A stretch of 64,000 bases of DNA from the IMG/VR virus record IMGVR_UViG_3300031992_000016, positions 32,001 to 96,000 of that record; one strand, written 5' to 3'. Below, in pieces: positions 1-64,000 of the stretch; position 1 is the stretch's first letter; every line of letters starts with the position of its first letter. A model generated the notes under the pieces. That model was given only the letters and a program-made list of their open reading frames with translations, was not told the DNA's origin and did not search any database. This DNA comes from a virus (lineage: Duplodnaviria; Caudoviricetes). A program made the position numbers and the translations under genes.

Positions 1-468
1 GGATGGTATGATAAAATCCTTGGTGTGCGCGAAGTCATTGGTGAAGGTCGAGATATTGGTTTTTTGCCAGGTGAGTAGAAAGCTAAAACAGATAATTTCT
101 TTAAACCGTTAGAACAATAGCTAAATGGTGGAGAGTTTGAATTAGATAGCTTAGTGCGGCAAGGGCAATTAGAAACATAGATTCCTTATTTTTTAAAAGG
201 CTGTACTTATAATCAGACTGCGATTGTCGTTGATGAAGCCGAGGACTTAACTGAAAAACAAATTAAGTTAATTGGTACTCGCGCTGGAAAAGGCAGTCGT
301 GTTATTTTTGCCGGTGACTATAAACAATCATTAGTAAATCACACTGAGTCCAATCCACTTGTTAAAATGTGTGATGCATTGCGCGGTAACCCTCTGTTTG
401 GATGCGTAGTATTAAAAGAGGATGTCCGTAGCGAAACTTCTAAATTATTTGCTGACCTCTTCACTTGA
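1..468 (+). CDS. phoH: PhoH-family ATPase, 5'-truncated, 3 in-frame TAG read through
   Basis: Frame 1 reads IGFLPGE*KAK...IPYFLKGCTY...IVVDEAEDLT..QIKLIGTRAG.GSRVIFAGDYKQ; TAG at 76, 118, 178; ends TGA 466-468. Confidence 0.9.
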
Positions 469-493
469 AAATTTTAAAAATTTTTGATATAAT
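465..493 (+). promoter_or_regulatory. sigma-A-type promoter
   Basis: TTGAAA-17bp-TGaTATAAT; -35 overlaps the phoH TGA stop. Confidence 0.8.
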
Positions 494-524
494 ATATATA
501 GAAAGTGAGAGGGAGGTAAGCCTT

Positions 525-692
525 ATGACCTATGCTGAGTGTCCTTGGTATGATTGCTACGAATTGTGCGACGGTTGTCCTGAACGAATTGCTTGTAATG
601 AGTATAGAGACTATGTTGATAATGGCGTATGTGAATTTGAGCATCGTGAGTATGGCGAAGAAGGCTATCCCGACATGGAAGAAGACGATTAA
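525..692 (+). CDS. small Cys-rich acidic hypothetical protein
   Basis: GGAGG RBS before ATG 525, downstream of promoter. Confidence 0.6.
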   Translation: MTYAECPWYDCYELCDGCPERIACNEYRDYVDNGVCEFEHREYGEEGYPDMEEDD

Positions 693-713
693 AATCACAG
701 GAGGAAGAGAGCC

Positions 714-1013
714 ATGAGCGATACTAAAAACACCTGTTCGCAGGATTGTTCTAAGACTTGTAAAAATTATTAGCCAGTTACTCCGTAGAAAGATAATTAT
801 GGATGGATTTGCGCGAAGTGTGGTCGTGGCATTGCGCCAAATCAAATAACTTGTCCTTATTGCGGACCTACTTATACTTGGATTAGTACATCACCTTGGT
901 GGAGCGGTCCATATTATACAACTACTAATGTTTCTAACACTATTGATAAAGATAGTGTAACAGCAAGTGCGTCAAATATCACATTAAATGCTAATGCTAC
1001 TACGCTAACTTGA
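714..1013 (+). CDS. Zn-ribbon hypothetical protein (2 TAG read through)
   Basis: GGAGG RBS; GWICAKCG...CPYCG motif only reachable past two TAGs; ends TGA. Confidence 0.7.
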
Positions 1014-1038
1014 AAATTTTAAAAAAATTTGATATAAT
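1010..1038 (+). promoter_or_regulatory. sigma-A-type promoter
   Basis: TTGAAA-17-TGaTATAAT. Confidence 0.8.
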
Positions 1039-1070
1039 ATATATGTAAGATAAAGAAAAGGAGAAATTAA

Positions 1071-1286
1071 ATGTATTATTACCTTGTAGATTTTCTTGAT
1101 GAGGATTATAACGAGCATAAAGAATCTGGCCTAATTGGTGCTCAGTCTTATAGCACTGCTACTGCACAGGTTACTGATTTCTACGGTGAAGGTAATATTA
1201 TTTCTCTTTATCTTGAACAGTGGAATGATGTTGTAACCGAGGATGAAGTTCTCGATGGCTTTGAAGAAGCCGATGTGAGGGTTTAA
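1071..1286 (+). CDS. acidic hypothetical protein
   Basis: AGGAG RBS, follows promoter. Confidence 0.7.
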   Translation: MYYYLVDFLDEDYNEHKESGLIGAQSYSTATAQVTDFYGEGNIISLYLEQWNDVVTEDEVLDGFEEADVRV

Positions 1287-1298
1287 TCCCTCACTTAT

Positions 1299-1382
1299 GC
1301 GGGTATGGTGGAATGGCAGACACCACAGACTTAAAATCTGTTGCCGCAAGGCGTGCCGGTTCAAGTCCGGCTACCCGCACCA
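1299..1382 (+). tRNA. tRNA-Leu(TAA)
   Basis: Cloverleaf; ACAGA-CT-TAA-AA-TCTGT; long variable arm; encoded CCA. Confidence 0.95.
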
Positions 1383-1384
1383 TT

Positions 1385-1447
1385 AAGGCTCACACAGCAA
1401 ATTTTAATGCAATAGTATTGGTAAACTATAAGTGCAGGCGAGCCTTG
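1385..1447 (+). ncRNA. ACAGCAA-motif stem-bounded RNA, copy a (Y-RNA-like candidate)
   Basis: AAGGCTC...GAGCCTT terminal stem, ACACAGCAAAT motif, internal hairpin ATAGT/ACTAT, T-rich tail. Confidence 0.6.
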
Positions 1448-1454
1448 TTTTTAT

Positions 1455-1536
1455 GCCCGAGTGGCGGAATGGCAGACGCGCTTGACTCAAAATCAAGTTC
1501 GAGAGAGTGTGGGTTCAAGTCCCACCTTGGGCACCA
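1455..1536 (+). tRNA. tRNA-Leu(CAA)
   Basis: CTTGA-CT-CAA-AA-TCAAG; CCA end. Confidence 0.95.
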
Positions 1537-1655
1537 GATTGTTGTCCGGCCGGCAACCCAGTGGATGGATTGTTACGCATCCCGTGCTACTACTGCGAGA
1601 GGGATCACGCTTAGGCTTTGCATGCGCACCACGGCCCATGAAGGTAGCACACTAT

Positions 1656-1732
1656 GCTCCCTTAGCCCAATTGGCAGAGGCAGTTGGCTAAGAACCAACA
1701 CAGTGAGAGTTCGAATCTCTTGGGGAGTACCA
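1656..1732 (+). tRNA. tRNA-Leu(AAG), short variable loop
   Basis: GTTGG-CT-AAG-AA-CCAAC; GTTCGAATC T loop; A73-CCA. Confidence 0.85.
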
Positions 1733-2170
1733 CCAGGGCATGCCTGGTTTATATTGTCTAGCAACAAGGCAATCACACTGCAATGTTGTATGTAGGTAAA
1801 TGATGGGGAGGAGTTAAAGGCGTCCTCTCTCTGGGGCAATGCGGTAATACCTGCGCGCGGGTAGCAAAGTTACCCTACCAGTAGTTAGAAGTCTGTAAAA
1901 CTTCCATTGGGCTGGCTGAGAGGCCCTGGTCCATCTTCCTTGCCAACAGTGATAGTCCTGTTTAAGGCAAAAAACATGCGGGTTAGCTAAACGCGATGAT
2001 GGCTAGTTTTAGGGTTTTACGCCACGCTTTTAAGGACTTTGGCATTGATAAGCAAATTTGCTTGTCTATACTAGTTAATGCCGCAGTTCTAATTTGTCTG
2101 CACACTCGATTGGTAGTGTCCCACAAAAAAACTTGTTGAAGAGTGAAGTTGGTGGTTTTAGCTCTTAAAA
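1733..2170 (+). ncRNA. candidate large structured ncRNA (unidentified)
   Basis: About 440 nt with no credible ORF, GC-richer than flanks, many hairpins, embedded anticodon-like hairpin at 1888-1904. Confidence 0.4.
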
Positions 2171-2227
2171 AATATCTTATATGCGCTAAGATAAGGGCGC
2201 TTAATAGTGAAGGAGAGGAACTTAACT

Positions 2228-2542
2228 ATGAAATTTTTTTCTGAGGTAACGAATAGGGTTTATGATTCTGTTGATGCACTTAACGCCGCCGAAAAAAAGG
2301 TAGCCGATGAGAAGCGTGCTCGTGAGGAAGCCGAAGCTAAGAAAAAGGAAACTCGTGAAGCCCGCGCAAAGGAAGTTGAAGCTGCCCTTGAACTTGCTTC
2401 CAAGACTCGCTCAGATGCTTTGGAGAAGTTGAATGCTTTTGTGAAGGACTATGGTGCCTTCCATACTTCCATCAAGAATGTTGATTCACTGTTTGGATCA
2501 GAGCATGCATTGAGTACCCTGTTTGATCTGTTCAACTATTGA
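2228..2542 (+). CDS. coiled-coil hypothetical protein
   Basis: GAGGA RBS; E/K/A-rich helix. Confidence 0.75.
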   Translation: MKFFSEVTNRVYDSVDALNAAEKKVADEKRAREEAEAKKKETREARAKEVEAALELASKTRSDALEKLNAFVKDYGAFHTSIKNVDSLFGSEHALSTLFDLFNY

Positions 2543-2582
2543 TTAGATGCCTCTGGCGGCAGGCAAAAAGCCGCCTTTATAT

Positions 2583-2658
2583 GGGGATGTAGCTCAGTTG
2601 GTAGAGCGCCTGCCTTGCAAGCAGGAGGTAGAGGGTTCGATCCCCTTCATCTCCACCA
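2583..2658 (+). tRNA. tRNA-Ala(TGC)
   Basis: Canonical cloverleaf; CCTGC-CT-TGC-AA-GCAGG; G3:U70; CCA. Confidence 0.95.
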
Positions 2659-2659
2659 G

Positions 2660-2777
2660 AAGACCTGTCAGCAATTATCTTTTTGCATTAGGAGCACGGG
2701 GTTCCAGGTTCGAATCCTGGGTCGGGGATTATTCCCCGGCTAGCTCAACTGGTAGAGCACGTTATTAGCGGGTCTTG
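2660..2777 (+). ncRNA. ACAGCAA-motif RNA copy b with circularly permuted tRNA module (YrlA-like topology)
   Basis: AAGACC...GGTCTT stem; TCAGCAAT; T arm 2704-2720, loop-closed acceptor hairpin 2721-2740, D arm 2743-2758. Confidence 0.75.
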
Positions 2778-2810
2778 TATTTTAAAAGTATCAAAAGGAG
2801 AGGTTACACT

Positions 2811-3233
2811 ATGAGGAAAGTAATTAGTTTAATAATGGTGATGCTTATGTTATTCTTGCCATTAACAAGTTAGGCATCTTGTGCATCCCCATCTGTCGAA
2901 TCTTTGGTTTCATTTACACCTAAAATTAGCTGGCAATACGCCACAGAAGATAGTTTGTTTAGCAAATTTTATCCTGAGTGGGTAGATACATTCTTATTCA
3001 GGTCTGAGTGGAAAATTATAGACGCATTTGAAATTAGTCTGCAAGCACCGCATCGTCTTGTTACTATGTATTGGGCGGTAATGCCAGAGAATGTAAAAGA
3101 TTTCGGTGTCTTGTTTGTGGGTAATAACCAGTTCATCTTGCGCTCTGCGTTTGTATATGATGAAACCCATCTTATGATTAATTTCACAAATGTATTACCT
3201 GGCGATTATCTTATGGTAATAGTTGCGCGATAA
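2811..3233 (+). CDS. secreted hypothetical protein (1 TAG in the signal peptide region)
   Basis: GGAG RBS; MRKVISLIMVMLMLFLPLTS*AS signal peptide in frame with track ORF 2904..3233. Confidence 0.7.
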
Positions 3234-3248
3234 TTTTCGCGCATAAAT

Positions 3249-3322
3249 GCGGCTATAGTATAGTGGTAATACGCGGCCTTGCCAAGGCTGAATCACGGGT
3301 TCAAATCCCGTTAGCCGCTCCA
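3249..3322 (+). tRNA. tRNA-Gly(GCC)
   Basis: Cloverleaf; GCC anticodon; U73-CCA. Confidence 0.95.
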
Positions 3323-3360
3323 TTCAATAGACCTGTTCATACAACAGGTCTATATTTTAT

Positions 3361-3436
3361 GCGCGTGTAGCTCAGTCGGTAGAGCACGTGACTTTTAATC
3401 ACGGCGTCGGGAGTTCGATCCTCCCCACGCGCACCA
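3361..3436 (+). tRNA. tRNA-Lys(TTT)
   Basis: CGTGA-CT-TTT-AA-TCACG; CCA. Confidence 0.95.
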
Positions 3437-3439
3437 TAT

Positions 3440-3514
3440 GGCTTGGTAGCTGAGACGGATTAGCAGCGGACTGAAAATCCGCATAGGTTGGATCGTTACC
3501 AACCCAAGCCACCA
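3440..3514 (+). tRNA. tRNA-Phe(GAA)
   Basis: GCGGA-CT-GAA-AA-TCCGC; atypical T loop ATCGTTA; CCA. Confidence 0.85.
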
Positions 3515-3607
3515 GGGAGTCGGGAAGCTGTGTCATTAGTATCACGTGCTACGGTGACAATGCAGTGAAACAATTGCGCATAATACCGAATAGAGACACT
3601 CCCACCA
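3515..3607 (+). ncRNA. tRNA-like RNA with acceptor stem and ACCA end but non-cloverleaf body
   Basis: GGGAGT...ACTCCC-A-CCA, directly abutting tRNA-Phe. Confidence 0.45.
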
Positions 3608-3635
3608 TTTTAAATAATCAATAGGAGGCCATTCT

Positions 3636-3845
3636 ATGAGTTTTAAAGACGCCTATAAAGCCATGCGTGAAGGTAAAGCTATTTCTAATACTGAGCATCC
3701 TGATGATCAGTGGGTTTGGAAGAATGACTAGATGATTTTCCAAAGTGGTGATGGCATTAGCTATCCGGTTAATGATATGCTATCTATTGAATATCTCCTC
3801 GATTAGATTGTACAAGATATTTGGTTTGTTGTAGAAGAAGAATAA
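3636..3845 (+). CDS. small hypothetical protein, DUF2829/Tad2-like pattern (2 TAG)
   Basis: GGAGG RBS; MSFKDAYKAMREGK...DIWFVVEE; 69 aa with TAG=Gln. Confidence 0.6.
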
Positions 3846-3857
3846 ACTTCTTCTTAT

Positions 3858-3932
3858 GTGGAGTGTCGTCTAATGGTAAGACAGCAGATTGTGGCTCTGC
3901 GAACGCAGGTTCGATTCCTGTCATTCCACCCA
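3858..3932 (+). tRNA. tRNA-His(GTG)
   Basis: G-1:C73; GCAGA-TT-GTG-GC-TCTGC; CCA. Confidence 0.95.
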
Positions 3933-4005
3933 GCTAGCGGTGAGGGCAATTGACGAATGGGGCTAGCGGAATCCGCACGCGACGTCGGTAAAAAAGCTCC
4001 TATAT

Positions 4006-4080
4006 GCGCTGAACCCTCGTCGGTCGGGGAGAGGTCTGCAAAACCTCTGTTAGTGGGTTCAACTCCCACTCAGCGCTCCA
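4006..4080 (+). tRNA. tRNA-Cys(GCA)
   Basis: GAGGT-CT-GCA-AA-ACCTC; U73-CCA; atypical D region. Confidence 0.85.
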
Positions 4081-4096
4081 ATTAAAGAGGGGAGCG

Positions 4097-4780
4097 ATGC
4101 ATATGTTATTAAGAAAAGGAATGCGTGGAGAATCGGTTCGATAGTTACAAACACGTTTAACTGAATTAGGTTTCCTCAATAGTAAGATTGATGGAGTATT
4201 TGGTCCAGTAACTTAGAACGCAGTTATGAATTTTCAAATGCAAGCAAATTTAGGAGTTGATGGTATTGTTGGTCCAAAAACAGAAGCAGCATTAAATGAT
4301 GTGAATGCGCCGCATTATGTTATACCAACTTCAACTGCGGTTCCTGCTACTGGCACTGCGCAAATGATGGATTGGTGGAAAAGTGATATTTCTAAAATCT
4401 TTGCGCGTGGTGTAGTGGCAACTATTACAGATGTAGATACTGGCTTAGCTTGGCACGAAGTACGTAAAGGCGGCTCTAACCACGCTGACGTTCAACCATG
4501 TACTGCCGCAGATACTGCTGTATTGAAATAGGCTTATGGTGGAAAATGGTCATGGGCTAGACGCGCAATTTTTGTAACGATCAATGGTGTTAATTATGCC
4601 GCATCAATGAATGGGATGCCACACAGCGGACAATCTATTTTAGATAATAATTTCCCTGGACATCATTGTATCCACTTTACTAATAGCCGCACACATAATA
4701 CAAATAAAGTGTGTCCAGACCATCGTAAAGCTATTGAAAAAGCAGCAAAAGCAAATTTAGGTGATAATTCGGTGGGTTAA
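4097..4780 (+). CDS. peptidoglycan-binding (PG_binding_1) domain protein with His/Cys-motif C-terminal domain (3 TAG)
   Basis: LRKGMRGESVR*LQTRL..LGF...IDGVFGPVT*NAVMNFQ...VDGIVGPKT; C-terminal ASMNGMPH...GHHCIHF..SRTH; ends TAA 4780. Confidence 0.85.
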
Positions 4781-4794
4781 TTAACCCACTTTAT

Positions 4795-4869
4795 AGGGGA
4801 ATGGTGTAATTGGCAGCATGTCGGTCTCCAAAACCGCTGGTCTAGGTTCGAGTCCTAGTTCCCCTGCCA
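4795..4869 (+). tRNA. tRNA-Trp(CCA)
   Basis: CGGT-CT-CCA-AA-ACCG; G73-CCA. Confidence 0.95.
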
Positions 4870-4873
4870 TTAT

Positions 4874-4948
4874 GCGGGTATAGTTCAACGGATAGAATAA
4901 CAGACTTCTAATCTGTACATCAGGGTTCAATTCCCTGTACCCGTACCA
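4874..4948 (+). tRNA. tRNA-Arg(TCT)
   Basis: ACAGA-CT-TCT-AA-TCTGT; CCA. Confidence 0.95.
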
Positions 4949-4949
4949 G

Positions 4950-4978
4950 TTGATTTTTTTAAAAATTTTTGATATAAT
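4950..4978 (+). promoter_or_regulatory. sigma-A-type promoter upstream of the receiver-domain gene and suppressor tRNA
   Basis: TTGATT-17-TGaTATAAT. Confidence 0.8.
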
Positions 4979-5015
4979 ATATATGTAAGATAAAGAAAGG
5001 AAGGGCAAACAGTAA

Positions 5016-5354
5016 ATGAAAATTACTCTGTTTGTGGATGATGAACGCAGACCTCACAGAGAAGATGCGCATAGTTGGATACTTGTTAGAACTGGTAAGC
5101 TTGCAATTGATTTACTTGATGCTCTTCGTAAAATTAATTCTAAGAATGTTTTTGATATATATCTTGACCATGACCTTGGCTCTGGCATAAGCGGTTATGA
5201 TGTAGCAAAATATATTGTAGATAACAATATCACAGAAGTGCAACATGTATATGTAATAAGTATGAATCCAGTTGGTGCGCAGAATATTTGTGATTTGCTT
5301 AATCATTACGGTTGGTCGGCAAAGCGAGTGGGGCTAGATGTTATTGGATTATAA
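5016..5354 (+). CDS. cyclic-phosphate-processing receiver-domain protein
   Basis: LFVDDER...LDHDLG..GYD..(S)MNPVG motifs typical of this RNA-repair-associated receiver family. Confidence 0.75.
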   Translation: MKITLFVDDERRPHREDAHSWILVRTGKLAIDLLDALRKINSKNVFDIYLDHDLGSGISGYDVAKYIVDNNITEVQHVYVISMNPVGAQNICDLLNHYGWSAKRVGLDVIGL

Positions 5355-5447
5355 AGCCCCTTAGTTCAACGGTAGAACACCGGTCTCTAAAACCGTTATA
5401 TCCCTCTGAAGGAGGTAGTCTGGGTTCGAATCCCAGAGGGGCCGCCA
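5355..5447 (+). tRNA. amber suppressor tRNA (anticodon CTA), probably Gln-charged, long variable region
   Basis: CGGT-CT-CTA-AA-ACCG with anticodon at 5387-5389; D arm GTTC/GAAC; T arm CTGGG-TTCGAAT-CCCAG; G73-CCA. Confidence 0.9.
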
Positions 5448-5451
5448 ATCA

Positions 5452-5562
5452 TCGACACGTACAGCAAATATAAAGAGTAATCTTTATGTCATGGGTTCAA
5501 CTCCCATCCTGCACACAGTGCATGTAGCTTAGTTGGTAGAGCGAAAGAATATAAGTGTCGAG
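5452..5562 (+). ncRNA. ACAGCAA-motif RNA copy c with circularly permuted tRNA module
   Basis: TCGACAC...GTGTCGA stem; GTACAGCAAAT; T arm 5491-5507, acceptor hairpin 5508-5524, D arm 5527-5542. Confidence 0.75.
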
Positions 5563-5572
5563 TAAATTTTTA

Positions 5573-5666
5573 TAGACAGCATACTGCAATGAAATATTGG
5601 ATAATATAACAGTTTTTATGCAACTATTATTAGAAGGTTCAAGTCCTTCGCTTATGCGCTGTCTAG
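5573..5666 (+). ncRNA. ACAGCAA-motif RNA copy d (ACTGCAA variant) with isolated T arm
   Basis: TAGACAGC...GCTGTCTA stem; GAAGG-TTCAAGT-CCTTC at 5633-5649. Confidence 0.65.
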
Positions 5667-5763
5667 AATTTTATTAGGACATAATTAATCAACGCATTGT
5701 CCTTAAAATTGAATAAATATTAGGGTGTACATACCTAAAATTTCCATGGAAAGGACGATGCTT

Positions 5764-6219
5764 ATGGCAGCTACAATTTTATTTACCAAGCCTGAAACTC
5801 AAGAGCTTGCTAATATATACCAAGAGTATGCGTTGCAAAATGCTGAATTGGTAGCTAAGAAAGAACTTGCGTTGATTGGCATAGCCATTAACAATGCTGC
5901 GGCGAAAGGCGCCACTAGCATTAATTACAAGGCTTCAAAAGACTTTACTACTTTACAGGGTACTTATTATAATAAGGCTGTAGAGATTATGAACGCAGAT
6001 TTCCAAAATGCTGGTTATTCTGCTGAAGCAACCACTGACCGCAATGGTTATGCAATTGCATTCTCTTTTGATTGGTCTGTAATTGATGGCGATGTTCCTG
6101 GTGGTAATACTAATCCATCTGCACCAGCAGCAGAGGAAAATTGGGAAGAAATTCCTGATCCAGCCCCAGCAGACCCAGCAGAAGGAGAGCCAACCGAAAC
6201 TCCAACAGATGGCGAGTAA
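5764..6219 (+). CDS. hypothetical protein with P/A/E-rich tail
   Basis: AAGGA RBS; open frame. Confidence 0.7.
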   Translation: MAATILFTKPETQELANIYQEYALQNAELVAKKELALIGIAINNAAAKGATSINYKASKDFTTLQGTYYNKAVEIMNADFQNAGYSAEATTDRNGYAIAFSFDWSVIDGDVPGGNTNPSAPAAEENWEEIPDPAPADPAEGEPTETPTDGE

Positions 6220-6234
6220 TTGATTGATTAATGA

Positions 6235-6306
6235 TAGGCTCCAACAGCAAGACAAGAAACACATTCATTTTTAACAAGAAAACGATAGGTGCTATAGGGA
6301 GCCTAG
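6235..6306 (+). ncRNA. ACAGCAA-motif RNA copy e
   Basis: TAGGCTCC...GGAGCCTA stem; AACAGCAAG; T-rich tail. Confidence 0.6.
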
Positions 6307-6326
6307 ATTTTTATGAGGTATAAATA

Positions 6327-6479
6327 ATGATAACAGTAAGTTAGATTTTTGTTTTTCTTTTAATGTTTGATGCAGCCTGGGTATTCTATGGACTGCTACA
6401 TAAAAAAAATATGTGGAAATGGATTTGTCTTTATTGGATACTCCTCACATTAAAAAATGCAAGTGATCTAATTTTTTGA
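6327..6479 (+). CDS. small membrane protein (1 TAG)
   Basis: GAGG RBS; two hydrophobic segments; ends TGA. Confidence 0.5.
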
Positions 6480-6483
6480 GGAG

Positions 6484-6738
6484 ATGAAAAAGATGTATTC
6501 AAGAGCACACATTAGATGTAATGGCCCACAGGAAACTGCGCAATTAGTAAGTTTATTAAATACTGATGGTACAACCAATAAGTATATCTTAGAAACGGCA
6601 GATAGTGCTTATCGTGTAAATGCAAGAAGTTTCTTAGGTGCGGTATATTTTACTACTGAGCATGCTGATGATACTTGGTTAGTAAATACTGATAATGATG
6701 GTTGGTATCCTATTGGTATTGATAACTTCCGTATCTAA
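6484..6738 (+). CDS. HPr-like (PTS phosphocarrier fold) protein
   Basis: 84 aa; RVNARSFLG resembles the HPr Ser46 motif (VNAKSIMG); no GLHARP His15 motif. Confidence 0.55.
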   Translation: MKKMYSRAHIRCNGPQETAQLVSLLNTDGTTNKYILETADSAYRVNARSFLGAVYFTTEHADDTWLVNTDNDGWYPIGIDNFRI

Positions 6739-6761
6739 TTGGGACAAAATAGTCCCCATAA

Positions 6762-6838
6762 TGGGGTGTAGCCAAGTTGGCCAAGGCATGGGACTTTGAC
6801 TCCCACATTCGCAGGTTCGAGTCCTGCCACCCCAGCCA
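6762..6838 (+). tRNA. tRNA-Gln(TTG)
   Basis: TGGGA-CT-TTG-AC-TCCCA; U1:A72; G73-CCA. Confidence 0.95.
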
Positions 6839-6842
6839 ATAT

Positions 6843-6917
6843 GCCGTCGTGGCTCAATGGTAGAGCAGCTGATTTGTAATCAGCAGGTTGTAGGTTCGAC
6901 TCCTATCGGCGGCTCCA
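6843..6917 (+). tRNA. tRNA-Thr(TGT)
   Basis: GCTGA-TT-TGT-AA-TCAGC; CCA. Confidence 0.95.
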
Positions 6918-7060
6918 AGAGAGCATACTCTTAACCAATGTCGATTGCAGGTGGTATCGTTAAATCCACCCCAGGCGGACCAGAGGATAATGCAGACGTG
7001 CAAAAATGCCCCAAACCCAGTGCGGTTTGTCAGTCGTCACAATCGGGACAAGCTGGTCTA

Positions 7061-7175
7061 AAGATGGAAAGCCGGCTCATTACAGCAATGTTAGCCAGAG
7101 TAGTATAAAAGGCAAGTACAGCGCAGATGACAATGCGAAGATTTCGGTTCGACTCCGAACTAAAAATCCATCTTG
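7061..7175 (+). ncRNA. ACAGCAA-motif RNA copy f enclosing D-, anticodon- and T-arm-like hairpins
   Basis: AAGATGGA...TCCATCTT stem; TTACAGCAATG; TTCGG-TTCGACT-CCGAA T arm; CGCA-GATGACAA-TGCG hairpin. Confidence 0.6.
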
Positions 7176-7181
7176 AAATAT

Positions 7182-7270
7182 GGGCGTGTGGCCGAGAGGC
7201 TGAAGGCTATGGTCCTGAAAACCATCGTGGTGATGAGCCACCGTAGGTTCGAATCCTACCGCGCTCGCCA
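7182..7270 (+). tRNA. tRNA-Ser(TGA)
   Basis: ATGGT-CC-TGA-AA-ACCAT; long variable arm; G73-CCA. Confidence 0.9.
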
Positions 7271-7336
7271 GTATAAAGACTACAATAAGTAGTCTTTTAT
7301 TTTTTTACAAATATAATGACCGAGGAGGATTTTAAT

Positions 7337-7978
7337 ATGAAAGTTCAACATGCTGTTGGTAATGCTGCCGCAATTGCAGCACTTCCTGTTACCCCAGGTA
7401 AAATTTATTTTTCTAAAGACACCAAAAAGATTTTCTTTGATACTGCTGATGGTCGTATTGAAATCAACAGTGATGTAGTCGCACAAGTAGCTAATTTACT
7501 TGCTGCAGTAAATGTTTTAAATGGCGATGCTAATGTAGCAGGCTCAGTTGCTAATGTTGCAAATGCCGCTGCCGCACGTAAGGTCGCTGAAATTGTTGGC
7601 GATGCTGATGAAAATTTAGATACTCTTGAAGAAATCGCTACTTGGATTAGTTCTGATGAAGGCGGAAAAGCTGCTGCCGCATTAGCTAGTCGCGTAGAGA
7701 CTGTTGAAAATACTTTACAGGGCATGAGTGATCATGGTTCTCGTATTAGTGGTTTAGAGTCCTCAATGCAATTAGTTGTTACTAATAGCCAGTTGGCTAA
7801 TTATGCTTTAAAAACTGATTTGAATGATTTAGTAACAAATACCGCATTGACCACTGCTCTTGCTGATTATGTACAAAATGCAGCTTTAGCTACCTATGCT
7901 ACCAAAGCTGCACTTGATGCTTTGGATACTCGTGTTACTGCTCTTGAAACCGCTAATGATGAAGGTGCTGGTGCTTAA
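7337..7978 (+). CDS. putative fiber-like virion protein
   Basis: GAGGAGG RBS; LDTLEEIATWI motif and Ala-rich coiled coil typical of phage fiber proteins. Confidence 0.6.
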   Translation: MKVQHAVGNAAAIAALPVTPGKIYFSKDTKKIFFDTADGRIEINSDVVAQVANLLAAVNVLNGDANVAGSVANVANAAAARKVAEIVGDADENLDTLEEIATWISSDEGGKAAAALASRVETVENTLQGMSDHGSRISGLESSMQLVVTNSQLANYALKTDLNDLVTNTALTTALADYVQNAALATYATKAALDALDTRVTALETANDEGAGA

Positions 7979-9120
7979 TGGAACCAGTTGCAGGTGTTAT
8001 TACAGCTTCAGGTTGGAGTTTTGGTTTTAATCGTTATTATATGGAAAGTAATCAAGCACCTATAATTAGCGGATATAGTAGGCGTTGTAAAAGTTCTTCA
8101 ACTGGTAATGGAAAAGCATATTTTTCTAATATCCCCGCCAATTATCATCCAATTAGTTTGGTTTTAAGTGTAGGTAGTTGGAGTACAAGTTAGAATACGC
8201 CTAGTGCTGGTATGGCATATGTTTTGTATGATTATGATACACCATCACATTATGTTGTACTTTGGACTGGAGTGGCTTCAAGCGCATGGTCAGAGATTGT
8301 TAATTCTATCTGCGCGAATTGGAACCAAGATGGTACTTATTACGACGGAGATTATCTATATATTAATGATATGCGTATTTGGAATACTTTAGCTGGTGCT
8401 TCAACAATTATTTTGCATGTTTATACTACCGCATCAAAAACTGAATATTCAACTCATATTCATTAGACATATGGCTCAAATGTCGGTATGTTGTATTATG
8501 CTAAAGATAATAAAGCACCAATTAACTGTTAGATTAAATGGCCTGCAGCAAATAATCGTTCTACATATAATACAACGCCATATTTTAAAGCAGTCGCTAC
8601 TGATGAAGATGGCGATTAGATTCAATATAAATTTGAAACATACCAATACAATAATGGTGGAACTCCGACATTAATTCAAGAATCAACAACTACTCCAGCC
8701 AATAGCGGCACAGAGGTAGTATGGCATGCGACAACAGCATGTACAGGAGATGCTTAGAATAAATATATTATAAAAGTTACACCTATTGATACTAATGATG
8801 TAGCTGGTGCTTCAGTACAATATGTATTTATTGAAGAAAGCCCTCCTGTTGTACCAATTGGTTTAATTACACTTGTGAATTTAGAAACATATCGTAATTA
8901 TACTAATACAATGTATAATTGGTATGGCATGACTTTGCCGACTTGGACTACAAAAGCAATTGGAGATCCGATTTTACACAGCGATGTTGCAGAGTTAAAA
9001 ACTAAAATAGAAGGTTTGCCAAATACTGCTAGTGGTGCTGTTTCATTAGCTTCACAATATACGACAATTCGTACAAATACATCATTAAATAATATGAAAA
9101 CTGCATTAACACGTGCATAA
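7978..9120 (+). CDS. putative structural protein, beta-rich, 380 aa (5 TAG)
   Basis: Track fragments 7978, 8212 and 8875 share one frame separated only by TAG; TAATG coupling to the upstream gene. Confidence 0.75.
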
Positions 9121-9155
9121 ATTAAGCCCCTCATTTGAGGGGCTTAATTTTTTTT
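9121..9155 (+). terminator. intrinsic terminator
   Basis: ATTAAGCCCCTC-ATTT-GAGGGGCTTAAT followed by a T run. Confidence 0.85.
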
Positions 9156-9182
9156 GCCTTTTTTATTTTTTTATGTTATAAT
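9154..9182 (+). promoter_or_regulatory. sigma-A-type promoter
   Basis: TTGCCT-17-TGtTATAAT. Confidence 0.65.
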
Positions 9183-9214
9183 ATAAATGAAAAATAAAAA
9201 GGAGGTTAATTTAT

Positions 9215-9601
9215 ATGAAACGCCTTATTACTCTTTTTTTGACATTATGTTTATTTATATATCCACTCGCGGCATATGCGACAGAAGTAGAATCATAGAC
9301 TGTAAATTTAGATGGCGTAGAACTAATTATTCCAGAACCTGACCCATGTCTTACCAGTGTTCGTATTGATTGGAAGATGGGACGTCCAAGCGTAGTAGAA
9401 GAAAATACTCCTCTTACTTTAACGAGTACATTAGAGGGTATTAGAATTGATGAATTAGTTTTATCATATCAATGGTATTATGACAAACATGATGGTCAAG
9501 GTTTTGTTCCAATTTCGGGCGCAAATTCTAAATCATATAGTTTCCCAGCAACCGCCGCAACTTTAAGTTATGATTATAAATTAATTGTTACTTATCAATA
9601 A
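9215..9601 (+). CDS. secreted Ig-like domain protein (1 TAG)
   Basis: GGAGG RBS; signal peptide MKRLITLFLTLCLFIYPLAAYA; YQWYY...ISGANSKSY Ig-like motif. Confidence 0.7.
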
Positions 9602-9606
9602 ATAAC

Positions 9607-9655
9607 AGGGCTGTATAAAACAGCCCTTGATTTTTTTTATTTTTTTTGATATAAT
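9607..9655 (+). promoter_or_regulatory. terminator hairpin fused to sigma-A promoter
   Basis: AGGGCTGT/ACAGCCCT hairpin; TTGATT 9627, TATAAT 9650. Confidence 0.75.
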
Positions 9656-9686
9656 ATATATAGAAAATCAATAGGAGGTTCTATAT

Positions 9687-10247
9687 ATGAAAGCATATCT
9701 CGCTGGTAGTATTTTTTATCTTGGCGATAAATTTAGAAATGAATACTTCTCTTAGAAATTGCGCGAGGCTTTCCCAGATTTAGATTTATATAATCCATTA
9801 GAAAATACTGCGATTAATGATAAAACTAAATTTGCCGATGCGAGAGCTATTGCTGATGGAGACAATGAACGTTTAAACAATAGTGATATTCTAATTGCTT
9901 GTATTGATGGAGATGTATTACCAAGTGGCACATGTTCAGAAATTGGAAAATTCCATGAAAAAATTGCACGCGGCGACCATAAGTTACTTGTGGGAATTTG
10001 TACTGATACACGTCAGCAATATCTCACTCATAGTGCAGAAAAAGATAGCACATACAACGAACCCGGTGAGTGCCAATATTGTTATGAAAATCTATATGTT
10101 ACTGGACTCATTAAGCAAGCGGGCACTTTGGTAACAAATATTGAAGATGCTATTAAAGCTATTTCTATTTGGTTAGATCAAAAGGATATAAAAGCTTTTA
10201 TTAATGATTATCATACATTTTGGGAGGAAGGGTCTGAATGGCGGTAA
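9687..10247 (+). CDS. nucleoside 2-deoxyribosyltransferase-like protein (1 TAG)
   Basis: MKAYLAGSIF...LYNP...D..L..SDILIA..DG....SGT.SEIG; TAG at 9753. Confidence 0.85.
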
Positions 10248-11524
10248 ATTATTCTTTACGAGAAAAACCTCGTAATTGGAAAGACGCAATTGGTTATACT
10301 CTATAGTTTGTATTTGCGGTCCTAACCGCAACTATTTTAATCGCAACTATCTGCGGAACCAGCATCGCGGCAGGTCTCGTCGCAGCAGGTATCGGCACAT
10401 TAACTTTTTTGTGTATCACAGGTTTTAAAGCGCCAATAGTGATTAGTAATAGCGGCGCTACGGTATCTGCGGTAGTAGGTGCATTAGCTCTATCTAGTGC
10501 AGTTGAAACTAATTTCGCTGGTGTTATTTTAGGTGGCGCGGTAATCGCAGTTATTTATGGAGCAGCAGCATTGGCAATTAAGAAATGGGGCATTCAATGG
10601 TTACAGAAGCTAATTCCGCCACTAATTTCGGGGACAACCATATTAGTAATCGGTATTACATTGGCTGCATTTATTCCGACATACGCACTTGTGGGTGGCA
10701 GCTATTCGTTATGGGGCATCCTTATTGCGGGGATTACAGCAATAACCACAGTTCTGTGTATGCATTATGGGAAGAGCTTAGTCAAGACAATGCCTTTCTT
10801 AATTGGTTTGCTAGTAGGGTACATTGTCAGTTTTGTCCTAACTTTAACAAATGTTGCTCCATTAGTCAACATGGACGCATTGAAGATTTCAAGTGTCTTT
10901 ACTGTTCCCCAATTTGCCTTCTTGCAAACGAACTTCAATACTTTCGATTGGTCAGCTCTACCGCAAATCATTCTCTCATTTGGAATGGTAGCACTTGCGG
11001 CAATGACTGAGCACATTGGAGATATGACGACTGCTTCTGCTGTAACTGGATATAATCTATTAGAAACTCCTGGTTTGCATCGCACATTACTTGGTGATGG
11101 CGTAGGTAGTTTAATGGGTACTATTGTTGGCGGATAGCCCAATACCACTTATAGTGAATATACTTCTACAATGGCAATTAGCGGAGTTTATAGCACTTGG
11201 TACACATTATATACTGCTATTGTTTTAATCGCACTTGGTTTTATTGCACCATTTAATGCTTTCTTAATGGCATTACCTAATGCGGTATTTGCTGGTGTAT
11301 CAATAGTAGCATATGGTATGATTGCTCTTGCTGGTTTGCGCACTATTGTAAATGCAAATATTGATTTTAGCAATAGTAAAAATCAAATTATATTTGCGGC
11401 AATGGTAACAACCGGATTGAGTGGTTTAGCAATTACATATGGAGCATTTAATTTAACAGGCATTGCGCTTGCAATGATTGTCGGTGTGCTATTGAATGTA
11501 ATTTTAAAAAATAAGGGAGAGTAA
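10238..11524 (+). CDS. NCS2-family uracil/xanthine permease (2 TAG)
   Basis: Multi-TM protein; EHIGD, PGLHRTLLGDG, GG*PNTTYSE signature; TAG 10304 occupies the conserved TM1 Gln. Confidence 0.9.
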
Positions 11525-11559
11525 TCTCCCTTGATTTTTTTTAAAATTTTTGGTATAAT
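11513..11559 (+). promoter_or_regulatory. terminator hairpin fused to sigma-A promoter
   Basis: AAGGGAGA-GTAA-TCTCCCTT; TTGATT 11531, TATAAT 11554. Confidence 0.75.
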
Positions 11560-11626
11560 ATATATGTAAGATAAAGAAAAGTCCTACGGTCTTGAAAAAG
11601 ACTAAGAGAAAAAGGAGAGAAAAAAA

Positions 11627-13159
11627 ATGAGTGAATTTCTTAACAGCTTAAAGGTTGCTACTAACATGACCCATACGACTAATGGCGCTCTTACCTATAA
11701 GTCTACGCTTAACAAGGTGTATGATTTGTTCGCTCAGGGTGCGGCTATGCGTAATGGCGATGAATCTATGTGTCGTTCTTTGTTTATGTCTGCATATCAT
11801 GAAAATCCTACGCTGGCATTAAAGTGTCTGTTCTATTTGCGTGATATTCGTGGCGGTCAAGGCGAGCGGCGCTTCTTCCGCATTGCTATTCGTTCACTGG
11901 CTCAGAAGTATCAAAAGGAAATGTCTAATCTGGTAAAGTATATTCCTGAATTTGGTCGGTGGGATGACCTATATACTCTTGTAGATACCCCTCTGGAAAA
12001 TGAAGCATTTGCTTTTATGAAGAAGCAGATTATGCTGGACTTGGACAGCAAGACCCCTTCTTTGCTTGCTAAGTGGCTGAAGTCTGAGAATACCTCTTCT
12101 CAGGAGTCTGTGCGCTTGGCAACTAAGACTCGTCTGGCTTTCGGTCTGTCTGCGCGGCGTTATCGTAAGATGCTGTCTCTGCTTCGTAATCGTATTAACA
12201 TCGTTGAAACTCTGATGTCTCAGAACCGCTGGGACGAGATTGAGTTTGATAAGCTGCCTTCTCGGGCTGGTATTATTTATAAGAATGCATTCGCACGCCA
12301 TGACATTACTAAGGCTCGTTATGAAGCATTTATTAAGGATGAGAACACTAAGGTCAATACCGGAACTCTTTATCCTTATGATGTTGTTCATGAAGTATCT
12401 AAGTTGTGGAAGGGTTGGTATAACTATAAGCTGACTAAGGACGTCAATGACGTTGAACGTTTGGCCATCAATAAGTATTGGGATAATCTGACCGATTATT
12501 TCAATGGTGCAACTCTGAACGCGCTGGCTGTTGTAGATACCTCCGGTTCTATGACTAGTGGGTCTGGAAATATTGCTCCTATTGATGTCGCTATCGCTCT
12601 CGGTATGTATTGCGCTGACCGTGCGCAGGGACCTTTCCATAATCACTTTGTTTCTTTCAGCCGCCGTCCTGAGTTGATTGAAATTGAGGGTGTGGATTTC
12701 TGCGAGAAGGTAAGCAATATCTATCGTCAGAACCTGTGTGAGAATACCAACATCGAAGCTACCTTTGATTTGCTTCTTAACACTGCAAAGCGCGCTCATC
12801 TGCGTCAGGATCAGCTTCCTCAGTCTCTGATTATCATCAGCGATATGCAGTTTGACCGGGCAACTGGCCGCTACTGTAATGATGATGAAATGGATGCATG
12901 GGCTAACACTTTGTTTGAAACTATTAATCAGCGCTGGGAAAATGCCGGATATGAGATGCCTCATCTTATCTTCTGGAACGTAAATGCTGCTTCTGGTGGC
13001 GGAAACATTCCTATGCGCGACAGTGGAAATGTTACTTACGTCAGCGGTGCTTCTCCTGTTATTCTGGAACAGGTGCTTACGGGCAAGACTGGCCAGGATG
13101 TCATGCTGGACAAGCTGATGTCTGAACGCTACGCTGTTATCAAGTCTATTACTGAGTAA
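11627..13159 (+). CDS. DUF2828-family helical-repeat + vWA protein (Ro60/TROVE-like architecture)
   Basis: TNGA, RDIRGGQGER, GRWDDL, LAKW motifs; vWA MIDAS VDTSGSM; ISDMQFD; IFWNV. Confidence 0.8.
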   Translation: MSEFLNSLKVATNMTHTTNGALTYKSTLNKVYDLFAQGAAMRNGDESMCRSLFMSAYHENPTLALKCLFYLRDIRGGQGERRFFRIAIRSLAQKYQKEMSNLVKYIPEFGRWDDLYTLVDTPLENEAFAFMKKQIMLDLDSKTPSLLAKWLKSENTSSQESVRLATKTRLAFGLSARRYRKMLSLLRNRINIVETLMSQNRWDEIEFDKLPSRAGIIYKNAFARHDITKARYEAFIKDENTKVNTGTLYPYDVVHEVSKLWKGWYNYKLTKDVNDVERLAINKYWDNLTDYFNGATLNALAVVDTSGSMTSGSGNIAPIDVAIALGMYCADRAQGPFHNHFVSFSRRPELIEIEGVDFCEKVSNIYRQNLCENTNIEATFDLLLNTAKRAHLRQDQLPQSLIIISDMQFDRATGRYCNDDEMDAWANTLFETINQRWENAGYEMPHLIFWNVNAASGGGNIPMRDSGNVTYVSGASPVILEQVLTGKTGQDVMLDKLMSERYAVIKSITE

Positions 13160-13168
13160 CTTATATAC

Positions 13169-13218
13169 AAGGCTGAGTAAATCTCAGCCTTGATTTTTTT
13201 TATATTTTTTGGTATAAT
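13169..13218 (+). promoter_or_regulatory. terminator hairpin fused to sigma-A promoter
   Basis: AAGGCTGAG-TAAAT-CTCAGCCTT; TTGATT 13190, TATAAT 13213. Confidence 0.75.
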
Positions 13219-13229
13219 ATATAAGGAAG

Positions 13230-13445
13230 GTGAAAGAAATGAAAGAGTTTGAATTTTTGCCAAAGCAAATTTTCCTTGAATGGTATGAAACAAATCGTAT
13301 TAAACCTGGTAAATATTATTGGGTTGTAGAAGAAGAAGATGGGTGGCAACGTCAATTGCGTTATCCCATTATGAATTATCGTCCAGATTTGGCAGCGGCT
13401 GCCACGAATCCTCAATATATAGGAGTGAATTATTATGCTCTTTAA
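13230..13445 (+). CDS. hypothetical protein
   Basis: Follows promoter; overlaps next start. Confidence 0.6.
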   Translation: MKEMKEFEFLPKQIFLEWYETNRIKPGKYYWVVEEEDGWQRQLRYPIMNYRPDLAAAATNPQYIGVNYYAL

Positions 13446-14238
13446 TAAAACGCAGGAACAAAAACAGAAAATTCTTGACAAGGTTCAAAATCATCATTAT
13501 TTCGTCGAAAATTATTTGCCAGATGAAGTAATTTTTACAGCACTAATTGGTAGTCAAAATTATAATTTAGATACTGAGAATAGTGATATTGACACTATTA
13601 CATTTATTTTGCCGTCTTTATCTTCCTTTTATACAACAGAACAATTAATTTCAAAAGAATATGAACTTGAAGATGGCAAAGCAGTAATTAAAGATATTCG
13701 TTTATTTTTTAAGCTTTTGCGCAAAAGTTCGCCCAATAGTATTGAATGGATTTGCAGCCATTATATGTATATTAATCCAACATATGAAACTGTTATTGAG
13801 CGGATGCGCAATGATTGCAATCTATTAAGCAGCTGCGATATACTCAATATGCTACATGCAATTGCTGGCACCGCAACACAGTTACATGGTAGAAATATGA
13901 CTATTGGTAAGCGTTTCTCACATGTTTTACGTTTAGATGATATGATGTACACTTATACAGTTAATTTTGAAAATGGCGATTTCTTAGCGCTGCGGCCTGG
14001 CGATATGCGCATGGCATTAGATGCAAAAACTGGTCATTGTAATTTAACTGATGATGAAATCAAAAGTGAATGTGATAAATTAACCACAAAGATTAATCAA
14101 GAAGTTACTGATTATCATTTAACTTCTATCGACATTAATCGCATGGCGCTTGCGCGAGCACTTTTAAAATTTCATGAAAGACGCTTATTTGAGACTTACT
14201 TGCATACCCAGGGATTTGAAAAAATTAAAAAAATTTGA
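13435..14238 (+). CDS. pol-beta-type nucleotidyltransferase (RlaP-like)
   Basis: GSQNYNLDTENSDID motif; K.SPN.IE. Confidence 0.75.
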   Translation: MLFNKTQEQKQKILDKVQNHHYFVENYLPDEVIFTALIGSQNYNLDTENSDIDTITFILPSLSSFYTTEQLISKEYELEDGKAVIKDIRLFFKLLRKSSPNSIEWICSHYMYINPTYETVIERMRNDCNLLSSCDILNMLHAIAGTATQLHGRNMTIGKRFSHVLRLDDMMYTYTVNFENGDFLALRPGDMRMALDAKTGHCNLTDDEIKSECDKLTTKINQEVTDYHLTSIDINRMALARALLKFHERRLFETYLHTQGFEKIKKI

Positions 14239-14244
14239 TATAAT
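14216..14244 (+). promoter_or_regulatory. sigma-A-type promoter
   Basis: TTGAAA-17-TGaTATAAT. Confidence 0.75.
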
Positions 14245-14270
14245 ATATATAGAAAGTGAGGGATTAAGTG

Positions 14271-14558
14271 ATGGCTATGAAGGTTTGGTTTGAAGATGCT
14301 AATGGCAATGAGCGGATTATTAAAAATACTGCTTTGACCTGGGCAGAGGTTGATCAAGCTATCAATGAATTTATTCGGCGATGCAATATCAATAAGATAA
14401 ACCAAGCTAAGCGGTTGTATGGCGACCAGTATGATGAGTCTAAGGTTAATCTCTTCAAACGGTATTATACTCGGGTATGGAAGCAAGAGGATGGCCGAAC
14501 CAAGATTGACGTAGGTTCTCATAGTGAGTTCTTCTTATGGGAGGGAACGTATGAGTAA
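14271..14558 (+). CDS. hypothetical protein
   Basis: RBS; C-terminal IDVGSHSEFF motif. Confidence 0.7.
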   Translation: MAMKVWFEDANGNERIIKNTALTWAEVDQAINEFIRRCNINKINQAKRLYGDQYDESKVNLFKRYYTRVWKQEDGRTKIDVGSHSEFFLWEGTYE

Positions 14559-15075
14559 AAGTTGGTTTTTGCATGAAATTGATTATAGTCGTATTCCTCC
14601 AAGAGATAATGGCTATTGGGAAATTCGTGGCAATAAGCCTCAACCTAACACAATCATTCAAGTATATAACATGATGGGCGGTCATCATGATTATAAAGTT
14701 ACTGAATTGGATGAATTTATTTACTCTGATTGGGAGACAGTAGGACGTCGTAGATATACAGAAAATCAGAAATCAGATTATGGATGGATTGATTTAGAAG
14801 GTAATTTTTATGGTTGTGATTGGGCCGAACATAGAGATTGCGCATATATATGTTTTGGCCTAACTGAGTTAGATGCTGAACGCCAAGGCTATGTAAAAAT
14901 TTATTATGATAAATCTAATGCCAAATATGATAATTATCATTACCGTCCTGATGGTTTAGGCTGGTACTGCGATCGTCCCTTAACTGATGCGCAGATAGCT
15001 AAATTAAATGAACGAGGTTTCTCTGCCAACAGAGAAAGAGAGGATTTGTTATATGACGACGGATATGATGATTAA
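14551..15075 (+). CDS. hypothetical protein
   Basis: GGAGG RBS; GWIDLEGNFYGC..H motif. Confidence 0.7.
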   Translation: MSKSWFLHEIDYSRIPPRDNGYWEIRGNKPQPNTIIQVYNMMGGHHDYKVTELDEFIYSDWETVGRRRYTENQKSDYGWIDLEGNFYGCDWAEHRDCAYICFGLTELDAERQGYVKIYYDKSNAKYDNYHYRPDGLGWYCDRPLTDAQIAKLNERGFSANREREDLLYDDGYDD

Positions 15076-15244
15076 ACGAATTAATGAATTAGAAAGCACT
15101 GTACAAAGGTATGAAGCAGAAAATTTCGCATTGCGTGTGGAGCTTAATAGGCTTCGAGATGAATCAGCAACAATACAACAGCAAGCCGAATTTGGCAAAG
15201 CAACTGAAACTTTTATTAAAGAAATCAAAAGGATTATGAGGTGA
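15065..15244 (+). CDS. small coiled-coil protein
   Basis: Coupled between neighbours. Confidence 0.55.
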   Translation: MMIKRINELESTVQRYEAENFALRVELNRLRDESATIQQQAEFGKATETFIKEIKRIMR

Positions 15245-15248
15245 GATT

Positions 15249-16652
15249 ATGGCATATTGTGGATATGTAGTTAAGGTAGAACATCTTCGTAAGCATACCA
15301 ATGCGGACCGTCTGCAAATTGCTACTTTTTTTGGTAATGATACTATTGTTGGTATGAACACTCAGTACGGTGATATTGGTGTTTATTTCCCTGTTGATGG
15401 TCAGTTATCTGAGCGCTTTTGTGAGGTAAATGACCTTGTGCGCCGCAAGGATGAAAACGGTAAGCAGGTTGGCGGTTATCTTGACCCTGATAAGCGTAAC
15501 ATAAAGGCCTTGAAGCTGCGTGGTGAAAAGTCTGATGGTCTTTATCTGCCTATTACTTGTTTAGCTGACTTCTGCAAGATTTCTGATTTGAAGGTTGGTG
15601 ACACTATTGATACTGTCAATGGTGAGCTGATTTGCCAGAAGTACATTCCTCATTCTAATGCTCGCACTCATGCTGGCGGTGCGAAGGGTGTAAAGAAGGT
15701 CAAGGCCAACATCGCACCTACTTTCTATGAACATGTTGATACTGCTCAGTTGGCTTATAACCTCAACGCTTTTAAGCCTGGTGATACTGTTCAGCTGACC
15801 TTGAAGATGCATGGCACTTCTGGTCGTACTGGGTATCTACCTCTGGTACATGTAAAGCAAACTTGGTTTGATAAGTTGTTCCATCGTCCTGGCAAGGAAT
15901 ATAAGGAGTATGGTTATATTACTGGCACTCGTCGTGTAGTCCTGGATGGGAAGCGCACTGGTGGTTTCTATGACTCTGATGATTTCCGTGAAGCTATGGC
16001 TGCCAAGTTCGATGGTAAGCTCCGTAAGGGCGAAGTTGCCTATTATGAAATCGTTGGATTCCAGGGACCTAATGGTGCTCCTATTATGAGCCAGGTTCAG
16101 AACTCTAAGGTAAAGGACCCTGAATTTACTAAGCAGTATGGTTCAGTAACTACTTTCTCTTATGGTTGTGAGCAAGATGGTGGCTATGAAGCTAAGAGCA
16201 TCCTTGATCCTGGCGTAGAATTTAACAAGGCTCCTTGCTGTGAAGTGTATGTCTATCGTATGACTATGGTCAATGAAGATGGTGATGTAGTAGAATATTC
16301 TCCTGCTCAGATTAAGGAGCGTTGTGAGCAGATGGGTATTCATACTGTAATGGAATTTGAAACCTTCATAATTCCTGATATGATTCAGCTACCTGACGAT
16401 GTTGGGTCTTTACAGGCGGTCGATGCTGGCGAATATGTTCTTCGTAAGGTTGAGCAGTATTTCGATGGTCCTGACCCTATCGGTAAGACCCATGTGCGCG
16501 AAGGAGTAGTTGCTCGTATCCTTAACCGTACTAACTTCGCAGTTTATAAGCACAAGAACTTCTCTTTCAAGGTGTTGGAAGGCATTGCCAAGGATGAAGC
16601 TACCGCGCCTGACATTGAAGAGGCTCAGGAAATAATGGAAGATGGAGTTTAA
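15249..16652 (+). CDS. ATP-dependent RNA ligase with N-terminal tRNA-binding OB-like domain (DRB0094-type)
   Basis: HTNADRL N-terminus; motif I TLKMHGTS; motif III YYEIVG; motif IV EGVV; motif V KHKNFSF. Confidence 0.85.
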   Translation: MAYCGYVVKVEHLRKHTNADRLQIATFFGNDTIVGMNTQYGDIGVYFPVDGQLSERFCEVNDLVRRKDENGKQVGGYLDPDKRNIKALKLRGEKSDGLYLPITCLADFCKISDLKVGDTIDTVNGELICQKYIPHSNARTHAGGAKGVKKVKANIAPTFYEHVDTAQLAYNLNAFKPGDTVQLTLKMHGTSGRTGYLPLVHVKQTWFDKLFHRPGKEYKEYGYITGTRRVVLDGKRTGGFYDSDDFREAMAAKFDGKLRKGEVAYYEIVGFQGPNGAPIMSQVQNSKVKDPEFTKQYGSVTTFSYGCEQDGGYEAKSILDPGVEFNKAPCCEVYVYRMTMVNEDGDVVEYSPAQIKERCEQMGIHTVMEFETFIIPDMIQLPDDVGSLQAVDAGEYVLRKVEQYFDGPDPIGKTHVREGVVARILNRTNFAVYKHKNFSFKVLEGIAKDEATAPDIEEAQEIMEDGV

Positions 16653-16655
16653 TTT

Positions 16656-16979
16656 ATGAATAGAGAACAATATAGACGTTGGGCTAAAACTAATAAAAAA
16701 CATTTTACAGACACTTGTCCTTATTGCAAACGTGATACTCGTTTTATCTTCGCTGAGGATGTACCTGGCGAAGTAACTGTAAAATGTGCTGTATGTGATG
16801 CGGTTGTTAATTCAGAACCTGAACTTAAAGAATTTGGCGTGAAGGGCGTGTATATGCCCTTCCCGCTTCGCACACTGGAAGCAATTATTCTATCTGCGAG
16901 GATGCAAAAGCAAAAAGAACAAGAGCAGAAGGAGAAAATGCTGAAAGATGAAATATCTGATAGTGCTCGGATATCGTGA
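16656..16979 (+). CDS. Zn-ribbon protein
   Basis: CPYC...CAVC. Confidence 0.65.
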   Translation: MNREQYRRWAKTNKKHFTDTCPYCKRDTRFIFAEDVPGEVTVKCAVCDAVVNSEPELKEFGVKGVYMPFPLRTLEAIILSARMQKQKEQEQKEKMLKDEISDSARIS

Positions 16980-17277
16980 CTCAAATACGCATAAAACAAC
17001 TTATACTAATGGTTTTTGTAAAGAGATGCTCGATGGTAATGCGGCTAGAATACTCGCGCGTCAGAAAGAAATTGAATATCTGCGCTCATTAAATGTATGG
17101 AAACGAGTTGTAGAAAATGCACCTACTTTAGAAGCTGCCGCAGAAACTTTTAAAGATATGATAGCTTATATGGTATGCTGGCTACATAATTACGTCAATT
17201 TACCAGTTGTGCAAGTGTTACCATGGGAAATTATTTATCAAGAGTATATATTCTATAAGGAGGAGTATCATGACTAA
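16948..17277 (+). CDS. hypothetical protein
   Basis: Open frame in operon. Confidence 0.6.
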   Translation: MKYLIVLGYRDSNTHKTTYTNGFCKEMLDGNAARILARQKEIEYLRSLNVWKRVVENAPTLEAAAETFKDMIAYMVCWLHNYVNLPVVQVLPWEIIYQEYIFYKEEYHD

Positions 17278-17395
17278 GGAACAGAAAGTCGAGCAGCTTC
17301 AAGCGCGTAAAAAGAGGATCCTGTCGCGTGGTTATTATAATATGAGAATTGCGAATAAAATTGATCGCAAAATTAGGAGGATTCAAAATGGATGA
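17270..17395 (+). CDS. small basic protein
   Basis: GGAGGAG RBS. Confidence 0.55.
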   Translation: MTKEQKVEQLQARKKRILSRGYYNMRIANKIDRKIRRIQNG

Positions 17396-17597
17396 ATTTT
17401 TTAAAGTAATTGGAGTATTAGTGCTACTTGCGCTTCTTATCTTCCTCGGTCCGCTCGTTGTGATGATTGGTTGGAATTGTGCGCGAGAAGCATGGCCAAT
17501 GCTTCCAGTACTGTCTTATTGGCAGGTATTTTGGATGACAAATGGTTTGAGCCTGATTTTTAAAACAACCACAACTGGTCGCTACAAAAATGATTAA
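17388..17597 (+). CDS. small membrane protein
   Basis: AGGAGG RBS; hydrophobic. Confidence 0.6.
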   Translation: MDEFFKVIGVLVLLALLIFLGPLVVMIGWNCAREAWPMLPVLSYWQVFWMTNGLSLIFKTTTTGRYKND

Positions 17598-17600
17598 TTA

Positions 17601-17647
17601 ATCAAGGGATTTACTCCCTTGATTTTTTTATAATTTTTTGATATAAT
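17601..17647 (+). promoter_or_regulatory. terminator hairpin fused to sigma-A promoter
   Basis: ATCAAGGGA-TTTAC-TCCCTTGAT; TTGATT 17619, TATAAT 17642. Confidence 0.75.
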
Positions 17648-17672
17648 ATATATAGAAAGCGAGGGAAGAAGT

Positions 17673-18413
17673 ATGAACTACTATGCAATGGGTGACATTC
17701 ATGGCCGTGCAGATTTGTTCTGGAATGCAGTAGAATTTATGAGTCATGATGCTGCGCCAGGTAAGTGGCATTGTTATTTTCTTGGCGATGCCTGTGACCG
17801 TGGCCCTGATGGTTGGGAACTCATTAAAATCCTATTGGACAATCCTAACCTATTTACATATCTCTTGGGCAATCATGAAGATATGTTACTCAAAGCAATT
17901 GCATCATTAAAATCAGTAGCGCGATTTCATAATCTAGACATCACTGATTATGATGCAATAAGAGAGAATACTTATTCTCAAAACGTGGCACTTTGTGATT
18001 ATAATGGCGGCGACCCAACTATGAGAGCGGCGCTGAAAGACCCAAAGCTCAATGAATATGTTTTAAAGCTAAGACAGCTTCCACTTACTGCATCTCATGG
18101 AGTAATTGATATGTGCCATGCCGGTTGTACCATTGGCGATTGGGAGCGGTTAAAGGACGTTCGCAATGATGAGGCTATTGACATCTTCTGCTGGGACCGT
18201 GAGCATTTTGGGGCACCCTGGTATGAAAATCGTATTTTGCTTCATGGCCATACTCCAATAGTTAGCAGCCATTTTAGACCTTGGAAAGATTATGGCCCAT
18301 ATAAGACTGGCGAAAAAGTAAATCTTGATGCTGGCGCAGTTTGGACCAATGAACTTTATCTTTATGATTTTCAACAGCAAGATGTTGTAGTAATTCACGC
18401 TATTGAAAATTAA
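17673..18413 (+). CDS. PPP-family (lambda-type) Ser/Thr phosphatase / metallophosphoesterase
   Basis: GDIHG, GDACDRG, GNHE, HAG, HGHTP, LDAG. Confidence 0.9.
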   Translation: MNYYAMGDIHGRADLFWNAVEFMSHDAAPGKWHCYFLGDACDRGPDGWELIKILLDNPNLFTYLLGNHEDMLLKAIASLKSVARFHNLDITDYDAIRENTYSQNVALCDYNGGDPTMRAALKDPKLNEYVLKLRQLPLTASHGVIDMCHAGCTIGDWERLKDVRNDEAIDIFCWDREHFGAPWYENRILLHGHTPIVSSHFRPWKDYGPYKTGEKVNLDAGAVWTNELYLYDFQQQDVVVIHAIEN

Positions 18414-18431
18414 TAAAAAATTTGGTATAAT
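18403..18431 (+). promoter_or_regulatory. sigma-A-type promoter
   Basis: TTGAAA-17-TGgTATAAT. Confidence 0.75.
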
Positions 18432-18466
18432 ATATATGTAAGATAAAGAAAGGGGTTTGGTAAGAA

Positions 18467-18676
18467 ATGAAAGATACTTGCTATTGTATTTATCGTCATG
18501 ATGACCCTGACAATCCATTCTTTTTTGAAGATGCTGATTCTGCAATGTTCGTAATGAAGTACATTAATCCTGAGTACCGTGATAGATATAAGGTTGAAAA
18601 GTGTATGTCTCCGTTTATGGACCCTTGCGAAGCGATTGATAGAATTAACATGTTTGAAAATAAATATGGAGAGTGA
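18467..18676 (+). CDS. hypothetical protein
   Basis: Follows promoter and RBS. Confidence 0.6.
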   Translation: MKDTCYCIYRHDDPDNPFFFEDADSAMFVMKYINPEYRDRYKVEKCMSPFMDPCEAIDRINMFENKYGE

Positions 18677-18681
18677 GATAT

Positions 18682-18948
18682 ATGGCACGTGGAGTTAATG
18701 CTTTTGAATCTCATGACTTTTATTGTATGTGCTGCGGCAATAAAGGTATTCCGCTATCACGACAGGTTGGCAAAAACCGCGGCGCGCAACATCGCAAACT
18801 TCTATATTGTATCTACTGTCAAAAGCGCGTAAATCATATCGAATGTCGTAATGAGCAAGAAGTCAAAGCGTTCAAGGAGGATTTTGAAAATGGACTCTAT
18901 CTTGATGAAGCAGTCGCAGAACTTAACTATGCAGATGCCCATGCGTAA
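18682..18948 (+). CDS. Zn-binding protein
   Basis: CMCCG...HRKLLYCIYC...NHIEC. Confidence 0.65.
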   Translation: MARGVNAFESHDFYCMCCGNKGIPLSRQVGKNRGAQHRKLLYCIYCQKRVNHIECRNEQEVKAFKEDFENGLYLDEAVAELNYADAHA

Positions 18949-19432
18949 GCCTATTCTATACATTATGTGCGGCATTCCTGGTAGCGGTAAATCTACCCTC
19001 GCTGAGAAGCTGATGCGCGACAAGGCTGATGAAGATATTCGATATGTTTCTCGTGATGAAATTCGGTTCCATTTACTTAAAGAAGGAGAAGATTACTTCT
19101 CTCATGAAGATGAAGTATATGATCGTTTTGTTGGAACCATTGCTAATACCCTGATTGATGGATTTGATGTCATTGCAGACGCAACTCACTGCAATCATGG
19201 CTCTCGGGCGAAGCTGTATAATTATCTGCGACTGTGGCATATGCCGCCCGAAGATTATGATGTTGTGTTTATCCAGATGACTACTTCTTTTGAAGAGTGC
19301 ATGAAGCGTAATGATTTGCGCGAAGGTGTGACTCATGTGCCAAAGTCTGTTATGAAGCGCATGTGGGCGCAGAGCACTTATCCTACTAAGCATGAATTCT
19401 CTAATGTTAAGGACGTGATCTATCATGAGTGA
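18941..19432 (+). CDS. P-loop kinase (AAA_33 / polynucleotide-kinase-like)
   Basis: CGIPGSGKST; SRDEIR; DATH; RN..R...VP. Confidence 0.85.
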   Translation: MRKPILYIMCGIPGSGKSTLAEKLMRDKADEDIRYVSRDEIRFHLLKEGEDYFSHEDEVYDRFVGTIANTLIDGFDVIADATHCNHGSRAKLYNYLRLWHMPPEDYDVVFIQMTTSFEECMKRNDLREGVTHVPKSVMKRMWAQSTYPTKHEFSNVKDVIYHE

Positions 19433-20030
19433 AATTTTTTTCACTTCTGACACTCACTTCTGCCACGAACAAGATTTTCTTTATGCACCACGCGGATGCT
19501 CATCTACTGAGGAAATGACAGAAAAGATTGTAAATCGTTGGAATGAAGTTGTAGGAAAAAATGATATTGTTTATCATCTCGGTGATGTGCTGATGGGACA
19601 TTATGATGTTAATATCCTATCCAGACTCAATGGTTCGATTAAATTAATTAGAGGCAATCATGACACCGATAAGAAATTGCGCGACATCTACGCGATTGGT
19701 AAATTGGCTACTGATAATATACTTACTAGCGAACTTATAAAGTTCGGCAAACTTTCGCTATTCTTGTGCCACTATCCAGTCCTTACTGCCAATTTCGATG
19801 ATAGGCATTTCAGTCAGCACGTGATTTCCCTGCATGGGCACACACATCAATCAAAGAACTGGTTATTCCCCTCTAACCCGTTCATATATCATGTGGGCCT
19901 TGATTCACACGATTGTTATCCGGTTCATATTGAAACCATCATTCAAGACATTAAGAACCGATGGAATGAATTGGGTACAATCAACGGCATACACCCTCTC
20001 GTCTCTGTAATGCCGGAATATCCCCTGTAA
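19425..20030 (+). CDS. calcineurin-like metallophosphoesterase
   Basis: FTSDTHF, YHLGD, GNHD, CHYP, LHGHTH. Confidence 0.9.
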   Translation: MSEIFFTSDTHFCHEQDFLYAPRGCSSTEEMTEKIVNRWNEVVGKNDIVYHLGDVLMGHYDVNILSRLNGSIKLIRGNHDTDKKLRDIYAIGKLATDNILTSELIKFGKLSLFLCHYPVLTANFDDRHFSQHVISLHGHTHQSKNWLFPSNPFIYHVGLDSHDCYPVHIETIIQDIKNRWNELGTINGIHPLVSVMPEYPL

Positions 20031-20036
20031 ATGACT

Positions 20037-20062
20037 GAGCCTACACAAAGTAGGCTCTTTTT
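20037..20062 (+). terminator. intrinsic terminator
   Basis: GAGCCTAC-ACAAA-GTAGGCTC followed by TTTT. Confidence 0.8.
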
Positions 20063-20147
20063 GTATCTACCACACCCTGAACTGCGATAACGGCCGGTGC
20101 CCCGGTCGGATGCACGCTAGCAAATTTTTTTACCAAAAAGGGCATAT

Positions 20148-20176
20148 TTGACTTTTTCCATTTTTTTTGCTATAAT
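20148..20176 (+). promoter_or_regulatory. sigma-A-type promoter
   Basis: TTGACT-17-TGcTATAAT. Confidence 0.8.
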
Positions 20177-20198
20177 AATTTCAAAGGAGTGAATTAAA

Positions 20199-20648
20199 AT
20201 GAAGCCAATAGTGTTTGATAAAATAGACCACACTACAATTTGTAAGCGACAGGTCAGAAATAAAATTTATACTGGTAAAGCAATCTGCCATCCGCACGAT
20301 TATGATTTTGAAAGCACGCTTGTAGGATAGAACTATGCTTATAGTCGTTCTCTTATTGCTGAGCTATGTGATAATCGTGATGCAAAAGCAGAGCAATTAA
20401 AAGTGTTAAAGCATGTGTATAATATTATGGAACAAAATAAAAATGTGCGCTTAGAAAGCGAGGAGTGCTATATCCTTCGTCGGCAGATTACTGTAACTGA
20501 GCGCGACTTACAGGAACTGCGCGATCTTATTCGCGCGATGAGAAAAGACTTACGCAACACTATTGAAGGGAGAGACAAAATGTATGCACGACTTCGAGAA
20601 ATCAGACGAGAACAAAATGTATCTAATTATGACACCGAGCGCGTTTAA
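20199..20648 (+). CDS. hypothetical protein (1 TAG)
   Basis: AGGAG RBS; GKAICHPHDYDF motif; TAG 20328 in frame with track ORF 20403. Confidence 0.7.
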
Positions 20649-21027
20649 ACAAATTGTATGGCATGGAGAATTGGCGCACCTAATGGAAAATATGAAAGCC
20701 AATGACCATAAGGTATATGTATATTCAGAAGTATATGAAGATTATGTATCTAGTTTTGAAAGTATGCCGCACTCTGAGGATATATTAAAATATTATTATG
20801 ATTTACATTTTATTCCACAAAGAACAAATACAACAGATGATATACGTTGTTTTGTAAATACATATTGTCCAGACAATGTATTAATTGTTGTATATAGTTT
20901 AGCAGAATTTAATTACCTCAATCGACTATTTAGCAATGATGAATTAATTCCTTATACAGATCCGCGTATATATGATTGGCCCATAGATAAAATTTTGTTA
21001 GACGTTAATAACAGATTTGGGGGCTAA
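20617..21027 (+). CDS. hypothetical protein
   Basis: Open frame; start uncertain. Confidence 0.55.
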   Translation: MYLIMTPSAFKQIVWHGELAHLMENMKANDHKVYVYSEVYEDYVSSFESMPHSEDILKYYYDLHFIPQRTNTTDDIRCFVNTYCPDNVLIVVYSLAEFNYLNRLFSNDELIPYTDPRIYDWPIDKILLDVNNRFGG

Positions 21028-21036
21028 AATTTGAAA

Positions 21037-21083
21037 AGTCAAGTAGGGAGATACTTGACTTTTTTTTATTTTTATGTTATAAT
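21037..21083 (+). promoter_or_regulatory. terminator hairpin fused to sigma-A promoter
   Basis: AGTCAAGTA-GGGAGA-TACTTGACT; TTGACT 21055, TATAAT 21078. Confidence 0.75.
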
Positions 21084-21108
21084 ATAAATGTGAAAGGATG
21101 AAAAGAGT

Positions 21109-21318
21109 ATGAGTAATTTAGAAAAAGTTGAATTTACGTGTCCAGAATGTGGCACACAATGGACAGAATGGCAAGACCCAAGTGATGATTGGTTTAAACT
21201 GGCTACCAATCAAACTTTATGCGCAAACTGTGGCAAAGAAGTAATGAAACGGATTATCGACAAAATGGAGGATTCAGATAATGAAGTTTTATCTAGCTGG
21301 CCCCGTAATCACGGATAA
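21109..21318 (+). CDS. Zn-ribbon protein
   Basis: CPECG...CANCG. Confidence 0.6.
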   Translation: MSNLEKVEFTCPECGTQWTEWQDPSDDWFKLATNQTLCANCGKEVMKRIIDKMEDSDNEVLSSWPRNHG

Positions 21319-21823
21319 TAAAGAAATTAAACAACAGATGGAAAAATTAGAAAAAGCCATCTATTGTATGAGATTGCCAGCCATTAATCCCGGCGAATGT
21401 GATATGCGCGATGATTATCCCGAGGTTTATAGACCTGGCAAGCATAAAGTACCAAATGCCTGGGGCATTGATATGGCGACTTGGGGTCAATGTGTATTTA
21501 CAATGGACGTGGTTGCCATTGATGAATGTGATTGGATGGTACTCGCGGACTATGGACGACAGGCCACAGCCGGCACTAGCTGGGAAGCAGGATATGCGTT
21601 CGCCAAAGGAGTAAAAATCCTTGTTGTGCAGATGCCGGGCGTAAAAGAAAGTAGTCTTATGACGCAAGGCTGCGCTGCGAATATCTGTAAATATGAAGAC
21701 TTTATTAGTGGTCTTGACTGCGATGAAGATAATTGGCGTGAATGGGATACAATTTGGGATGCTAAATTCAACCAGTTTTTCTTTGAGCGCGGTCGTGTGA
21801 AAAAAGAAATAACGCTAAACTGA
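21281..21823 (+). CDS. second nucleoside 2-deoxyribosyltransferase-like protein
   Basis: MKFYLAGP...DVVAIDECD...AGTSWEAGYAFAKG. Confidence 0.8.
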   Translation: MKFYLAGPVITDNKEIKQQMEKLEKAIYCMRLPAINPGECDMRDDYPEVYRPGKHKVPNAWGIDMATWGQCVFTMDVVAIDECDWMVLADYGRQATAGTSWEAGYAFAKGVKILVVQMPGVKESSLMTQGCAANICKYEDFISGLDCDEDNWREWDTIWDAKFNQFFFERGRVKKEITLN

Positions 21824-21835
21824 GGAGATAATTAA

Positions 21836-23740
21836 GTGAGTATTCATTTAGATTATGGTGTAAAAGATATAAAAACACTGGAAGGGATGGAAGCAATTCG
21901 TACCAGACCTGGTATGTATATTGGTTCTGTTGGCCCAGAAGGTGTTTGGCAAATTACATTGGAAATTATTTCTAATGCAATAGATGAATATCTGGTTGGT
22001 GCATGTGATAATATCGCTGTTACTATTGAGCCGCCATATGTAACCATCAGTGATAATGGCCGTGGCGTTCCTTTTGGTAAAAATGCTGATGGCGAAGAAG
22101 TATTAATTAATATTTATACAAAACTACATACTGGCGCTAAATTTGATAGTGATGGTAATACTGGTTATAATACTTCTGGCGGTATGAACGGCGTTGGCGC
22201 GAAAGCTACTAACGCACTATCTTCCTTTTTTAGAGTAGATAGTTTCCGTGATGGGAAACATGCACATGCTATTTTTAAGCAAGGACAACTTCAAGAGTAT
22301 AAAGTAGAACCATATGATGGAAAGGGTCATGGCACTAATGTGCGGTTTATCCCAGATGATAGCATTTTTACAGAAGGTATTGATTGCGACGTAACTCGCC
22401 TTCGTAAGCAACTTTGGGAACTCGCATATTTGTCTCCCGGTCTTCATTTTGCTCTCACCGTTGATGGGAAATGTGAGCAAATTGAGAGCAAAAATGGTCT
22501 TCTTGATTATCTGGACGTCTTAACTCAAAATCATAATAAATTAACCCAATCCTTTTCCGCAGAAACACAGCAAGATAGGATGCGGGTGCGGTTGGCATTG
22601 GTATATACTGATACATATAGTGATACGTATAAGCTCTTTACCAATAGTATCCCAAATACATCTGGTACGCATTTGACTGGTTTCCGTACCGCACTTACGC
22701 AAACAATCAATAAGTTTGCGCGTGCAAAGGGATTGCTAAAAGAAAAAGAAGATAATTTCACATCTGATGATTTAAAGGAAGGTTTAACGCTTATCCTTTC
22801 TTTAACAATGCCTGACCCAATATTTAGTGGGCAGACCAAAGATGTATTGACATCTGCGGAAGGCAGAACAATAGTTCAAAGTCTGTGCGCGAGTGAGTTA
22901 AATAATTGGTTCGCACAGAATGAAAAAGATGCGAAGGCTATTGTTAATAAAGCATTACTAGCACGTAAAGCAAGAGAGAGCGCACGCAAAGCAAAGGAAA
23001 ATACTCGTAACGCTGCAGTTAAGAACACAAGAATTACATTACCTGGTAAATTGGCAGATTGTAGCTCTAAAAATCGTAGCAGTTGTGAAGTATTTATTGT
23101 AGAGGGCGATAGCGCGGCTGGTAGTGCGAAAGAAGCGCGTGATCGCAACACTCAGGCAATTCTGCCAATCCGTGGTAAAATTCTAAATGTATTAAAAGCG
23201 GATTTAAACAAAGCTATGAGCAATGAAGAAATCAAGAGTATGATAGTTGGATTTGGTCTGCAAGTGCAGGGCAATAAAATTATTCTTGATGAATCAAAAC
23301 TCCGTTATGGTAAAATTATTATTATGGCCGATGCTGATGTGGATGGCGACCATATTAGATGTTTGTTTTTGACTTTCATTTGGAAGTTTTGTCCAGAACT
23401 TATTACCAAGGGATATATCTATGCCGCAGTGCCCCCATTGTTTAGAATTATCAAAGGCAAAGAATCATTTTATATTAAAGATGAAGCGGCATTGGCTGAG
23501 TATCAAAATAAAAATGCGTCAAGTAAATATCAAGTAAAACGTTTTAAAGGCTTAGGCGAAATGCCAGTAGAAGATTTGGAAGAATCTACTATGTCTATCC
23601 AAAACCGCACTTTAAAACAAATTACAATGAGTGATGTGCTGGGCGCAGCAGCTATGTTTAATAATCTGATGGGAGAGAGCAGCATTGCAAGAAAGAAATT
23701 CATCGAAGAAAACGCTGAACGGGCACAGCTTGATATATAA
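21836..23740 (+). CDS. gyrB: type IIA topoisomerase subunit B (GyrB/ParE-like)
   Basis: RPGMYIG, EIISNAIDE, DNGRG, VEGDSA, PIRGKILN, DADVDG, KGLGEM. Confidence 0.92.
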   Translation: MSIHLDYGVKDIKTLEGMEAIRTRPGMYIGSVGPEGVWQITLEIISNAIDEYLVGACDNIAVTIEPPYVTISDNGRGVPFGKNADGEEVLINIYTKLHTGAKFDSDGNTGYNTSGGMNGVGAKATNALSSFFRVDSFRDGKHAHAIFKQGQLQEYKVEPYDGKGHGTNVRFIPDDSIFTEGIDCDVTRLRKQLWELAYLSPGLHFALTVDGKCEQIESKNGLLDYLDVLTQNHNKLTQSFSAETQQDRMRVRLALVYTDTYSDTYKLFTNSIPNTSGTHLTGFRTALTQTINKFARAKGLLKEKEDNFTSDDLKEGLTLILSLTMPDPIFSGQTKDVLTSAEGRTIVQSLCASELNNWFAQNEKDAKAIVNKALLARKARESARKAKENTRNAAVKNTRITLPGKLADCSSKNRSSCEVFIVEGDSAAGSAKEARDRNTQAILPIRGKILNVLKADLNKAMSNEEIKSMIVGFGLQVQGNKIILDESKLRYGKIIIMADADVDGDHIRCLFLTFIWKFCPELITKGYIYAAVPPLFRIIKGKESFYIKDEAALAEYQNKNASSKYQVKRFKGLGEMPVEDLEESTMSIQNRTLKQITMSDVLGAAAMFNNLMGESSIARKKFIEENAERAQLDI

Positions 23741-24356
23741 TGCCTGGCATCATGCAAAGACAATTCGCAAACATCGACGATGGGTGCGGCGATACTGTTT
23801 TAAAATAGGACTATATAAGAGAGGATTGATGCATGACTTCTCTAAATATTCTCCTATTGAATTTTTCACTTCAATAAAGTATTATACTGGTACAACTTCA
23901 CCGATTATTGAAGAGAAAAATCAAACAGGTGGATACTCTTTGGCATGGTTGCATCACAAAGGGCACAATCCTCATCACTATGAATATTGGATGGACAATT
24001 TTGATAAAAGCAAACAATATAATTTAACTCCGCAATGTCATTGTATGCCTTTTGAAGACTTTGCGGAACTAGTATGCGACTACCTTGGCGCCGCTCGCGC
24101 CTACGGTAAAAACTTCTCATATGCACATGAGTTAGATTGGTGGAGAGATAGACGCACTCGTATATCTATGCATCCAGCTAATGGTTTAATGTTAGATATT
24201 ATATTTCATGATTTAGCAGAAGCAGAAGCTATTAATGAAGTAAAAGAATTGTTTGCTAGGGATTATCTTGAAGCAGTATATAATGCAAATTGTCCAGTAT
24301 ATCTACGCACTAAAAATTACAAAGGAATACCACCATATATTCCATATGGAGACTAA
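23685..24356 (+). CDS. DUF5662-like HD-type protein
   Basis: HDFSKYSPIEF, AWLHHKGHNPHHYEYW, ELVCD; start uncertain. Confidence 0.7.
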   Translation: MQERNSSKKTLNGHSLIYNAWHHAKTIRKHRRWVRRYCFKIGLYKRGLMHDFSKYSPIEFFTSIKYYTGTTSPIIEEKNQTGGYSLAWLHHKGHNPHHYEYWMDNFDKSKQYNLTPQCHCMPFEDFAELVCDYLGAARAYGKNFSYAHELDWWRDRRTRISMHPANGLMLDIIFHDLAEAEAINEVKELFARDYLEAVYNANCPVYLRTKNYKGIPPYIPYGD

Positions 24357-24357
24357 A

Positions 24358-24984
24358 ATGCAACATATAGAGATATATACAGATGGTAGTGCCGCAAAAG
24401 CACGAAGTGGATGGGGATTTGTAGCAGTAGTAGATAATAAAATAATTACAAAAGCACAAAGTTTGCCAAAAGGCACAACTAACCAACATGCAGAATTGGT
24501 CGCCGCATTACAAGCATTAGATTGGTGGCGAGAACATTACCATGATGTATCATGTACAATTTATAGTGATAGCGCTTATCTAGTAAATTGTTACATTGAT
24601 GGTTGGTGGAAAAATTGGGTAAATAATGGTTGGTATAATACTTCTAAACAACCAGTAGTAAATAAAGAGGTGTGGCAATTACTGGTGCCGTATTTTACCA
24701 ATCCATATGTCCATATATGTAAAGTAACCGCGCATGTTGGTCATACTTATAATGAACTAGCTGATAAGCTAGCTCGTGGTATTGCTGTACCCAATTTTCA
24801 AGAAGAAATTAATTTGACAAAAACAAATAAATATGATATAATAAGTATAGAATTAAGTAATATTTTACTTGGTTTTCATGCAAATAAAAAATCTTATAAT
24901 GAAACAATTCATGCAATTATGAATATTATGATTAGGGAAGGAGTACAAATGGATGGAGAATATTATTCAAACACCGATAATTGA
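24358..24984 (+). CDS. rnhA: ribonuclease HI
   Basis: YTDGS, TNQHAEL, SDSAY, W..NGW, HVG...NELADKLA. Confidence 0.9.
   Translation: MQHIEIYTDGSAAKARSGWGFVAVVDNKIITKAQSLPKGTTNQHAELVAALQALDWWREHYHDVSCTIYSDSAYLVNCYIDGWWKNWVNNGWYNTSKQPVVNKEVWQLLVPYFTNPYVHICKVTAHVGHTYNELADKLARGIAVPNFQEEINLTKTNKYDIISIELSNILLGFHANKKSYNETIHAIMNIMIREGVQMDGEYYSNTDN
24814..24842 (+). promoter_or_regulatory. internal sigma-A promoter for topoisomerase subunit A
   Basis: TTGACA-17-TGaTATAAT inside the RNase H C-terminal extension. Confidence 0.75.
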
Positions 24985-27325
24985 AGAAGTAGAACAATCC
25001 TTCCTTGATTATTCTATGTCAGTTATCACAGATCGTGCAATTCCAGCGGCAGAGGATGGTTTAAAACCTGTTCAACGTCGTATCTTATGGGGAATGCTTG
25101 AAGGTGGTTTTAAATCTGATAAACCTACTGTTAAGTGCGCTCGGCCTGTTGGTGATGTCATGGGTAAGTATCATCCTCATGGTGACTCATCTATTTATGG
25201 CGCTCTTGTTACGATGTCTCAACCTTGGACAATGCGGTATCCGCTGATTGATTTCCAGGGTAATAATGGCAGTAGAGATGGTGATAACCCTGCCGCATAT
25301 CGTTATACTGAGTGTCGTTTGTCAAAAGTAAGTGAAGCAACCCTTGAACACATCAAAGATGATGCTGTTGATTGGGTTGATAACTTTGATGAAACAGAAA
25401 AAGAACCAGTATATTTGCCTGGTAAATTCCCAAACTTAATGTGTAATGGTACTACTGGTATTGCGGTTGCTATGGCATGTAATTTTGCACCACATAATTT
25501 AAAAGAAATTATGGATGCCGCAATTTGGGTCGAAGAAAATGGCAAAGAGAATGTTATCGCAGATGATTTAATGCAATTCGTTAAAGGTCCAGATTTCCCA
25601 ACTGGTGGTATTATTGTTAATCAAAAGGAATTGAAAAGCGTATATAGCACTGGTAAGGGAAGAGTGCGACTTCGCGGCGAATATACAATCGAAAATAAAA
25701 ATGGATATGAAACGATTGTATTTACATCTATTCCATATAAAGTATCAAAAGAACAACTGAGTAGTGAAATTGATGCCTTGTGCGAAGAAGGTAAATTAAC
25801 TGGTATTTCTGAAATTCGTGATGAAACAAATAAAAAAGGTGTTCGTTTTGTTATCGAATGTAATAAAGGTATTAGCGGAGATGTAATTGCTAAAAAATTA
25901 TATTCTTTAACAGACTTAGAGACAGTATTCAGCGTTAATAATGTAGCACTTGTCAATCATAAACCGCAGCAACTTACTCTTTATCAGATGATTAAGGTGT
26001 ATCTTGATCATCAGCGTGATGTGTTTATTAGAATGACACAGCATGAATACAATGAATTACAAATCAAGATTGAAGTTCTTAATGGTTTAATTAGAGCGAA
26101 TGAAGATATTGATAATGTAATTCAGTTGATTAAGAAGAGTAAAGATAAAACTGATGCACGAAATAAGTTAATTGAAAAATATCAGTTGAGTGCGCGGCAG
26201 GCAGATGCTATTTTGGATATGAAACTTAGCAGACTGTCTCAAATGGAAACGATGGATTTGTTAAATGACCGTGCTGAAAAAGAAAAAAGATGTTTATATC
26301 TTAACGAGATTTTAACAAATGATAGCTTTGCAAGCGCACAATTGGTATTGTCATTAAAAGCATTTAGAGATAAATTTGCTGATGAAAGACGAACCAAAAT
26401 CATTCAAGTAAATGAAGACCCAGAAGAAAAAGAAATTGAAGGTATCCAGCCAGAAGATTGCGTTGTTTGTGTAACGGAAAACGGCAATGTAAAAAGAGTT
26501 CCAAGCGCGAGTTTCAGAGCACAACGTCGTAATGGCAAAGGCGTAAGAACACAAGACGATATTAGTGTTATGACTTTGCGCACTAATACAATAGATGCGT
26601 TACTTATCTTCTCATCTTATGGTAAAGTATATCGTCTGCCAGTAATTGATATTCCTGTTGGTAATAATGTCGCGCGAGGAGTAAATGTAGCAACATTGGT
26701 GCCGATGGAGCAAGGTGAAAAATTTGTAACTGTCGCATCTGTTGATCATGGTGATAAAACTAGTTTTGTATGGTTCTTAACTGCAAATGGTTTGATTAAG
26801 AAAACACCTATTAGTGAATATCTTAATATTAAGCGTAAAACTGGCATTGTAGCAACTACACTTCGTGAAAATGATCATTTGGTTAAAGTCTTTATTACAG
26901 ATAATCATCCAATTTTGATTGTGACAAAAGAAGGTAAGGCAATTAAAATTGATGGTACAGAGGTTGCTCCATCGTCAAGAATATCTTCTGGTGTTAAAGG
27001 TATTGGATTAAATGAAACTGACAAGTGCGTAACAATGATACCTTTGACCAAAAGTCAAGTAATTATTTTCACAAAAACTGGTGGAGCAAAACGGATGGAT
27101 GCAACCGAATTTGTGATGCAACATCGTGGTGGAAAAGGTATTATTTGCTTAAAGAATGAAGAAATTGTTGATATACTTGGTGTCGAGGAAGATAGTAATG
27201 TACTGATAACTGGTTCTGCGCAGGCGATATGCATTGCTGTAAATGATATTCCAAAAGCAAGTCGTACCGCAGGTATAGTAAAAGTAATTAAAAACAGTGA
27301 TATAGTATCAACTGCGAGAGTTTAA
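24953..27325 (+). CDS. gyrA: type IIA topoisomerase subunit A (GyrA/ParC-like)
   Basis: DGLKPVQRR, YHPHGD, AAYRYTE, QRRNGKG GyrA-box-like; beta-pinwheel C-terminal domain. Confidence 0.92.
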   Translation: MENIIQTPIIEEVEQSFLDYSMSVITDRAIPAAEDGLKPVQRRILWGMLEGGFKSDKPTVKCARPVGDVMGKYHPHGDSSIYGALVTMSQPWTMRYPLIDFQGNNGSRDGDNPAAYRYTECRLSKVSEATLEHIKDDAVDWVDNFDETEKEPVYLPGKFPNLMCNGTTGIAVAMACNFAPHNLKEIMDAAIWVEENGKENVIADDLMQFVKGPDFPTGGIIVNQKELKSVYSTGKGRVRLRGEYTIENKNGYETIVFTSIPYKVSKEQLSSEIDALCEEGKLTGISEIRDETNKKGVRFVIECNKGISGDVIAKKLYSLTDLETVFSVNNVALVNHKPQQLTLYQMIKVYLDHQRDVFIRMTQHEYNELQIKIEVLNGLIRANEDIDNVIQLIKKSKDKTDARNKLIEKYQLSARQADAILDMKLSRLSQMETMDLLNDRAEKEKRCLYLNEILTNDSFASAQLVLSLKAFRDKFADERRTKIIQVNEDPEEKEIEGIQPEDCVVCVTENGNVKRVPSASFRAQRRNGKGVRTQDDISVMTLRTNTIDALLIFSSYGKVYRLPVIDIPVGNNVARGVNVATLVPMEQGEKFVTVASVDHGDKTSFVWFLTANGLIKKTPISEYLNIKRKTGIVATTLRENDHLVKVFITDNHPILIVTKEGKAIKIDGTEVAPSSRISSGVKGIGLNETDKCVTMIPLTKSQVIIFTKTGGAKRMDATEFVMQHRGGKGIICLKNEEIVDILGVEEDSNVLITGSAQAICIAVNDIPKASRTAGIVKVIKNSDIVSTARV

Positions 27326-27412
27326 AAATAAATATTAATTATAGGAACCCATATTGGGATTATAATCAAATTACATTAGAAAACATAATGTCTGATAAAT
27401 GGTTAATAAAGG

Positions 27413-28576
27413 ATGAGTAAAATGCTTTGTATTGAACCTATGAAAATCAATAAAATCCCAGAAGGTAAAGAAGATCTTCTACCATCTATTTGTGCATCTG
27501 GTGAATATTTTGCACAAATTAAAAAGGATGGCTATTGGTATCAATTTGAAAAACAAGAAGGCGTGGCTTATCTTTGGAGTCGCACAACTTCAAAAGTAAC
27601 AGGAACACTTGCTGAAAAAGGCGCCAATGTTCCTCATATTATGGAGATTCTCGCGCCGCTTCCAGCTGGCACAGTTATTATTGGTGAAATCTATTATCCT
27701 GGTAAAGAATCAAAAGATGTAACACCAATAATGGGAGCATTACCTGAGAAAGCGGTTGAACGGCAGCAAGGTGAATATGGTCCATTACATTATTATATTC
27801 ACGATATGATTTATTATAATGGACGTAATCTTATGGATGTCGGTGCGGCAGTGCGCTATGATTTACTTAAAAAGGTTTATGAAAAATATCGTCTTGGCGA
27901 TTTTGAAGTAAATGATGAGCAGATTATTGAATTAGCAGAGCGCTTTGATGATGATATTTTAAATAAAATTAATGAAGTGCTTGCCGCGGGTGAAGAAGGT
28001 ATGGTTCTTAAAAAGAAGACTGCCCCATATACGCCTGGTAAGCGACCTGCATGGGATACAATTAAAGTTAAAAAGACCGATGGTTGTGATGCCATTCTTA
28101 TGGGCTTTAATGCGCCAACAGTAGTATATGATGGAAAATTGGACATTGGAGAAAATTATACTGGCGCAGATGCTGATAATTGGTCTTATTGGGCAACGTT
28201 TGAATTGACAAATGCTGATACAACAAAATTGATTGAGCGTAAGCCTATTGGTGACAGGTCTATTGAATTAGAAGAAAAACAAGTAATTTATCCTGTTACA
28301 AAAGCATTTTACTATGGATGGCCAACAGCAATTAAGATTGGTGCATATGATAAGGATAATAAAGTTGTACAAATTGGCACCGTATCTTCCGGCTTAACCG
28401 AAGAATTAATGCAAGATTTTGTGCAACATCCATTTAAATATCTTAATACTGTTGTAGAATTGCGCGGAATGGAAAAACATAATGAAGACCACACACTGCG
28501 GCACTTCTATTTTAAAGGTTTCCGTGATGATAAAGATCCAACTGAATGTACTATTGATTCAATTTTTGGAGGTTAA
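27413..28576 (+). CDS. ATP-dependent DNA ligase
   Basis: KKDG motif I, GEIY, EGMVLK, Y.PGKR, OB-domain GTVSSG...LRH. Confidence 0.85.
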   Translation: MSKMLCIEPMKINKIPEGKEDLLPSICASGEYFAQIKKDGYWYQFEKQEGVAYLWSRTTSKVTGTLAEKGANVPHIMEILAPLPAGTVIIGEIYYPGKESKDVTPIMGALPEKAVERQQGEYGPLHYYIHDMIYYNGRNLMDVGAAVRYDLLKKVYEKYRLGDFEVNDEQIIELAERFDDDILNKINEVLAAGEEGMVLKKKTAPYTPGKRPAWDTIKVKKTDGCDAILMGFNAPTVVYDGKLDIGENYTGADADNWSYWATFELTNADTTKLIERKPIGDRSIELEEKQVIYPVTKAFYYGWPTAIKIGAYDKDNKVVQIGTVSSGLTEELMQDFVQHPFKYLNTVVELRGMEKHNEDHTLRHFYFKGFRDDKDPTECTIDSIFGG

Positions 28577-28577
28577 G

Positions 28578-28742
28578 ATGTATATTATTGTATGGCAGGA
28601 TGAATTTGAGCATATAATTATTGATACCCATGCTCCTGTCTTTGATGATTATTATCTCGCAGTTGATTATGTTTCACGCAAAAATGAAAAATTTGCCGAA
28701 TCATCTTATTATCACAAGCGTTGGATTTATGAGGTCAAATAA
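28578..28742 (+). CDS. small hypothetical protein
   Basis: GGAGG RBS. Confidence 0.55.
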   Translation: MYIIVWQDEFEHIIIDTHAPVFDDYYLAVDYVSRKNEKFAESSYYHKRWIYEVK

Positions 28743-28749
28743 AAAATAA

Positions 28750-28778
28750 TTGACTTTATAAAAAATTTTTGATATAAT
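28750..28778 (+). promoter_or_regulatory. sigma-A-type promoter
   Basis: TTGACT-17-TGaTATAAT. Confidence 0.8.
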
Positions 28779-28811
28779 ATATATGAAGATAAGGAAAGGA
28801 AGAAAAAAATC

Positions 28812-29012
28812 GTGACTAAGAAACAACGCAAGCGCTTGGCACAACAGTTGGCTGAACTTGAACATATCATCCAGACTAGTGAAGATCGAAACGCAGTAAG
28901 AGATGCGCAAGAGCGTATGATGCAAATGCAAGAGGCCGCAGATATGAATACGGAAGATATGTGCGCGGTTGATGAAATGGTCCAGGATATTTTACAAACC
29001 TTGACTTATTAA
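28812..29012 (+). CDS. hypothetical protein
   Basis: GTG start after AGGA RBS. Confidence 0.65.
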   Translation: MTKKQRKRLAQQLAELEHIIQTSEDRNAVRDAQERMMQMQEAADMNTEDMCAVDEMVQDILQTLTY

Positions 29013-29029
29013 AAAATTTTTGGTATAAT
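29001..29029 (+). promoter_or_regulatory. sigma-A-type promoter
   Basis: TTGACT-17-TGgTATAAT. Confidence 0.8.
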
Positions 29030-29134
29030 AAATGTAGTTAATAATTGAGGGGCAAAAAAATCCACCCGTCAGATTATTATAAATACTATAAAAAATAGTG
29101 GTAAAACCACAGGAAAAAAAGGAGAAATGTTGTT

Positions 29135-29413
29135 ATGGCTATGAGTGAGAATTCTAAGAAGGTTATTACGTATCTGCAGGGTCTGGATAAGAACGCTAAT
29201 GTGACTGCCGGTGATGTGGCAGACGCTCTGGGCCTTGAAAAGCGCAGTGTTGATGGTGTCTTTACTTCCGCTATTCAGCGCAAGCATCTTGGTGAGCGCG
29301 TTGAAGCTGAAATTGAATTGGACGATGGCACCCACAAGAAGGTTAAGTTCCTGCACTTGAACGCTGATGGTTATGCGTTTGATCCTAACGCTGAGCCAGT
29401 TGCGGCTGAATAA
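29135..29413 (+). CDS. winged-helix DNA-binding protein
   Basis: VTAGDVADALGLEKRSV HTH plus wing. Confidence 0.7.
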   Translation: MAMSENSKKVITYLQGLDKNANVTAGDVADALGLEKRSVDGVFTSAIQRKHLGERVEAEIELDDGTHKKVKFLHLNADGYAFDPNAEPVAAE

Positions 29414-29469
29414 TTTAGTGTAATTAGTTAGGGGAGACGATACTACATTGTCTCCCCTATTTTACTCGA

Positions 29470-30477
29470 ATGGTTTAGATTGTTATATCTGTTATTGCCG
29501 CAATTTTAATTCTGGCCGCGATTATAATTGATTCTAAATTATCTCAATAGCGCAAGGATTTAGTGCAGGAAATCACAGAATTAAAAACGCGCACAGAAGA
29601 ATTAGTTAAAACTCGTGATGAATTGTAGGATGCAAATGAAAAATTAATGCACACCCGCAATGAAAATGAGCAATATATCGGATGGCAAGAATCAAAAATT
29701 GCATCTACAAAGACATCTATTGAAGTGATGCAATTAGCTGTAAAAAATGCTGAAAAAGGTGCTAATCTTCGTATCGAGGAATTAAAAAAACAAATAGAAA
29801 AAGAATATGATTATGCTAAATTTGAAGCCAAGGAAGATTATCTTAAATTACAAGAAACACTAAGTCAAGATACTCAAAAGCAATTAGAAACAGATTTACA
29901 AAAATTACAAGAAGTAAATGATAATATAAATACGCAACAAGCTATTTTAGATGCTTTGCGCTCAAAGGCCATCGCGGCACGTAATATTAACATTGCAAGA
30001 GAAAAAGAAAAAGATGGAATTGCATTTTATCAGTTGCAATTAACGCCAGAAGCAAAGCATGATAGTGAAGTAATGCGTTCTTTTGAATATCAATTAAGTC
30101 GTCCTGATGTAATTAATAAACTTATTTGGAAAGTGTTTTATGAAAAACCATATACTAGTTTAGTCGGTCGAGTATTAGGCACTGCTACACATACTGGTGT
30201 TTATAAAATTACTGAATTAGAAAGCGGTAAAGTATATGTTGGTCAAGCAGTCGATGTTGCAGAAAGATGGCGTCAGCATATCAAGCGCGGCTTAGGCGCA
30301 GAACCAGTAACACAAAATAAGTTATATCCTGCTATGCACAAATTAGGTCCAGAGAATTTCACTTTTGAATTAATCGAAGATTGTCCAAGAGAAGAATTAA
30401 ATGAGCGTGAGCGCTATTGGATTGATTTTTATGGCGGGAAAGAATTTGGATATAATGTTACCGGAGGCAACAAATGA
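29470..30477 (+). CDS. GIY-YIG nuclease with N-terminal TM helix and coiled coil (3 TAG)
   Basis: GVYKIT...VYVGQA...RWRQH...LNERERYWI...GYN; TM segment reachable only through TAG at codon 3. Confidence 0.8.
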
Positions 30478-30758
30478 AAAGAATTATTGATACACGCGGC
30501 ACAGGAAAAACATATAGACTATTGGAACACGCGCAAGCAGTTGGCGGTATTGTTGTATGTAGTCATCCAGAAGGTATGAAAGTTAAAGCTGAATCATATG
30601 GTTTTGATAATATTACTTGTATGAGTTATGGCGAATATGCCAATGAAAATTTTTTACCTGGTAGCCGTACTCCAATTTTTATTGATGAATTGGAAGCATT
30701 TCTTACGTATAATATTAGTAATTATATAGAAGGCTATACTATTAGTGTTGATTATTGA
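30474..30758 (+). CDS. small P-loop-like protein
   Basis: RGTGKT...IFIDE. Confidence 0.6.
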   Translation: MKRIIDTRGTGKTYRLLEHAQAVGGIVVCSHPEGMKVKAESYGFDNITCMSYGEYANENFLPGSRTPIFIDELEAFLTYNISNYIEGYTISVDY

Positions 30759-30783
30759 CTTTTTTAAAAAAATTTGGTATAAT
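30755..30783 (+). promoter_or_regulatory. sigma-A-type promoter
   Basis: TTGACT-17-TGgTATAAT. Confidence 0.8.
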
Positions 30784-30815
30784 ATATATAGAAAATGAAG
30801 AAAGGGTTTTAAAAA

Positions 30816-31169
30816 ATGTCTAAAAGCGAAGAGTTCTTGAATTTCTGGAATTATTTGGTTCATGATGTAGCAGGTGATATTGATGTGCCTGAGAATGTGC
30901 AGGCATACATTGATGCACTAAGTGGTAATGAGAAAAAGGAGAAACCCTTATTTACCGATAATGGTAAAGTAATTTTGCAATGGTTGCAAGGTGCGCCGGA
31001 CGCTTATTATAAATCAAAAGACATTGCTGAACAAGTTGGTTTGGCATCGAAGTCTGTGGCTGGCGCAATGAGAAAGTTGATTACAGATGGATTTGTTGAA
31101 AAAGTAGGCAAAGATCCAGTACTGTATATGATTACATCAAAAGGAAAAGAAATTAATATTGAGGAGTAA
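30816..31169 (+). CDS. winged-helix protein
   Basis: KDIAEQVGLASKSVAGAMRKLITDGFVEK. Confidence 0.75.
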   Translation: MSKSEEFLNFWNYLVHDVAGDIDVPENVQAYIDALSGNEKKEKPLFTDNGKVILQWLQGAPDAYYKSKDIAEQVGLASKSVAGAMRKLITDGFVEKVGKDPVLYMITSKGKEINIEE

Positions 31170-32125
31170 TGATTATGAAAAAGACAATGAACAATGTGCA
31201 TCTCGAAGGTTATGTGTATGATATTGACATGAAGGAAGCAGTTACTGGTGAAAGATCAAAAGTTCCTGGCACTAAGTATCTGCGCGGCACCATTCAGATT
31301 TGTACTGATGAAGTTGGCGCGAATGTATGCCCAGTTTATATTTCTTATGCTACTCCTGTGACACCGGCTGGTCGTGCAAATGAGACTTATAACATCTTGT
31401 CTAAGCTCATGAGTGGGGAATACTCTACTTGGATGAATGGTGGCAAGGATAATGCCTGCCGTGTTCGTATTGATACTAGCATTGGCGTAAATGATTTTTA
31501 TGCAACTGATGGAACTCTTGTTTCTCAGGTTCGTAATGAGAACGGTTTCCTCCATATTATGACCGAGGATTTCAATGAGGATACCAATCAGCGCGCTTCT
31601 TTCCAGGTTGATACGGTTATTACGAATGTAATTGAGAAGGAAGCAGACCCTGAGAGAGAGATGCCTGCACATGCTTTGATTAAGGGTTATACGTTTAATT
31701 ACAATGGGTCTAAGATTATGCCTGTTGATTTTATGATTACTAAGCCCGATGGTATTCGGTTCTTCCTTAGTATCGGTGCTTCTAATGCTAAGCCTTATTT
31801 CACGAAGTTGAGTGGTCATCAGACTTCTCGTACTGCTCAAATTAAGGTTGAGGAAGAAAGCGCATTTGGTGACCCAATTGTTCGTTTCCGTTCTATTTCT
31901 CGGAAGGCATATGTCGTTGATAGTTGCTTGAAGCAGCCTTATCTGTGGGATGATGCTGAAACGATTACTGCGGCTGAGTTTAAGAGTAAGTTGGCTGACC
32001 GTGATGTTGAGCTTGCTGCTTTAAAGCAGAGTTCAGATGAGTATCGTAAGAACCGTGCGGCTGGTGGTACTGCAACTGCTACAACCACGGCTGCCGCAAG
32101 CACTAATGCACTTTATGATTTTTAA
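31169..32125 (+). CDS. putative single-stranded DNA-binding protein
   Basis: NNVHLEG OB-fold start; flexible tail ending YDF; position before the ATPase and helicase. Confidence 0.6.
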   Translation: MIMKKTMNNVHLEGYVYDIDMKEAVTGERSKVPGTKYLRGTIQICTDEVGANVCPVYISYATPVTPAGRANETYNILSKLMSGEYSTWMNGGKDNACRVRIDTSIGVNDFYATDGTLVSQVRNENGFLHIMTEDFNEDTNQRASFQVDTVITNVIEKEADPEREMPAHALIKGYTFNYNGSKIMPVDFMITKPDGIRFFLSIGASNAKPYFTKLSGHQTSRTAQIKVEEESAFGDPIVRFRSISRKAYVVDSCLKQPYLWDDAETITAAEFKSKLADRDVELAALKQSSDEYRKNRAAGGTATATTTAAASTNALYDF

Positions 32126-32142
32126 TTAAGGAGGGCACATAA

Positions 32143-33147
32143 ATGGCTAATGCATTGCTCTCTATTAAACCCCACGAAGTGTCTAAGGACCTTCGTGGGT
32201 ATAGTGTCCTTTTGTACGGCACACCCAAAAGCGGTAAAACTTCTACCGCAGTTCAGTTCCCTAAACATTTGCTTCTTGCTTTTGAAAAGGGTTATAGCGC
32301 AATTCCCGGCGCGATGGTTCAGCCAATTAACTCTTGGAATGAGTTTAAAGCAACTTTGATTGACCTTCGAGACGAGGATGTTAAAAAGACTTATGAAACC
32401 ATCATTATTGATACAGCGGATATTGCTTATGATTACTGCTGTGAATATGTTGCTAGCTCTTATGATAAAGCATCTATTAGCGAAATCCCTTACGGTAAGG
32501 GATACGAGCTTGTCATGACCGAATTTGATAAAGGTATCCGTAAAATCCTACAAATGGGTTACGGCCTTGTTCTTATCTCTCACGCTCAGGAACGCACTGA
32601 TAAAGATGTTGATGGTTCAGATATTGTGCGGTTGATGCCTACTCTTGATAAACGTGGGCGCTTGATTTGCGAACGTACTTGTGACATTGTTGGTCTTATT
32701 AAGCCTGCTCGTGGAGCAGACGGTATTGTTCGTAGCAGAATGTATATGCGCGAAACACCAGAATATCAGGCCGGTTCTCGTTTCAAGTATATGGTCGATA
32801 GCATTGACCTTAGTTATGATAATCTTGTAAAAGCCATCTCAGATGCTATTGAAAAAGAAGAGCAGATGACTGGTGGAAAATATGTAACTGCAACACGTGA
32901 GCAAGTTTATACTGAGGCTCCTAAGCCCGATGATGAAGATGATTTGCTCGCAGCCCAAGAAGAATTTAAAACTGTTGCTAGTCAGCTATTGACAAAAAAT
33001 CAGGCTAATCGCACCAAGATTGCCGCAGTAATTCTCCAATATCTCGGCAGAGATGAGAGCGGAGCACCGCGGAAAGTCACTGAAACCGAGGTAAAGGATG
33101 TTCCTGCAATTAGACTGATTAATAAAGACCTCGGCAGTTTGCTATAA
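32143..33147 (+). CDS. AAA_24 (Sak4-like) ATPase
   Basis: YGTPKSGKT, FEKG, IIDT, ISHA. Confidence 0.8.
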   Translation: MANALLSIKPHEVSKDLRGYSVLLYGTPKSGKTSTAVQFPKHLLLAFEKGYSAIPGAMVQPINSWNEFKATLIDLRDEDVKKTYETIIIDTADIAYDYCCEYVASSYDKASISEIPYGKGYELVMTEFDKGIRKILQMGYGLVLISHAQERTDKDVDGSDIVRLMPTLDKRGRLICERTCDIVGLIKPARGADGIVRSRMYMRETPEYQAGSRFKYMVDSIDLSYDNLVKAISDAIEKEEQMTGGKYVTATREQVYTEAPKPDDEDDLLAAQEEFKTVASQLLTKNQANRTKIAAVILQYLGRDESGAPRKVTETEVKDVPAIRLINKDLGSLL

Positions 33148-33158
33148 ACAATATTTCA

Positions 33159-33211
33159 AATCAACCGAGACAAAAATCTCGGTTGATTTTTTTCTAAAAT
33201 TATGATATAAT
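33159..33211 (+). promoter_or_regulatory. terminator hairpin fused to sigma-A promoter
   Basis: AATCAACCGAGA-CAAAAA-TCTCGGTTGATT; TTGATT 33183, TATAAT 33206. Confidence 0.8.
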
Positions 33212-33232
33212 ATATATAAGGAAGGTGAGATA

Positions 33233-33757
33233 GTGGCGCATTATGTGCATTGTGTATTTTGTAATGAGCGTTTTGATCGTGATAAAGTGCCATGTGTAGC
33301 AATAAGTCAGCGACGCTATGCTCATACGGATTGTGCAACTGCCGCCGAAGCAGGAAAATCAAAAGAAGAGCATGATTATGATGAATTAGTTGCATATATT
33401 AAGAAATTATTTGATATAACACAATTATCACCAAAGATAAATAAACAAATTCAAGTATATCATGATGAAAATAATTTTTCTTATAGCGGCATCCATAAAT
33501 CATTGGTTTATTTTTATGAAGTAAAAGGTAATTCAATAGCAAAAGCAAATGGCGGTATTGGTATTGTCCCGTATGTATATGATGTGGCAAAACAATATTA
33601 CACTGCAATTTGGATTGCTAATCAGCAAAATAAAGAAAAAGCACAAGCAATTTTACCAGAAATGGTACAGACGAAAACAGTAGTAATTACAATTCCTCGT
33701 CCAGTACCAAAAAAGAAAGCACCATTTAGTTTTTTGGACGAGGAGGCAGTTGAATAA
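33233..33757 (+). CDS. Zn-binding hypothetical protein (possible helicase loader)
   Basis: CVFC...HTDC; coupled to the helicase gene. Confidence 0.65.
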   Translation: MAHYVHCVFCNERFDRDKVPCVAISQRRYAHTDCATAAEAGKSKEEHDYDELVAYIKKLFDITQLSPKINKQIQVYHDENNFSYSGIHKSLVYFYEVKGNSIAKANGGIGIVPYVYDVAKQYYTAIWIANQQNKEKAQAILPEMVQTKTVVITIPRPVPKKKAPFSFLDEEAVE

Positions 33758-35298
33758 TGGCATCTAAATATGTAGATACAACTGCAATTATCCAGGTAAT
33801 TGGTAATATATTTAATAATCCAACATTGTTGGATAATACTGAACAGGAATACAGTTTATCAGAAGCAGACTTCCCAGAAGACTTCCACAAAGTGTTAATC
33901 GGTGCAATTTATAAACTATATACAAGTGGAGTTAATCCTATACGATTAACTGATATAGTAGATTATTTGGAAAGTCGGCCCAAAAGTAAAGCAATTTTTG
34001 AAGTTAATCATGGTGAAGATTATTTGCATCATATCTCTAAAAATGCAAATGCTTTAACATTTAACTATTATTATGCAAGATTAAAAAAATTTTCTCTTTT
34101 AAGAGCGTATGATGATTTGGGTTTTAAATTAGAAGAATATTATGACCCAGACACATTAGATAGTAAGAAAAAAGAAGAACAAGAAGAATGGCTTGATAAT
34201 ACTTCACTTGAAAGAATTGCTGATTGTTTTGAAGCAAAAATTGAGTCCATTCGAGAACAATATACTACTGATACATCTTATAATCATTCATATAGCGCTG
34301 GCGATGGCATTGTTGAATTGATTAAGAAACTGGAAGAGCATCCAGATGTTGGTGTTCCACTGTATGGGCAGTATATATCAACAATAACGAGAGGCGCGCG
34401 ACTTGGAAAATTATACCTTAGATCCGCTCCAACGGGCGTTGGTAAAACTCGTAGTATGGTGGCGGATGCTTGTTATATCGGCTGTAATAAGATATATGAT
34501 AAAGATTTTGGTATGTGGATCAACAACGGACAAGCGCTACCAACAGTGTTTATCGCTACTGAACAGGATAAAGAAGAGATACAGACTTTGATGCTGGCTT
34601 TCTTATCCAGCGTTGATGAAAGACATATCTTAATGGGACAGTATGAAAATGATGAGCGTGAGAGAGTTATGGAAGCGGCAAAAATTATTCAAGAGTCACC
34701 AATGTGGATTGAAGAGCTACCGCAATTCAATTTGCAAGACGTAGAGAATACTGTCAAACGCGCAATTAGAGAACATGATGTAAGATATATCTTTCATGAT
34801 TACATTCATACCAGTTTAAAGATTTTGGAAGAAATTAGTAAGCGCGCTGGTAAAATAGCATTACGTGAAGATAATATTTTGTTTATGTTATCAGCCCGCT
34901 TAAAAGAAATTTGTGAAAAACATAATGTTTTTATGATGACCGCAACACAGTTGAACGGCGATTGGAAAGACAGTAAAACACCTGACCAGAATTTGCTGCG
35001 TGGCGCAAAAGCAATAGCAGATAAGATTGACTATGGTAGTATTTTATTGCCAGTCACAGATGATGATTTAACTAAAATTCAAAGCATTATTGGCGCGAAC
35101 CCACGATGGACCGCGCCGAACCTGAAATTGTCTGTTTATAAAAATAGACGAGGAGAATATAAAAGTGTATTATTGTGGTGTAAAGCTGACTTAGGCACTT
35201 GTCATATCGACCCGATGTTTATGACAGATTATTCATTTAATTTGATTCCTATTGAAGATTTAAAAATTATGTTTGAAGAAGAGGAGCGTGTATTTTAA
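33757..35298 (+). CDS. DnaB-like replicative helicase
   Basis: APTGVGKT, ATE, HDYIH, TATQLN, KNRRG. Confidence 0.85.
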   Translation: MASKYVDTTAIIQVIGNIFNNPTLLDNTEQEYSLSEADFPEDFHKVLIGAIYKLYTSGVNPIRLTDIVDYLESRPKSKAIFEVNHGEDYLHHISKNANALTFNYYYARLKKFSLLRAYDDLGFKLEEYYDPDTLDSKKKEEQEEWLDNTSLERIADCFEAKIESIREQYTTDTSYNHSYSAGDGIVELIKKLEEHPDVGVPLYGQYISTITRGARLGKLYLRSAPTGVGKTRSMVADACYIGCNKIYDKDFGMWINNGQALPTVFIATEQDKEEIQTLMLAFLSSVDERHILMGQYENDERERVMEAAKIIQESPMWIEELPQFNLQDVENTVKRAIREHDVRYIFHDYIHTSLKILEEISKRAGKIALREDNILFMLSARLKEICEKHNVFMMTATQLNGDWKDSKTPDQNLLRGAKAIADKIDYGSILLPVTDDDLTKIQSIIGANPRWTAPNLKLSVYKNRRGEYKSVLLWCKADLGTCHIDPMFMTDYSFNLIPIEDLKIMFEEEERVF

Positions 35299-35300
35299 AA

Positions 35301-35546
35301 ATGGCAACGATTGCGAAAGAATTGGTTTATAGCAAAGGACACAAGAAAGTAATTCGCGGACGTGAATTGCAATATGTGATGCCTCTTGAAGAATATCGTG
35401 CTATCGCTGGTCAGGGACCGAAGAATATGAATTCTCCTGATTATGTGCTGGATTATCTTAATGAAGCTGGTGGCTTTCTTGGAACTGTCACTAAAATCGT
35501 AACAGAAGATACGCCCATCCATATTATTCATAACTTAGAGGAGTAA
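35301..35546 (+). CDS. hypothetical protein
   Basis: Open frame in operon. Confidence 0.6.
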   Translation: MATIAKELVYSKGHKKVIRGRELQYVMPLEEYRAIAGQGPKNMNSPDYVLDYLNEAGGFLGTVTKIVTEDTPIHIIHNLEE

Positions 35547-35548
35547 TT

Positions 35549-36652
35549 ATGTATTATTATGACAAGGACGAAATCAAAAATAAACTCACTACTGATATGA
35601 TTTTTGAGTGTGTCCAGGATTGTGGCGGTTCTCCTAACCGCACCCCATTCGGCTTTATATCCGCCACAATCTGTCATAATAAATATGGAGAAGGTTCTCA
35701 CAAATTGTATTATTATGAGAATACTCGTTTGTTTAGATGTTATACAGGTTGTGACGCGACATTTGATATTTTTGAATTAATTACTAAAATTCATAAGATT
35801 AATCATCCGGAAGATACTGAATGGTCTTTGTATAGCTCAGTTTGTTGGGTAGCGCAAAAGTTTCATTTTGCTCCTACAAATACAGTAACAAAAGAAGCAG
35901 GTAAAGAATTACCAGAGTGGGGATTATTTGAACGGCGCGCACAATTTAAATTAACAGAAGAACAACCTCGTATTCAGTTACCAGAATTTCCAAAAACTAT
36001 TTTATATAATTTGCCACGCCCGATTGTTCCTGACTGGATAAATGAAGGCATGACGCAAGAAGCAATCAATCATCATATGATTGGTTATTATGCACCAACA
36101 GAGCAATTAACTATTCCGCACTTTGATATAGATGATAGATTTATAGGATTGCGCGGGCGAGCACTCGGTGAAGATGGTGCGCAATATGGTAAATATCGCC
36201 CAATGATGATTAGTGGTAGAATGTATAATCATCCATTGGGTTTAAATTTATATAATATTAATAATGCTAAAACCGCAATACAAAAGATACGTAAAGCAAT
36301 TATCTTTGAAGGCGAGAAAAGCGCCATTTTATATGAATCATATTTTGGACAAGAAAATGATATTTCTGTTGCGTGTTGCGGTTCTAACATTAGTAGTTAT
36401 CAAATTAAATTATTATTAGACCTCGGAGTGGAAGAAATTATTATCGCGTTTGATAGACAGTTTCAAACGCGAGGGGATGAAGAATTTAAACATCTAACTC
36501 GAAATCTAACTTCCATAAACAAAAAATATAGGCCGTATGTATTAATCTCTTTTATCTTTGATAAAACGGATTTACTGCCCTATAAAGCATCCCCAATAGA
36601 TTTAGGTAAAGACGTTTTTTTGAAGATGTTTAAGGAGAGAATTATTCTATGA
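35549..36652 (+). CDS. DNA primase
   Basis: CH...CYTGC Zn domain; IPH...GLRGR; TOPRIM FEGEKS...AFD. Confidence 0.85.
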   Translation: MYYYDKDEIKNKLTTDMIFECVQDCGGSPNRTPFGFISATICHNKYGEGSHKLYYYENTRLFRCYTGCDATFDIFELITKIHKINHPEDTEWSLYSSVCWVAQKFHFAPTNTVTKEAGKELPEWGLFERRAQFKLTEEQPRIQLPEFPKTILYNLPRPIVPDWINEGMTQEAINHHMIGYYAPTEQLTIPHFDIDDRFIGLRGRALGEDGAQYGKYRPMMISGRMYNHPLGLNLYNINNAKTAIQKIRKAIIFEGEKSAILYESYFGQENDISVACCGSNISSYQIKLLLDLGVEEIIIAFDRQFQTRGDEEFKHLTRNLTSINKKYRPYVLISFIFDKTDLLPYKASPIDLGKDVFLKMFKERIIL

Positions 36653-38400
36653 AATATAAGTTGATTAATGAACAAACATATAGTGATTGGATAGAACAGG
36701 TTTTACACAATCGTGGTTTAACTGATAGAGAGATACATCTTTATTTAAATCCATATGAGTCATTGGAGCACGATTGGCGTGAATTATCACATATAGGAGA
36801 TGCGGCGTATCAAGTAGCAATGGCAATCGCGCAGCAAAAGAAGGTATATGTACAAGTCGATTGCGACTGCGATGGCTATACCTCTGCCGCGGCACTATTA
36901 AATTATTTATGGTCATTATTTCCAGCTACTATTGAAAATAACTGGACGTGGGGACTTCATGCTAATAAAGAACATGGCATTGAAGTAGAAGCAGTAAAAA
37001 CATTAATCCCCTCTGGCTTACATATGGTAATTGCGCCTGATAGTTCAAGTAATGAGCATGACATACATAAAGAACTATTAAATGATTGGAATATTAAAAC
37101 AATAGTATTAGACCACCATGAAGCAACACCTGATGCAGAAGACCCCGCGTATATTGTAAATAATCAAATGTGCAATTATCCAAATAAAACATTAAGTGGC
37201 GTTGGCATTGTTTATAAATTCTGTGAAGCATTTGATGAGATGTTTGGTTTTAATAATCATACGCAGATTTTAGACTTAGTTGCTCTTGGTATGATTGGTG
37301 ATATGATGGATATGCGTTCATTAGAAACTCGATATTTAATTACTGAAGGTCTAGCATATCCGCAAAATCCATATTTTACTGGAATGTTAATGAAACAGCA
37401 ATACCAGCTGCAAGATAATTTTACGCCATTTAATATAGCATTTTATGTTGTGCCATATATTAATGCAATTACAAGAGTAGGAACACAAGAAGAAAAAGAA
37501 TTAATCTTTCAAGCATTATTAGATTTTAAAGCGCATAATTTAATTGTTTCTACAAAACGTGGTGACGCACCTGGGACTATGACTGAACTAGTAACACAAG
37601 CTGTGCGGGTGTGCGGCAATGTGAAGGCACGACAGGAACGAGAAAAGAAAGCAGTAATTGACCAATTAGATGATATGATTGTAAATAATCGTCTTACAGA
37701 TTATCCAGTGATTATTTGTGAGATGAAAGAACCAATAGATGCAAATCTCACTGGCTTAGTTGCTAACTATGTAATGGCTAAATACGGTAAGCCAACACTT
37801 ATTCTTAATTGGCGCGATGACCATTGGGCTGGTAGCGGTCGCGCATTTCCAATAGCCGAAGTAGAGAATTGGCGTAATTTTTTTGAGAACGATTGCTCAG
37901 TTATATATGCGCAAGGACATGCTAATGCTTTTGGTATCGCAATGACTGCGGAGCAATTACAAGAATTAAAACAGCAAATGAACACTTGGTCTTTTGTAAT
38001 TACTCCTATTCATGACGTTGATTTTGTATTTAATGCTAAATCTGAATTGTTGGTACATTGTATTAAACGTCTTACTGAACGCGGCGATTTGTGGGGACAA
38101 GGAGTAAGCGAACCAGAAATTTGTGTTGAGCATGTAAAAATAGATGCGAAACAAATTCATTTATTTTCTCCTGATAAAAAACCTACCATTCGTTTCGATT
38201 TGCCGCACAATATCGCAGGAATGATTTTTAATACAACGCAAACAGTATATGATAAATTAGTCAGTATGATACCTGAGATGGGTGCGATTGAATTAAGGAT
38301 TATTGGTAAGGCATCATTAAATAATTATAATGGGAATATTACACAACAAATCATAATCTCTGACTATGAAGTAACAAATGTGATAGACCTTGACTTTTAA
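36649..38400 (+). CDS. recJ: RecJ-like DHH ssDNA exonuclease
   Basis: DCDCDG, DHH, SGVG, GSGR, GHANAFG. Confidence 0.88.
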   Translation: MKYKLINEQTYSDWIEQVLHNRGLTDREIHLYLNPYESLEHDWRELSHIGDAAYQVAMAIAQQKKVYVQVDCDCDGYTSAAALLNYLWSLFPATIENNWTWGLHANKEHGIEVEAVKTLIPSGLHMVIAPDSSSNEHDIHKELLNDWNIKTIVLDHHEATPDAEDPAYIVNNQMCNYPNKTLSGVGIVYKFCEAFDEMFGFNNHTQILDLVALGMIGDMMDMRSLETRYLITEGLAYPQNPYFTGMLMKQQYQLQDNFTPFNIAFYVVPYINAITRVGTQEEKELIFQALLDFKAHNLIVSTKRGDAPGTMTELVTQAVRVCGNVKARQEREKKAVIDQLDDMIVNNRLTDYPVIICEMKEPIDANLTGLVANYVMAKYGKPTLILNWRDDHWAGSGRAFPIAEVENWRNFFENDCSVIYAQGHANAFGIAMTAEQLQELKQQMNTWSFVITPIHDVDFVFNAKSELLVHCIKRLTERGDLWGQGVSEPEICVEHVKIDAKQIHLFSPDKKPTIRFDLPHNIAGMIFNTTQTVYDKLVSMIPEMGAIELRIIGKASLNNYNGNITQQIIISDYEVTNVIDLDF

Positions 38401-38418
38401 ATAAAAATATGATATAAT
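38390..38418 (+). promoter_or_regulatory. sigma-A-type promoter
   Basis: TTGACT-17-TGaTATAAT. Confidence 0.8.
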
Positions 38419-38442
38419 AAATATAGAAAATAGTAGGAGATT

Positions 38443-39639
38443 ATGTGTATGATTTTAACTGCTAAACAAGAACAAGGATTGAAAATCGCGGTTGAACGTT
38501 ATCATAATAATGAACCATATACAGTAATCGCAGGCTATGCTGGCACTGGTAAATCTACTCTTATTAGATTTATCATTGCCGCATTAGATTTAGATGAACA
38601 TTTTGTAACCTATGTGGCATATACGGGAAAAGCCGCGCAAGTGTTGCGGAACAAGGGTTGCCCTAATGCTCGTACAGCACACAAGTTGCTCTATCGTTCA
38701 GTTCCTAAAAAGGATGGAACATTTTTTCATCTACCTGTTGAGTCATTAGCGCCATATCAATTAGTTGTTGTTGATGAAGTTTCTATGCTCCCTAAGAAAA
38801 TGTGGGAGCAATTATTGTCATATGGTGTTCATGTTATTGCTTTGGGCGATCCTGGCCAGTTGCCACCTGTTGCGGCAGAAGATAATGGTGTATTGGAGCA
38901 TCCGCAAATCTTTTTGGACGAAGTAATGCGGCAAGCAGAAGAAAGCGAAATTATTCGTTTAACTATGGACATTCGAGAAGGGAAGCCTTTACAATACCAA
39001 CATGGACAAGAAGTGCGTGTTGTAGATCGTAATGAATTTTTAAAGCCAGGTTTCCTCTTTTGGGCCGACCAAGTATTGGTTGGAAAAAATGCTACCAGAC
39101 GTTTGCTTAATATGTCAATGCGGCAAGGGCTATGGAAAGAGCAATATCAAGAGGAACCAATCGTAGGAGATAAATTAATTTGTTTGCGCAACGATTGGGA
39201 TAGAAGTAATGCTTCTGGTGATGCAATGGTTAATGGTATGACTGGGCATTTAAAATATATTAGATATGCTACTGCCAAAACAGAAATTAACCCTTTTATG
39301 AAGCGCACACCCATTATTGATTTCCAACCTGACTATGAAGATGCTGGGTTATTTGACTCAGTAGAAGTTGATTATAAGTTACTTACTACTGGCGAACCAA
39401 CAGTGGTAAGAGGATTTAATGGTAATTGGGGAAAAATACCTAAGTTATATCATCCTCATGAATTTGATTATGGGTATGCGATTACGACGCATAAAAGCCA
39501 GGGTAGTGAATTTGACAAAGTAATTGTTTTAGAAGAGTTTTTGAAAAGTGAAAGTCGTGAAGACCATATTAAATGGTTATATACCGCGGCAACACGTGCG
39601 GCAAAGAAGTTGATTATTGTTAAGAATTTTCACCCTTGA
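38443..39639 (+). CDS. RecD/Dda-like SF1B helicase
   Basis: GYAGTGKS, DEVSM, GDPGQLPPV, YAITTHKSQGSE, YTAATRA. Confidence 0.9.
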   Translation: MCMILTAKQEQGLKIAVERYHNNEPYTVIAGYAGTGKSTLIRFIIAALDLDEHFVTYVAYTGKAAQVLRNKGCPNARTAHKLLYRSVPKKDGTFFHLPVESLAPYQLVVVDEVSMLPKKMWEQLLSYGVHVIALGDPGQLPPVAAEDNGVLEHPQIFLDEVMRQAEESEIIRLTMDIREGKPLQYQHGQEVRVVDRNEFLKPGFLFWADQVLVGKNATRRLLNMSMRQGLWKEQYQEEPIVGDKLICLRNDWDRSNASGDAMVNGMTGHLKYIRYATAKTEINPFMKRTPIIDFQPDYEDAGLFDSVEVDYKLLTTGEPTVVRGFNGNWGKIPKLYHPHEFDYGYAITTHKSQGSEFDKVIVLEEFLKSESREDHIKWLYTAATRAAKKLIIVKNFHP

Positions 39640-39664
39640 TTTTTTTAAAAAAGTATGATATAAT
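39636..39664 (+). promoter_or_regulatory. sigma-A-type promoter
   Basis: TTGATT-17-TGaTATAAT; overlaps TGA stop. Confidence 0.8.
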
Positions 39665-39697
39665 ATATATAGAATAAGGAAGAAAGAGGATTGTTGT

Positions 39698-42600
39698 ATG
39701 GCATTTTTTAACGATCATAATCACACGATGTATAGCAATCTTCGGTTAATTGATAGTATAAATAAACCGAAAGACTTAATTGATTATGCAATTCAATTAG
39801 GTCTTTCTGGTATTGCAATTACAGACCATGAAGCATTGTGTTGTCATATCGAAGTAAATCAGTATGCGCAGAAAATAAAAGAGCAGCATCCTGATTTTAA
39901 AATTGCATTAGGAAATGAAATTTATTTAACTGATACAAGAGAACCTCGGCAGAATTATTATCATTTTATTTTGATTGCAAAAGATGCACTTGGGCATAAG
40001 GCATTGCGTATTTTGAGTTCAAAAGCATGGTATAATACGTATTATGCAAGTATGGAAAGAGTTCCAACTTTGAAAAGTGAATTGGCCGAAGTAATGCAGG
40101 AGTATAAGGGACATGTAATCGCAACAACTGCATGTATTGGCGGCGAGCTTGGACAAAATTTTTTACATCAACGGATAATGCTGAAAGCCGGTTTAGCAGA
40201 TACGCAAGCTGAACAAAACATTCGTGAGTATTTGGATTTTTGCATTAATCTTTTTGGTGACGATTTTTATATTGAAGTTGCACCTGGCGAAAGTGAAGAG
40301 CAGATTTATGTAAATAAAAGATTATGGGAAATTGCGCAGGAATATAATTTAAAGATTGTCCCTGGAACAGATAGTCATTATTTGAAAAAAGAATTGCGGT
40401 TTGCGCATAAAGCATATCTTAATTCAAAAGATGGCGAACGTGAAGTTGATACATTTTATGAATATGCGTATTTAATGAGCGAAGAAGAGTGCCGTCAGCA
40501 TCTACATGCAAGTTTTGATGATAATACGATTGACTGGATGTTTGAATGCACTCAAACGATGCAGAATAGCATACAAGATTATTCTTTGGAGCGTCCGCAG
40601 CAAATCCCAACAGTTAAGATTGACCCACCTGCTCCATGTGCATGGTGGGGAGTAAATAATCCATTTGCTGATGATTTTGGTAAAGGCGGATGCTATGAAC
40701 TAATTGGTTCATTATTCACATCAAAAGAGCCCCAGGAACGTCAATGGATTAATGATGTGTGGGATGCTTTGGCTGATAAGATTGGTTATTGGGGAGAACA
40801 TGAAGATTATGTGGCAAGAATTCAAACAGAAGCTGAGGTCATCAGATACATTGGAGATCGCCTTGGGACTTGTCTATTTGCTTATTTCAATACCTTTAAG
40901 CATTATATTGATTTGTTCTGGGATTGTGGTTCTATCGTTGGCCCTGGTCGTGGCAGTGCTACGGGATTTTTATCAAATTATCTGCTTGGTATTACGCAAC
41001 TTGACCCAATGAAATGGGATTTACCTTGGTGGAGATTTTTGAATAAAGAACGCGCGGAATTGCCTGATATTGATATTGACTTGGCGCCAAGCGTTCGTCC
41101 TGAAATTTTTGAGAAGATTAGAGAAGAACGTGGCGAACTTGGATGTGTTCAGGTTGTTACGTTTGGAACAGAAGGGACAAAAAGTGCAATTCAAACAGCA
41201 TGCCGTGGATATAGAGCGCAAGATGATTTTGGTAAAGAGTTATATCCTGATGGTATTGATGTTGATGTGGCAAACTATCTTAGTTCTTTAATTCCACAAG
41301 AACGTGGATTTTTGTGGAGTTTGCATGATTGTATTTATGGAAATGAAGAGTTAAATCGTAAGCCTGTTGGTTTATTGATATTGGAATTAGATAAGTATCC
41401 AGGATTGTTGAATATTATTGAAAATATTGAAGGTATTGTTAAGCAGCGTGGTATTCATGCATCTGGTGTAATTTTATATGATGCAGAACATATTTATGAC
41501 ACCGCCGCGATTATGCGTAGTAAAGAAGGAGATTTAACTACTTGTTATGACTTGCATATGTGTGAGGCAGCTGGCGATACTAAATATGACTTCTTGGTAA
41601 CAGAAGTTTGTGATAAAATTATCAAATGTTATGAACTTTTGAAAGAACATTATGAAATTCCAAATATCAACTTGCGGTCATTTTATGATCACTATCTTCA
41701 TCCCGAACATATTGATGTAAATAATCCTATTATTTGGGATCATCTTGCAAAAGGTGACGTATTAGATGTGTTCCAATTCAATAGCGGTGTTGGATTAGCG
41801 ATGGCAAAAGCAATTAAAGCAACTAATCCTTTAGAAATGACTGCTGCGAACGCTATGATACGTCTAATGTCAGAACCTGGCGTTGAAAGCCAGCAGGATA
41901 GATATATTAGAATTAGAGATGGCGGCATTGGTTTATTTGATAAAGAAATGCGTCAAGCACATTTACCAGAGAATATGATTGAAGCAATGCATAAGTATTG
42001 TGATACATATTATGGATGTTGTGCAATTCAAGAGCAAATGATGCAAATTCTAATGGATGACAATATCGCTCATTTCACATTGAAAGAAGCAAATGATGCA
42101 CGTAAAATCGTAGCAAAGAAACAAATGAAACGTATCCCAGAGTTGCGGCAGAAAGTATATAATGCTATTGGAGATACGAAAAAAGCAGACTATATTTGGG
42201 AAGTTGCAGTGCGGCCACAGCTGGGATATGCGTTTAGTTTGAATCATAGTTTGCCTTATAGCTTTGTTGGCATTCAAACCATTATTTTAGCAACTCAGTT
42301 TAGTCCAGTATATTGGAATGCAGCATGTTTGATTGTAAATAGTGGTGCGGTCGATCCAGAGGAGAAGGGTCAAACTGATTACGCGAAAATTGCGAAAGCA
42401 GTTAATGATATTAAAGATCGTGGAATTGTTGTATCACCTATTGACATTAATGTATCAGAATATGGTTTCACGCCGAACGCCGCAACTAATTCAATTATGT
42501 TCGGTATGAAAGGATTGTTGAATGTAGGTGAAGATGTTATCACAACTATCATCAACAATCGTCCGTATGTAAGTTTTGAAGATTTTTACAATAGAGTAAA

Positions 42601-43576
42601 ATTAACAAAACAACCAATGATTGCATTAATTAAATCTGGTGCATTTGATAAATTTGAAGATCGAAAGAAATTGATGGCAAAATATTTGTGGTTAGTCTGT
42701 GATAAAAAGAAAAAGATTAATTTACAGAATATGGCTGGGTTAATTAGACGTGATATGTTACCAGACGAATTAAAGAAACAACGAGCAGTATTTGAGTTTA
42801 ATCGTTATTTAAGAGATAAGTGTGCTAAACAACCAGGAGTTTATCAATTAGATGATAGAGCATTAGGTTTTCTTGAAAAGTATGATGCAGAGTTCCCATT
42901 AACAATTGAAAATAATACATACTTATTAGATGCAAAGTTGTGGGAGCGCGAGTATAAAGTTCAAATGGACATTGTGCGCGAATGGATGAAAGACAATCAA
43001 GAAGATGCACTTTATCGGTTGAATAAAGAAATCTTTTTGGAAGATTGGAACAAATATGCGAGTGGCAATTATTCATCTTGGGAAATGGAAGTAATGTGTT
43101 TCTATGATCATCCTCACGAATTGATAAATGTAAGTAAATATAAGTATGGTATTATGAATTACTTTGATTTACCAGAAGAGCCAATCGTAGAAACGTTGTG
43201 GCGTGGTCGTATCCCGATTTATAAGTTGTCGCGCATATTTGGTACAGTTATCGCAAAGAATAAAACAAAATCTCAGGTAACACTTTTGACACCAGAAGGT
43301 GTTGTAACAGTTAAATTCACAAAAGAATATTTTGCAATGTTTGATAGACAAATTAGTCAAAAGAACCTTGATGGAACAAAACATGTCGTTGAAAAATCTT
43401 GGTTCAATCGTGGTAGTATGATTATGGTTACTGGAATGCGGCGCGGTGATGAGTTTGTAGCAAAGAAGTATTCTGCAACACCTGGTCATCAGCTGTATAA
43501 AATTATTAAAGTCAATACTGATGGCACAATCGTCCTGCAAGACCAGCGAGCGCAAGGAGATTTAGAAGATGAATGA
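39698..43576 (+). CDS. dnaE: DNA polymerase III alpha subunit (family C)
   Basis: PHP motifs HNHT/ITDH/DSHY; GPGRGS; PDIDID; HASGV; KYDFL; YAFSLNH. Confidence 0.93.
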   Translation: MAFFNDHNHTMYSNLRLIDSINKPKDLIDYAIQLGLSGIAITDHEALCCHIEVNQYAQKIKEQHPDFKIALGNEIYLTDTREPRQNYYHFILIAKDALGHKALRILSSKAWYNTYYASMERVPTLKSELAEVMQEYKGHVIATTACIGGELGQNFLHQRIMLKAGLADTQAEQNIREYLDFCINLFGDDFYIEVAPGESEEQIYVNKRLWEIAQEYNLKIVPGTDSHYLKKELRFAHKAYLNSKDGEREVDTFYEYAYLMSEEECRQHLHASFDDNTIDWMFECTQTMQNSIQDYSLERPQQIPTVKIDPPAPCAWWGVNNPFADDFGKGGCYELIGSLFTSKEPQERQWINDVWDALADKIGYWGEHEDYVARIQTEAEVIRYIGDRLGTCLFAYFNTFKHYIDLFWDCGSIVGPGRGSATGFLSNYLLGITQLDPMKWDLPWWRFLNKERAELPDIDIDLAPSVRPEIFEKIREERGELGCVQVVTFGTEGTKSAIQTACRGYRAQDDFGKELYPDGIDVDVANYLSSLIPQERGFLWSLHDCIYGNEELNRKPVGLLILELDKYPGLLNIIENIEGIVKQRGIHASGVILYDAEHIYDTAAIMRSKEGDLTTCYDLHMCEAAGDTKYDFLVTEVCDKIIKCYELLKEHYEIPNINLRSFYDHYLHPEHIDVNNPIIWDHLAKGDVLDVFQFNSGVGLAMAKAIKATNPLEMTAANAMIRLMSEPGVESQQDRYIRIRDGGIGLFDKEMRQAHLPENMIEAMHKYCDTYYGCCAIQEQMMQILMDDNIAHFTLKEANDARKIVAKKQMKRIPELRQKVYNAIGDTKKADYIWEVAVRPQLGYAFSLNHSLPYSFVGIQTIILATQFSPVYWNAACLIVNSGAVDPEEKGQTDYAKIAKAVNDIKDRGIVVSPIDINVSEYGFTPNAATNSIMFGMKGLLNVGEDVITTIINNRPYVSFEDFYNRVKLTKQPMIALIKSGAFDKFEDRKKLMAKYLWLVCDKKKKINLQNMAGLIRRDMLPDELKKQRAVFEFNRYLRDKCAKQPGVYQLDDRALGFLEKYDAEFPLTIENNTYLLDAKLWEREYKVQMDIVREWMKDNQEDALYRLNKEIFLEDWNKYASGNYSSWEMEVMCFYDHPHELINVSKYKYGIMNYFDLPEEPIVETLWRGRIPIYKLSRIFGTVIAKNKTKSQVTLLTPEGVVTVKFTKEYFAMFDRQISQKNLDGTKHVVEKSWFNRGSMIMVTGMRRGDEFVAKKYSATPGHQLYKIIKVNTDGTIVLQDQRAQGDLEDE

Positions 43577-44219
43577 GAATGTAAAAACTATCATTGCTAT
43601 ATGCGGTAAATCTGGGTCTGGTAAAGACTCACTTGAAAAATTAATGTGTAAGTTGGTTCCTATCGCGCATCCAATAGTCAGTCATACTACCCGCCCCAAG
43701 CGGGAGTATGAAACTGACGGCGTAGATTATCATTATGTTACTGATGAACAATTCTTAGATTTGGTCGTTCAAGGACAAATGCTAGAAGCAAGTTATTTCA
43801 ATCATTGGCATTATGGAACTAGTTTGTCCTCTCTACAAGACGGATTAAATGTTGGAGTATTTAATCCAGATGGGCTAGATGCTCTTTTGGAAAGCTCACG
43901 AGAGCGTAAAGATTTATTTGTACTATGCTATTATCTGGATGTAGATGGCAAAACACGCTTGCTGCGTCAGCTGAACCGAGAAGAGCACCCTGATGTTGAT
44001 GAAATTATTCGTCGATATAGCACTGATGAAGTTGATTTTGGTGATATTAATCTATTCCCAATTACTGCACTAATTAATGATACTCCAACTGACTTATATG
44101 ATAATATTTTAATTATCTTAGATGATATTAAAAATTATACTTCTCTTTTTGAAAAAGATGAATATTATGATACAGTAAGAAAGGTCATTCACGCGCGAGA
44201 CAATGACGGTGCATGGTAA
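43569..44219 (+). CDS. gmk: guanylate kinase-like protein
   Basis: GKSGSGKD, TTRPKR.YE.DGVDYHY, YGT. Confidence 0.85.
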   Translation: MNENVKTIIAICGKSGSGKDSLEKLMCKLVPIAHPIVSHTTRPKREYETDGVDYHYVTDEQFLDLVVQGQMLEASYFNHWHYGTSLSSLQDGLNVGVFNPDGLDALLESSRERKDLFVLCYYLDVDGKTRLLRQLNREEHPDVDEIIRRYSTDEVDFGDINLFPITALINDTPTDLYDNILIILDDIKNYTSLFEKDEYYDTVRKVIHARDNDGAW

Positions 44220-44287
44220 GCGCGGCGGACCTATAAAGATAATTTATTTATTTAAAATCCCAAAAATCTTATAGGAGGGATTTAAAA

Positions 44288-46525
44288 ATGGGTTTAGAAA
44301 TTATAAAACGTAATGGTAATTTAGTTCCTTTTGATAAACAGCGTATTATTGATGCAATTAATAAAGCATTTATTGAAGTCGATGGAAAACTATTTGAAAC
44401 TGACACTTCACGTAGTATCGCTGATGATGTAGAAAAATATGTTGCAATGTAGGGCGAACCAATTCACGTTGAAGCAATTCAAAATATGATTGAGTTCTAC
44501 CTTATGCAAAGCGAACGTAGAGACGTTGCTAAGGCTTATATTCGTTATAGATATAAAAGAGAAATTGCACGTTCATATAACGCAGAGTTTATTGAAGAGA
44601 TTGGTAAGAAATTACAAGCAAAAAATATTGAAAATCAGAACGCGAATGTAGATGAACATTCATTTGGTGGCAGAAAAGGTGAAGCTACAAATTTGTTGAT
44701 GAAACAGTATGCGCTTGACTTTCTTATTAGTCCTCGTCACGCATATAATCACTTGCATAATCGTATCTATATCCACGATTTAGATGCCTATGCAGTTGGT
44801 ATGCACAACTGTTTATCAATTCCTTTTGATGATTTGCTTGCGAAAGGCTTTAATACGCGACAAACTGATATTCGTCCTGCAAACAGTATTAATACTGCTT
44901 TCCAACTTGTCGCTGTTATATTCCAGTTACAGAGCTTACAACAGTTCGGTGGCGTCTCAGCAACTCATTTAGATTGGACAATGGTTCCATATGTTCAAAA
45001 GTCATTTGCTAAACATTTTAAAAAGGGCTTGCGCTGGACTGAAAAAGCGCCTGCCGATTATATTGAAAATGTTCCTGATATGATACCTATTGAGTCACCT
45101 ATCGCGCAGGACTGGGTTAATGCTTATAAATATGCTATGGCTATGACAGAGCAAGAATTAAAGCAAGCCGTAGAAGGTATGTATCATAATCTCAATACTT
45201 TACAGTCACGCAGTGGCAATCAGTTACCTTTCACTTCTATTAATTACGGCACATGCACGCTTCCAGAAGGCCGTTTGGTTATTGAAGCATTATTGAATGG
45301 TTCTATTGATGGTGTAGGTAAATTACATCGTACTCCTATTTTCCCTTGCGGTATTTTCCAAATGATGAAGGGTGTTAATAGAACACCTCGTGACCCAAAT
45401 TATGATTTATATAGATTAGCATTGCAATCAACAGCAAAACGTTTATATCCTAACTATGCTAATGTTGATTGGAGCGGCAATGCCGGTTATGACCCAGCTG
45501 ATCCAAAAACTTATTTCAGCACTATGGGTTGCCGCACTAGTAATGGTTTAGATATAAATGCAGAACCTGGTACTAATCCTCAGACCAAAGATGGCCGTGG
45601 GAATATCTGCCCAGTAACTATCATTCTCCCTACTATTGCTATGGAAGCAAAAGCAGCGTATAAAGATGATAACATTACTAATGATACGATTATTGATTAT
45701 TTTATGAGATTTTTAGGCAGCGCCATTGAAGATGCAAGAGATTGTTTATTAGAACGTTTTGACTATATTTGTTCGCAATCTCCTGAATCTGCCAAATTTA
45801 TGTATGAAAATGGCACAATGCTCGGGTATCATCCAGAAGAAGGCATCCGTTCTGCTTTAAAACATGGTACAATTGTTATTGGTCAGCTCGGTTTGGCAGA
45901 GTGCTTGGAAATTTTAATTGGTAAAAACCAGACTACCGATGAAGGTATGGCTTTGGCCAAACAAATAGAACAATTATTTAAAGAGCGTTGTGCAGAGTAT
46001 AAGCAACAGTATAAATTAAATTTTGGTGTTTATTATACCCCTGCTGAGAATCTTTGCTATACTGCTATGAAATATTTCAAACAACAGTATGGTGAAATTA
46101 AAAATGTATCTGACCATGAATATTTTACCAATAGCATCCATGTACCAGTATGGGAGCATGTTGGTGTGCTTGATAAAATTGAAATTGAAAGTCAATTAAC
46201 TGGTTATAGTAATGCAGGTTGTATCACTTACGTAGAACTTGATAGCGGCATTGCTAATAACTTAGACGCTTTGGATTAGATTGTCCAGTTTGCTATGGAC
46301 AAAGATATTCCATATCTTGCTATTAATGTTCCTAATGACACTTGTTTAGAGTGTGGTTATACTGGTGAATTTAATGATAAATGCCCGATGTGTGGCAGCA
46401 CGCATTTACAGCAATTGCGGCGTGTTACTGGTTATTTAACTGGCGATTATAAAACCGCATTTAACTGGGGCAAACAAAAAGAAACAGAAGCAAGAGTAAA
46501 ACACGTTAATGAATTAAAGGAGTGA
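44288..46525 (+). CDS. nrdD: anaerobic ribonucleoside-triphosphate reductase with ATP cone (2 TAG)
   Basis: IIKRNG ATP cone; IYIHDLD; MGCR; TPAE; CxxC...CxxC and RRVTGYL glycyl-radical motif lie past TAG 46277; other TAG at 44450. Confidence 0.93.
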
Positions 46526-46529
46526 GAAC

Positions 46530-47012
46530 ATGCGCTACGCAGGAATTATATATGATGATACCGCCGCAGCGCCGGGTTTAAGTCTCACATTCTTTACCCA
46601 AGGTTGTCCTATTCATTGCCCGGGTTGCCATAACCCGGGCACTTGGGACCCAGATGGCGGACGTGAATTTACACCAGAAGTATTAAGTAGAGTATTAGAT
46701 GGACTTACTAAAAATGGTGTAACTCGTAATTTTTGTATTATGGGCGGAGAACCGTTAGCTCCATATAATGTTTTTCTTACACATCTATTGGTAAAAACAG
46801 TAAGAGAAAAATATCCGCAAATTCAAATTTATTTATGGACTGGTTATACATTGGATCAAGTAAAAGAAAATGCAAAGAGCAATCCACATATTGACGCAAT
46901 TCTATCTAATATAGATTGCATCATTGATGGACCATTCATTCAATCACAACGTGATATTACATTATTTATGCGCGGTAGTGCCAATCAAAGAATTACATAT
47001 TTGACGGAATAA
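46530..47012 (+). CDS. nrdG: anaerobic RNR activase
   Basis: GCPIHCPGCHN, GGEP, DGPF, RGSANQR. Confidence 0.92.
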   Translation: MRYAGIIYDDTAAAPGLSLTFFTQGCPIHCPGCHNPGTWDPDGGREFTPEVLSRVLDGLTKNGVTRNFCIMGGEPLAPYNVFLTHLLVKTVREKYPQIQIYLWTGYTLDQVKENAKSNPHIDAILSNIDCIIDGPFIQSQRDITLFMRGSANQRITYLTE

Positions 47013-47029
47013 AAAAAATATGATATAAT
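47001..47029 (+). promoter_or_regulatory. sigma-A-type promoter
   Basis: TTGACG-17-TGaTATAAT. Confidence 0.75.
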
Positions 47030-47058
47030 GTACATAGAAAATATAAGGAGCTAATAGC

Positions 47059-47538
47059 ATGAAAAAGCATGAAGATGGATACCTCGTAGAGCCAGAAGAA
47101 TTAGAAGCTCTTGAAAAAGGTGAAAATATTAAATTAGAAGGCGAAAGCTATCCCATTGATACTGGGTTATCTTTATATTAGGTAAATCAGCAACTCGTTA
47201 ATCAAATGCCTGTATTATCAAAAGAAATTGCTTATACGAAATATTATGATAGTTGGCGCGGTTGGATTAGCGGACATGCTGCTCATTATTATGTTTTTAT
47301 TTGCCGCGATGGTGGTGAATATACATTCTTTGTAAATCGTCAAGGTACAGCTAAACCTGGTGTAATTTGGGATAATCTTTGGGATGTTTTTGATCGTATT
47401 GGTGATGTCCTTAGTATTGAACCAGCGCCAGAAGGTATGGATGATGTTGTAGAAGTATGGATTCGCGCACGCGAAGAAGGTGCGCAGCCACTCGTTTATT
47501 ATTTCGTAGATTGGGACGAAGGGACGATTGAAGTATGA
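47059..47538 (+). CDS. hypothetical protein (1 TAG)
   Basis: AAGGAG RBS; TAG 47179 in frame with track ORF 47206. Confidence 0.7.
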
Positions 47539-47795
47539 AGAAATTGCTGTGGGATGTAAATCAATTTACTACTCATTCAACGATATATGATACTGATGGT
47601 ATTTCTCTACAACTATTTGGTCGAGACACGGCAACTCAGCTTGCCAGTCTTGCAAACTATATTTCGCTCTTAGATGACGATGTACAAATTTTAGTTAATC
47701 GCAAAGGCTATGCTAAATTGACTATGCCGCTTGCGCAAGTATTAAATACCAAATATTCTAATCAACATAAGATTGAGATTATTGAGGAGGACTAA
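47535..47795 (+). CDS. hypothetical protein
   Basis: ATGA coupling to upstream gene. Confidence 0.6.
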   Translation: MKKLLWDVNQFTTHSTIYDTDGISLQLFGRDTATQLASLANYISLLDDDVQILVNRKGYAKLTMPLAQVLNTKYSNQHKIEIIEED

Positions 47796-47796
47796 T

Positions 47797-48054
47797 ATGG
47801 CTTATCTTTTGAATACAGTAGAAACGTATCAGGTAGCAACTGAGCAAGAAGCACTTAATATGCGTGAAGCGTTTTCTAATCAACCTGAGTATGAATTAGA
47901 AAGTTTTAGTTATACTTGTAAATATGATAAAAAGGCTGATGAAGACTATGTAGTTGTTAAAGTAAAGAAGTTTGTCAATAAAGAAAAAGATTGCAAACGT
48001 GATGTTATAACTAGTATTCTTCCAAGAGCCGGAATAGGAGATACCACATGGTAA
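47797..48054 (+). CDS. hypothetical protein
   Basis: GAGGAGG RBS. Confidence 0.65.
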   Translation: MAYLLNTVETYQVATEQEALNMREAFSNQPEYELESFSYTCKYDKKADEDYVVVKVKKFVNKEKDCKRDVITSILPRAGIGDTTW

Positions 48055-48650
48055 TTGATGCAGAATTTAAATGTGTAAAACAATATGAAGGTTAGGAAGA
48101 GCAACTACTTCCTAGACGCGCAACCGCGGGCTCTGCTGGATATGATTTTATTGTAGCAGAAGATACAATAGTCCCAGCAATGGAAAAACAATTTTTTGAT
48201 TTTGAAAAAAGATACCAAGCCTATGTGAAAGAACGGTATCAGAGCTTTGAAGACTACGCTAAAACTGAAACAGAAGATGGCGCGCTTTCTTTGGATAGGT
48301 TAAAGCAATTCTGTAAGTTATGGAAGATTAAACCCACACTTGTTCCTACTGGCGTTAAGGCAAGAATGCCAAAAGACTATTATCTGCAATTAAGTGTGCG
48401 GTCGAGCCTACCTTTAAATGATTGGCTTATTCTTGCTAATGGCGTAGGCATTATAGATAGCGATTACTATGATAATCCCGATAATGAAGGGCATATTTTC
48501 TTCCAATTAATCAATCTCCATCCTGCTGACATTATTCTCCATAAAGGTGATAGGATTGGACAAGGTGTGTTTCTCCCCTACTACACCGTGCTATCTGAAA
48601 ACACTGTGGTTGATGAACGTACTGGCGGGTTTGGTTCTACAAATGGCTAA
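48048..48650 (+). CDS. dut: trimeric dUTPase (1 TAG)
   Basis: PRRATAGSAGYD, VPTG, RSS, GIIDSDY, GDRIGQ, RTGGFGST; TAG 48093. Confidence 0.92.
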
Positions 48651-49131
48651 AATTCTCGCATATGACCAGGCTTCGAGAGTATCGGGCTGGTCATTTTTTG
48701 TTGATGGGGAGTTAAAAGACTACGGGCACTTTTCCTTTGAATTTACAAACTTTGCTCTTCGCTTGCTTAGGATTTGTTAGCAAATGGAGGAGCAAATTAA
48801 GAAATACGAGCCAGACGTTATCCTATTAGAAAATATTTCTCTAGAAGGGAGAGGACCCGTTAATGTATCTACTTTTTAGAAGCTCGCGCAAGTGCAAGGC
48901 GCAATGATGATGACTGCGCAAGCGCACGATATTGAAGCAAAATTAGTTTATCCAAGTGAGTGGAGAGCGAAATGTAATTTCCTTAAAGGTGAAGATAAGC
49001 ACCGAGATAATTAGAAACGTATCGCTCAATAGTGGGTTCTATCAACATTTAATAAAAAATGCACACAAGATGAGGCGGATGCAATATGTATAGGATATAG
49101 CGAAACAGCTAATGAAATGATGACGTGGTAA
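48643..49131 (+). CDS. RuvC-like Holliday junction resolvase (4 TAG)
   Basis: ILAYDQASRVSGW...LLE...KLAQVQG...PSEWR...DEADAICIG. Confidence 0.85.
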
Positions 49132-49201
49132 TTAAATGGGTAGGTCTAGTTGGAAGACATACCCTATTTTTTATATTCAACGAGAGGAGGGTGCTGCCAA
49201 T

Positions 49202-49678
49202 ATGGAACAGTATGATTTGCTGGAATACTTTCTAAAATGGTTTATTCCCTTCGCTTGTGCTGGATTGTTTGCGGTGTGTGTCAAACCACTAATTGATGCT
49301 ATTAAACGCGGCAAACGCAGTGCGCGCGATGAGGAATTTAAACGTGCTTTTGAGCATGAAATTGCTCCTGTATAGGAATAGTTACAAACTATTGCTACCA
49401 AGAGTGAAAGAGAGGATAGTCGTTTAGAGGGGAAAATTGACGGGCTGTCCAAAGAAATTCAGCAGGCCACCGCCGGTTTGCGCGAAGCCATTTTGGTTAC
49501 TCACTTACGAGATTTAATCGCAGACAGCAAGCGCTATATAAATCAAGGTTGGTTATCAGCCGATGAGTGGGAAGATTATGATAACAGATATAACGTATAT
49601 AAAATGCTCGGCGGAAATGGACATATGGATGCTTGGTACCCCAAAGTAAAAAATTTACCGCAACATCCAGTTATATAA
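49202..49678 (+). CDS. single-TM coiled-coil protein with YxxLGGNG motif (2 TAG)
   Basis: GGAGG RBS; track fragments 49136 and 49478 in one frame. Confidence 0.7.
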
Positions 49679-49680
49679 AA

Positions 49681-49727
49681 AAAAATAAAGGGACGTAGAT
49701 AAAAAATCTACGTCCCTTTATTTTTTT
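49681..49727. terminator. bidirectional terminator at the strand switch
   Basis: TAAAGGGACGTAGAT-AAAAA-ATCTACGTCCCTTTA with A and T runs on both sides. Confidence 0.9.
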
Positions 49728-50132
49728 TTACCCTACAACAGGTGTTTTCTTTTCATTAACCAATGATTCAATATATGCCTTAGTGAATAGATCAAAATCA
49801 CCTACGACCGCGGTTAGATACTGCTTAGCATCTTCACTTAATACTGTAATTACGCTATTGTAAGTTAATTGAAATGCTTCTTTCTGTGCTTCCGCAGTGA
49901 AAGCATTTTTATTCTTTAAAGCATTAACATAAGTTTGGTTCGTCATTTCTACGCAACGAGCAACTGTATCTTCAAACATACTTAAATACTTGTAATATAC
50001 AGTATCCTCTTGACCAGCTTTATAATTGTCGATCTTTGCGCGAACCCACTTAACAAAATAAGTAGTCAATATCCCCAAAAAAGGAATGATAACTAACTTA
50101 AAAATCTCATTTAAAATTTCAGCCCAATTCAT
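49728..50132 (-). CDS. holin-like protein (LL-H type)
   Basis: One N-terminal TM helix; V...NQTYV.ALK...F..EAQKEA; IESLV; within the lysis cluster. Confidence 0.65.
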   Translation of the reverse strand: MNWAEILNEIFKLVIIPFLGILTTYFVKWVRAKIDNYKAGQEDTVYYKYLSMFEDTVARCVEMTNQTYVNALKNKNAFTAEAQKEAFQLTYNSVITVLSEDAKQYLTAVVGDFDLFTKAYIESLVNEKKTPVVG

Positions 50133-50475
50133 TGTCATAATCCTCCGAATTATCTTCTTCGTTATTATCACTAATTGCTGCTGCATCTTGTATTTCTTTG
50201 TATGTTTCACTTATCTTTTTATAATTCTCAATACCTGCTTTTGCAGTATAACCCAAACGTAAGGAAACATATACTGTTGTTACACCAGCCAAGGCGCTTG
50301 AACCAAAAGATGCTAATCCTTGATTAATAACAACAATAGCAAGAATTGCCAAGAGTGATACAGCATATACGACAATATCTATAATAGTAAGTCGCTTACT
50401 CCATTCAAGCGGTCGCTGTTGTCGCTTTCGCTAATTTTTGGAGCGCTGCTACTAATTCTTTTGCTTCTATCTCAC
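50119..50475 (-). CDS. 2-TM membrane protein, possible holin (4 TAG; start inferred)
   Basis: GTG 50475 after AAGGTG; basic N-terminus then LEWSK-TM-TM-YTAKAGIEN. Confidence 0.5.
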
Positions 50476-51823
50476 TTGAACACGCCACCTTTACATACCA
50501 AGATTTTGGTGTATCAGGTGTGGTAGGTTCAACAGGCACAGATACAGGAATTAAAAATTCATTCATCATATATCCGGTCTGTCCGTTATACATAATGCGG
50601 TCCCATTCAGTGCCATGATCAATAATATCAACAATAGTCCCAGTTGATATTTTTGCTATTACACCAAAATTAGTGCCCGCGCCAGAACGCATACGCACTG
50701 TCGTGCCGCTTTTTGATTTTACTGTTGCCTAGTATAACACTGATAAAACCTCCCCTTCTGATGTACCAGCATTTGCTAGTTCTTCTGGTGTATATAAACC
50801 CGCGGGGATTGCATAGTGCGTCCAGCCATATGTACCTAATTCTTGACGTTTAACGCCAGACTTGCTACCAGCTGCATGCATAAAAGTGCCATCGCCCAGA
50901 TAAACACCAGTATGTGACATTGGATTAGATGTTGGTGATTCATGATATAAAGCACAAATCTTATCTTTTGGCATCTAATCAATTGGTCCTTTTCGCACCC
51001 AGATACTTGATTTCCATTGTGAAGATGCGCCAGATACTAAGGAAATACCAATTTGCGCGAAGCATAACTTCGTAAATCCTTGGCAATCATAAACCTACTT
51101 ACCGAGCCACTTCTTTACAATGTTATAATCAACTTTGTCTGGATATTGAGCAATACGCGCACGAATAAATTGTTCGGTTGCAATTTGTCCTTGAGCACCA
51201 TAGATATAACCACAACCTTCTTTACTTAACGCATACTCTCTGATTACTTTCTCTTTCTCCTATGAGGTCATTACTTCAAATACCTCCTTTACTACTGCAC
51301 CAGGATAATAAAATTGTAAAATATCCTAATATGTAAAGCCCATATTTGCCATCTTCTTTGCGCCAACTTGGCTCATACCAACACAATGTCCATTGCGCGC
51401 AGTAGTTGTATAGGGGTCATCTTTACTAACTAGCCAAGCGCGTTCTCCACCCCAGACTTCTTTAGAGCTTTTTATATGTCCGCCATTGCTAGAAGAGAAA
51501 GGCACTGGGCTACATAAAGTGTTTTTATATGTTAAAACTAATGCATTAGTTGCTTCAACACAACGATAAGTAGCAGCATAAGCATTATCAATTGATCTCG
51601 AATATCGATATGCCTAATGCTTAGCGCTATTATCTGTCATATTTTTAATAGTATAAGCATTAGTTCGTGCGGCAATTGCTTGGGCTTTTACAGCTTCATC
51701 CGGCCCATTCATTTCACTAGGAACACAACCTAGCAAATATGTTTCTGGATGAATATTGATCGTGTCATTAACATTAACGCCCCAAGCTTCCGCATTACTT
51801 TCTCTTGTTAAAGTTAATCTCAT
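50405..51823 (-). CDS. endolysin: SpoIID/LytB-like + NlpC/P60-like + SH3b, 472 aa (6 TAG)
   Basis: SEM...EAVKAQAIAART...H*AY...GHCVGMSQVGA; YIYGA...DCQG...HTGVYLGDG..MHA; RMRSGAGTNF...GQTGYMM. Confidence 0.85.
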
Positions 51824-52983
51824 TATAATTTCTCCAATAAAAGCGCCCATTGCGCATGTGTTATGGGGGTTTCAACTTCATCTATATTATCTGGGATTTC
51901 ATAATTTTCATTACGCCCTTGCAATTGATGCATTAATATATCGTAATGGTTCTACGTAATTGGAATGTCATAATCCCAATCCAAAGTGTTAATAGCTGGC
52001 ATAATGGCTGCCATTTGCGCACTTTCTTGTGTTAATCTATTAACATGGCCGATAAACTAACGACATAATGTATATGCAGTCATTAAGTCATCAATCTAAA
52101 ACATAGTTTCATTCTCATCTTCTAATGTATCAATAAAAACAAAAGAAGCGCTTCGATAGAATTCATTTGATGTATCTAATGAACAACCTGCTGAACCAAC
52201 TATTTTAGAGTCTAAAACTGCACATACTTTAACATATAATGAAGGTGTTGTGTTAATTTCATTATAGTTTTTTGTACCAAGAAACGATGTTAAAGGAACA
52301 ATCATAGATGTCTAATTTGTACGTTCCGTATCAATCCAACCTAAAGAAACTAATTCTCCACTGTTTGGAGTTAATAATGTTTTATCATTAGGCCCAGCAA
52401 ATACACCCACAGAATAATGATCAATTGTACCAGTAAAATTTTCTGGTGGAGACCAGCGCACCGCTACACGATTATAATACTAAGGCCATACTTCTATTTC
52501 TACTGGCGCTGGAATAGAAGTATCAATAGTTAAACTACGATAGTAAATACGTACATCTACATAACTAATAATAATCGTTCCATTAATTGCGTAAGGCCAA
52601 AATGTAATCTAAAAAGTTTGGCTTGTCTTATTAGTCAAACCTGTTATTTCATATTCATAACTGCCAAACGTTGAACCATTAATATTGCGAACTGGAAACT
52701 CTGAACTTTCTAAATAGTTAGTCCCGAAACCAACTCGTCCTTTACAATTCATTTCATAGTTAAAATCAATAACAGCTTTTGTAATTTCAACTCCGCCAGG
52801 AGGAGGATTACGTAATGTACAATTAATAGAAATAGTAGTGCCGCAGAATTGTAATTCTTCAACTGCTGCGGCCTGTGGAACATGTATATAAGTCGCCGGA
52901 GTTTCGGCGCACTATGAACTACTTTTAATTGGTTGCCCAGATGCTATGGGATAATATGTATATTTACAATTTACATTCGCCAT
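51823..52983 (-). CDS. putative structural protein, 386 aa (multiple TAG)
   Basis: Frame from ATG 52983 includes track ORF 52096..52305 and ends in TAATG overlap with the endolysin; interior only partly checked. Confidence 0.65.
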
Positions 52984-53006
52984 AGTGCGCCATCACTCCT
53001 TATAAA

Positions 53007-53345
53007 TTATTCACCATCATCTGCGTCTAAATCTTCACTAGAAGAAAAATTAACATACATTTCAAAATTGTCTCCACCATTGTATGTTTCTTGAATAGAT
53101 GTAATTCTACCTTGAACATCATTTAAATCATAAATATTATTACCACTATCACCTTTAATAGTAATACGAGAAACAGTCTGTGGCATTAAAGTATTCAAGA
53201 AAGTGGCGGTACTTGCACCAGGAACCAAACTAATATAAGCATTGCTTACTAAATCATTCTGTTCCTTGTCATATGTAGTAGTACGACTATAATTTACGAG
53301 TTGAATAGCATGAGCTGCGTCACTATTAAAAATAATTGTTGCCAT
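53007..53345 (-). CDS. hypothetical protein (tail module)
   Basis: GGAGG RBS before ATG 53345. Confidence 0.7.
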   Translation of the reverse strand: MATIIFNSDAAHAIQLVNYSRTTTYDKEQNDLVSNAYISLVPGASTATFLNTLMPQTVSRITIKGDSGNNIYDLNDVQGRITSIQETYNGGDNFEMYVNFSSSEDLDADDGE

Positions 53346-53358
53346 TAAAATGACCTCC

Positions 53359-54342
53359 TTATAAATTACCAAATAATAGTATATAACTATCATCTATTGT
53401 ATTTATATCAGTAGCGCTCGCCCAGCACCATACTGACATAATCGCATTAAATAACATATCTTTATTTGTCTATGTTATCTAATTATCTTTAAGTAATTGG
53501 CCTACTCTTTTATCAAAATTTGACCGTAAAATTTTTTCATCATAACCATCTTTATTTTTTCGCATCTAACAATCCCATAATTTTCCATCACAATCAATAG
53601 TGAATGAATCAATGCCTGCCATACAATGCGGAGTTTGTTTAGGTACTTCTATGGTTCCAAACCATTTATAATAATTCTCTGCATCATAACCGAAATAACG
53701 ACCAGGCACTTCAATGGTCGGCTTTGCACCGATATCATCAATATTAATATATGGTCTTTTTTCTACTAAAGGTATCATTTTATCATGTAATTCCTACGCC
53801 CATGCATACCAAACTGTAGAGTCGGTGCGCAAATTAATTTTAGTTAATGTCGATTTAGTAGATATTTTTAACTAAAAATTATTGGTCGGCATTTTCGTTG
53901 GGCAAGAATAAATTAAATGCTCTAGCGCGCGGATTGAATTTTTATACGCACCTTTCTAACGATTAAAATCATTCATATCTTCTGGACCATCAATATTAAA
54001 TTGGATATGTAATGTTACATCATATGATAATAATGGCATGACGAAATAACGGTATAATTCTGATGTACCGTTTGTAGAAAACATAATATTTTTGATTTGC
54101 GGCCATCGCTTTAAAATTGCAGTAATCATTGCTGAAAAATATGGTCCATTAAGTGATGGCTCCATTCCCCATAATCCAATACTGGTAGTTTCTGGGGTGA
54201 TAGTTTCAAGAATGGTTTTTGTAAATGAACCATTCTTGAAACACTCCTAAATGCGTTTATTATCATGCTCTTGATATTGCATACAACAATAAGCACATTT
54301 TAAATTACATGCATCGGAAAAATAAATGTTAAGATTTTTCAT
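53359..54342 (-). CDS. radical SAM protein with SPASM/Twitch-like C-terminal cysteines, 327 aa (7 TAG)
   Basis: CNLKCAYC (CxxxCxxC), WGMEP, STNGT, IDG, CMAG...IDCDGKLWDC. Confidence 0.85.
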
Positions 54343-54433
54343 CTTTTATTTGCACTCCACATAAAGCATTACATAAAACATTACAAAACGAAGTTTCTGT
54401 AATATTTTGATTATTATCTTCTTGCCAACGCAT
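54329..54433 (-). CDS. 34-aa Cys-patterned peptide, putative radical SAM substrate
   Basis: MRWQEDNNQNITETSFCNVLCNALCGVQIKDEKS; AAGGTG RBS; stop overlaps the radical SAM start. Confidence 0.6.
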   Translation of the reverse strand: MRWQEDNNQNITETSFCNVLCNALCGVQIKDEKS

Positions 54434-54435
54434 TT

Positions 54436-57400
54436 TTATTTCACCTTAATCCATATTCTATTATTTACAGGAACTGCCTTTTCACCCCAAATTGTGTATT
54501 CAGGTACTTCACTAACATAGCCTATAATACAATCAGGATACTAAACAATCTCTTCTCTTGTCATAATATCTATCGTACCATTAGGAGCAGCACATACTGC
54601 CATACCAGCGTGATAATTTGTTCTATCTTGATATGTATATACTAGAACACGACCAGCAACAGCCACTGGTGTTTTAGCCGTTTCAGTTTCACCTTGCGCA
54701 AAACCATAGGTATCAGATACAATAGAAGCGCCTGGTATTAGACGTTCTTCTGTACGAGTCATAATACCATTGTCATTTTCTTGTACGCAACGTCCAGCTT
54801 CTAATTCTGTCGTGCAACGATATTCCGCATAGTCATTCCAAGCAGCGCCCATTAAAACGCCAGCAGATAAATCAGAATAAATTGCACTACTGCCCAAATA
54901 TAAACATGCTTTACTACTAGCATTAGCACGCCAAATTATAGCATCTGTAGTTGGATTTGCAGAAGGACCTGTAAAAACTAATTGTTTTCCTCTTCCAACT
55001 GTTATATTTTCAGTTGATGTAATACCAGCTGCCGTTAAAGCACCTGCAGATGATATATATGCACCTGCTGAAGCACATGGTACAATATTAGTTTGCTCTG
55101 CACTACCGCTTGGTGTGGTAGGCGTACCCAATAAATACGCTGTCCAAGTTGGTGATGTGGCAACTTTAACATTAACAAATTTATCAGTAGTAGTTATCTA
55201 TGCCCATGTTGGCTCACCACTACCATTTGATTTTAAATAATAGTTCTTAGTACCAGCACTAGTAGGAGCGTAGAAACTAGCTGATGTAGTTGCTGTACCA
55301 TTTAATGTGACAGTACTTCCATCGCCCCATTCAGGCACACTAGCACCCATTTTTAAGAATTTACCAGCCGCACCTTTACCTAAACGTGTTGGTGTATTAG
55401 CAGCAGACCAATAAATTATATCACCTGCGTGAGTACCAATAGATTTAGGAATTGCATAGTCAGAAAAATTTAACTAATCTAATACATTAACCCAACCGCC
55501 ATTAGTAGTGCTATTTTGAAGAGCACCACCTGCTACGCGTTTATAATAAATACCATTTGCATTAAATGGAATTGCGAGGTCAGTATAATAACCAGAATTA
55601 TTTGCATGATTACATCTAATAATATGAGTCCAAGTAGCACTAGAAAATGGAGTATCATTTACTTTAACTGCTCCCTATCTAGCAGCACTAATATTGAAAT
55701 ATTGTAAGCCATTCCAACCATAGTCCATACGTGTATTGCTACTTAATTGCGTTGATGTAGTTGCAGTTGTAGCATTACCAGACAAAGTACCAGTAATTGT
55801 GTATCCACCAGTAATTGTTTTAGCATATGGATCAATAACTAATGCAGTACCGACACCAGTTTTTGTCGTTCCATCAGCAGATGCAATACCAAAAATACGG
55901 AAATTACTATTTAAATTATCTAAAACAATACCCGCTTTTGTTGTTGCATTTGCGGCAGCACATAAATGAAGTTCTCCACCTTCGCCAGAGCCATCTGGTT
56001 TAATATCTATAGTACCATTGAAATAGCTTGGTCCAGCAACAGTTAAGTTATATGATGAATTAAAGTTACTATTAACAGCCAATCGAGAAGTAGCTTTAAT
56101 ACCATTGGTTCTAAAAGCGGCGCCTCTACTTTCAGATGTTATAAGTCCAATAGTAAAATCAAATAATGAATCTGCTGAAGTATTATATCTGTCACCAATA
56201 AAATATGCTTTTTGGCTACCATCATTAAAAATTAATTTTGGGCCACCTAATGATTCATTATAAGCCGCTGTTGCACCTGTATCTGATCCAGAGACAGTTC
56301 CAGTTATCATAACATTGCCATTAAATGTAGTACCAAGTGTATTATAGTCTATTGATATTGCATTTTTTGAATATGTAGTTTGCGCAGATGTAGTATAATT
56401 AGTATTAAACTATAATAAACCAGATGTATTCAAAATCTACCAAGACGCACTAGAATTACGATAAAACTCAAGACCTACGGCAGCTGTTCCAGCACCTTTT
56501 AAAACTAATTTACCAGTTTGCGTAGTAGTAGATGAATTATCTGCACCATCAATTAATAAACCAGTGGTTGTTGCAGTAATGCGCGCGCTATAATCAGCAG
56601 TGCTAGTATTTGTTGCGTGGAAATCAATATATTTACCAATTTCCATTACACCATCAGAGCCAATTAATGGCGTACCTCTAAAATAAGCACCAGCTGCTGG
56701 GGCTAAATTAGATCTATAATTACTTAAACCAAGAATGGTCGCTCCGTTGGTTTCATCTAAAATGCGGCGCCAAGATTGCCAAGTGCCATTATTTTTACCG
56801 CGCACACTTAACTGTCCAGTTCGATAATCCTAAAAAATTTCTGTTATCCAAGAATTATTATACCACTGTGAAATTAATGCACCATCTGTCTATTGATAAT
56901 TCCAAGCAGCTTTAGTCAAGCCAGATACATAGCCTAGTGCATTAGTGCCAGGGCCATTACCATCAATACCAAGATTTGTGCTTGTGGTAACTTTAAAATT
57001 AGTTAAATTAGATGCGGTGGTAGAAGTATCAGAACTATTAGCATGATTAACTGTGCCACCATCTACTGCAACAGTTACATCATCATATGCAATCGCTCCA
57101 ATACTTGTAGTAACATCAGGATAAACTTCAATAGATGTTTTTTTATCATCCGCTGTTGTATTATTTACTTCCGTACTTGCAAGCAATGTCCATGCATAAT
57201 TAGCACCTTCTAATAAGTATGCATATGCACGCATATAAGTACCACATTTTACATACACATCACATTGCGCAGATTGACCAGAAGCACCTTTACGAGCAAT
57301 TCTAACATCACCAACTGCAAAACCATAACGCACTATCCAAGTAGCGCTTACTGAAGTTGCTGCTGGCGGGTCTGCACTAGCATTATTAGCACGAGCAGAA

Positions 57401-60396
57401 ATTTTAATAACGCCGTATTTACCACCAGAGTATCGAGAATGTATAAATAAAATTGCATCTCTATCAACATATGAACCAGTTCCTAAATTAGTAGTAGCTA
57501 CACGATGCCAAGGATAATGATTAGTATTACCAGAATTAACAGTAACATAATTATGATACCAAGTTAATGCTGTTGGAGTACCATTATTAAGATAAATACC
57601 TCTACACTCACTGCCAACTGTTGTTGTACCTAATTTAGATGCTGCACCAGTCAAATTACCAACAAAACCATTAGTTGCAGTTACGCTGCCTGGGAAAGTG
57701 CTATTACCACTAGTATCAAATAATTTAATTTCTTTAGCAACTATATTAGAAGTATTGTAACGTCTAACTACAATCTATTCGTTATTACCATCATCGCCAA
57801 CAGCAATTTCTAATAAACCAGCATTCGCGGTTTCTTCTAAATGACGAATCCAACCAGCATCATTATTTCCATTACCATTTAATGGGTCAGCAAATGCAAT
57901 AGCGTTACTATAAATAAATACACCACGCTTATTACTATTATAAGGTAGTTTATCTGGCATACCAGATGTAAGAGCCATACGAATATGGTTTCCTCCCGCT
58001 GCGGAACCACCTTGTACCCACAACCCACCTGTCTAAATCGTTGTTGCACCATTGATAAATAAAACACTACCATCTGTTTGTTCTGCGTGCTAACCAATTG
58101 TTAATTTAGGTACTGATATACGCACACCAGTTGCAAGCGTAGTTCCAGTTGGAGCATGCAAACGTATATTACCTTCTGAATTATAAGACTTAGCATTGTC
58201 AGTAACACCAATGTAACAATAGCTTAAACTATTTGCAGAACCAAAATTACCAAAATTACTTAAAATAGATGTTTTATCATTTTTATAAGCATCAAATACT
58301 GTCCAAGCCCAACCGCCACCGCCATCTTTAACACGAGAACTAAAAAATTGACTAGTATTTTCTGAGCCATAAAACTAAGATGTACCTAAAGTTTTATAAG
58401 TTTCGCTTAAATCCCCAACATATGATGCGGCAATAGCAGAACCGTGCCAAGTACCAGCAGTAATAGTACCAACTTTTGTAATTTCAGTTAAATTTTTTTC
58501 TGTTATAATTCTATAATTCTTATTAGCAGTCAAACCAGTAGCAACTGTTGGTAAATAATATGTTTCATAATAACCGGTAGTAGTAGTCGTAGCAGGATTA
58601 TTAGGACTATATTGACGCCAATTCCATATGCCTGTTGTTACATTAGTTGCATCACCTACATCATACCAGGTTTCAGCTACTCTATTAAGAGCATTATTTC
58701 GTAATACTATATCTTTGATATAACGAGAAGTCGAACCCCAATAACCATATCCACGTACATCTAGTACATAGTTACCAACTAACGGTGCCATAGTAGTAAT
58801 AGCATTATCTTGATTAATTGTAAATAAAGCATTTGATTTAGTTGAGCCATGATTATGCAACCAAATGCCTCGATTACCAGTATCTGTCCCAGCACTATAT
58901 AAATAAATGTCACCAGCATTGCTTTGTGCTTTTACATTAATTTCTTTGCCTGATGTTGTTCTACCAGCAACAATATGAGAATTAGTATGTATTTGTTTTG
59001 TTACGCCTAAACCGCCACCAATACGAACTGCCCCGTTATTATAGTCAGTAGCATCTTGAGTATATTGTATATTGACTATATTACCCGCTGTGGCATCACC
59101 ATAGCCCATAATAATCGGGCCACCGTTTATATTTAAATATAGTCCTTGTTCTGATTCATTAACTTCAGTTCCACGATTACCATCTGAATCACAACCAGAA
59201 ATTCCACGGACAATTAAAGCATTTGAACCAGCAGAACCAATAATATGCACACTGCCAGTTAAATACGATGCCGCGCCAGTGGCAATACCACCACCAACTA
59301 CTAATGCGCCAGTTGTAGAAGAAGTTGATGCCGTAGTGGCTTTAATTTTTACTGTACCCGCTTTATTAATTGTTAATAATCCATTATTACCATAAAGCCC
59401 TAATCCAACTGCATTTTCTGCATTGTTAGAACCATAATAATGGAACTCAAGTACTGCCTAATTATTAGAACCATTACTCACACCTGTCATTAAGCATGTG
59501 TTACCACCGCTAGCTAAATTAGGAACTAAATGATTAATACCCCAAGAATAAGTACCACTTTTCACCACAGTTGCTGGCGCGTTTGAGGTTAAATTAATCA
59601 TACCTTTTGCGGCACTATCTGTGGCATTTGGATTATATTCTACTGTAGTTTGACCAGTGAATAACGCTCCGCCATTTTCATAAAAACGAATTTGTGCATC
59701 TGTTCTTGCAGTTGTACCATTATAAGTTGTATCTTTAACATAACTAAATAATAAATCATCTGTATATGAAGAATCTGTATAGGAACCAATTTCCCAAGAT
59801 CCATTACTAGTTTTTGTTGATACTACTGGTGAATAACCAGGAATTGAAGTTATTGCAATCAAAGCATTATCTCTGCCTTTATGCCAAGAAGATGCAATAC
59901 CAGCTCTTGTAATAATATGACTTGTAATAAATTTAGAACCATCCCAAGTTAAAGAACCACCTGATAACTTATTCGTTTGATTATAGGTAGTAAATAGTAA
60001 TCGAGTATTACCATTTAAACCCTAAATTGCTAATGTCCCCGCGCTATTGACGTCACCCATTTGGGCATCATCACCGACTTTATTCCATGTGTTATTAGCG
60101 AAATTCAATGCGCCGGTCATAGTCCCGCCAGCCAATGGTAAATATTTATTAACTCCTAATGCGGTAATCATATTGGCCTTACTAACCCAGTAAGTTTTGC
60201 CACCATTTGCAAATGAATCAATCGCAAGAAAAAATTCTGCGGCGCTACCTTTTTCTGGTAATGCTACATTATCTTTCCAGCTTAATGGCGCGGTCATCTA
60301 ACCGCCTTCTATAATTTGCGGTTTAAGAGTAGTAGTATAGAGCGTATCAGTTACTCTGGCGCTCCCTTGTATCAATGTATCTTTTAATTGTGCCAA
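54436..60396 (-). CDS. large tail fiber / receptor-binding protein, about 1986 aa (at least 14 TAG)
   Basis: TTG start after AAGGAGG; eight track fragments share one frame and end in TAG; G/T/S/N-rich; YLPLAGGTMTG; C-terminal WNDYAEYR...VSDTYGF...VAGRVL. Confidence 0.85.
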
Positions 60397-60408
60397 TGTA
60401 ATTCCTCC

Positions 60409-62754
60409 TTAACGCTCTATAAATTGTGTAGCATTAACACTAAACATTTTTTTACTTATTTGCGCAGGTTTATTTAAATCTTCTTCTGTTTCAGTAAAAT
60501 GAGAAGCTTCAAATATACCTGTTCTTTTTATTTGTGGTTTAAACTCATTGTCAGCAATATACCACTATAAATGCCGTACTTTCCATGTAACTGGATTAGA
60601 CTATCCGTTGGTTACTAGCCCTAAACTTGAATAGTCTCTGATTGGTAAATGATTAGTATTGCCATTGTTAGTGTTTGAAGCACCACGATAAATTCTAGTC
60701 CATTTATTTGCAGGAATTGCTATAATTGAAGCCAAGCGTGTGCCTGTTGCATCATTATCATTTCCTGCCCAATTTACATCAGTACCACCAGCAGTATTAT
60801 TATAGTCTGTATTTATATTTAATGCAATCGGTGTCCATACCTCAGCAGTCCAGCGGTAGGTCGCGCCATATGGTACCATTAATGCTGGCGTATCTGCTAA
60901 ACGAACTCCATAGCCCCATGAAGAAGTACCAACAGGAGATACAATCGTATATGTGTCTGTTTTTTCATCATAAGATACAGAAGTCGCACTGTTATTTACA
61001 AGTTTCGCATTGATCATCATATCATTATTTTCCTATACTTCATATGGATGCATATTACCAAATTTATCTATCTTTATACCAACATTATACAACTATTTTA
61101 TTTCCGTGTCAAGTAACGCAGTACAATAGATACGAAAATCACTATAACTACCTAATGTTTTTCTCCATACACCACCAGCCTTTGAAAAACCAATATATAA
61201 TTGACTAAACGAAGCTAACGTTTTTCCTGCTCCAATAGTTACATTACTTTTTTCGATACCATCCTAATATGTGCGCGCAGTTGTTCCATCATAAGTAACA
61301 GCATAATGATGCCATTCATTTTTTATATATGAAAAATTTAAACGCTTTACACCAGAGCCATCACTTGGGTAAATATCAAAACCACTATCACGATGATGGA
61401 ATGCAGTTAAATTATAATCGGTTGGCGCGGTTTCATTATTTGATGTACAAAAAACCGCATGACTTGTACTATTACCATAACCACTTTCTGGTTTTCCCCA
61501 CCACGTGACAGTCATTTGAGAAGGAGTTGTTAAAGTTAATGGTGTTTGGATATAACATAATCCAGTATTATTATTGGTCGTTGGCTCTGAACTATTCCAT
61601 TTTGTTGCAACAGTATATCTTTTAGTATCTGTTGTAGATATTAAATTACCAATAATAGTACCATTATGATTATATCCACTACTATCTTCAATAATATTAT
61701 TATTATATGTCTAACACCATGGAGTAGCTTTATTACCCCATTCTAATTTCATACATTTCCACTATTCAGTAGTAGTAGTAGTTATTGAAGTATTATGATT
61801 CGTAATTAATAGTTGTAATGTTGTATAATCTGTATTTAAAGCAAAAGTTACAGATGAACGTCCTGATGAAGAGGCAGCAATGACTTCCGTAGATAATACT
61901 GTTGGCCTATCACTACTACTTTTATATTGCTAAACACGAGCTTTTAATGGTTTCTGACCTGATATAGCATTGATGTCTATACTAAAAGTAAACTAATCAC
62001 CATTTTTTGCCCCTGTGGCTTCAACAAAACTAGTAATTGGCATTTCCCAAATAGTTGTATAATATTGACCAATAGAGAAATTAGTCCAAGTATTAACATT
62101 ATTATTGGTTAAATTTATAGAATTATCTAACTTATAATGTAATATTAATCCTCGCGCAATTTCTGACACTTCTGCAGATGATAAACAATGATCATACAGT
62201 CTGACATCATTCATCCACCCATTTAATGGATTGCCAGTACCTGTCTATGTAGTACCAATATAAGTAGCAGTTGCAGTTGCTTTTGTTGGCGCAGTCCCTG
62301 CGGTTCCCGCAGTTCGCAAACCATTTATATATACTGCTTTTGTATTTTTACTTTTACTATAAGTAAAACAAATATGATACCACTAATTTGCTACAAATGA
62401 TAATCCAGCGCTAAGATTAATAGTCCAACGTTCGCCAGTATCAAAATATAATTGACTAGCATTCATTATCCATGCCGCAAATCCAGTTGAAGCAGTTTCA
62501 CTACGATTACAAAATAAAGTTGCGGCAGAAAAAGAAGCCATTTTAATCCAACAGCAAAAACTCATTTCATCAGTATTATTATCCCATAAAGCCGGTGTCA
62601 ATGTGATATTACTATTGTTACTAGAAGTAAATCTATAACACTAACCAATTTTTCCATTTGTATCAACAGTAAGACTATTACTATTAACAGTAGTATCACT
62701 AATACCTTGATTATGTAAATCCCCAGTAAGGGGGAGCCATACTCGCAAACTCAT
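60409..62754 (-). CDS. tail protein with two LamG/concanavalin-like domains, 781 aa (multiple TAG)
   Basis: MSLRVWLPLTG; WYHICFTY; MNDVRLYDHCLS; WHHYAVTYDG; DFRIYCTAL; track fragments in one frame. Confidence 0.8.
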
Positions 62755-62766
62755 ATAACTCCCTCC

Positions 62767-64000
62767 TTACACAAAGATGAAATCAATACATTCATCGCCG
62801 TCATTCCATGCGCTGTATGCATATTCAGTGGTGCCATAATGCCATGAATAACGATAAGCACTTAATTCACCAGGAGTGGTTGTTAAATATACGCCACTAT
62901 CTCCAGTAAGTGATACGTTTGCGGCAGTCGCAGCTAATGCTGATGTTGTGCCAAGCAAATAAGTTTTGGTTGTCTAATTTAATGCCGCAGAAATTTTAGA
63001 TGCAGTTGCTGCATTTCCAGTATATTGAGTAGCGCTTACATATGAAGTTGTGCTACTGCCTAAATATACTGTACTAGCCTATAAGCTAGCCGTGCCAGTG
63101 GAACTGCCAAAAATAAATTTAGTTGGTATCGCACGGCTATCTTTCGCGCGATAGCCAAAAAATATTGTTGTACTAGTATTTGTACCGCCAAAATTTATTT
63201 CATTATTGTTTTCTGGATATAACCAAAGTCCAGTAACACCAGATTTGGTTGCTGTTGCGGCATTAGTTACTGTTTCATCACGATACCAAGGCCTATAAGC
63301 ATCTCGAGTAGCTTGTACAGTGCCCGTAGAAGTAGCTTCCTAAACAATTTCAAAAGCATCATATAAATTAATTTGCGTATAACCGTTAGTAACATTAAAT
63401 ACATCAATACCAGTATAACTTTTTATAGGTATTGAAACCCAAAGAGTGCGATAATTAGAAACAGCATCATTATCATAACCAAAACTAACTGTTAATTTAT
63501 CTGTAGACGTTCCACCAATAATAACTGCTTTTGGCTCATACCATAAACTATTCCCATAATTATATCCACTAATACCTATATCAGTATAATCATAAGATTG
63601 ATAAACACGAATGGTAAATGCTAGCATCCAATTAGTTTTAGTTTTAATTTTTACTTTTAAAACGCCATTTAAGGAACCCGAAGTTGTAGACCAATGTGCC
63701 GCAGAAGTATGTTTAGCAGTACCCCATAATGTATTTGCATAAATATTATTCCAGCGTAAAGAAGAAGTACCTAAATCTTTAGTTGCTGTAACTAATGGAT
63801 ATAAATTACCAGACAAACCAACATCGTATGTATTCATACCAATACGAACAGTATTATTCCATGTTGTAGCACTAGTACTACTTGTTCCGCTTTGAATTGC
63901 AAAATAATTTGTATCAGCCGTTCCGGAGCCTAAAGAACCAATACGCCAAGATGCTCCAGCTGTTTTATTACTATTATACCAAAAATTAACAAATTTATCT
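62767..64000 (-). CDS. tail fiber protein, start outside window (multiple TAG)
   Basis: Fragments 63340 and 62767 in one frame; DLGTSSLRWNNIY; C-terminal DFIFV. Confidence 0.75.

Follow-up and report, generated by a model that had tools for sequence, protein, structure and literature searches.

Organization of the cassette region

The window described here is a stretch of 64,000 nucleotides from a large uncultured phage in which the stop codon TAG is read as an amino acid. It contains a small cassette consisting of a precursor-like peptide ORF and a radical SAM gene, and the features relevant to this cassette are collected in Table 1. Every part of it maps to the minus strand, with the coordinates first assigned confirmed. 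The pair had been placed between the tail fibre gene and the lysis genes; it does lie 3′ of the fibre gene, but genes for a 112-aa and a 386-aa protein intervene before the lysis genes are reached.

Table 1. Positions of the cassette and its surrounding features in the window.
Feature	Coordinates	Strand	Basis or remark
Suppressor tRNA, anticodon CUA	5355..5447	+	
Intrinsic-terminator-like hairpin, strong (20 pairs and a T run), after a holin-like gene	49680..49726	-	
Endolysin, 481 aa, SpoIID-like, NlpC/P60 and SH3	50405..51850	-	
386-aa protein, weak fibronectin type III signal, between cassette and lysin	51823..52983	-	
All-beta protein, 112 aa, acidic tail	53007..53345	-	AlphaFold2 and Foldseek
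Radical SAM enzyme, 327 aa, Twitch-type (half-SPASM) C-terminal domain, 7 in-frame TAG codons	53359..54342	-	
Precursor-like peptide ORF, 34 aa	54329..54433	-	Sequence; called as a gene in IMG on 3 contigs
Tail-fibre-type gene, 1,986 aa, 15 TAG codons	54436..60396	-	
Sigma-70-type promoter consensus, perfect 12/12, upstream of the fibre gene	61084..61112	-	Consensus match only

The sigma-70-type consensus 5′ of the fibre gene possibly marks the start of a transcription unit, and the hairpin beyond the holin-like gene may be the end of a unit extending from the fibre to the lysis genes. The final ∼136 aa of the fibre gene product (54436–54846) constitute a conserved C-terminal domain (AAWNDYAEYR...GRIWIKVK), which is also encoded 5′ of the peptide ORF in two related loci, L005 and L007 (49% identity with L007). 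The fibronectin type III signal of the 386-aa protein (fn3, E 4.3e-4) is below the cut-off, and no homology was detectable between this protein and the FN3 proteins of a third related locus, L006. The domain make-up of the endolysin suggests a Gram-positive host.

Recoding of TAG is supported because long ORFs take up 160 kb once TAG is counted as sense, compared with 95 kb otherwise, and because the phage encodes a tRNA with a CUA anticodon. This tRNA is 93 nt in length with an unusual variable arm of about 21 nt; its comparison with the other tRNAs of the phage gave no information on which amino acid is inserted at TAG. The radical SAM ORF is open only with its TAG codons (codons 32, 129, 157, 183, 259, 288, and 291) taken as sense, so that the enzyme requires read-through, as originally predicted, and the peptide ORF has no TAG codon. 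The cassette is an example of entire enzymes escaping standard annotation through the recoding of a stop codon.

The peptide ORF and its relatives

The window peptide is MRWQEDNNQNITETSFCNVLCNALCGVQIKDEKS, and has a polar N-terminal segment of 16 aa, the sequence C17-N-V-L-C21-N-A-L-C25, and a final GVQIKDEKS. It contains two tandem NxxC units that arose from a 12-nt duplication. The ATG is 2 nt past the TAA of the fibre gene, with an AAGGTGA Shine-Dalgarno sequence 7 nt on its 5′ side, and the radical SAM gene starts within the peptide ORF (at 54342), such that the last 14 nt of the ORF are shared; both the overlapping arrangement and the ribosome binding site are as first described. The ORF had been reported as absent from the ORF track, although it is not missing from all gene calls and was recognized by JGI/IMG (Table 1). 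Two other accounts of this segment were discarded. First, a partial duplication of the 5′ end of the enzyme gene (both encode C-N-x-x-C) is not seen at the DNA level, where similarity is no better than in shuffled controls. Secondly, a structured RNA in place of a small ORF finds no Rfam match in the region, and the substitution pattern is of the coding type. We note that C-N-x-x-C also opens the cluster motif of the enzyme itself (CNLKCAYC), a resemblance that could mean something else.

Upstream DNA is readable in three related loci, L005, L006 and L007, giving four loci with the window. Each of the three has a small ORF inside its radical SAM cluster, encoding MCNALCISLWINFEEDEDWFND (L005), MCNTLCLSLWLELEDDEEWFNEVE (L006), and MCNLMCLTLYLYIEEDDEWFDN (L007), all of the form MCNxxC...EEDDEWFN, and the search for small Cys-containing ORFs upstream of homologs thus bears out the original prediction in both position and sequence conservation. 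A Shine-Dalgarno-like motif is present 6–8 nt (L005 and L006) or about 13 nt (L007) on the 5′ side. The peptide frame is the only frame open in all three, and of the 10–14 codons that differ per pair 3–4 are synonymous; the differences between the peptides are synonymous or conservative, and their divergence is about that of their cognate enzymes, which are 48–75% identical to one another. The overlap with the radical SAM start is shared by the window, L005, and L007, and in L006 a 265-aa gene lies between peptide and enzyme.

The window peptide has only the CNxxC core in common with the other three, and the residues invariant in all four are Cys, Asn, and Cys (C-N-x-x-C). This, and not the CxxxCxxxC ladder described at first, is the conserved element. 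Additional relatives were approached through frame imprints, in which the over-extended radical SAM N-termini of homologs are back-translated in the peptide frame, a degenerate procedure. Those of P0012, P0016, and P0017 yield acidic, Trp-containing tails and a stop, and that of P0014/P0166 (73% identical) yields a collinear peptide retaining C-N-x-x-C; as far as degenerate back-translation can be read, the third Cys of the window peptide is probably lost even in this 73%-identical relative. Scanning IMG/VR for DNA that fits a degenerate pattern of the peptide gave no match. The motif CN.[LMIV]C occurs only five times in a six-frame translation of the 169-kb genome; because it is this rare, yet a small ORF with CNxxC is found in the radical SAM cluster at all four readable loci, the pairing is, judged from these sequences, beyond chance.

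The radical SAM enzyme

The cysteines of the enzyme are arranged as C12-x3-C16-x2-C19, C240-x14-G255-x4-C260, and C306. Of 15 homologs, 13 retain CX3CX2C (the exceptions are P0015 and P0019), and C240, C260, and C306 are invariant among the 15. The Fer4_12 model is matched at 26 bits (cut-off 22), and Radical_SAM (PF04055) falls just below its threshold (24.4 against 29.5). Pfam SPASM (PF13186) has no match at E≤1, and of the full seven-Cys SPASM motif (CX9-15GX4C - gap - CX2CX5CX3C - gap - C) the enzyme has the first half and C306 only, with CX2CX5CX3C absent; N_Twi_rSAM of NCBIfam scores 27 bits relative to a cut-off of 170. In the AlphaFold2 model (pLDDT 90.6) a predicted hairpin (strands 246–249 and after) and the Cys motif fit the Twitch type, and the first beta-strand begins at residue 3, such that an N-terminal RiPP recognition element (RRE) is absent. 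The model matches many solved radical SAM enzymes over residues 1–327 with Z scores of 10–18, and has the partial TIM-barrel core. Taking sequence and model together, the protein truly belongs to the radical SAM enzymes, and its tail is probably of the Twitch type. The SPASM/Twitch-like tail originally predicted thus agrees in its Twitch form with the half-SPASM cysteines and the predicted hairpin, and fails the SPASM profile.

The closest fold matches are ChlB (Z 17.9), anSME (Z 17.4) and CteB (Z 17.2), which act respectively in cyclophane formation, Cys/Ser oxidation, and thioether formation and are effectively tied. EpeE, an epimerase, and SkfB are also among the structural matches; DesII, BlsE, MoaA, and viperin follow at Z 12.8–14.8, with viperin and MoaA at about 13, well below the leading three. 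The only solved structure matched by sequence is anSME (PDB 4K37, E 2.7e-6). Among the 25 listed of 45 NCBIfam matches the best are all peptide maturases, PapB being first at 3e-13, and none is a named NxxC model; the enzyme is far under the cut-off of every curated family. The nearest neighbors by both sequence and structure are, as anticipated, peptide- or protein-modifying SPASM/Twitch enzymes, thioether synthases included.

The neighboring protein and the distribution of relatives

The 112-aa gene begins 13 nt past the radical SAM stop, behind a strong AAGGAGG site. Its AlphaFold2 model (pLDDT 82.6) has best Foldseek matches of E 4.8e-3 (PDB) and 3e-4 (BFVD), all of them to tail-tube-type proteins, a weak but consistent signal for a predicted tail-tube/Hcp/Dit-like fold. 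This fold is at odds with a PqqD-like recognition protein, a role that we discarded for this partner, and no RRE or PqqD-like element was found in either the enzyme or the 112-aa protein. Some RiPP enzymes function without an RRE, and its absence is no bar to function. The gene is also found 3′ of the radical SAM gene in L005 and L006 and is absent in L023, where a holin-like gene directly follows the enzyme gene; the tube-like protein therefore appears to be dispensable.

Searches of GenBank phages by blastn and tblastn with the region and with P0001, P0012, and P0013 gave no match, and the L004 enzyme has one weak match there, in an unannotated record. Scans of IMG/VR recovered only distant relatives (L002–L004 and L024–L026) and one truncated locus (L023), and a search of genome contigs found only generic bacterial radical SAM genes, such as those of a Cys-rich RiPP cluster of ordinary type in Waltera. 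In the ESM Atlas, the clusters nearest to the homolog P0004 are all viral radical SAM proteins. The distant relatives in L002–L004 (24–29% identity) lie between baseplate genes, next to fibre-like proteins of 114–188 aa whose tails are rich in Tyr, Ser, and Asp, and to another radical SAM/SPASM enzyme. We found no description in the literature of a radical SAM enzyme from a phage tail module that is paired with a peptide. Because related phages keep the pair, the peptide and enzyme probably represent an undescribed virus-encoded modified-peptide system.

A candidate phage-encoded peptide maturation system

The explanation that we favor, with confidence falling just short of even, is that the phage encodes a RiPP-type module of two genes, a late peptide and maturase pair that makes a thioether-cyclized peptide. 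The fibre gene, small ORF, enzyme gene, and downstream genes would form one late transcription unit, with the 34-aa peptide predicted to be translated from its own Shine-Dalgarno site. The radical SAM start has a weak and distant GGAG only, and ribosomes terminating on the peptide ORF would probably reinitiate at the overlapping start; the seven TAG codons show that full-length enzyme can be made only when they are decoded by the phage CUA suppressor tRNA. By homology and from the literature, C12, C16, and C19 would hold the radical SAM [4Fe-4S] cluster, and C240, C260, and C306 one auxiliary cluster, in which one iron would remain open to a thiol of the substrate, as is the case in CteB and NxxcB. 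Most likely, by analogy with NxxcB and SycC, a hydrogen would be abstracted from the Asn of C-N-x-x-C and its carbon joined to the Cys three residues on, to give a small thioether ring; the two NxxC units of the window peptide could give two. The modified peptide would need no exporter, because it would be released at lysis, and we lean slightly toward a released product (antimicrobial, anti-competitor, or signal) rather than a tail-bound one.

A more specific formulation, about which we are rather doubtful, is that a minimal Twitch radical SAM family seen so far only in uncultured phages using TAG as sense matures a mostly leaderless peptide of ∼22 aa into a virus-made thioether peptide of a new class, produced late only, and acting either as a weapon or signal released at lysis or as a tail-borne adsorption cofactor. 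In the peptide so envisaged, a Cys-Asn-x-x-Cys core at the N-terminus precedes an acidic follower that contains Trp, and the coding sequence comes directly behind that of the tail fibre.

Several observations count against thioether formation on the peptide as the best reading. The distant relatives adjoin fibre-like proteins and not peptides, the window peptide matches the others in its CNxxC core only, with four loci examined, and no protease is present for its 16-aa N-terminal extension. In addition, the enzyme misses all curated family thresholds and carries a Twitch tail where NxxcB, PapB, and CteB have complete SPASM domains, the leading structural matches span three chemistries, no recognition element was detected, a 265-aa gene splits the pair in L006, and C-N-x-x-C recurs in the cluster motif of the enzyme itself. 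Three alternatives were weighed. The first keeps the same pair and changes the chemistry, to a cyclophane, an alpha-thioether (sactionine), an epimerization, or an anSME-like Cys oxidation. The tie at the top of the structural matches between ChlB, anSME, and CteB is compatible with this, as are the matches to EpeE and SkfB, and the homologous peptides retain W/Y at position 10 and a W-F-N/D tail, which fits an aromatic-x-x pattern. However, these aromatic positions are not retained in the window peptide, the residues invariant in four peptides are Cys, Asn, and Cys, and the C/S-x-P/A-x-R recognition motif expected for anSME-like oxidation is absent; we regard a different chemistry as unlikely.

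The second alternative, which takes in the cross-linking of virion proteins suggested at first, is that the enzyme really modifies a virion protein of full size (the fibre, the FN3 protein, or another tail part), the small ORF being an accessory such as an assembly or coupling micro-protein whose main use is to drive translation of the enzyme. The cassette is inside the fibre region at all four loci with readable upstream DNA, a protein of tail-tube fold is encoded 3′ of the enzyme, the distant relatives in L002–L004 sit between baseplate genes beside fibre-like proteins, and the solved structure nearest in sequence, anSME, is that of an enzyme whose substrates are whole proteins. Against this, the C-terminal domain of the fibre was seen to have no NxxC or Cys motif common to the loci, Cys is entirely lacking in the 112-aa protein, the tube-like protein can be dispensed with to judge from L023, and the amino acid conservation of the peptide exceeds the needs of a mere coupling ORF; a virion substrate is rated as improbable. 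Finally, the enzyme might modify a small molecule or nucleotide, in the manner of viperin, MoaA, or sugar-modifying Twitch enzymes such as BtrN, DesII, and BlsE, with the small ORF unrelated to it or never translated. This is very improbable, since such enzymes, despite appearing among the fold matches, score clearly under the peptide and protein enzymes, the small ORF shows amino acid conservation and in several lineages runs into the start of the enzyme gene, and the region matches no Rfam RNA family, even though the protein is minimal with no recognition domain and P0015 and P0019 have lost CX3CX2C.

Radical-SAM-modified peptides are known as bacterial products that serve as bacteriocins, signals, and cofactors. 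If the peptide maturation proposed here is correct, a lytic-type phage making a modified peptide from its own late operon would represent a new kind of viral gene product, and one of many unexplained phage radical SAM genes would gain a function. The system is very small, with a 22–34-aa peptide and a 327-aa enzyme lacking a recognition domain, and is therefore directly testable; a thioether-forming enzyme with no need of a leader would have practical interest for peptide cyclization as well.

Comparison with known systems

One parallel in substrate is NxxcB/NxxcA, the NxxC subfamily of streptococcal RaS-RiPPs, in which a short NxxC precursor is likewise encoded beside a radical SAM enzyme, and N-x-x-C is invariant in the peptides of the window, L005, L006, and L007 and tandem in the window. 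NxxcB forms a thioether from the Asn C-beta to Cys within NxxC, with the Cys bound at an auxiliary cluster (PMC9389541). It has a SPASM domain (PMC10989515), whereas the phage enzyme has the Twitch-like half; the phage peptides, in contrast to NxxcA, are mostly leaderless (starting M-C-N) with an acidic follower, and the setting is a phage late operon rather than a bacterial cluster regulated by quorum sensing. The NxxC spacing is also shared with SycC/SycA of the AviCamCys pathway, for which abstraction of an Asn19 beta hydrogen and a link to Cys22 of the 22-aa SycA precursor have been proposed (PMC10989515). SycC acts, however, on a C-terminal enethiol from a LanD-like decarboxylase, a partner with no counterpart here, and the phage motif is N-terminal.

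PapB/PapA (freyrasin, a ranthipeptide) provides the best NCBIfam match for the window enzyme and most of its family (3e-13 to 3e-20), and the PapB model, like the phage enzyme, lacks any N-terminal segment ahead of the radical SAM core. The scores are nonetheless 50–72 bits relative to a cut-off of 340 (NF047865), and for the window enzyme (49.7 bits) cover the N-terminal half only; PapB joins Cys to Asp in CX3D repeats and has a full SPASM domain, and CX3D is absent from all four phage peptides. The ranthipeptide assignment made at the outset is thus not upheld. The accompanying sactipeptide assignment is likewise not supported, with fold matches to CteB and SkfB on the one side and, on the other, the lack of a PF13186 match, an incomplete SPASM Cys motif, and no N-terminal RRE.

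The thioether synthases CteB (substrate CteA) and SkfB (substrate SkfA) are related in fold, SkfB having Z 13.8 and ranking first by Foldseek, although their identity to the phage enzyme is only 17–19%. Both have an N-terminal RRE that the phage enzyme lacks (their chains align only from residues 93 and 106 onward), and CteB has a full SPASM domain in place of a Twitch tail. Auxiliary cluster I of CteB reportedly leaves a site open at which the substrate Cys is bound, and SkfB is a Twitch-type enzyme capable of thioether formation. anSME aligns with the phage enzyme from end to end, similarly has no recognition domain, and has an Aux-I hairpin Cys aligned to C260. It differs in that its SPASM domain is complete, with auxiliary clusters numbering two, and in oxidizing Cys/Ser in the C/S-x-P/A-x-R of sulfatases; the anaerobic sulfatase maturase model TIGR03942 gives 30.5 bits against 349, and that motif is not present in the phage peptide. 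ChlB/ChlA, a multiple three-residue cyclophane synthase system, offers the top-scoring structural counterpart (271 residues aligned), and ChlB makes aromatic-to-aliphatic C-C links, whereas the invariant phage residues are Cys and Asn and not aromatic; aromatic-x-x sequences (W-F-N/D and W/Y-x-x) are present in L005–L007 and are not at matching positions in the window peptide.

Lastly, radical SAM enzymes mature a ribosomal product in phage-host conflict in the HXS antiphage system (HxsA-D; PMC13128918), and HxsC is among the NCBIfam matches to the phage enzyme (3.8e-8). HXS is bacterial, with two enzymes and a full-size periplasmic substrate carrying HxS repeats, unlike the phage pair, and is closer in relevance to the distant loci L002–L004 than to the peptide and enzyme of the window.

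Locus organization and TAG recoding

The best explanation of this locus is a phage RiPP-type pair that would make a thioether at an NxxC motif, a reading that we hold tentatively, at somewhat short of even likelihood. As originally predicted, a 34-aa ORF overlaps a 327-aa radical SAM gene interrupted by seven TAG codons; both lie on the minus strand, and the gene is open when TAG is sense. The IMG/VR virus record, whose bases 32001-96000 form the window (168,960 bp, direct terminal repeats, 37% GC), has 95 kb in ORFs of at least 150 aa, rising to 160 kb with TAG as sense, and encodes 33 tRNAs, one with anticodon CUA. Because TAG is sense in this code, the gene for the enzyme is intact and in one piece, not a set of fragments. 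TAG was translated as Gln (table 15), the residue being assumed, and none of the enzyme's TAG codons (32, 129, 157, 183, 259, 288 and 291) falls on a motif residue. The variable arm of the CUA tRNA is unusual for a Gln-type suppressor, and with the arm removed the tRNA is close to none of the others in the phage.

The peptide ATG is 2 bases past the fibre-gene TAA, with a Shine-Dalgarno sequence (AAGGTGA) 7 nt upstream, and the 3′ end of the peptide ORF overlaps the start of the radical SAM ORF by 14 nt. The bracketing of the fibre, peptide, radical SAM and lysis genes by pattern matches to a consensus promoter and a hairpin suggests one late transcription unit.

Features of the peptide and radical SAM locus and its relatives
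Feature	Location	Strand	Remarks
CUA-anticodon suppressor tRNA	5355-5447	plus	93 nt; ∼21-nt variable arm; ARAGORN label Pyl
Second Radical_SAM match	46593-46850	plus	39 bits; 164-aa frame without TAG
Terminator hairpin	49680-49726	minus	20 bp plus T run; after holin-like gene; pattern match
Holin-like ORF	49728-50210	minus	after endolysin
Endolysin (SpoIID/NlpC-P60/SH3)		minus	downstream of 386-aa protein
386-aa protein		minus	downstream of 112-aa gene; weak FN3 signal
112-aa gene	53007-53345	minus	start 13 bases past radical SAM TAA; strong AAGGAGG site
Radical SAM ORF, 327 aa	53359-54342	minus	open only with TAG as sense; TAA stop
Peptide ORF, 34 aa	54329-54433	minus	MRWQEDNNQNITETSFCNVLCNALCGVQIKDEKS
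Fibre-type gene, 1,986 aa	54436-60396	minus	15 TAG codons; TAA stop
Sigma-70-type TTGACA-17-TATAAT	61084-61112	minus	12/12 consensus; upstream of fibre gene; pattern match
Fibre C-terminal domain, ∼136 aa	54436-54846; L005:193-645; L006:∼1640-2052, ∼3630-4040; L007:∼1550-2019	minus (window)
L005 small ORF			MCNALCISLWINFEEDEDWFND; after fibre gene ending GRIWIHVR; 8-nt overlap with enzyme ATG
L007 small ORF			MCNLMCLTLYLYIEEDDEWFDN; after fibre gene ending GRIWAYVR; overlaps enzyme start
L006 small ORF			MCNTLCLSLWLELEDDEEWFNEVE; between two paralogous FN3 proteins; enzyme after second
Distant-relative cassettes	L002:6892-10569; L003:6923-10575; L004:6848-10566

The radical SAM enzyme

The radical SAM assignment is borne out by Pfam (Fer4_12 above cut-off and Radical_SAM just below, both over residues 1-143), by PHROG 1802 ("radical SAM domain-containing protein", 7.7e-12) and by fold matches. 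All 45 matching NCBIfam families score far below cut-off, the top ones being peptide maturases (PapB at 3e-13, GggB, CcpM, HxsC and anSME). Searched as a profile against 1.84 billion representatives, the enzyme has around a dozen full-length relatives (∼330 aa). Far more numerous are proteins of 420-480 aa whose similarity is confined to the first 230 residues; for these PapB is again nearest, yet they are unnamed. The only other Radical_SAM match in the genome is presumably an anaerobic ribonucleotide reductase activase.

In an alignment of 15 homologs C240, C260 and C306 are invariant and C253 is variable. anSME is the sole match among solved structures by sequence, and its C276, the hairpin Cys of auxiliary cluster I, aligns with C260. 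The second half of a SPASM domain (CX2CX5CX3C) is absent from the enzyme, so of the SPASM/Twitch-like tail first proposed the Twitch type fits the motif and a full SPASM domain does not; the three conserved Cys, as putative ligands, leave a place for a fourth from the substrate. CX3CX2C is lost in two full-length homologs (P0015 and P0019), which may be catalytically dead paralogs keeping only an auxiliary-cluster or binding function. Both retain the three C-terminal Cys and the remaining fold signature.

The AlphaFold2 model has high confidence (pLDDT 90.6), and its first beta-strand begins at residue 3, so the enzyme lacks an N-terminal recognition element. Fold matches rank as ChlB (Z 17.9), anSME (17.4), CteB (17.2), DesII (14.8), TigE (14.2), SkfB (13.8), SuiB and BlsE (both 13.7), MoaA (13.1) and viperin (12.8), and by this ranking the modelled enzyme is a member of the peptide/protein-modifying SPASM/Twitch group. 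The matches do not separate thioether, cyclophane and Cys-oxidation chemistries, all of which occur among the top ones, and a different chemistry on the same peptide is an unlikely alternative to the thioether.

Conservation of the small ORF

One metagenome scan provided three related loci (L005, L006 and L007), with enzymes 38-43% identical to that of the window and TAG as sense. The upstream Cys peptide proposed for such enzymes is not missing from these homologs, a small ORF being present in the cluster in 3/3, and no frame but that of the peptide is open throughout the trio. Any two of these loci share 7-11 of the 21 codons; among the 10-14 codons that differ, 3-4 are synonymous and most of the others are conservative (e.g. 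I/L, D/E). The three peptides diverge at about the same pace as their enzymes. The window peptide has only the C-N-x-x-C core in common with these: it is lengthened at the N-terminus by 16 aa of polar character, has CNVL-CNAL-C through tandem duplication of 12 nt, and ends in a short KDEKS tail where the others have an acidic Trp-containing follower.

Further homologs were called from an upstream ATG, and their surplus N-terminal residues were back-translated and read in the peptide frame. As inferred from degenerate codons, P0012, P0016 and P0017 yield Trp-containing acidic stretches and a stop where one is expected, and P0014 and P0166 (73% identical to the window's enzyme) yield a collinear E-D...F-C-N-(A/V)-L-C-N-x-L-(H/Y)-G...K-D-E-K, keeping C-N-x-x-C with His or Tyr at the third Cys. 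Thus the regular CxxxCxxxC of the original prediction describes the window peptide, but the common core is only C-N-x-x-C. The 34-aa ORF is a called gene on three IMG contigs, CN.[LMIV]C occurs only five times in the six-frame translation of the whole genome, and no Rfam family matches the region, all of which support a real gene. The interpretation as a RiPP-like cassette is partly sustained: the peptide is conserved and the fold is of a peptide-modifying type, but the PapB model scores 49.7 bits against a cut-off of 340.

Neighbouring genes and distant relatives

The 112-aa protein has few relatives (two proteins at 97% and 68% identity, and the post-enzyme proteins of L005 and L006 at 31-33%). 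Its model is all-beta (pLDDT 82.6), and its matches, though weak, are all to tail tube, Hcp, Dit or terminator proteins, which rules out a PqqD-like recognition protein. In the IMG/VR contig L023 (positions 2-1266), a 41%-identical family member (six TAG codons) is followed directly by a 143-aa homolog of the holin-like gene; the 112-aa protein is thus no obligate partner, and the enzyme can adjoin lysis genes directly. Acidic tails appear complementary, although this is anecdotal and from two lineages: the window's tube-like protein ends SSSEDLDADDGE (53007-53045, minus) and its peptide lacks a long acidic tail, whereas L006 shows the reverse, with EDDEEWFNEVE on the peptide and no acidic tail on the tube-like protein (L006:7043-7348).

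The fibre C-terminal domain (AxWNDYAE.R ... VC(A/S)(A/G)PNGT ... GRIWxxV(K/R)) has one conserved Cys, ends several different fibre proteins including two in L006, has 49% identity between its window and L007 copies, and matches nothing in Pfam or PHROGs. Possible roles are self-cleaving chaperone and receptor-binding tip.

Relatives at 24-29% identity in standard-code loci (L002-L004) lie in tail modules, with baseplate-type genes on either side; each directly follows a protein of 114-188 aa and immediately precedes a second radical SAM/SPASM enzyme. The 114-188-aa proteins combine an N-terminus of fibre-like type (W-T/S-P-I..GD.I.A.H.NEIKDNL) with repeat tails rich in Tyr/Ser/Asp/Gly, and the cassettes look like a system modifying full-size tail proteins. 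This context keeps alive, for the wider family, the idea that the true substrate is a virion protein; for the pair described here we give that idea about a one-in-five standing. That the small ORF is irrelevant and the enzyme acts on a small molecule is improbable.

Relationship to known systems

Bacteriocins borne on prophages are known. A recoded phage with a radical SAM/peptide pair in its late fibre-lysis operon appears undescribed: there is no match in 50,697 GenBank phage records, a literature search gave no description of such a cassette, and every ESM Atlas neighbour of the homolog P0004 is a viral radical SAM cluster lacking a named function. The enzyme is an unnamed one of Twitch type, restricted to viruses, and its putative precursor is mostly leaderless. 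The pair is small enough for a direct test by a single co-expression experiment.

The invariant peptide residues are Cys, Asn and Cys, i.e. NxxC preceded by Cys. The peptide's C-N-x-x-C (within 54343-54433) resembles the start of the enzyme's cluster motif CNLKCAYC (54286-54309, both minus), as it does that of many SPASM-type enzymes, a caveat to the reading of the motif; an origin of the small ORF by partial duplication of the enzyme 5′ end was rejected, since DNA similarity is no better than in shuffled controls.

CteB is reported to bind a substrate Cys at its auxiliary cluster. In the proposed thioether mechanism the substrate would supply the fourth auxiliary-cluster ligand, as with the substrate Cys in CteB and NxxcB, and the enzyme would form the link at the peptide's NxxC motif. 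NxxcB, also reported to bind substrate Cys at an auxiliary cluster, joins the Cys of NxxC to the C-beta of the Asn as a beta-thioether (PMC9389541), and SycC makes the equivalent link in a 22-aa precursor, from Asn19 to Cys22 (PMC10989515). Although NxxcB and SycC are described as SPASM proteins and the tail of the phage enzyme is Twitch-type, the comparison being one of published descriptions, the NxxC spacing of the phage peptides makes them the closest chemical precedent, and for this reason thioether formation is the mechanism that we prefer.
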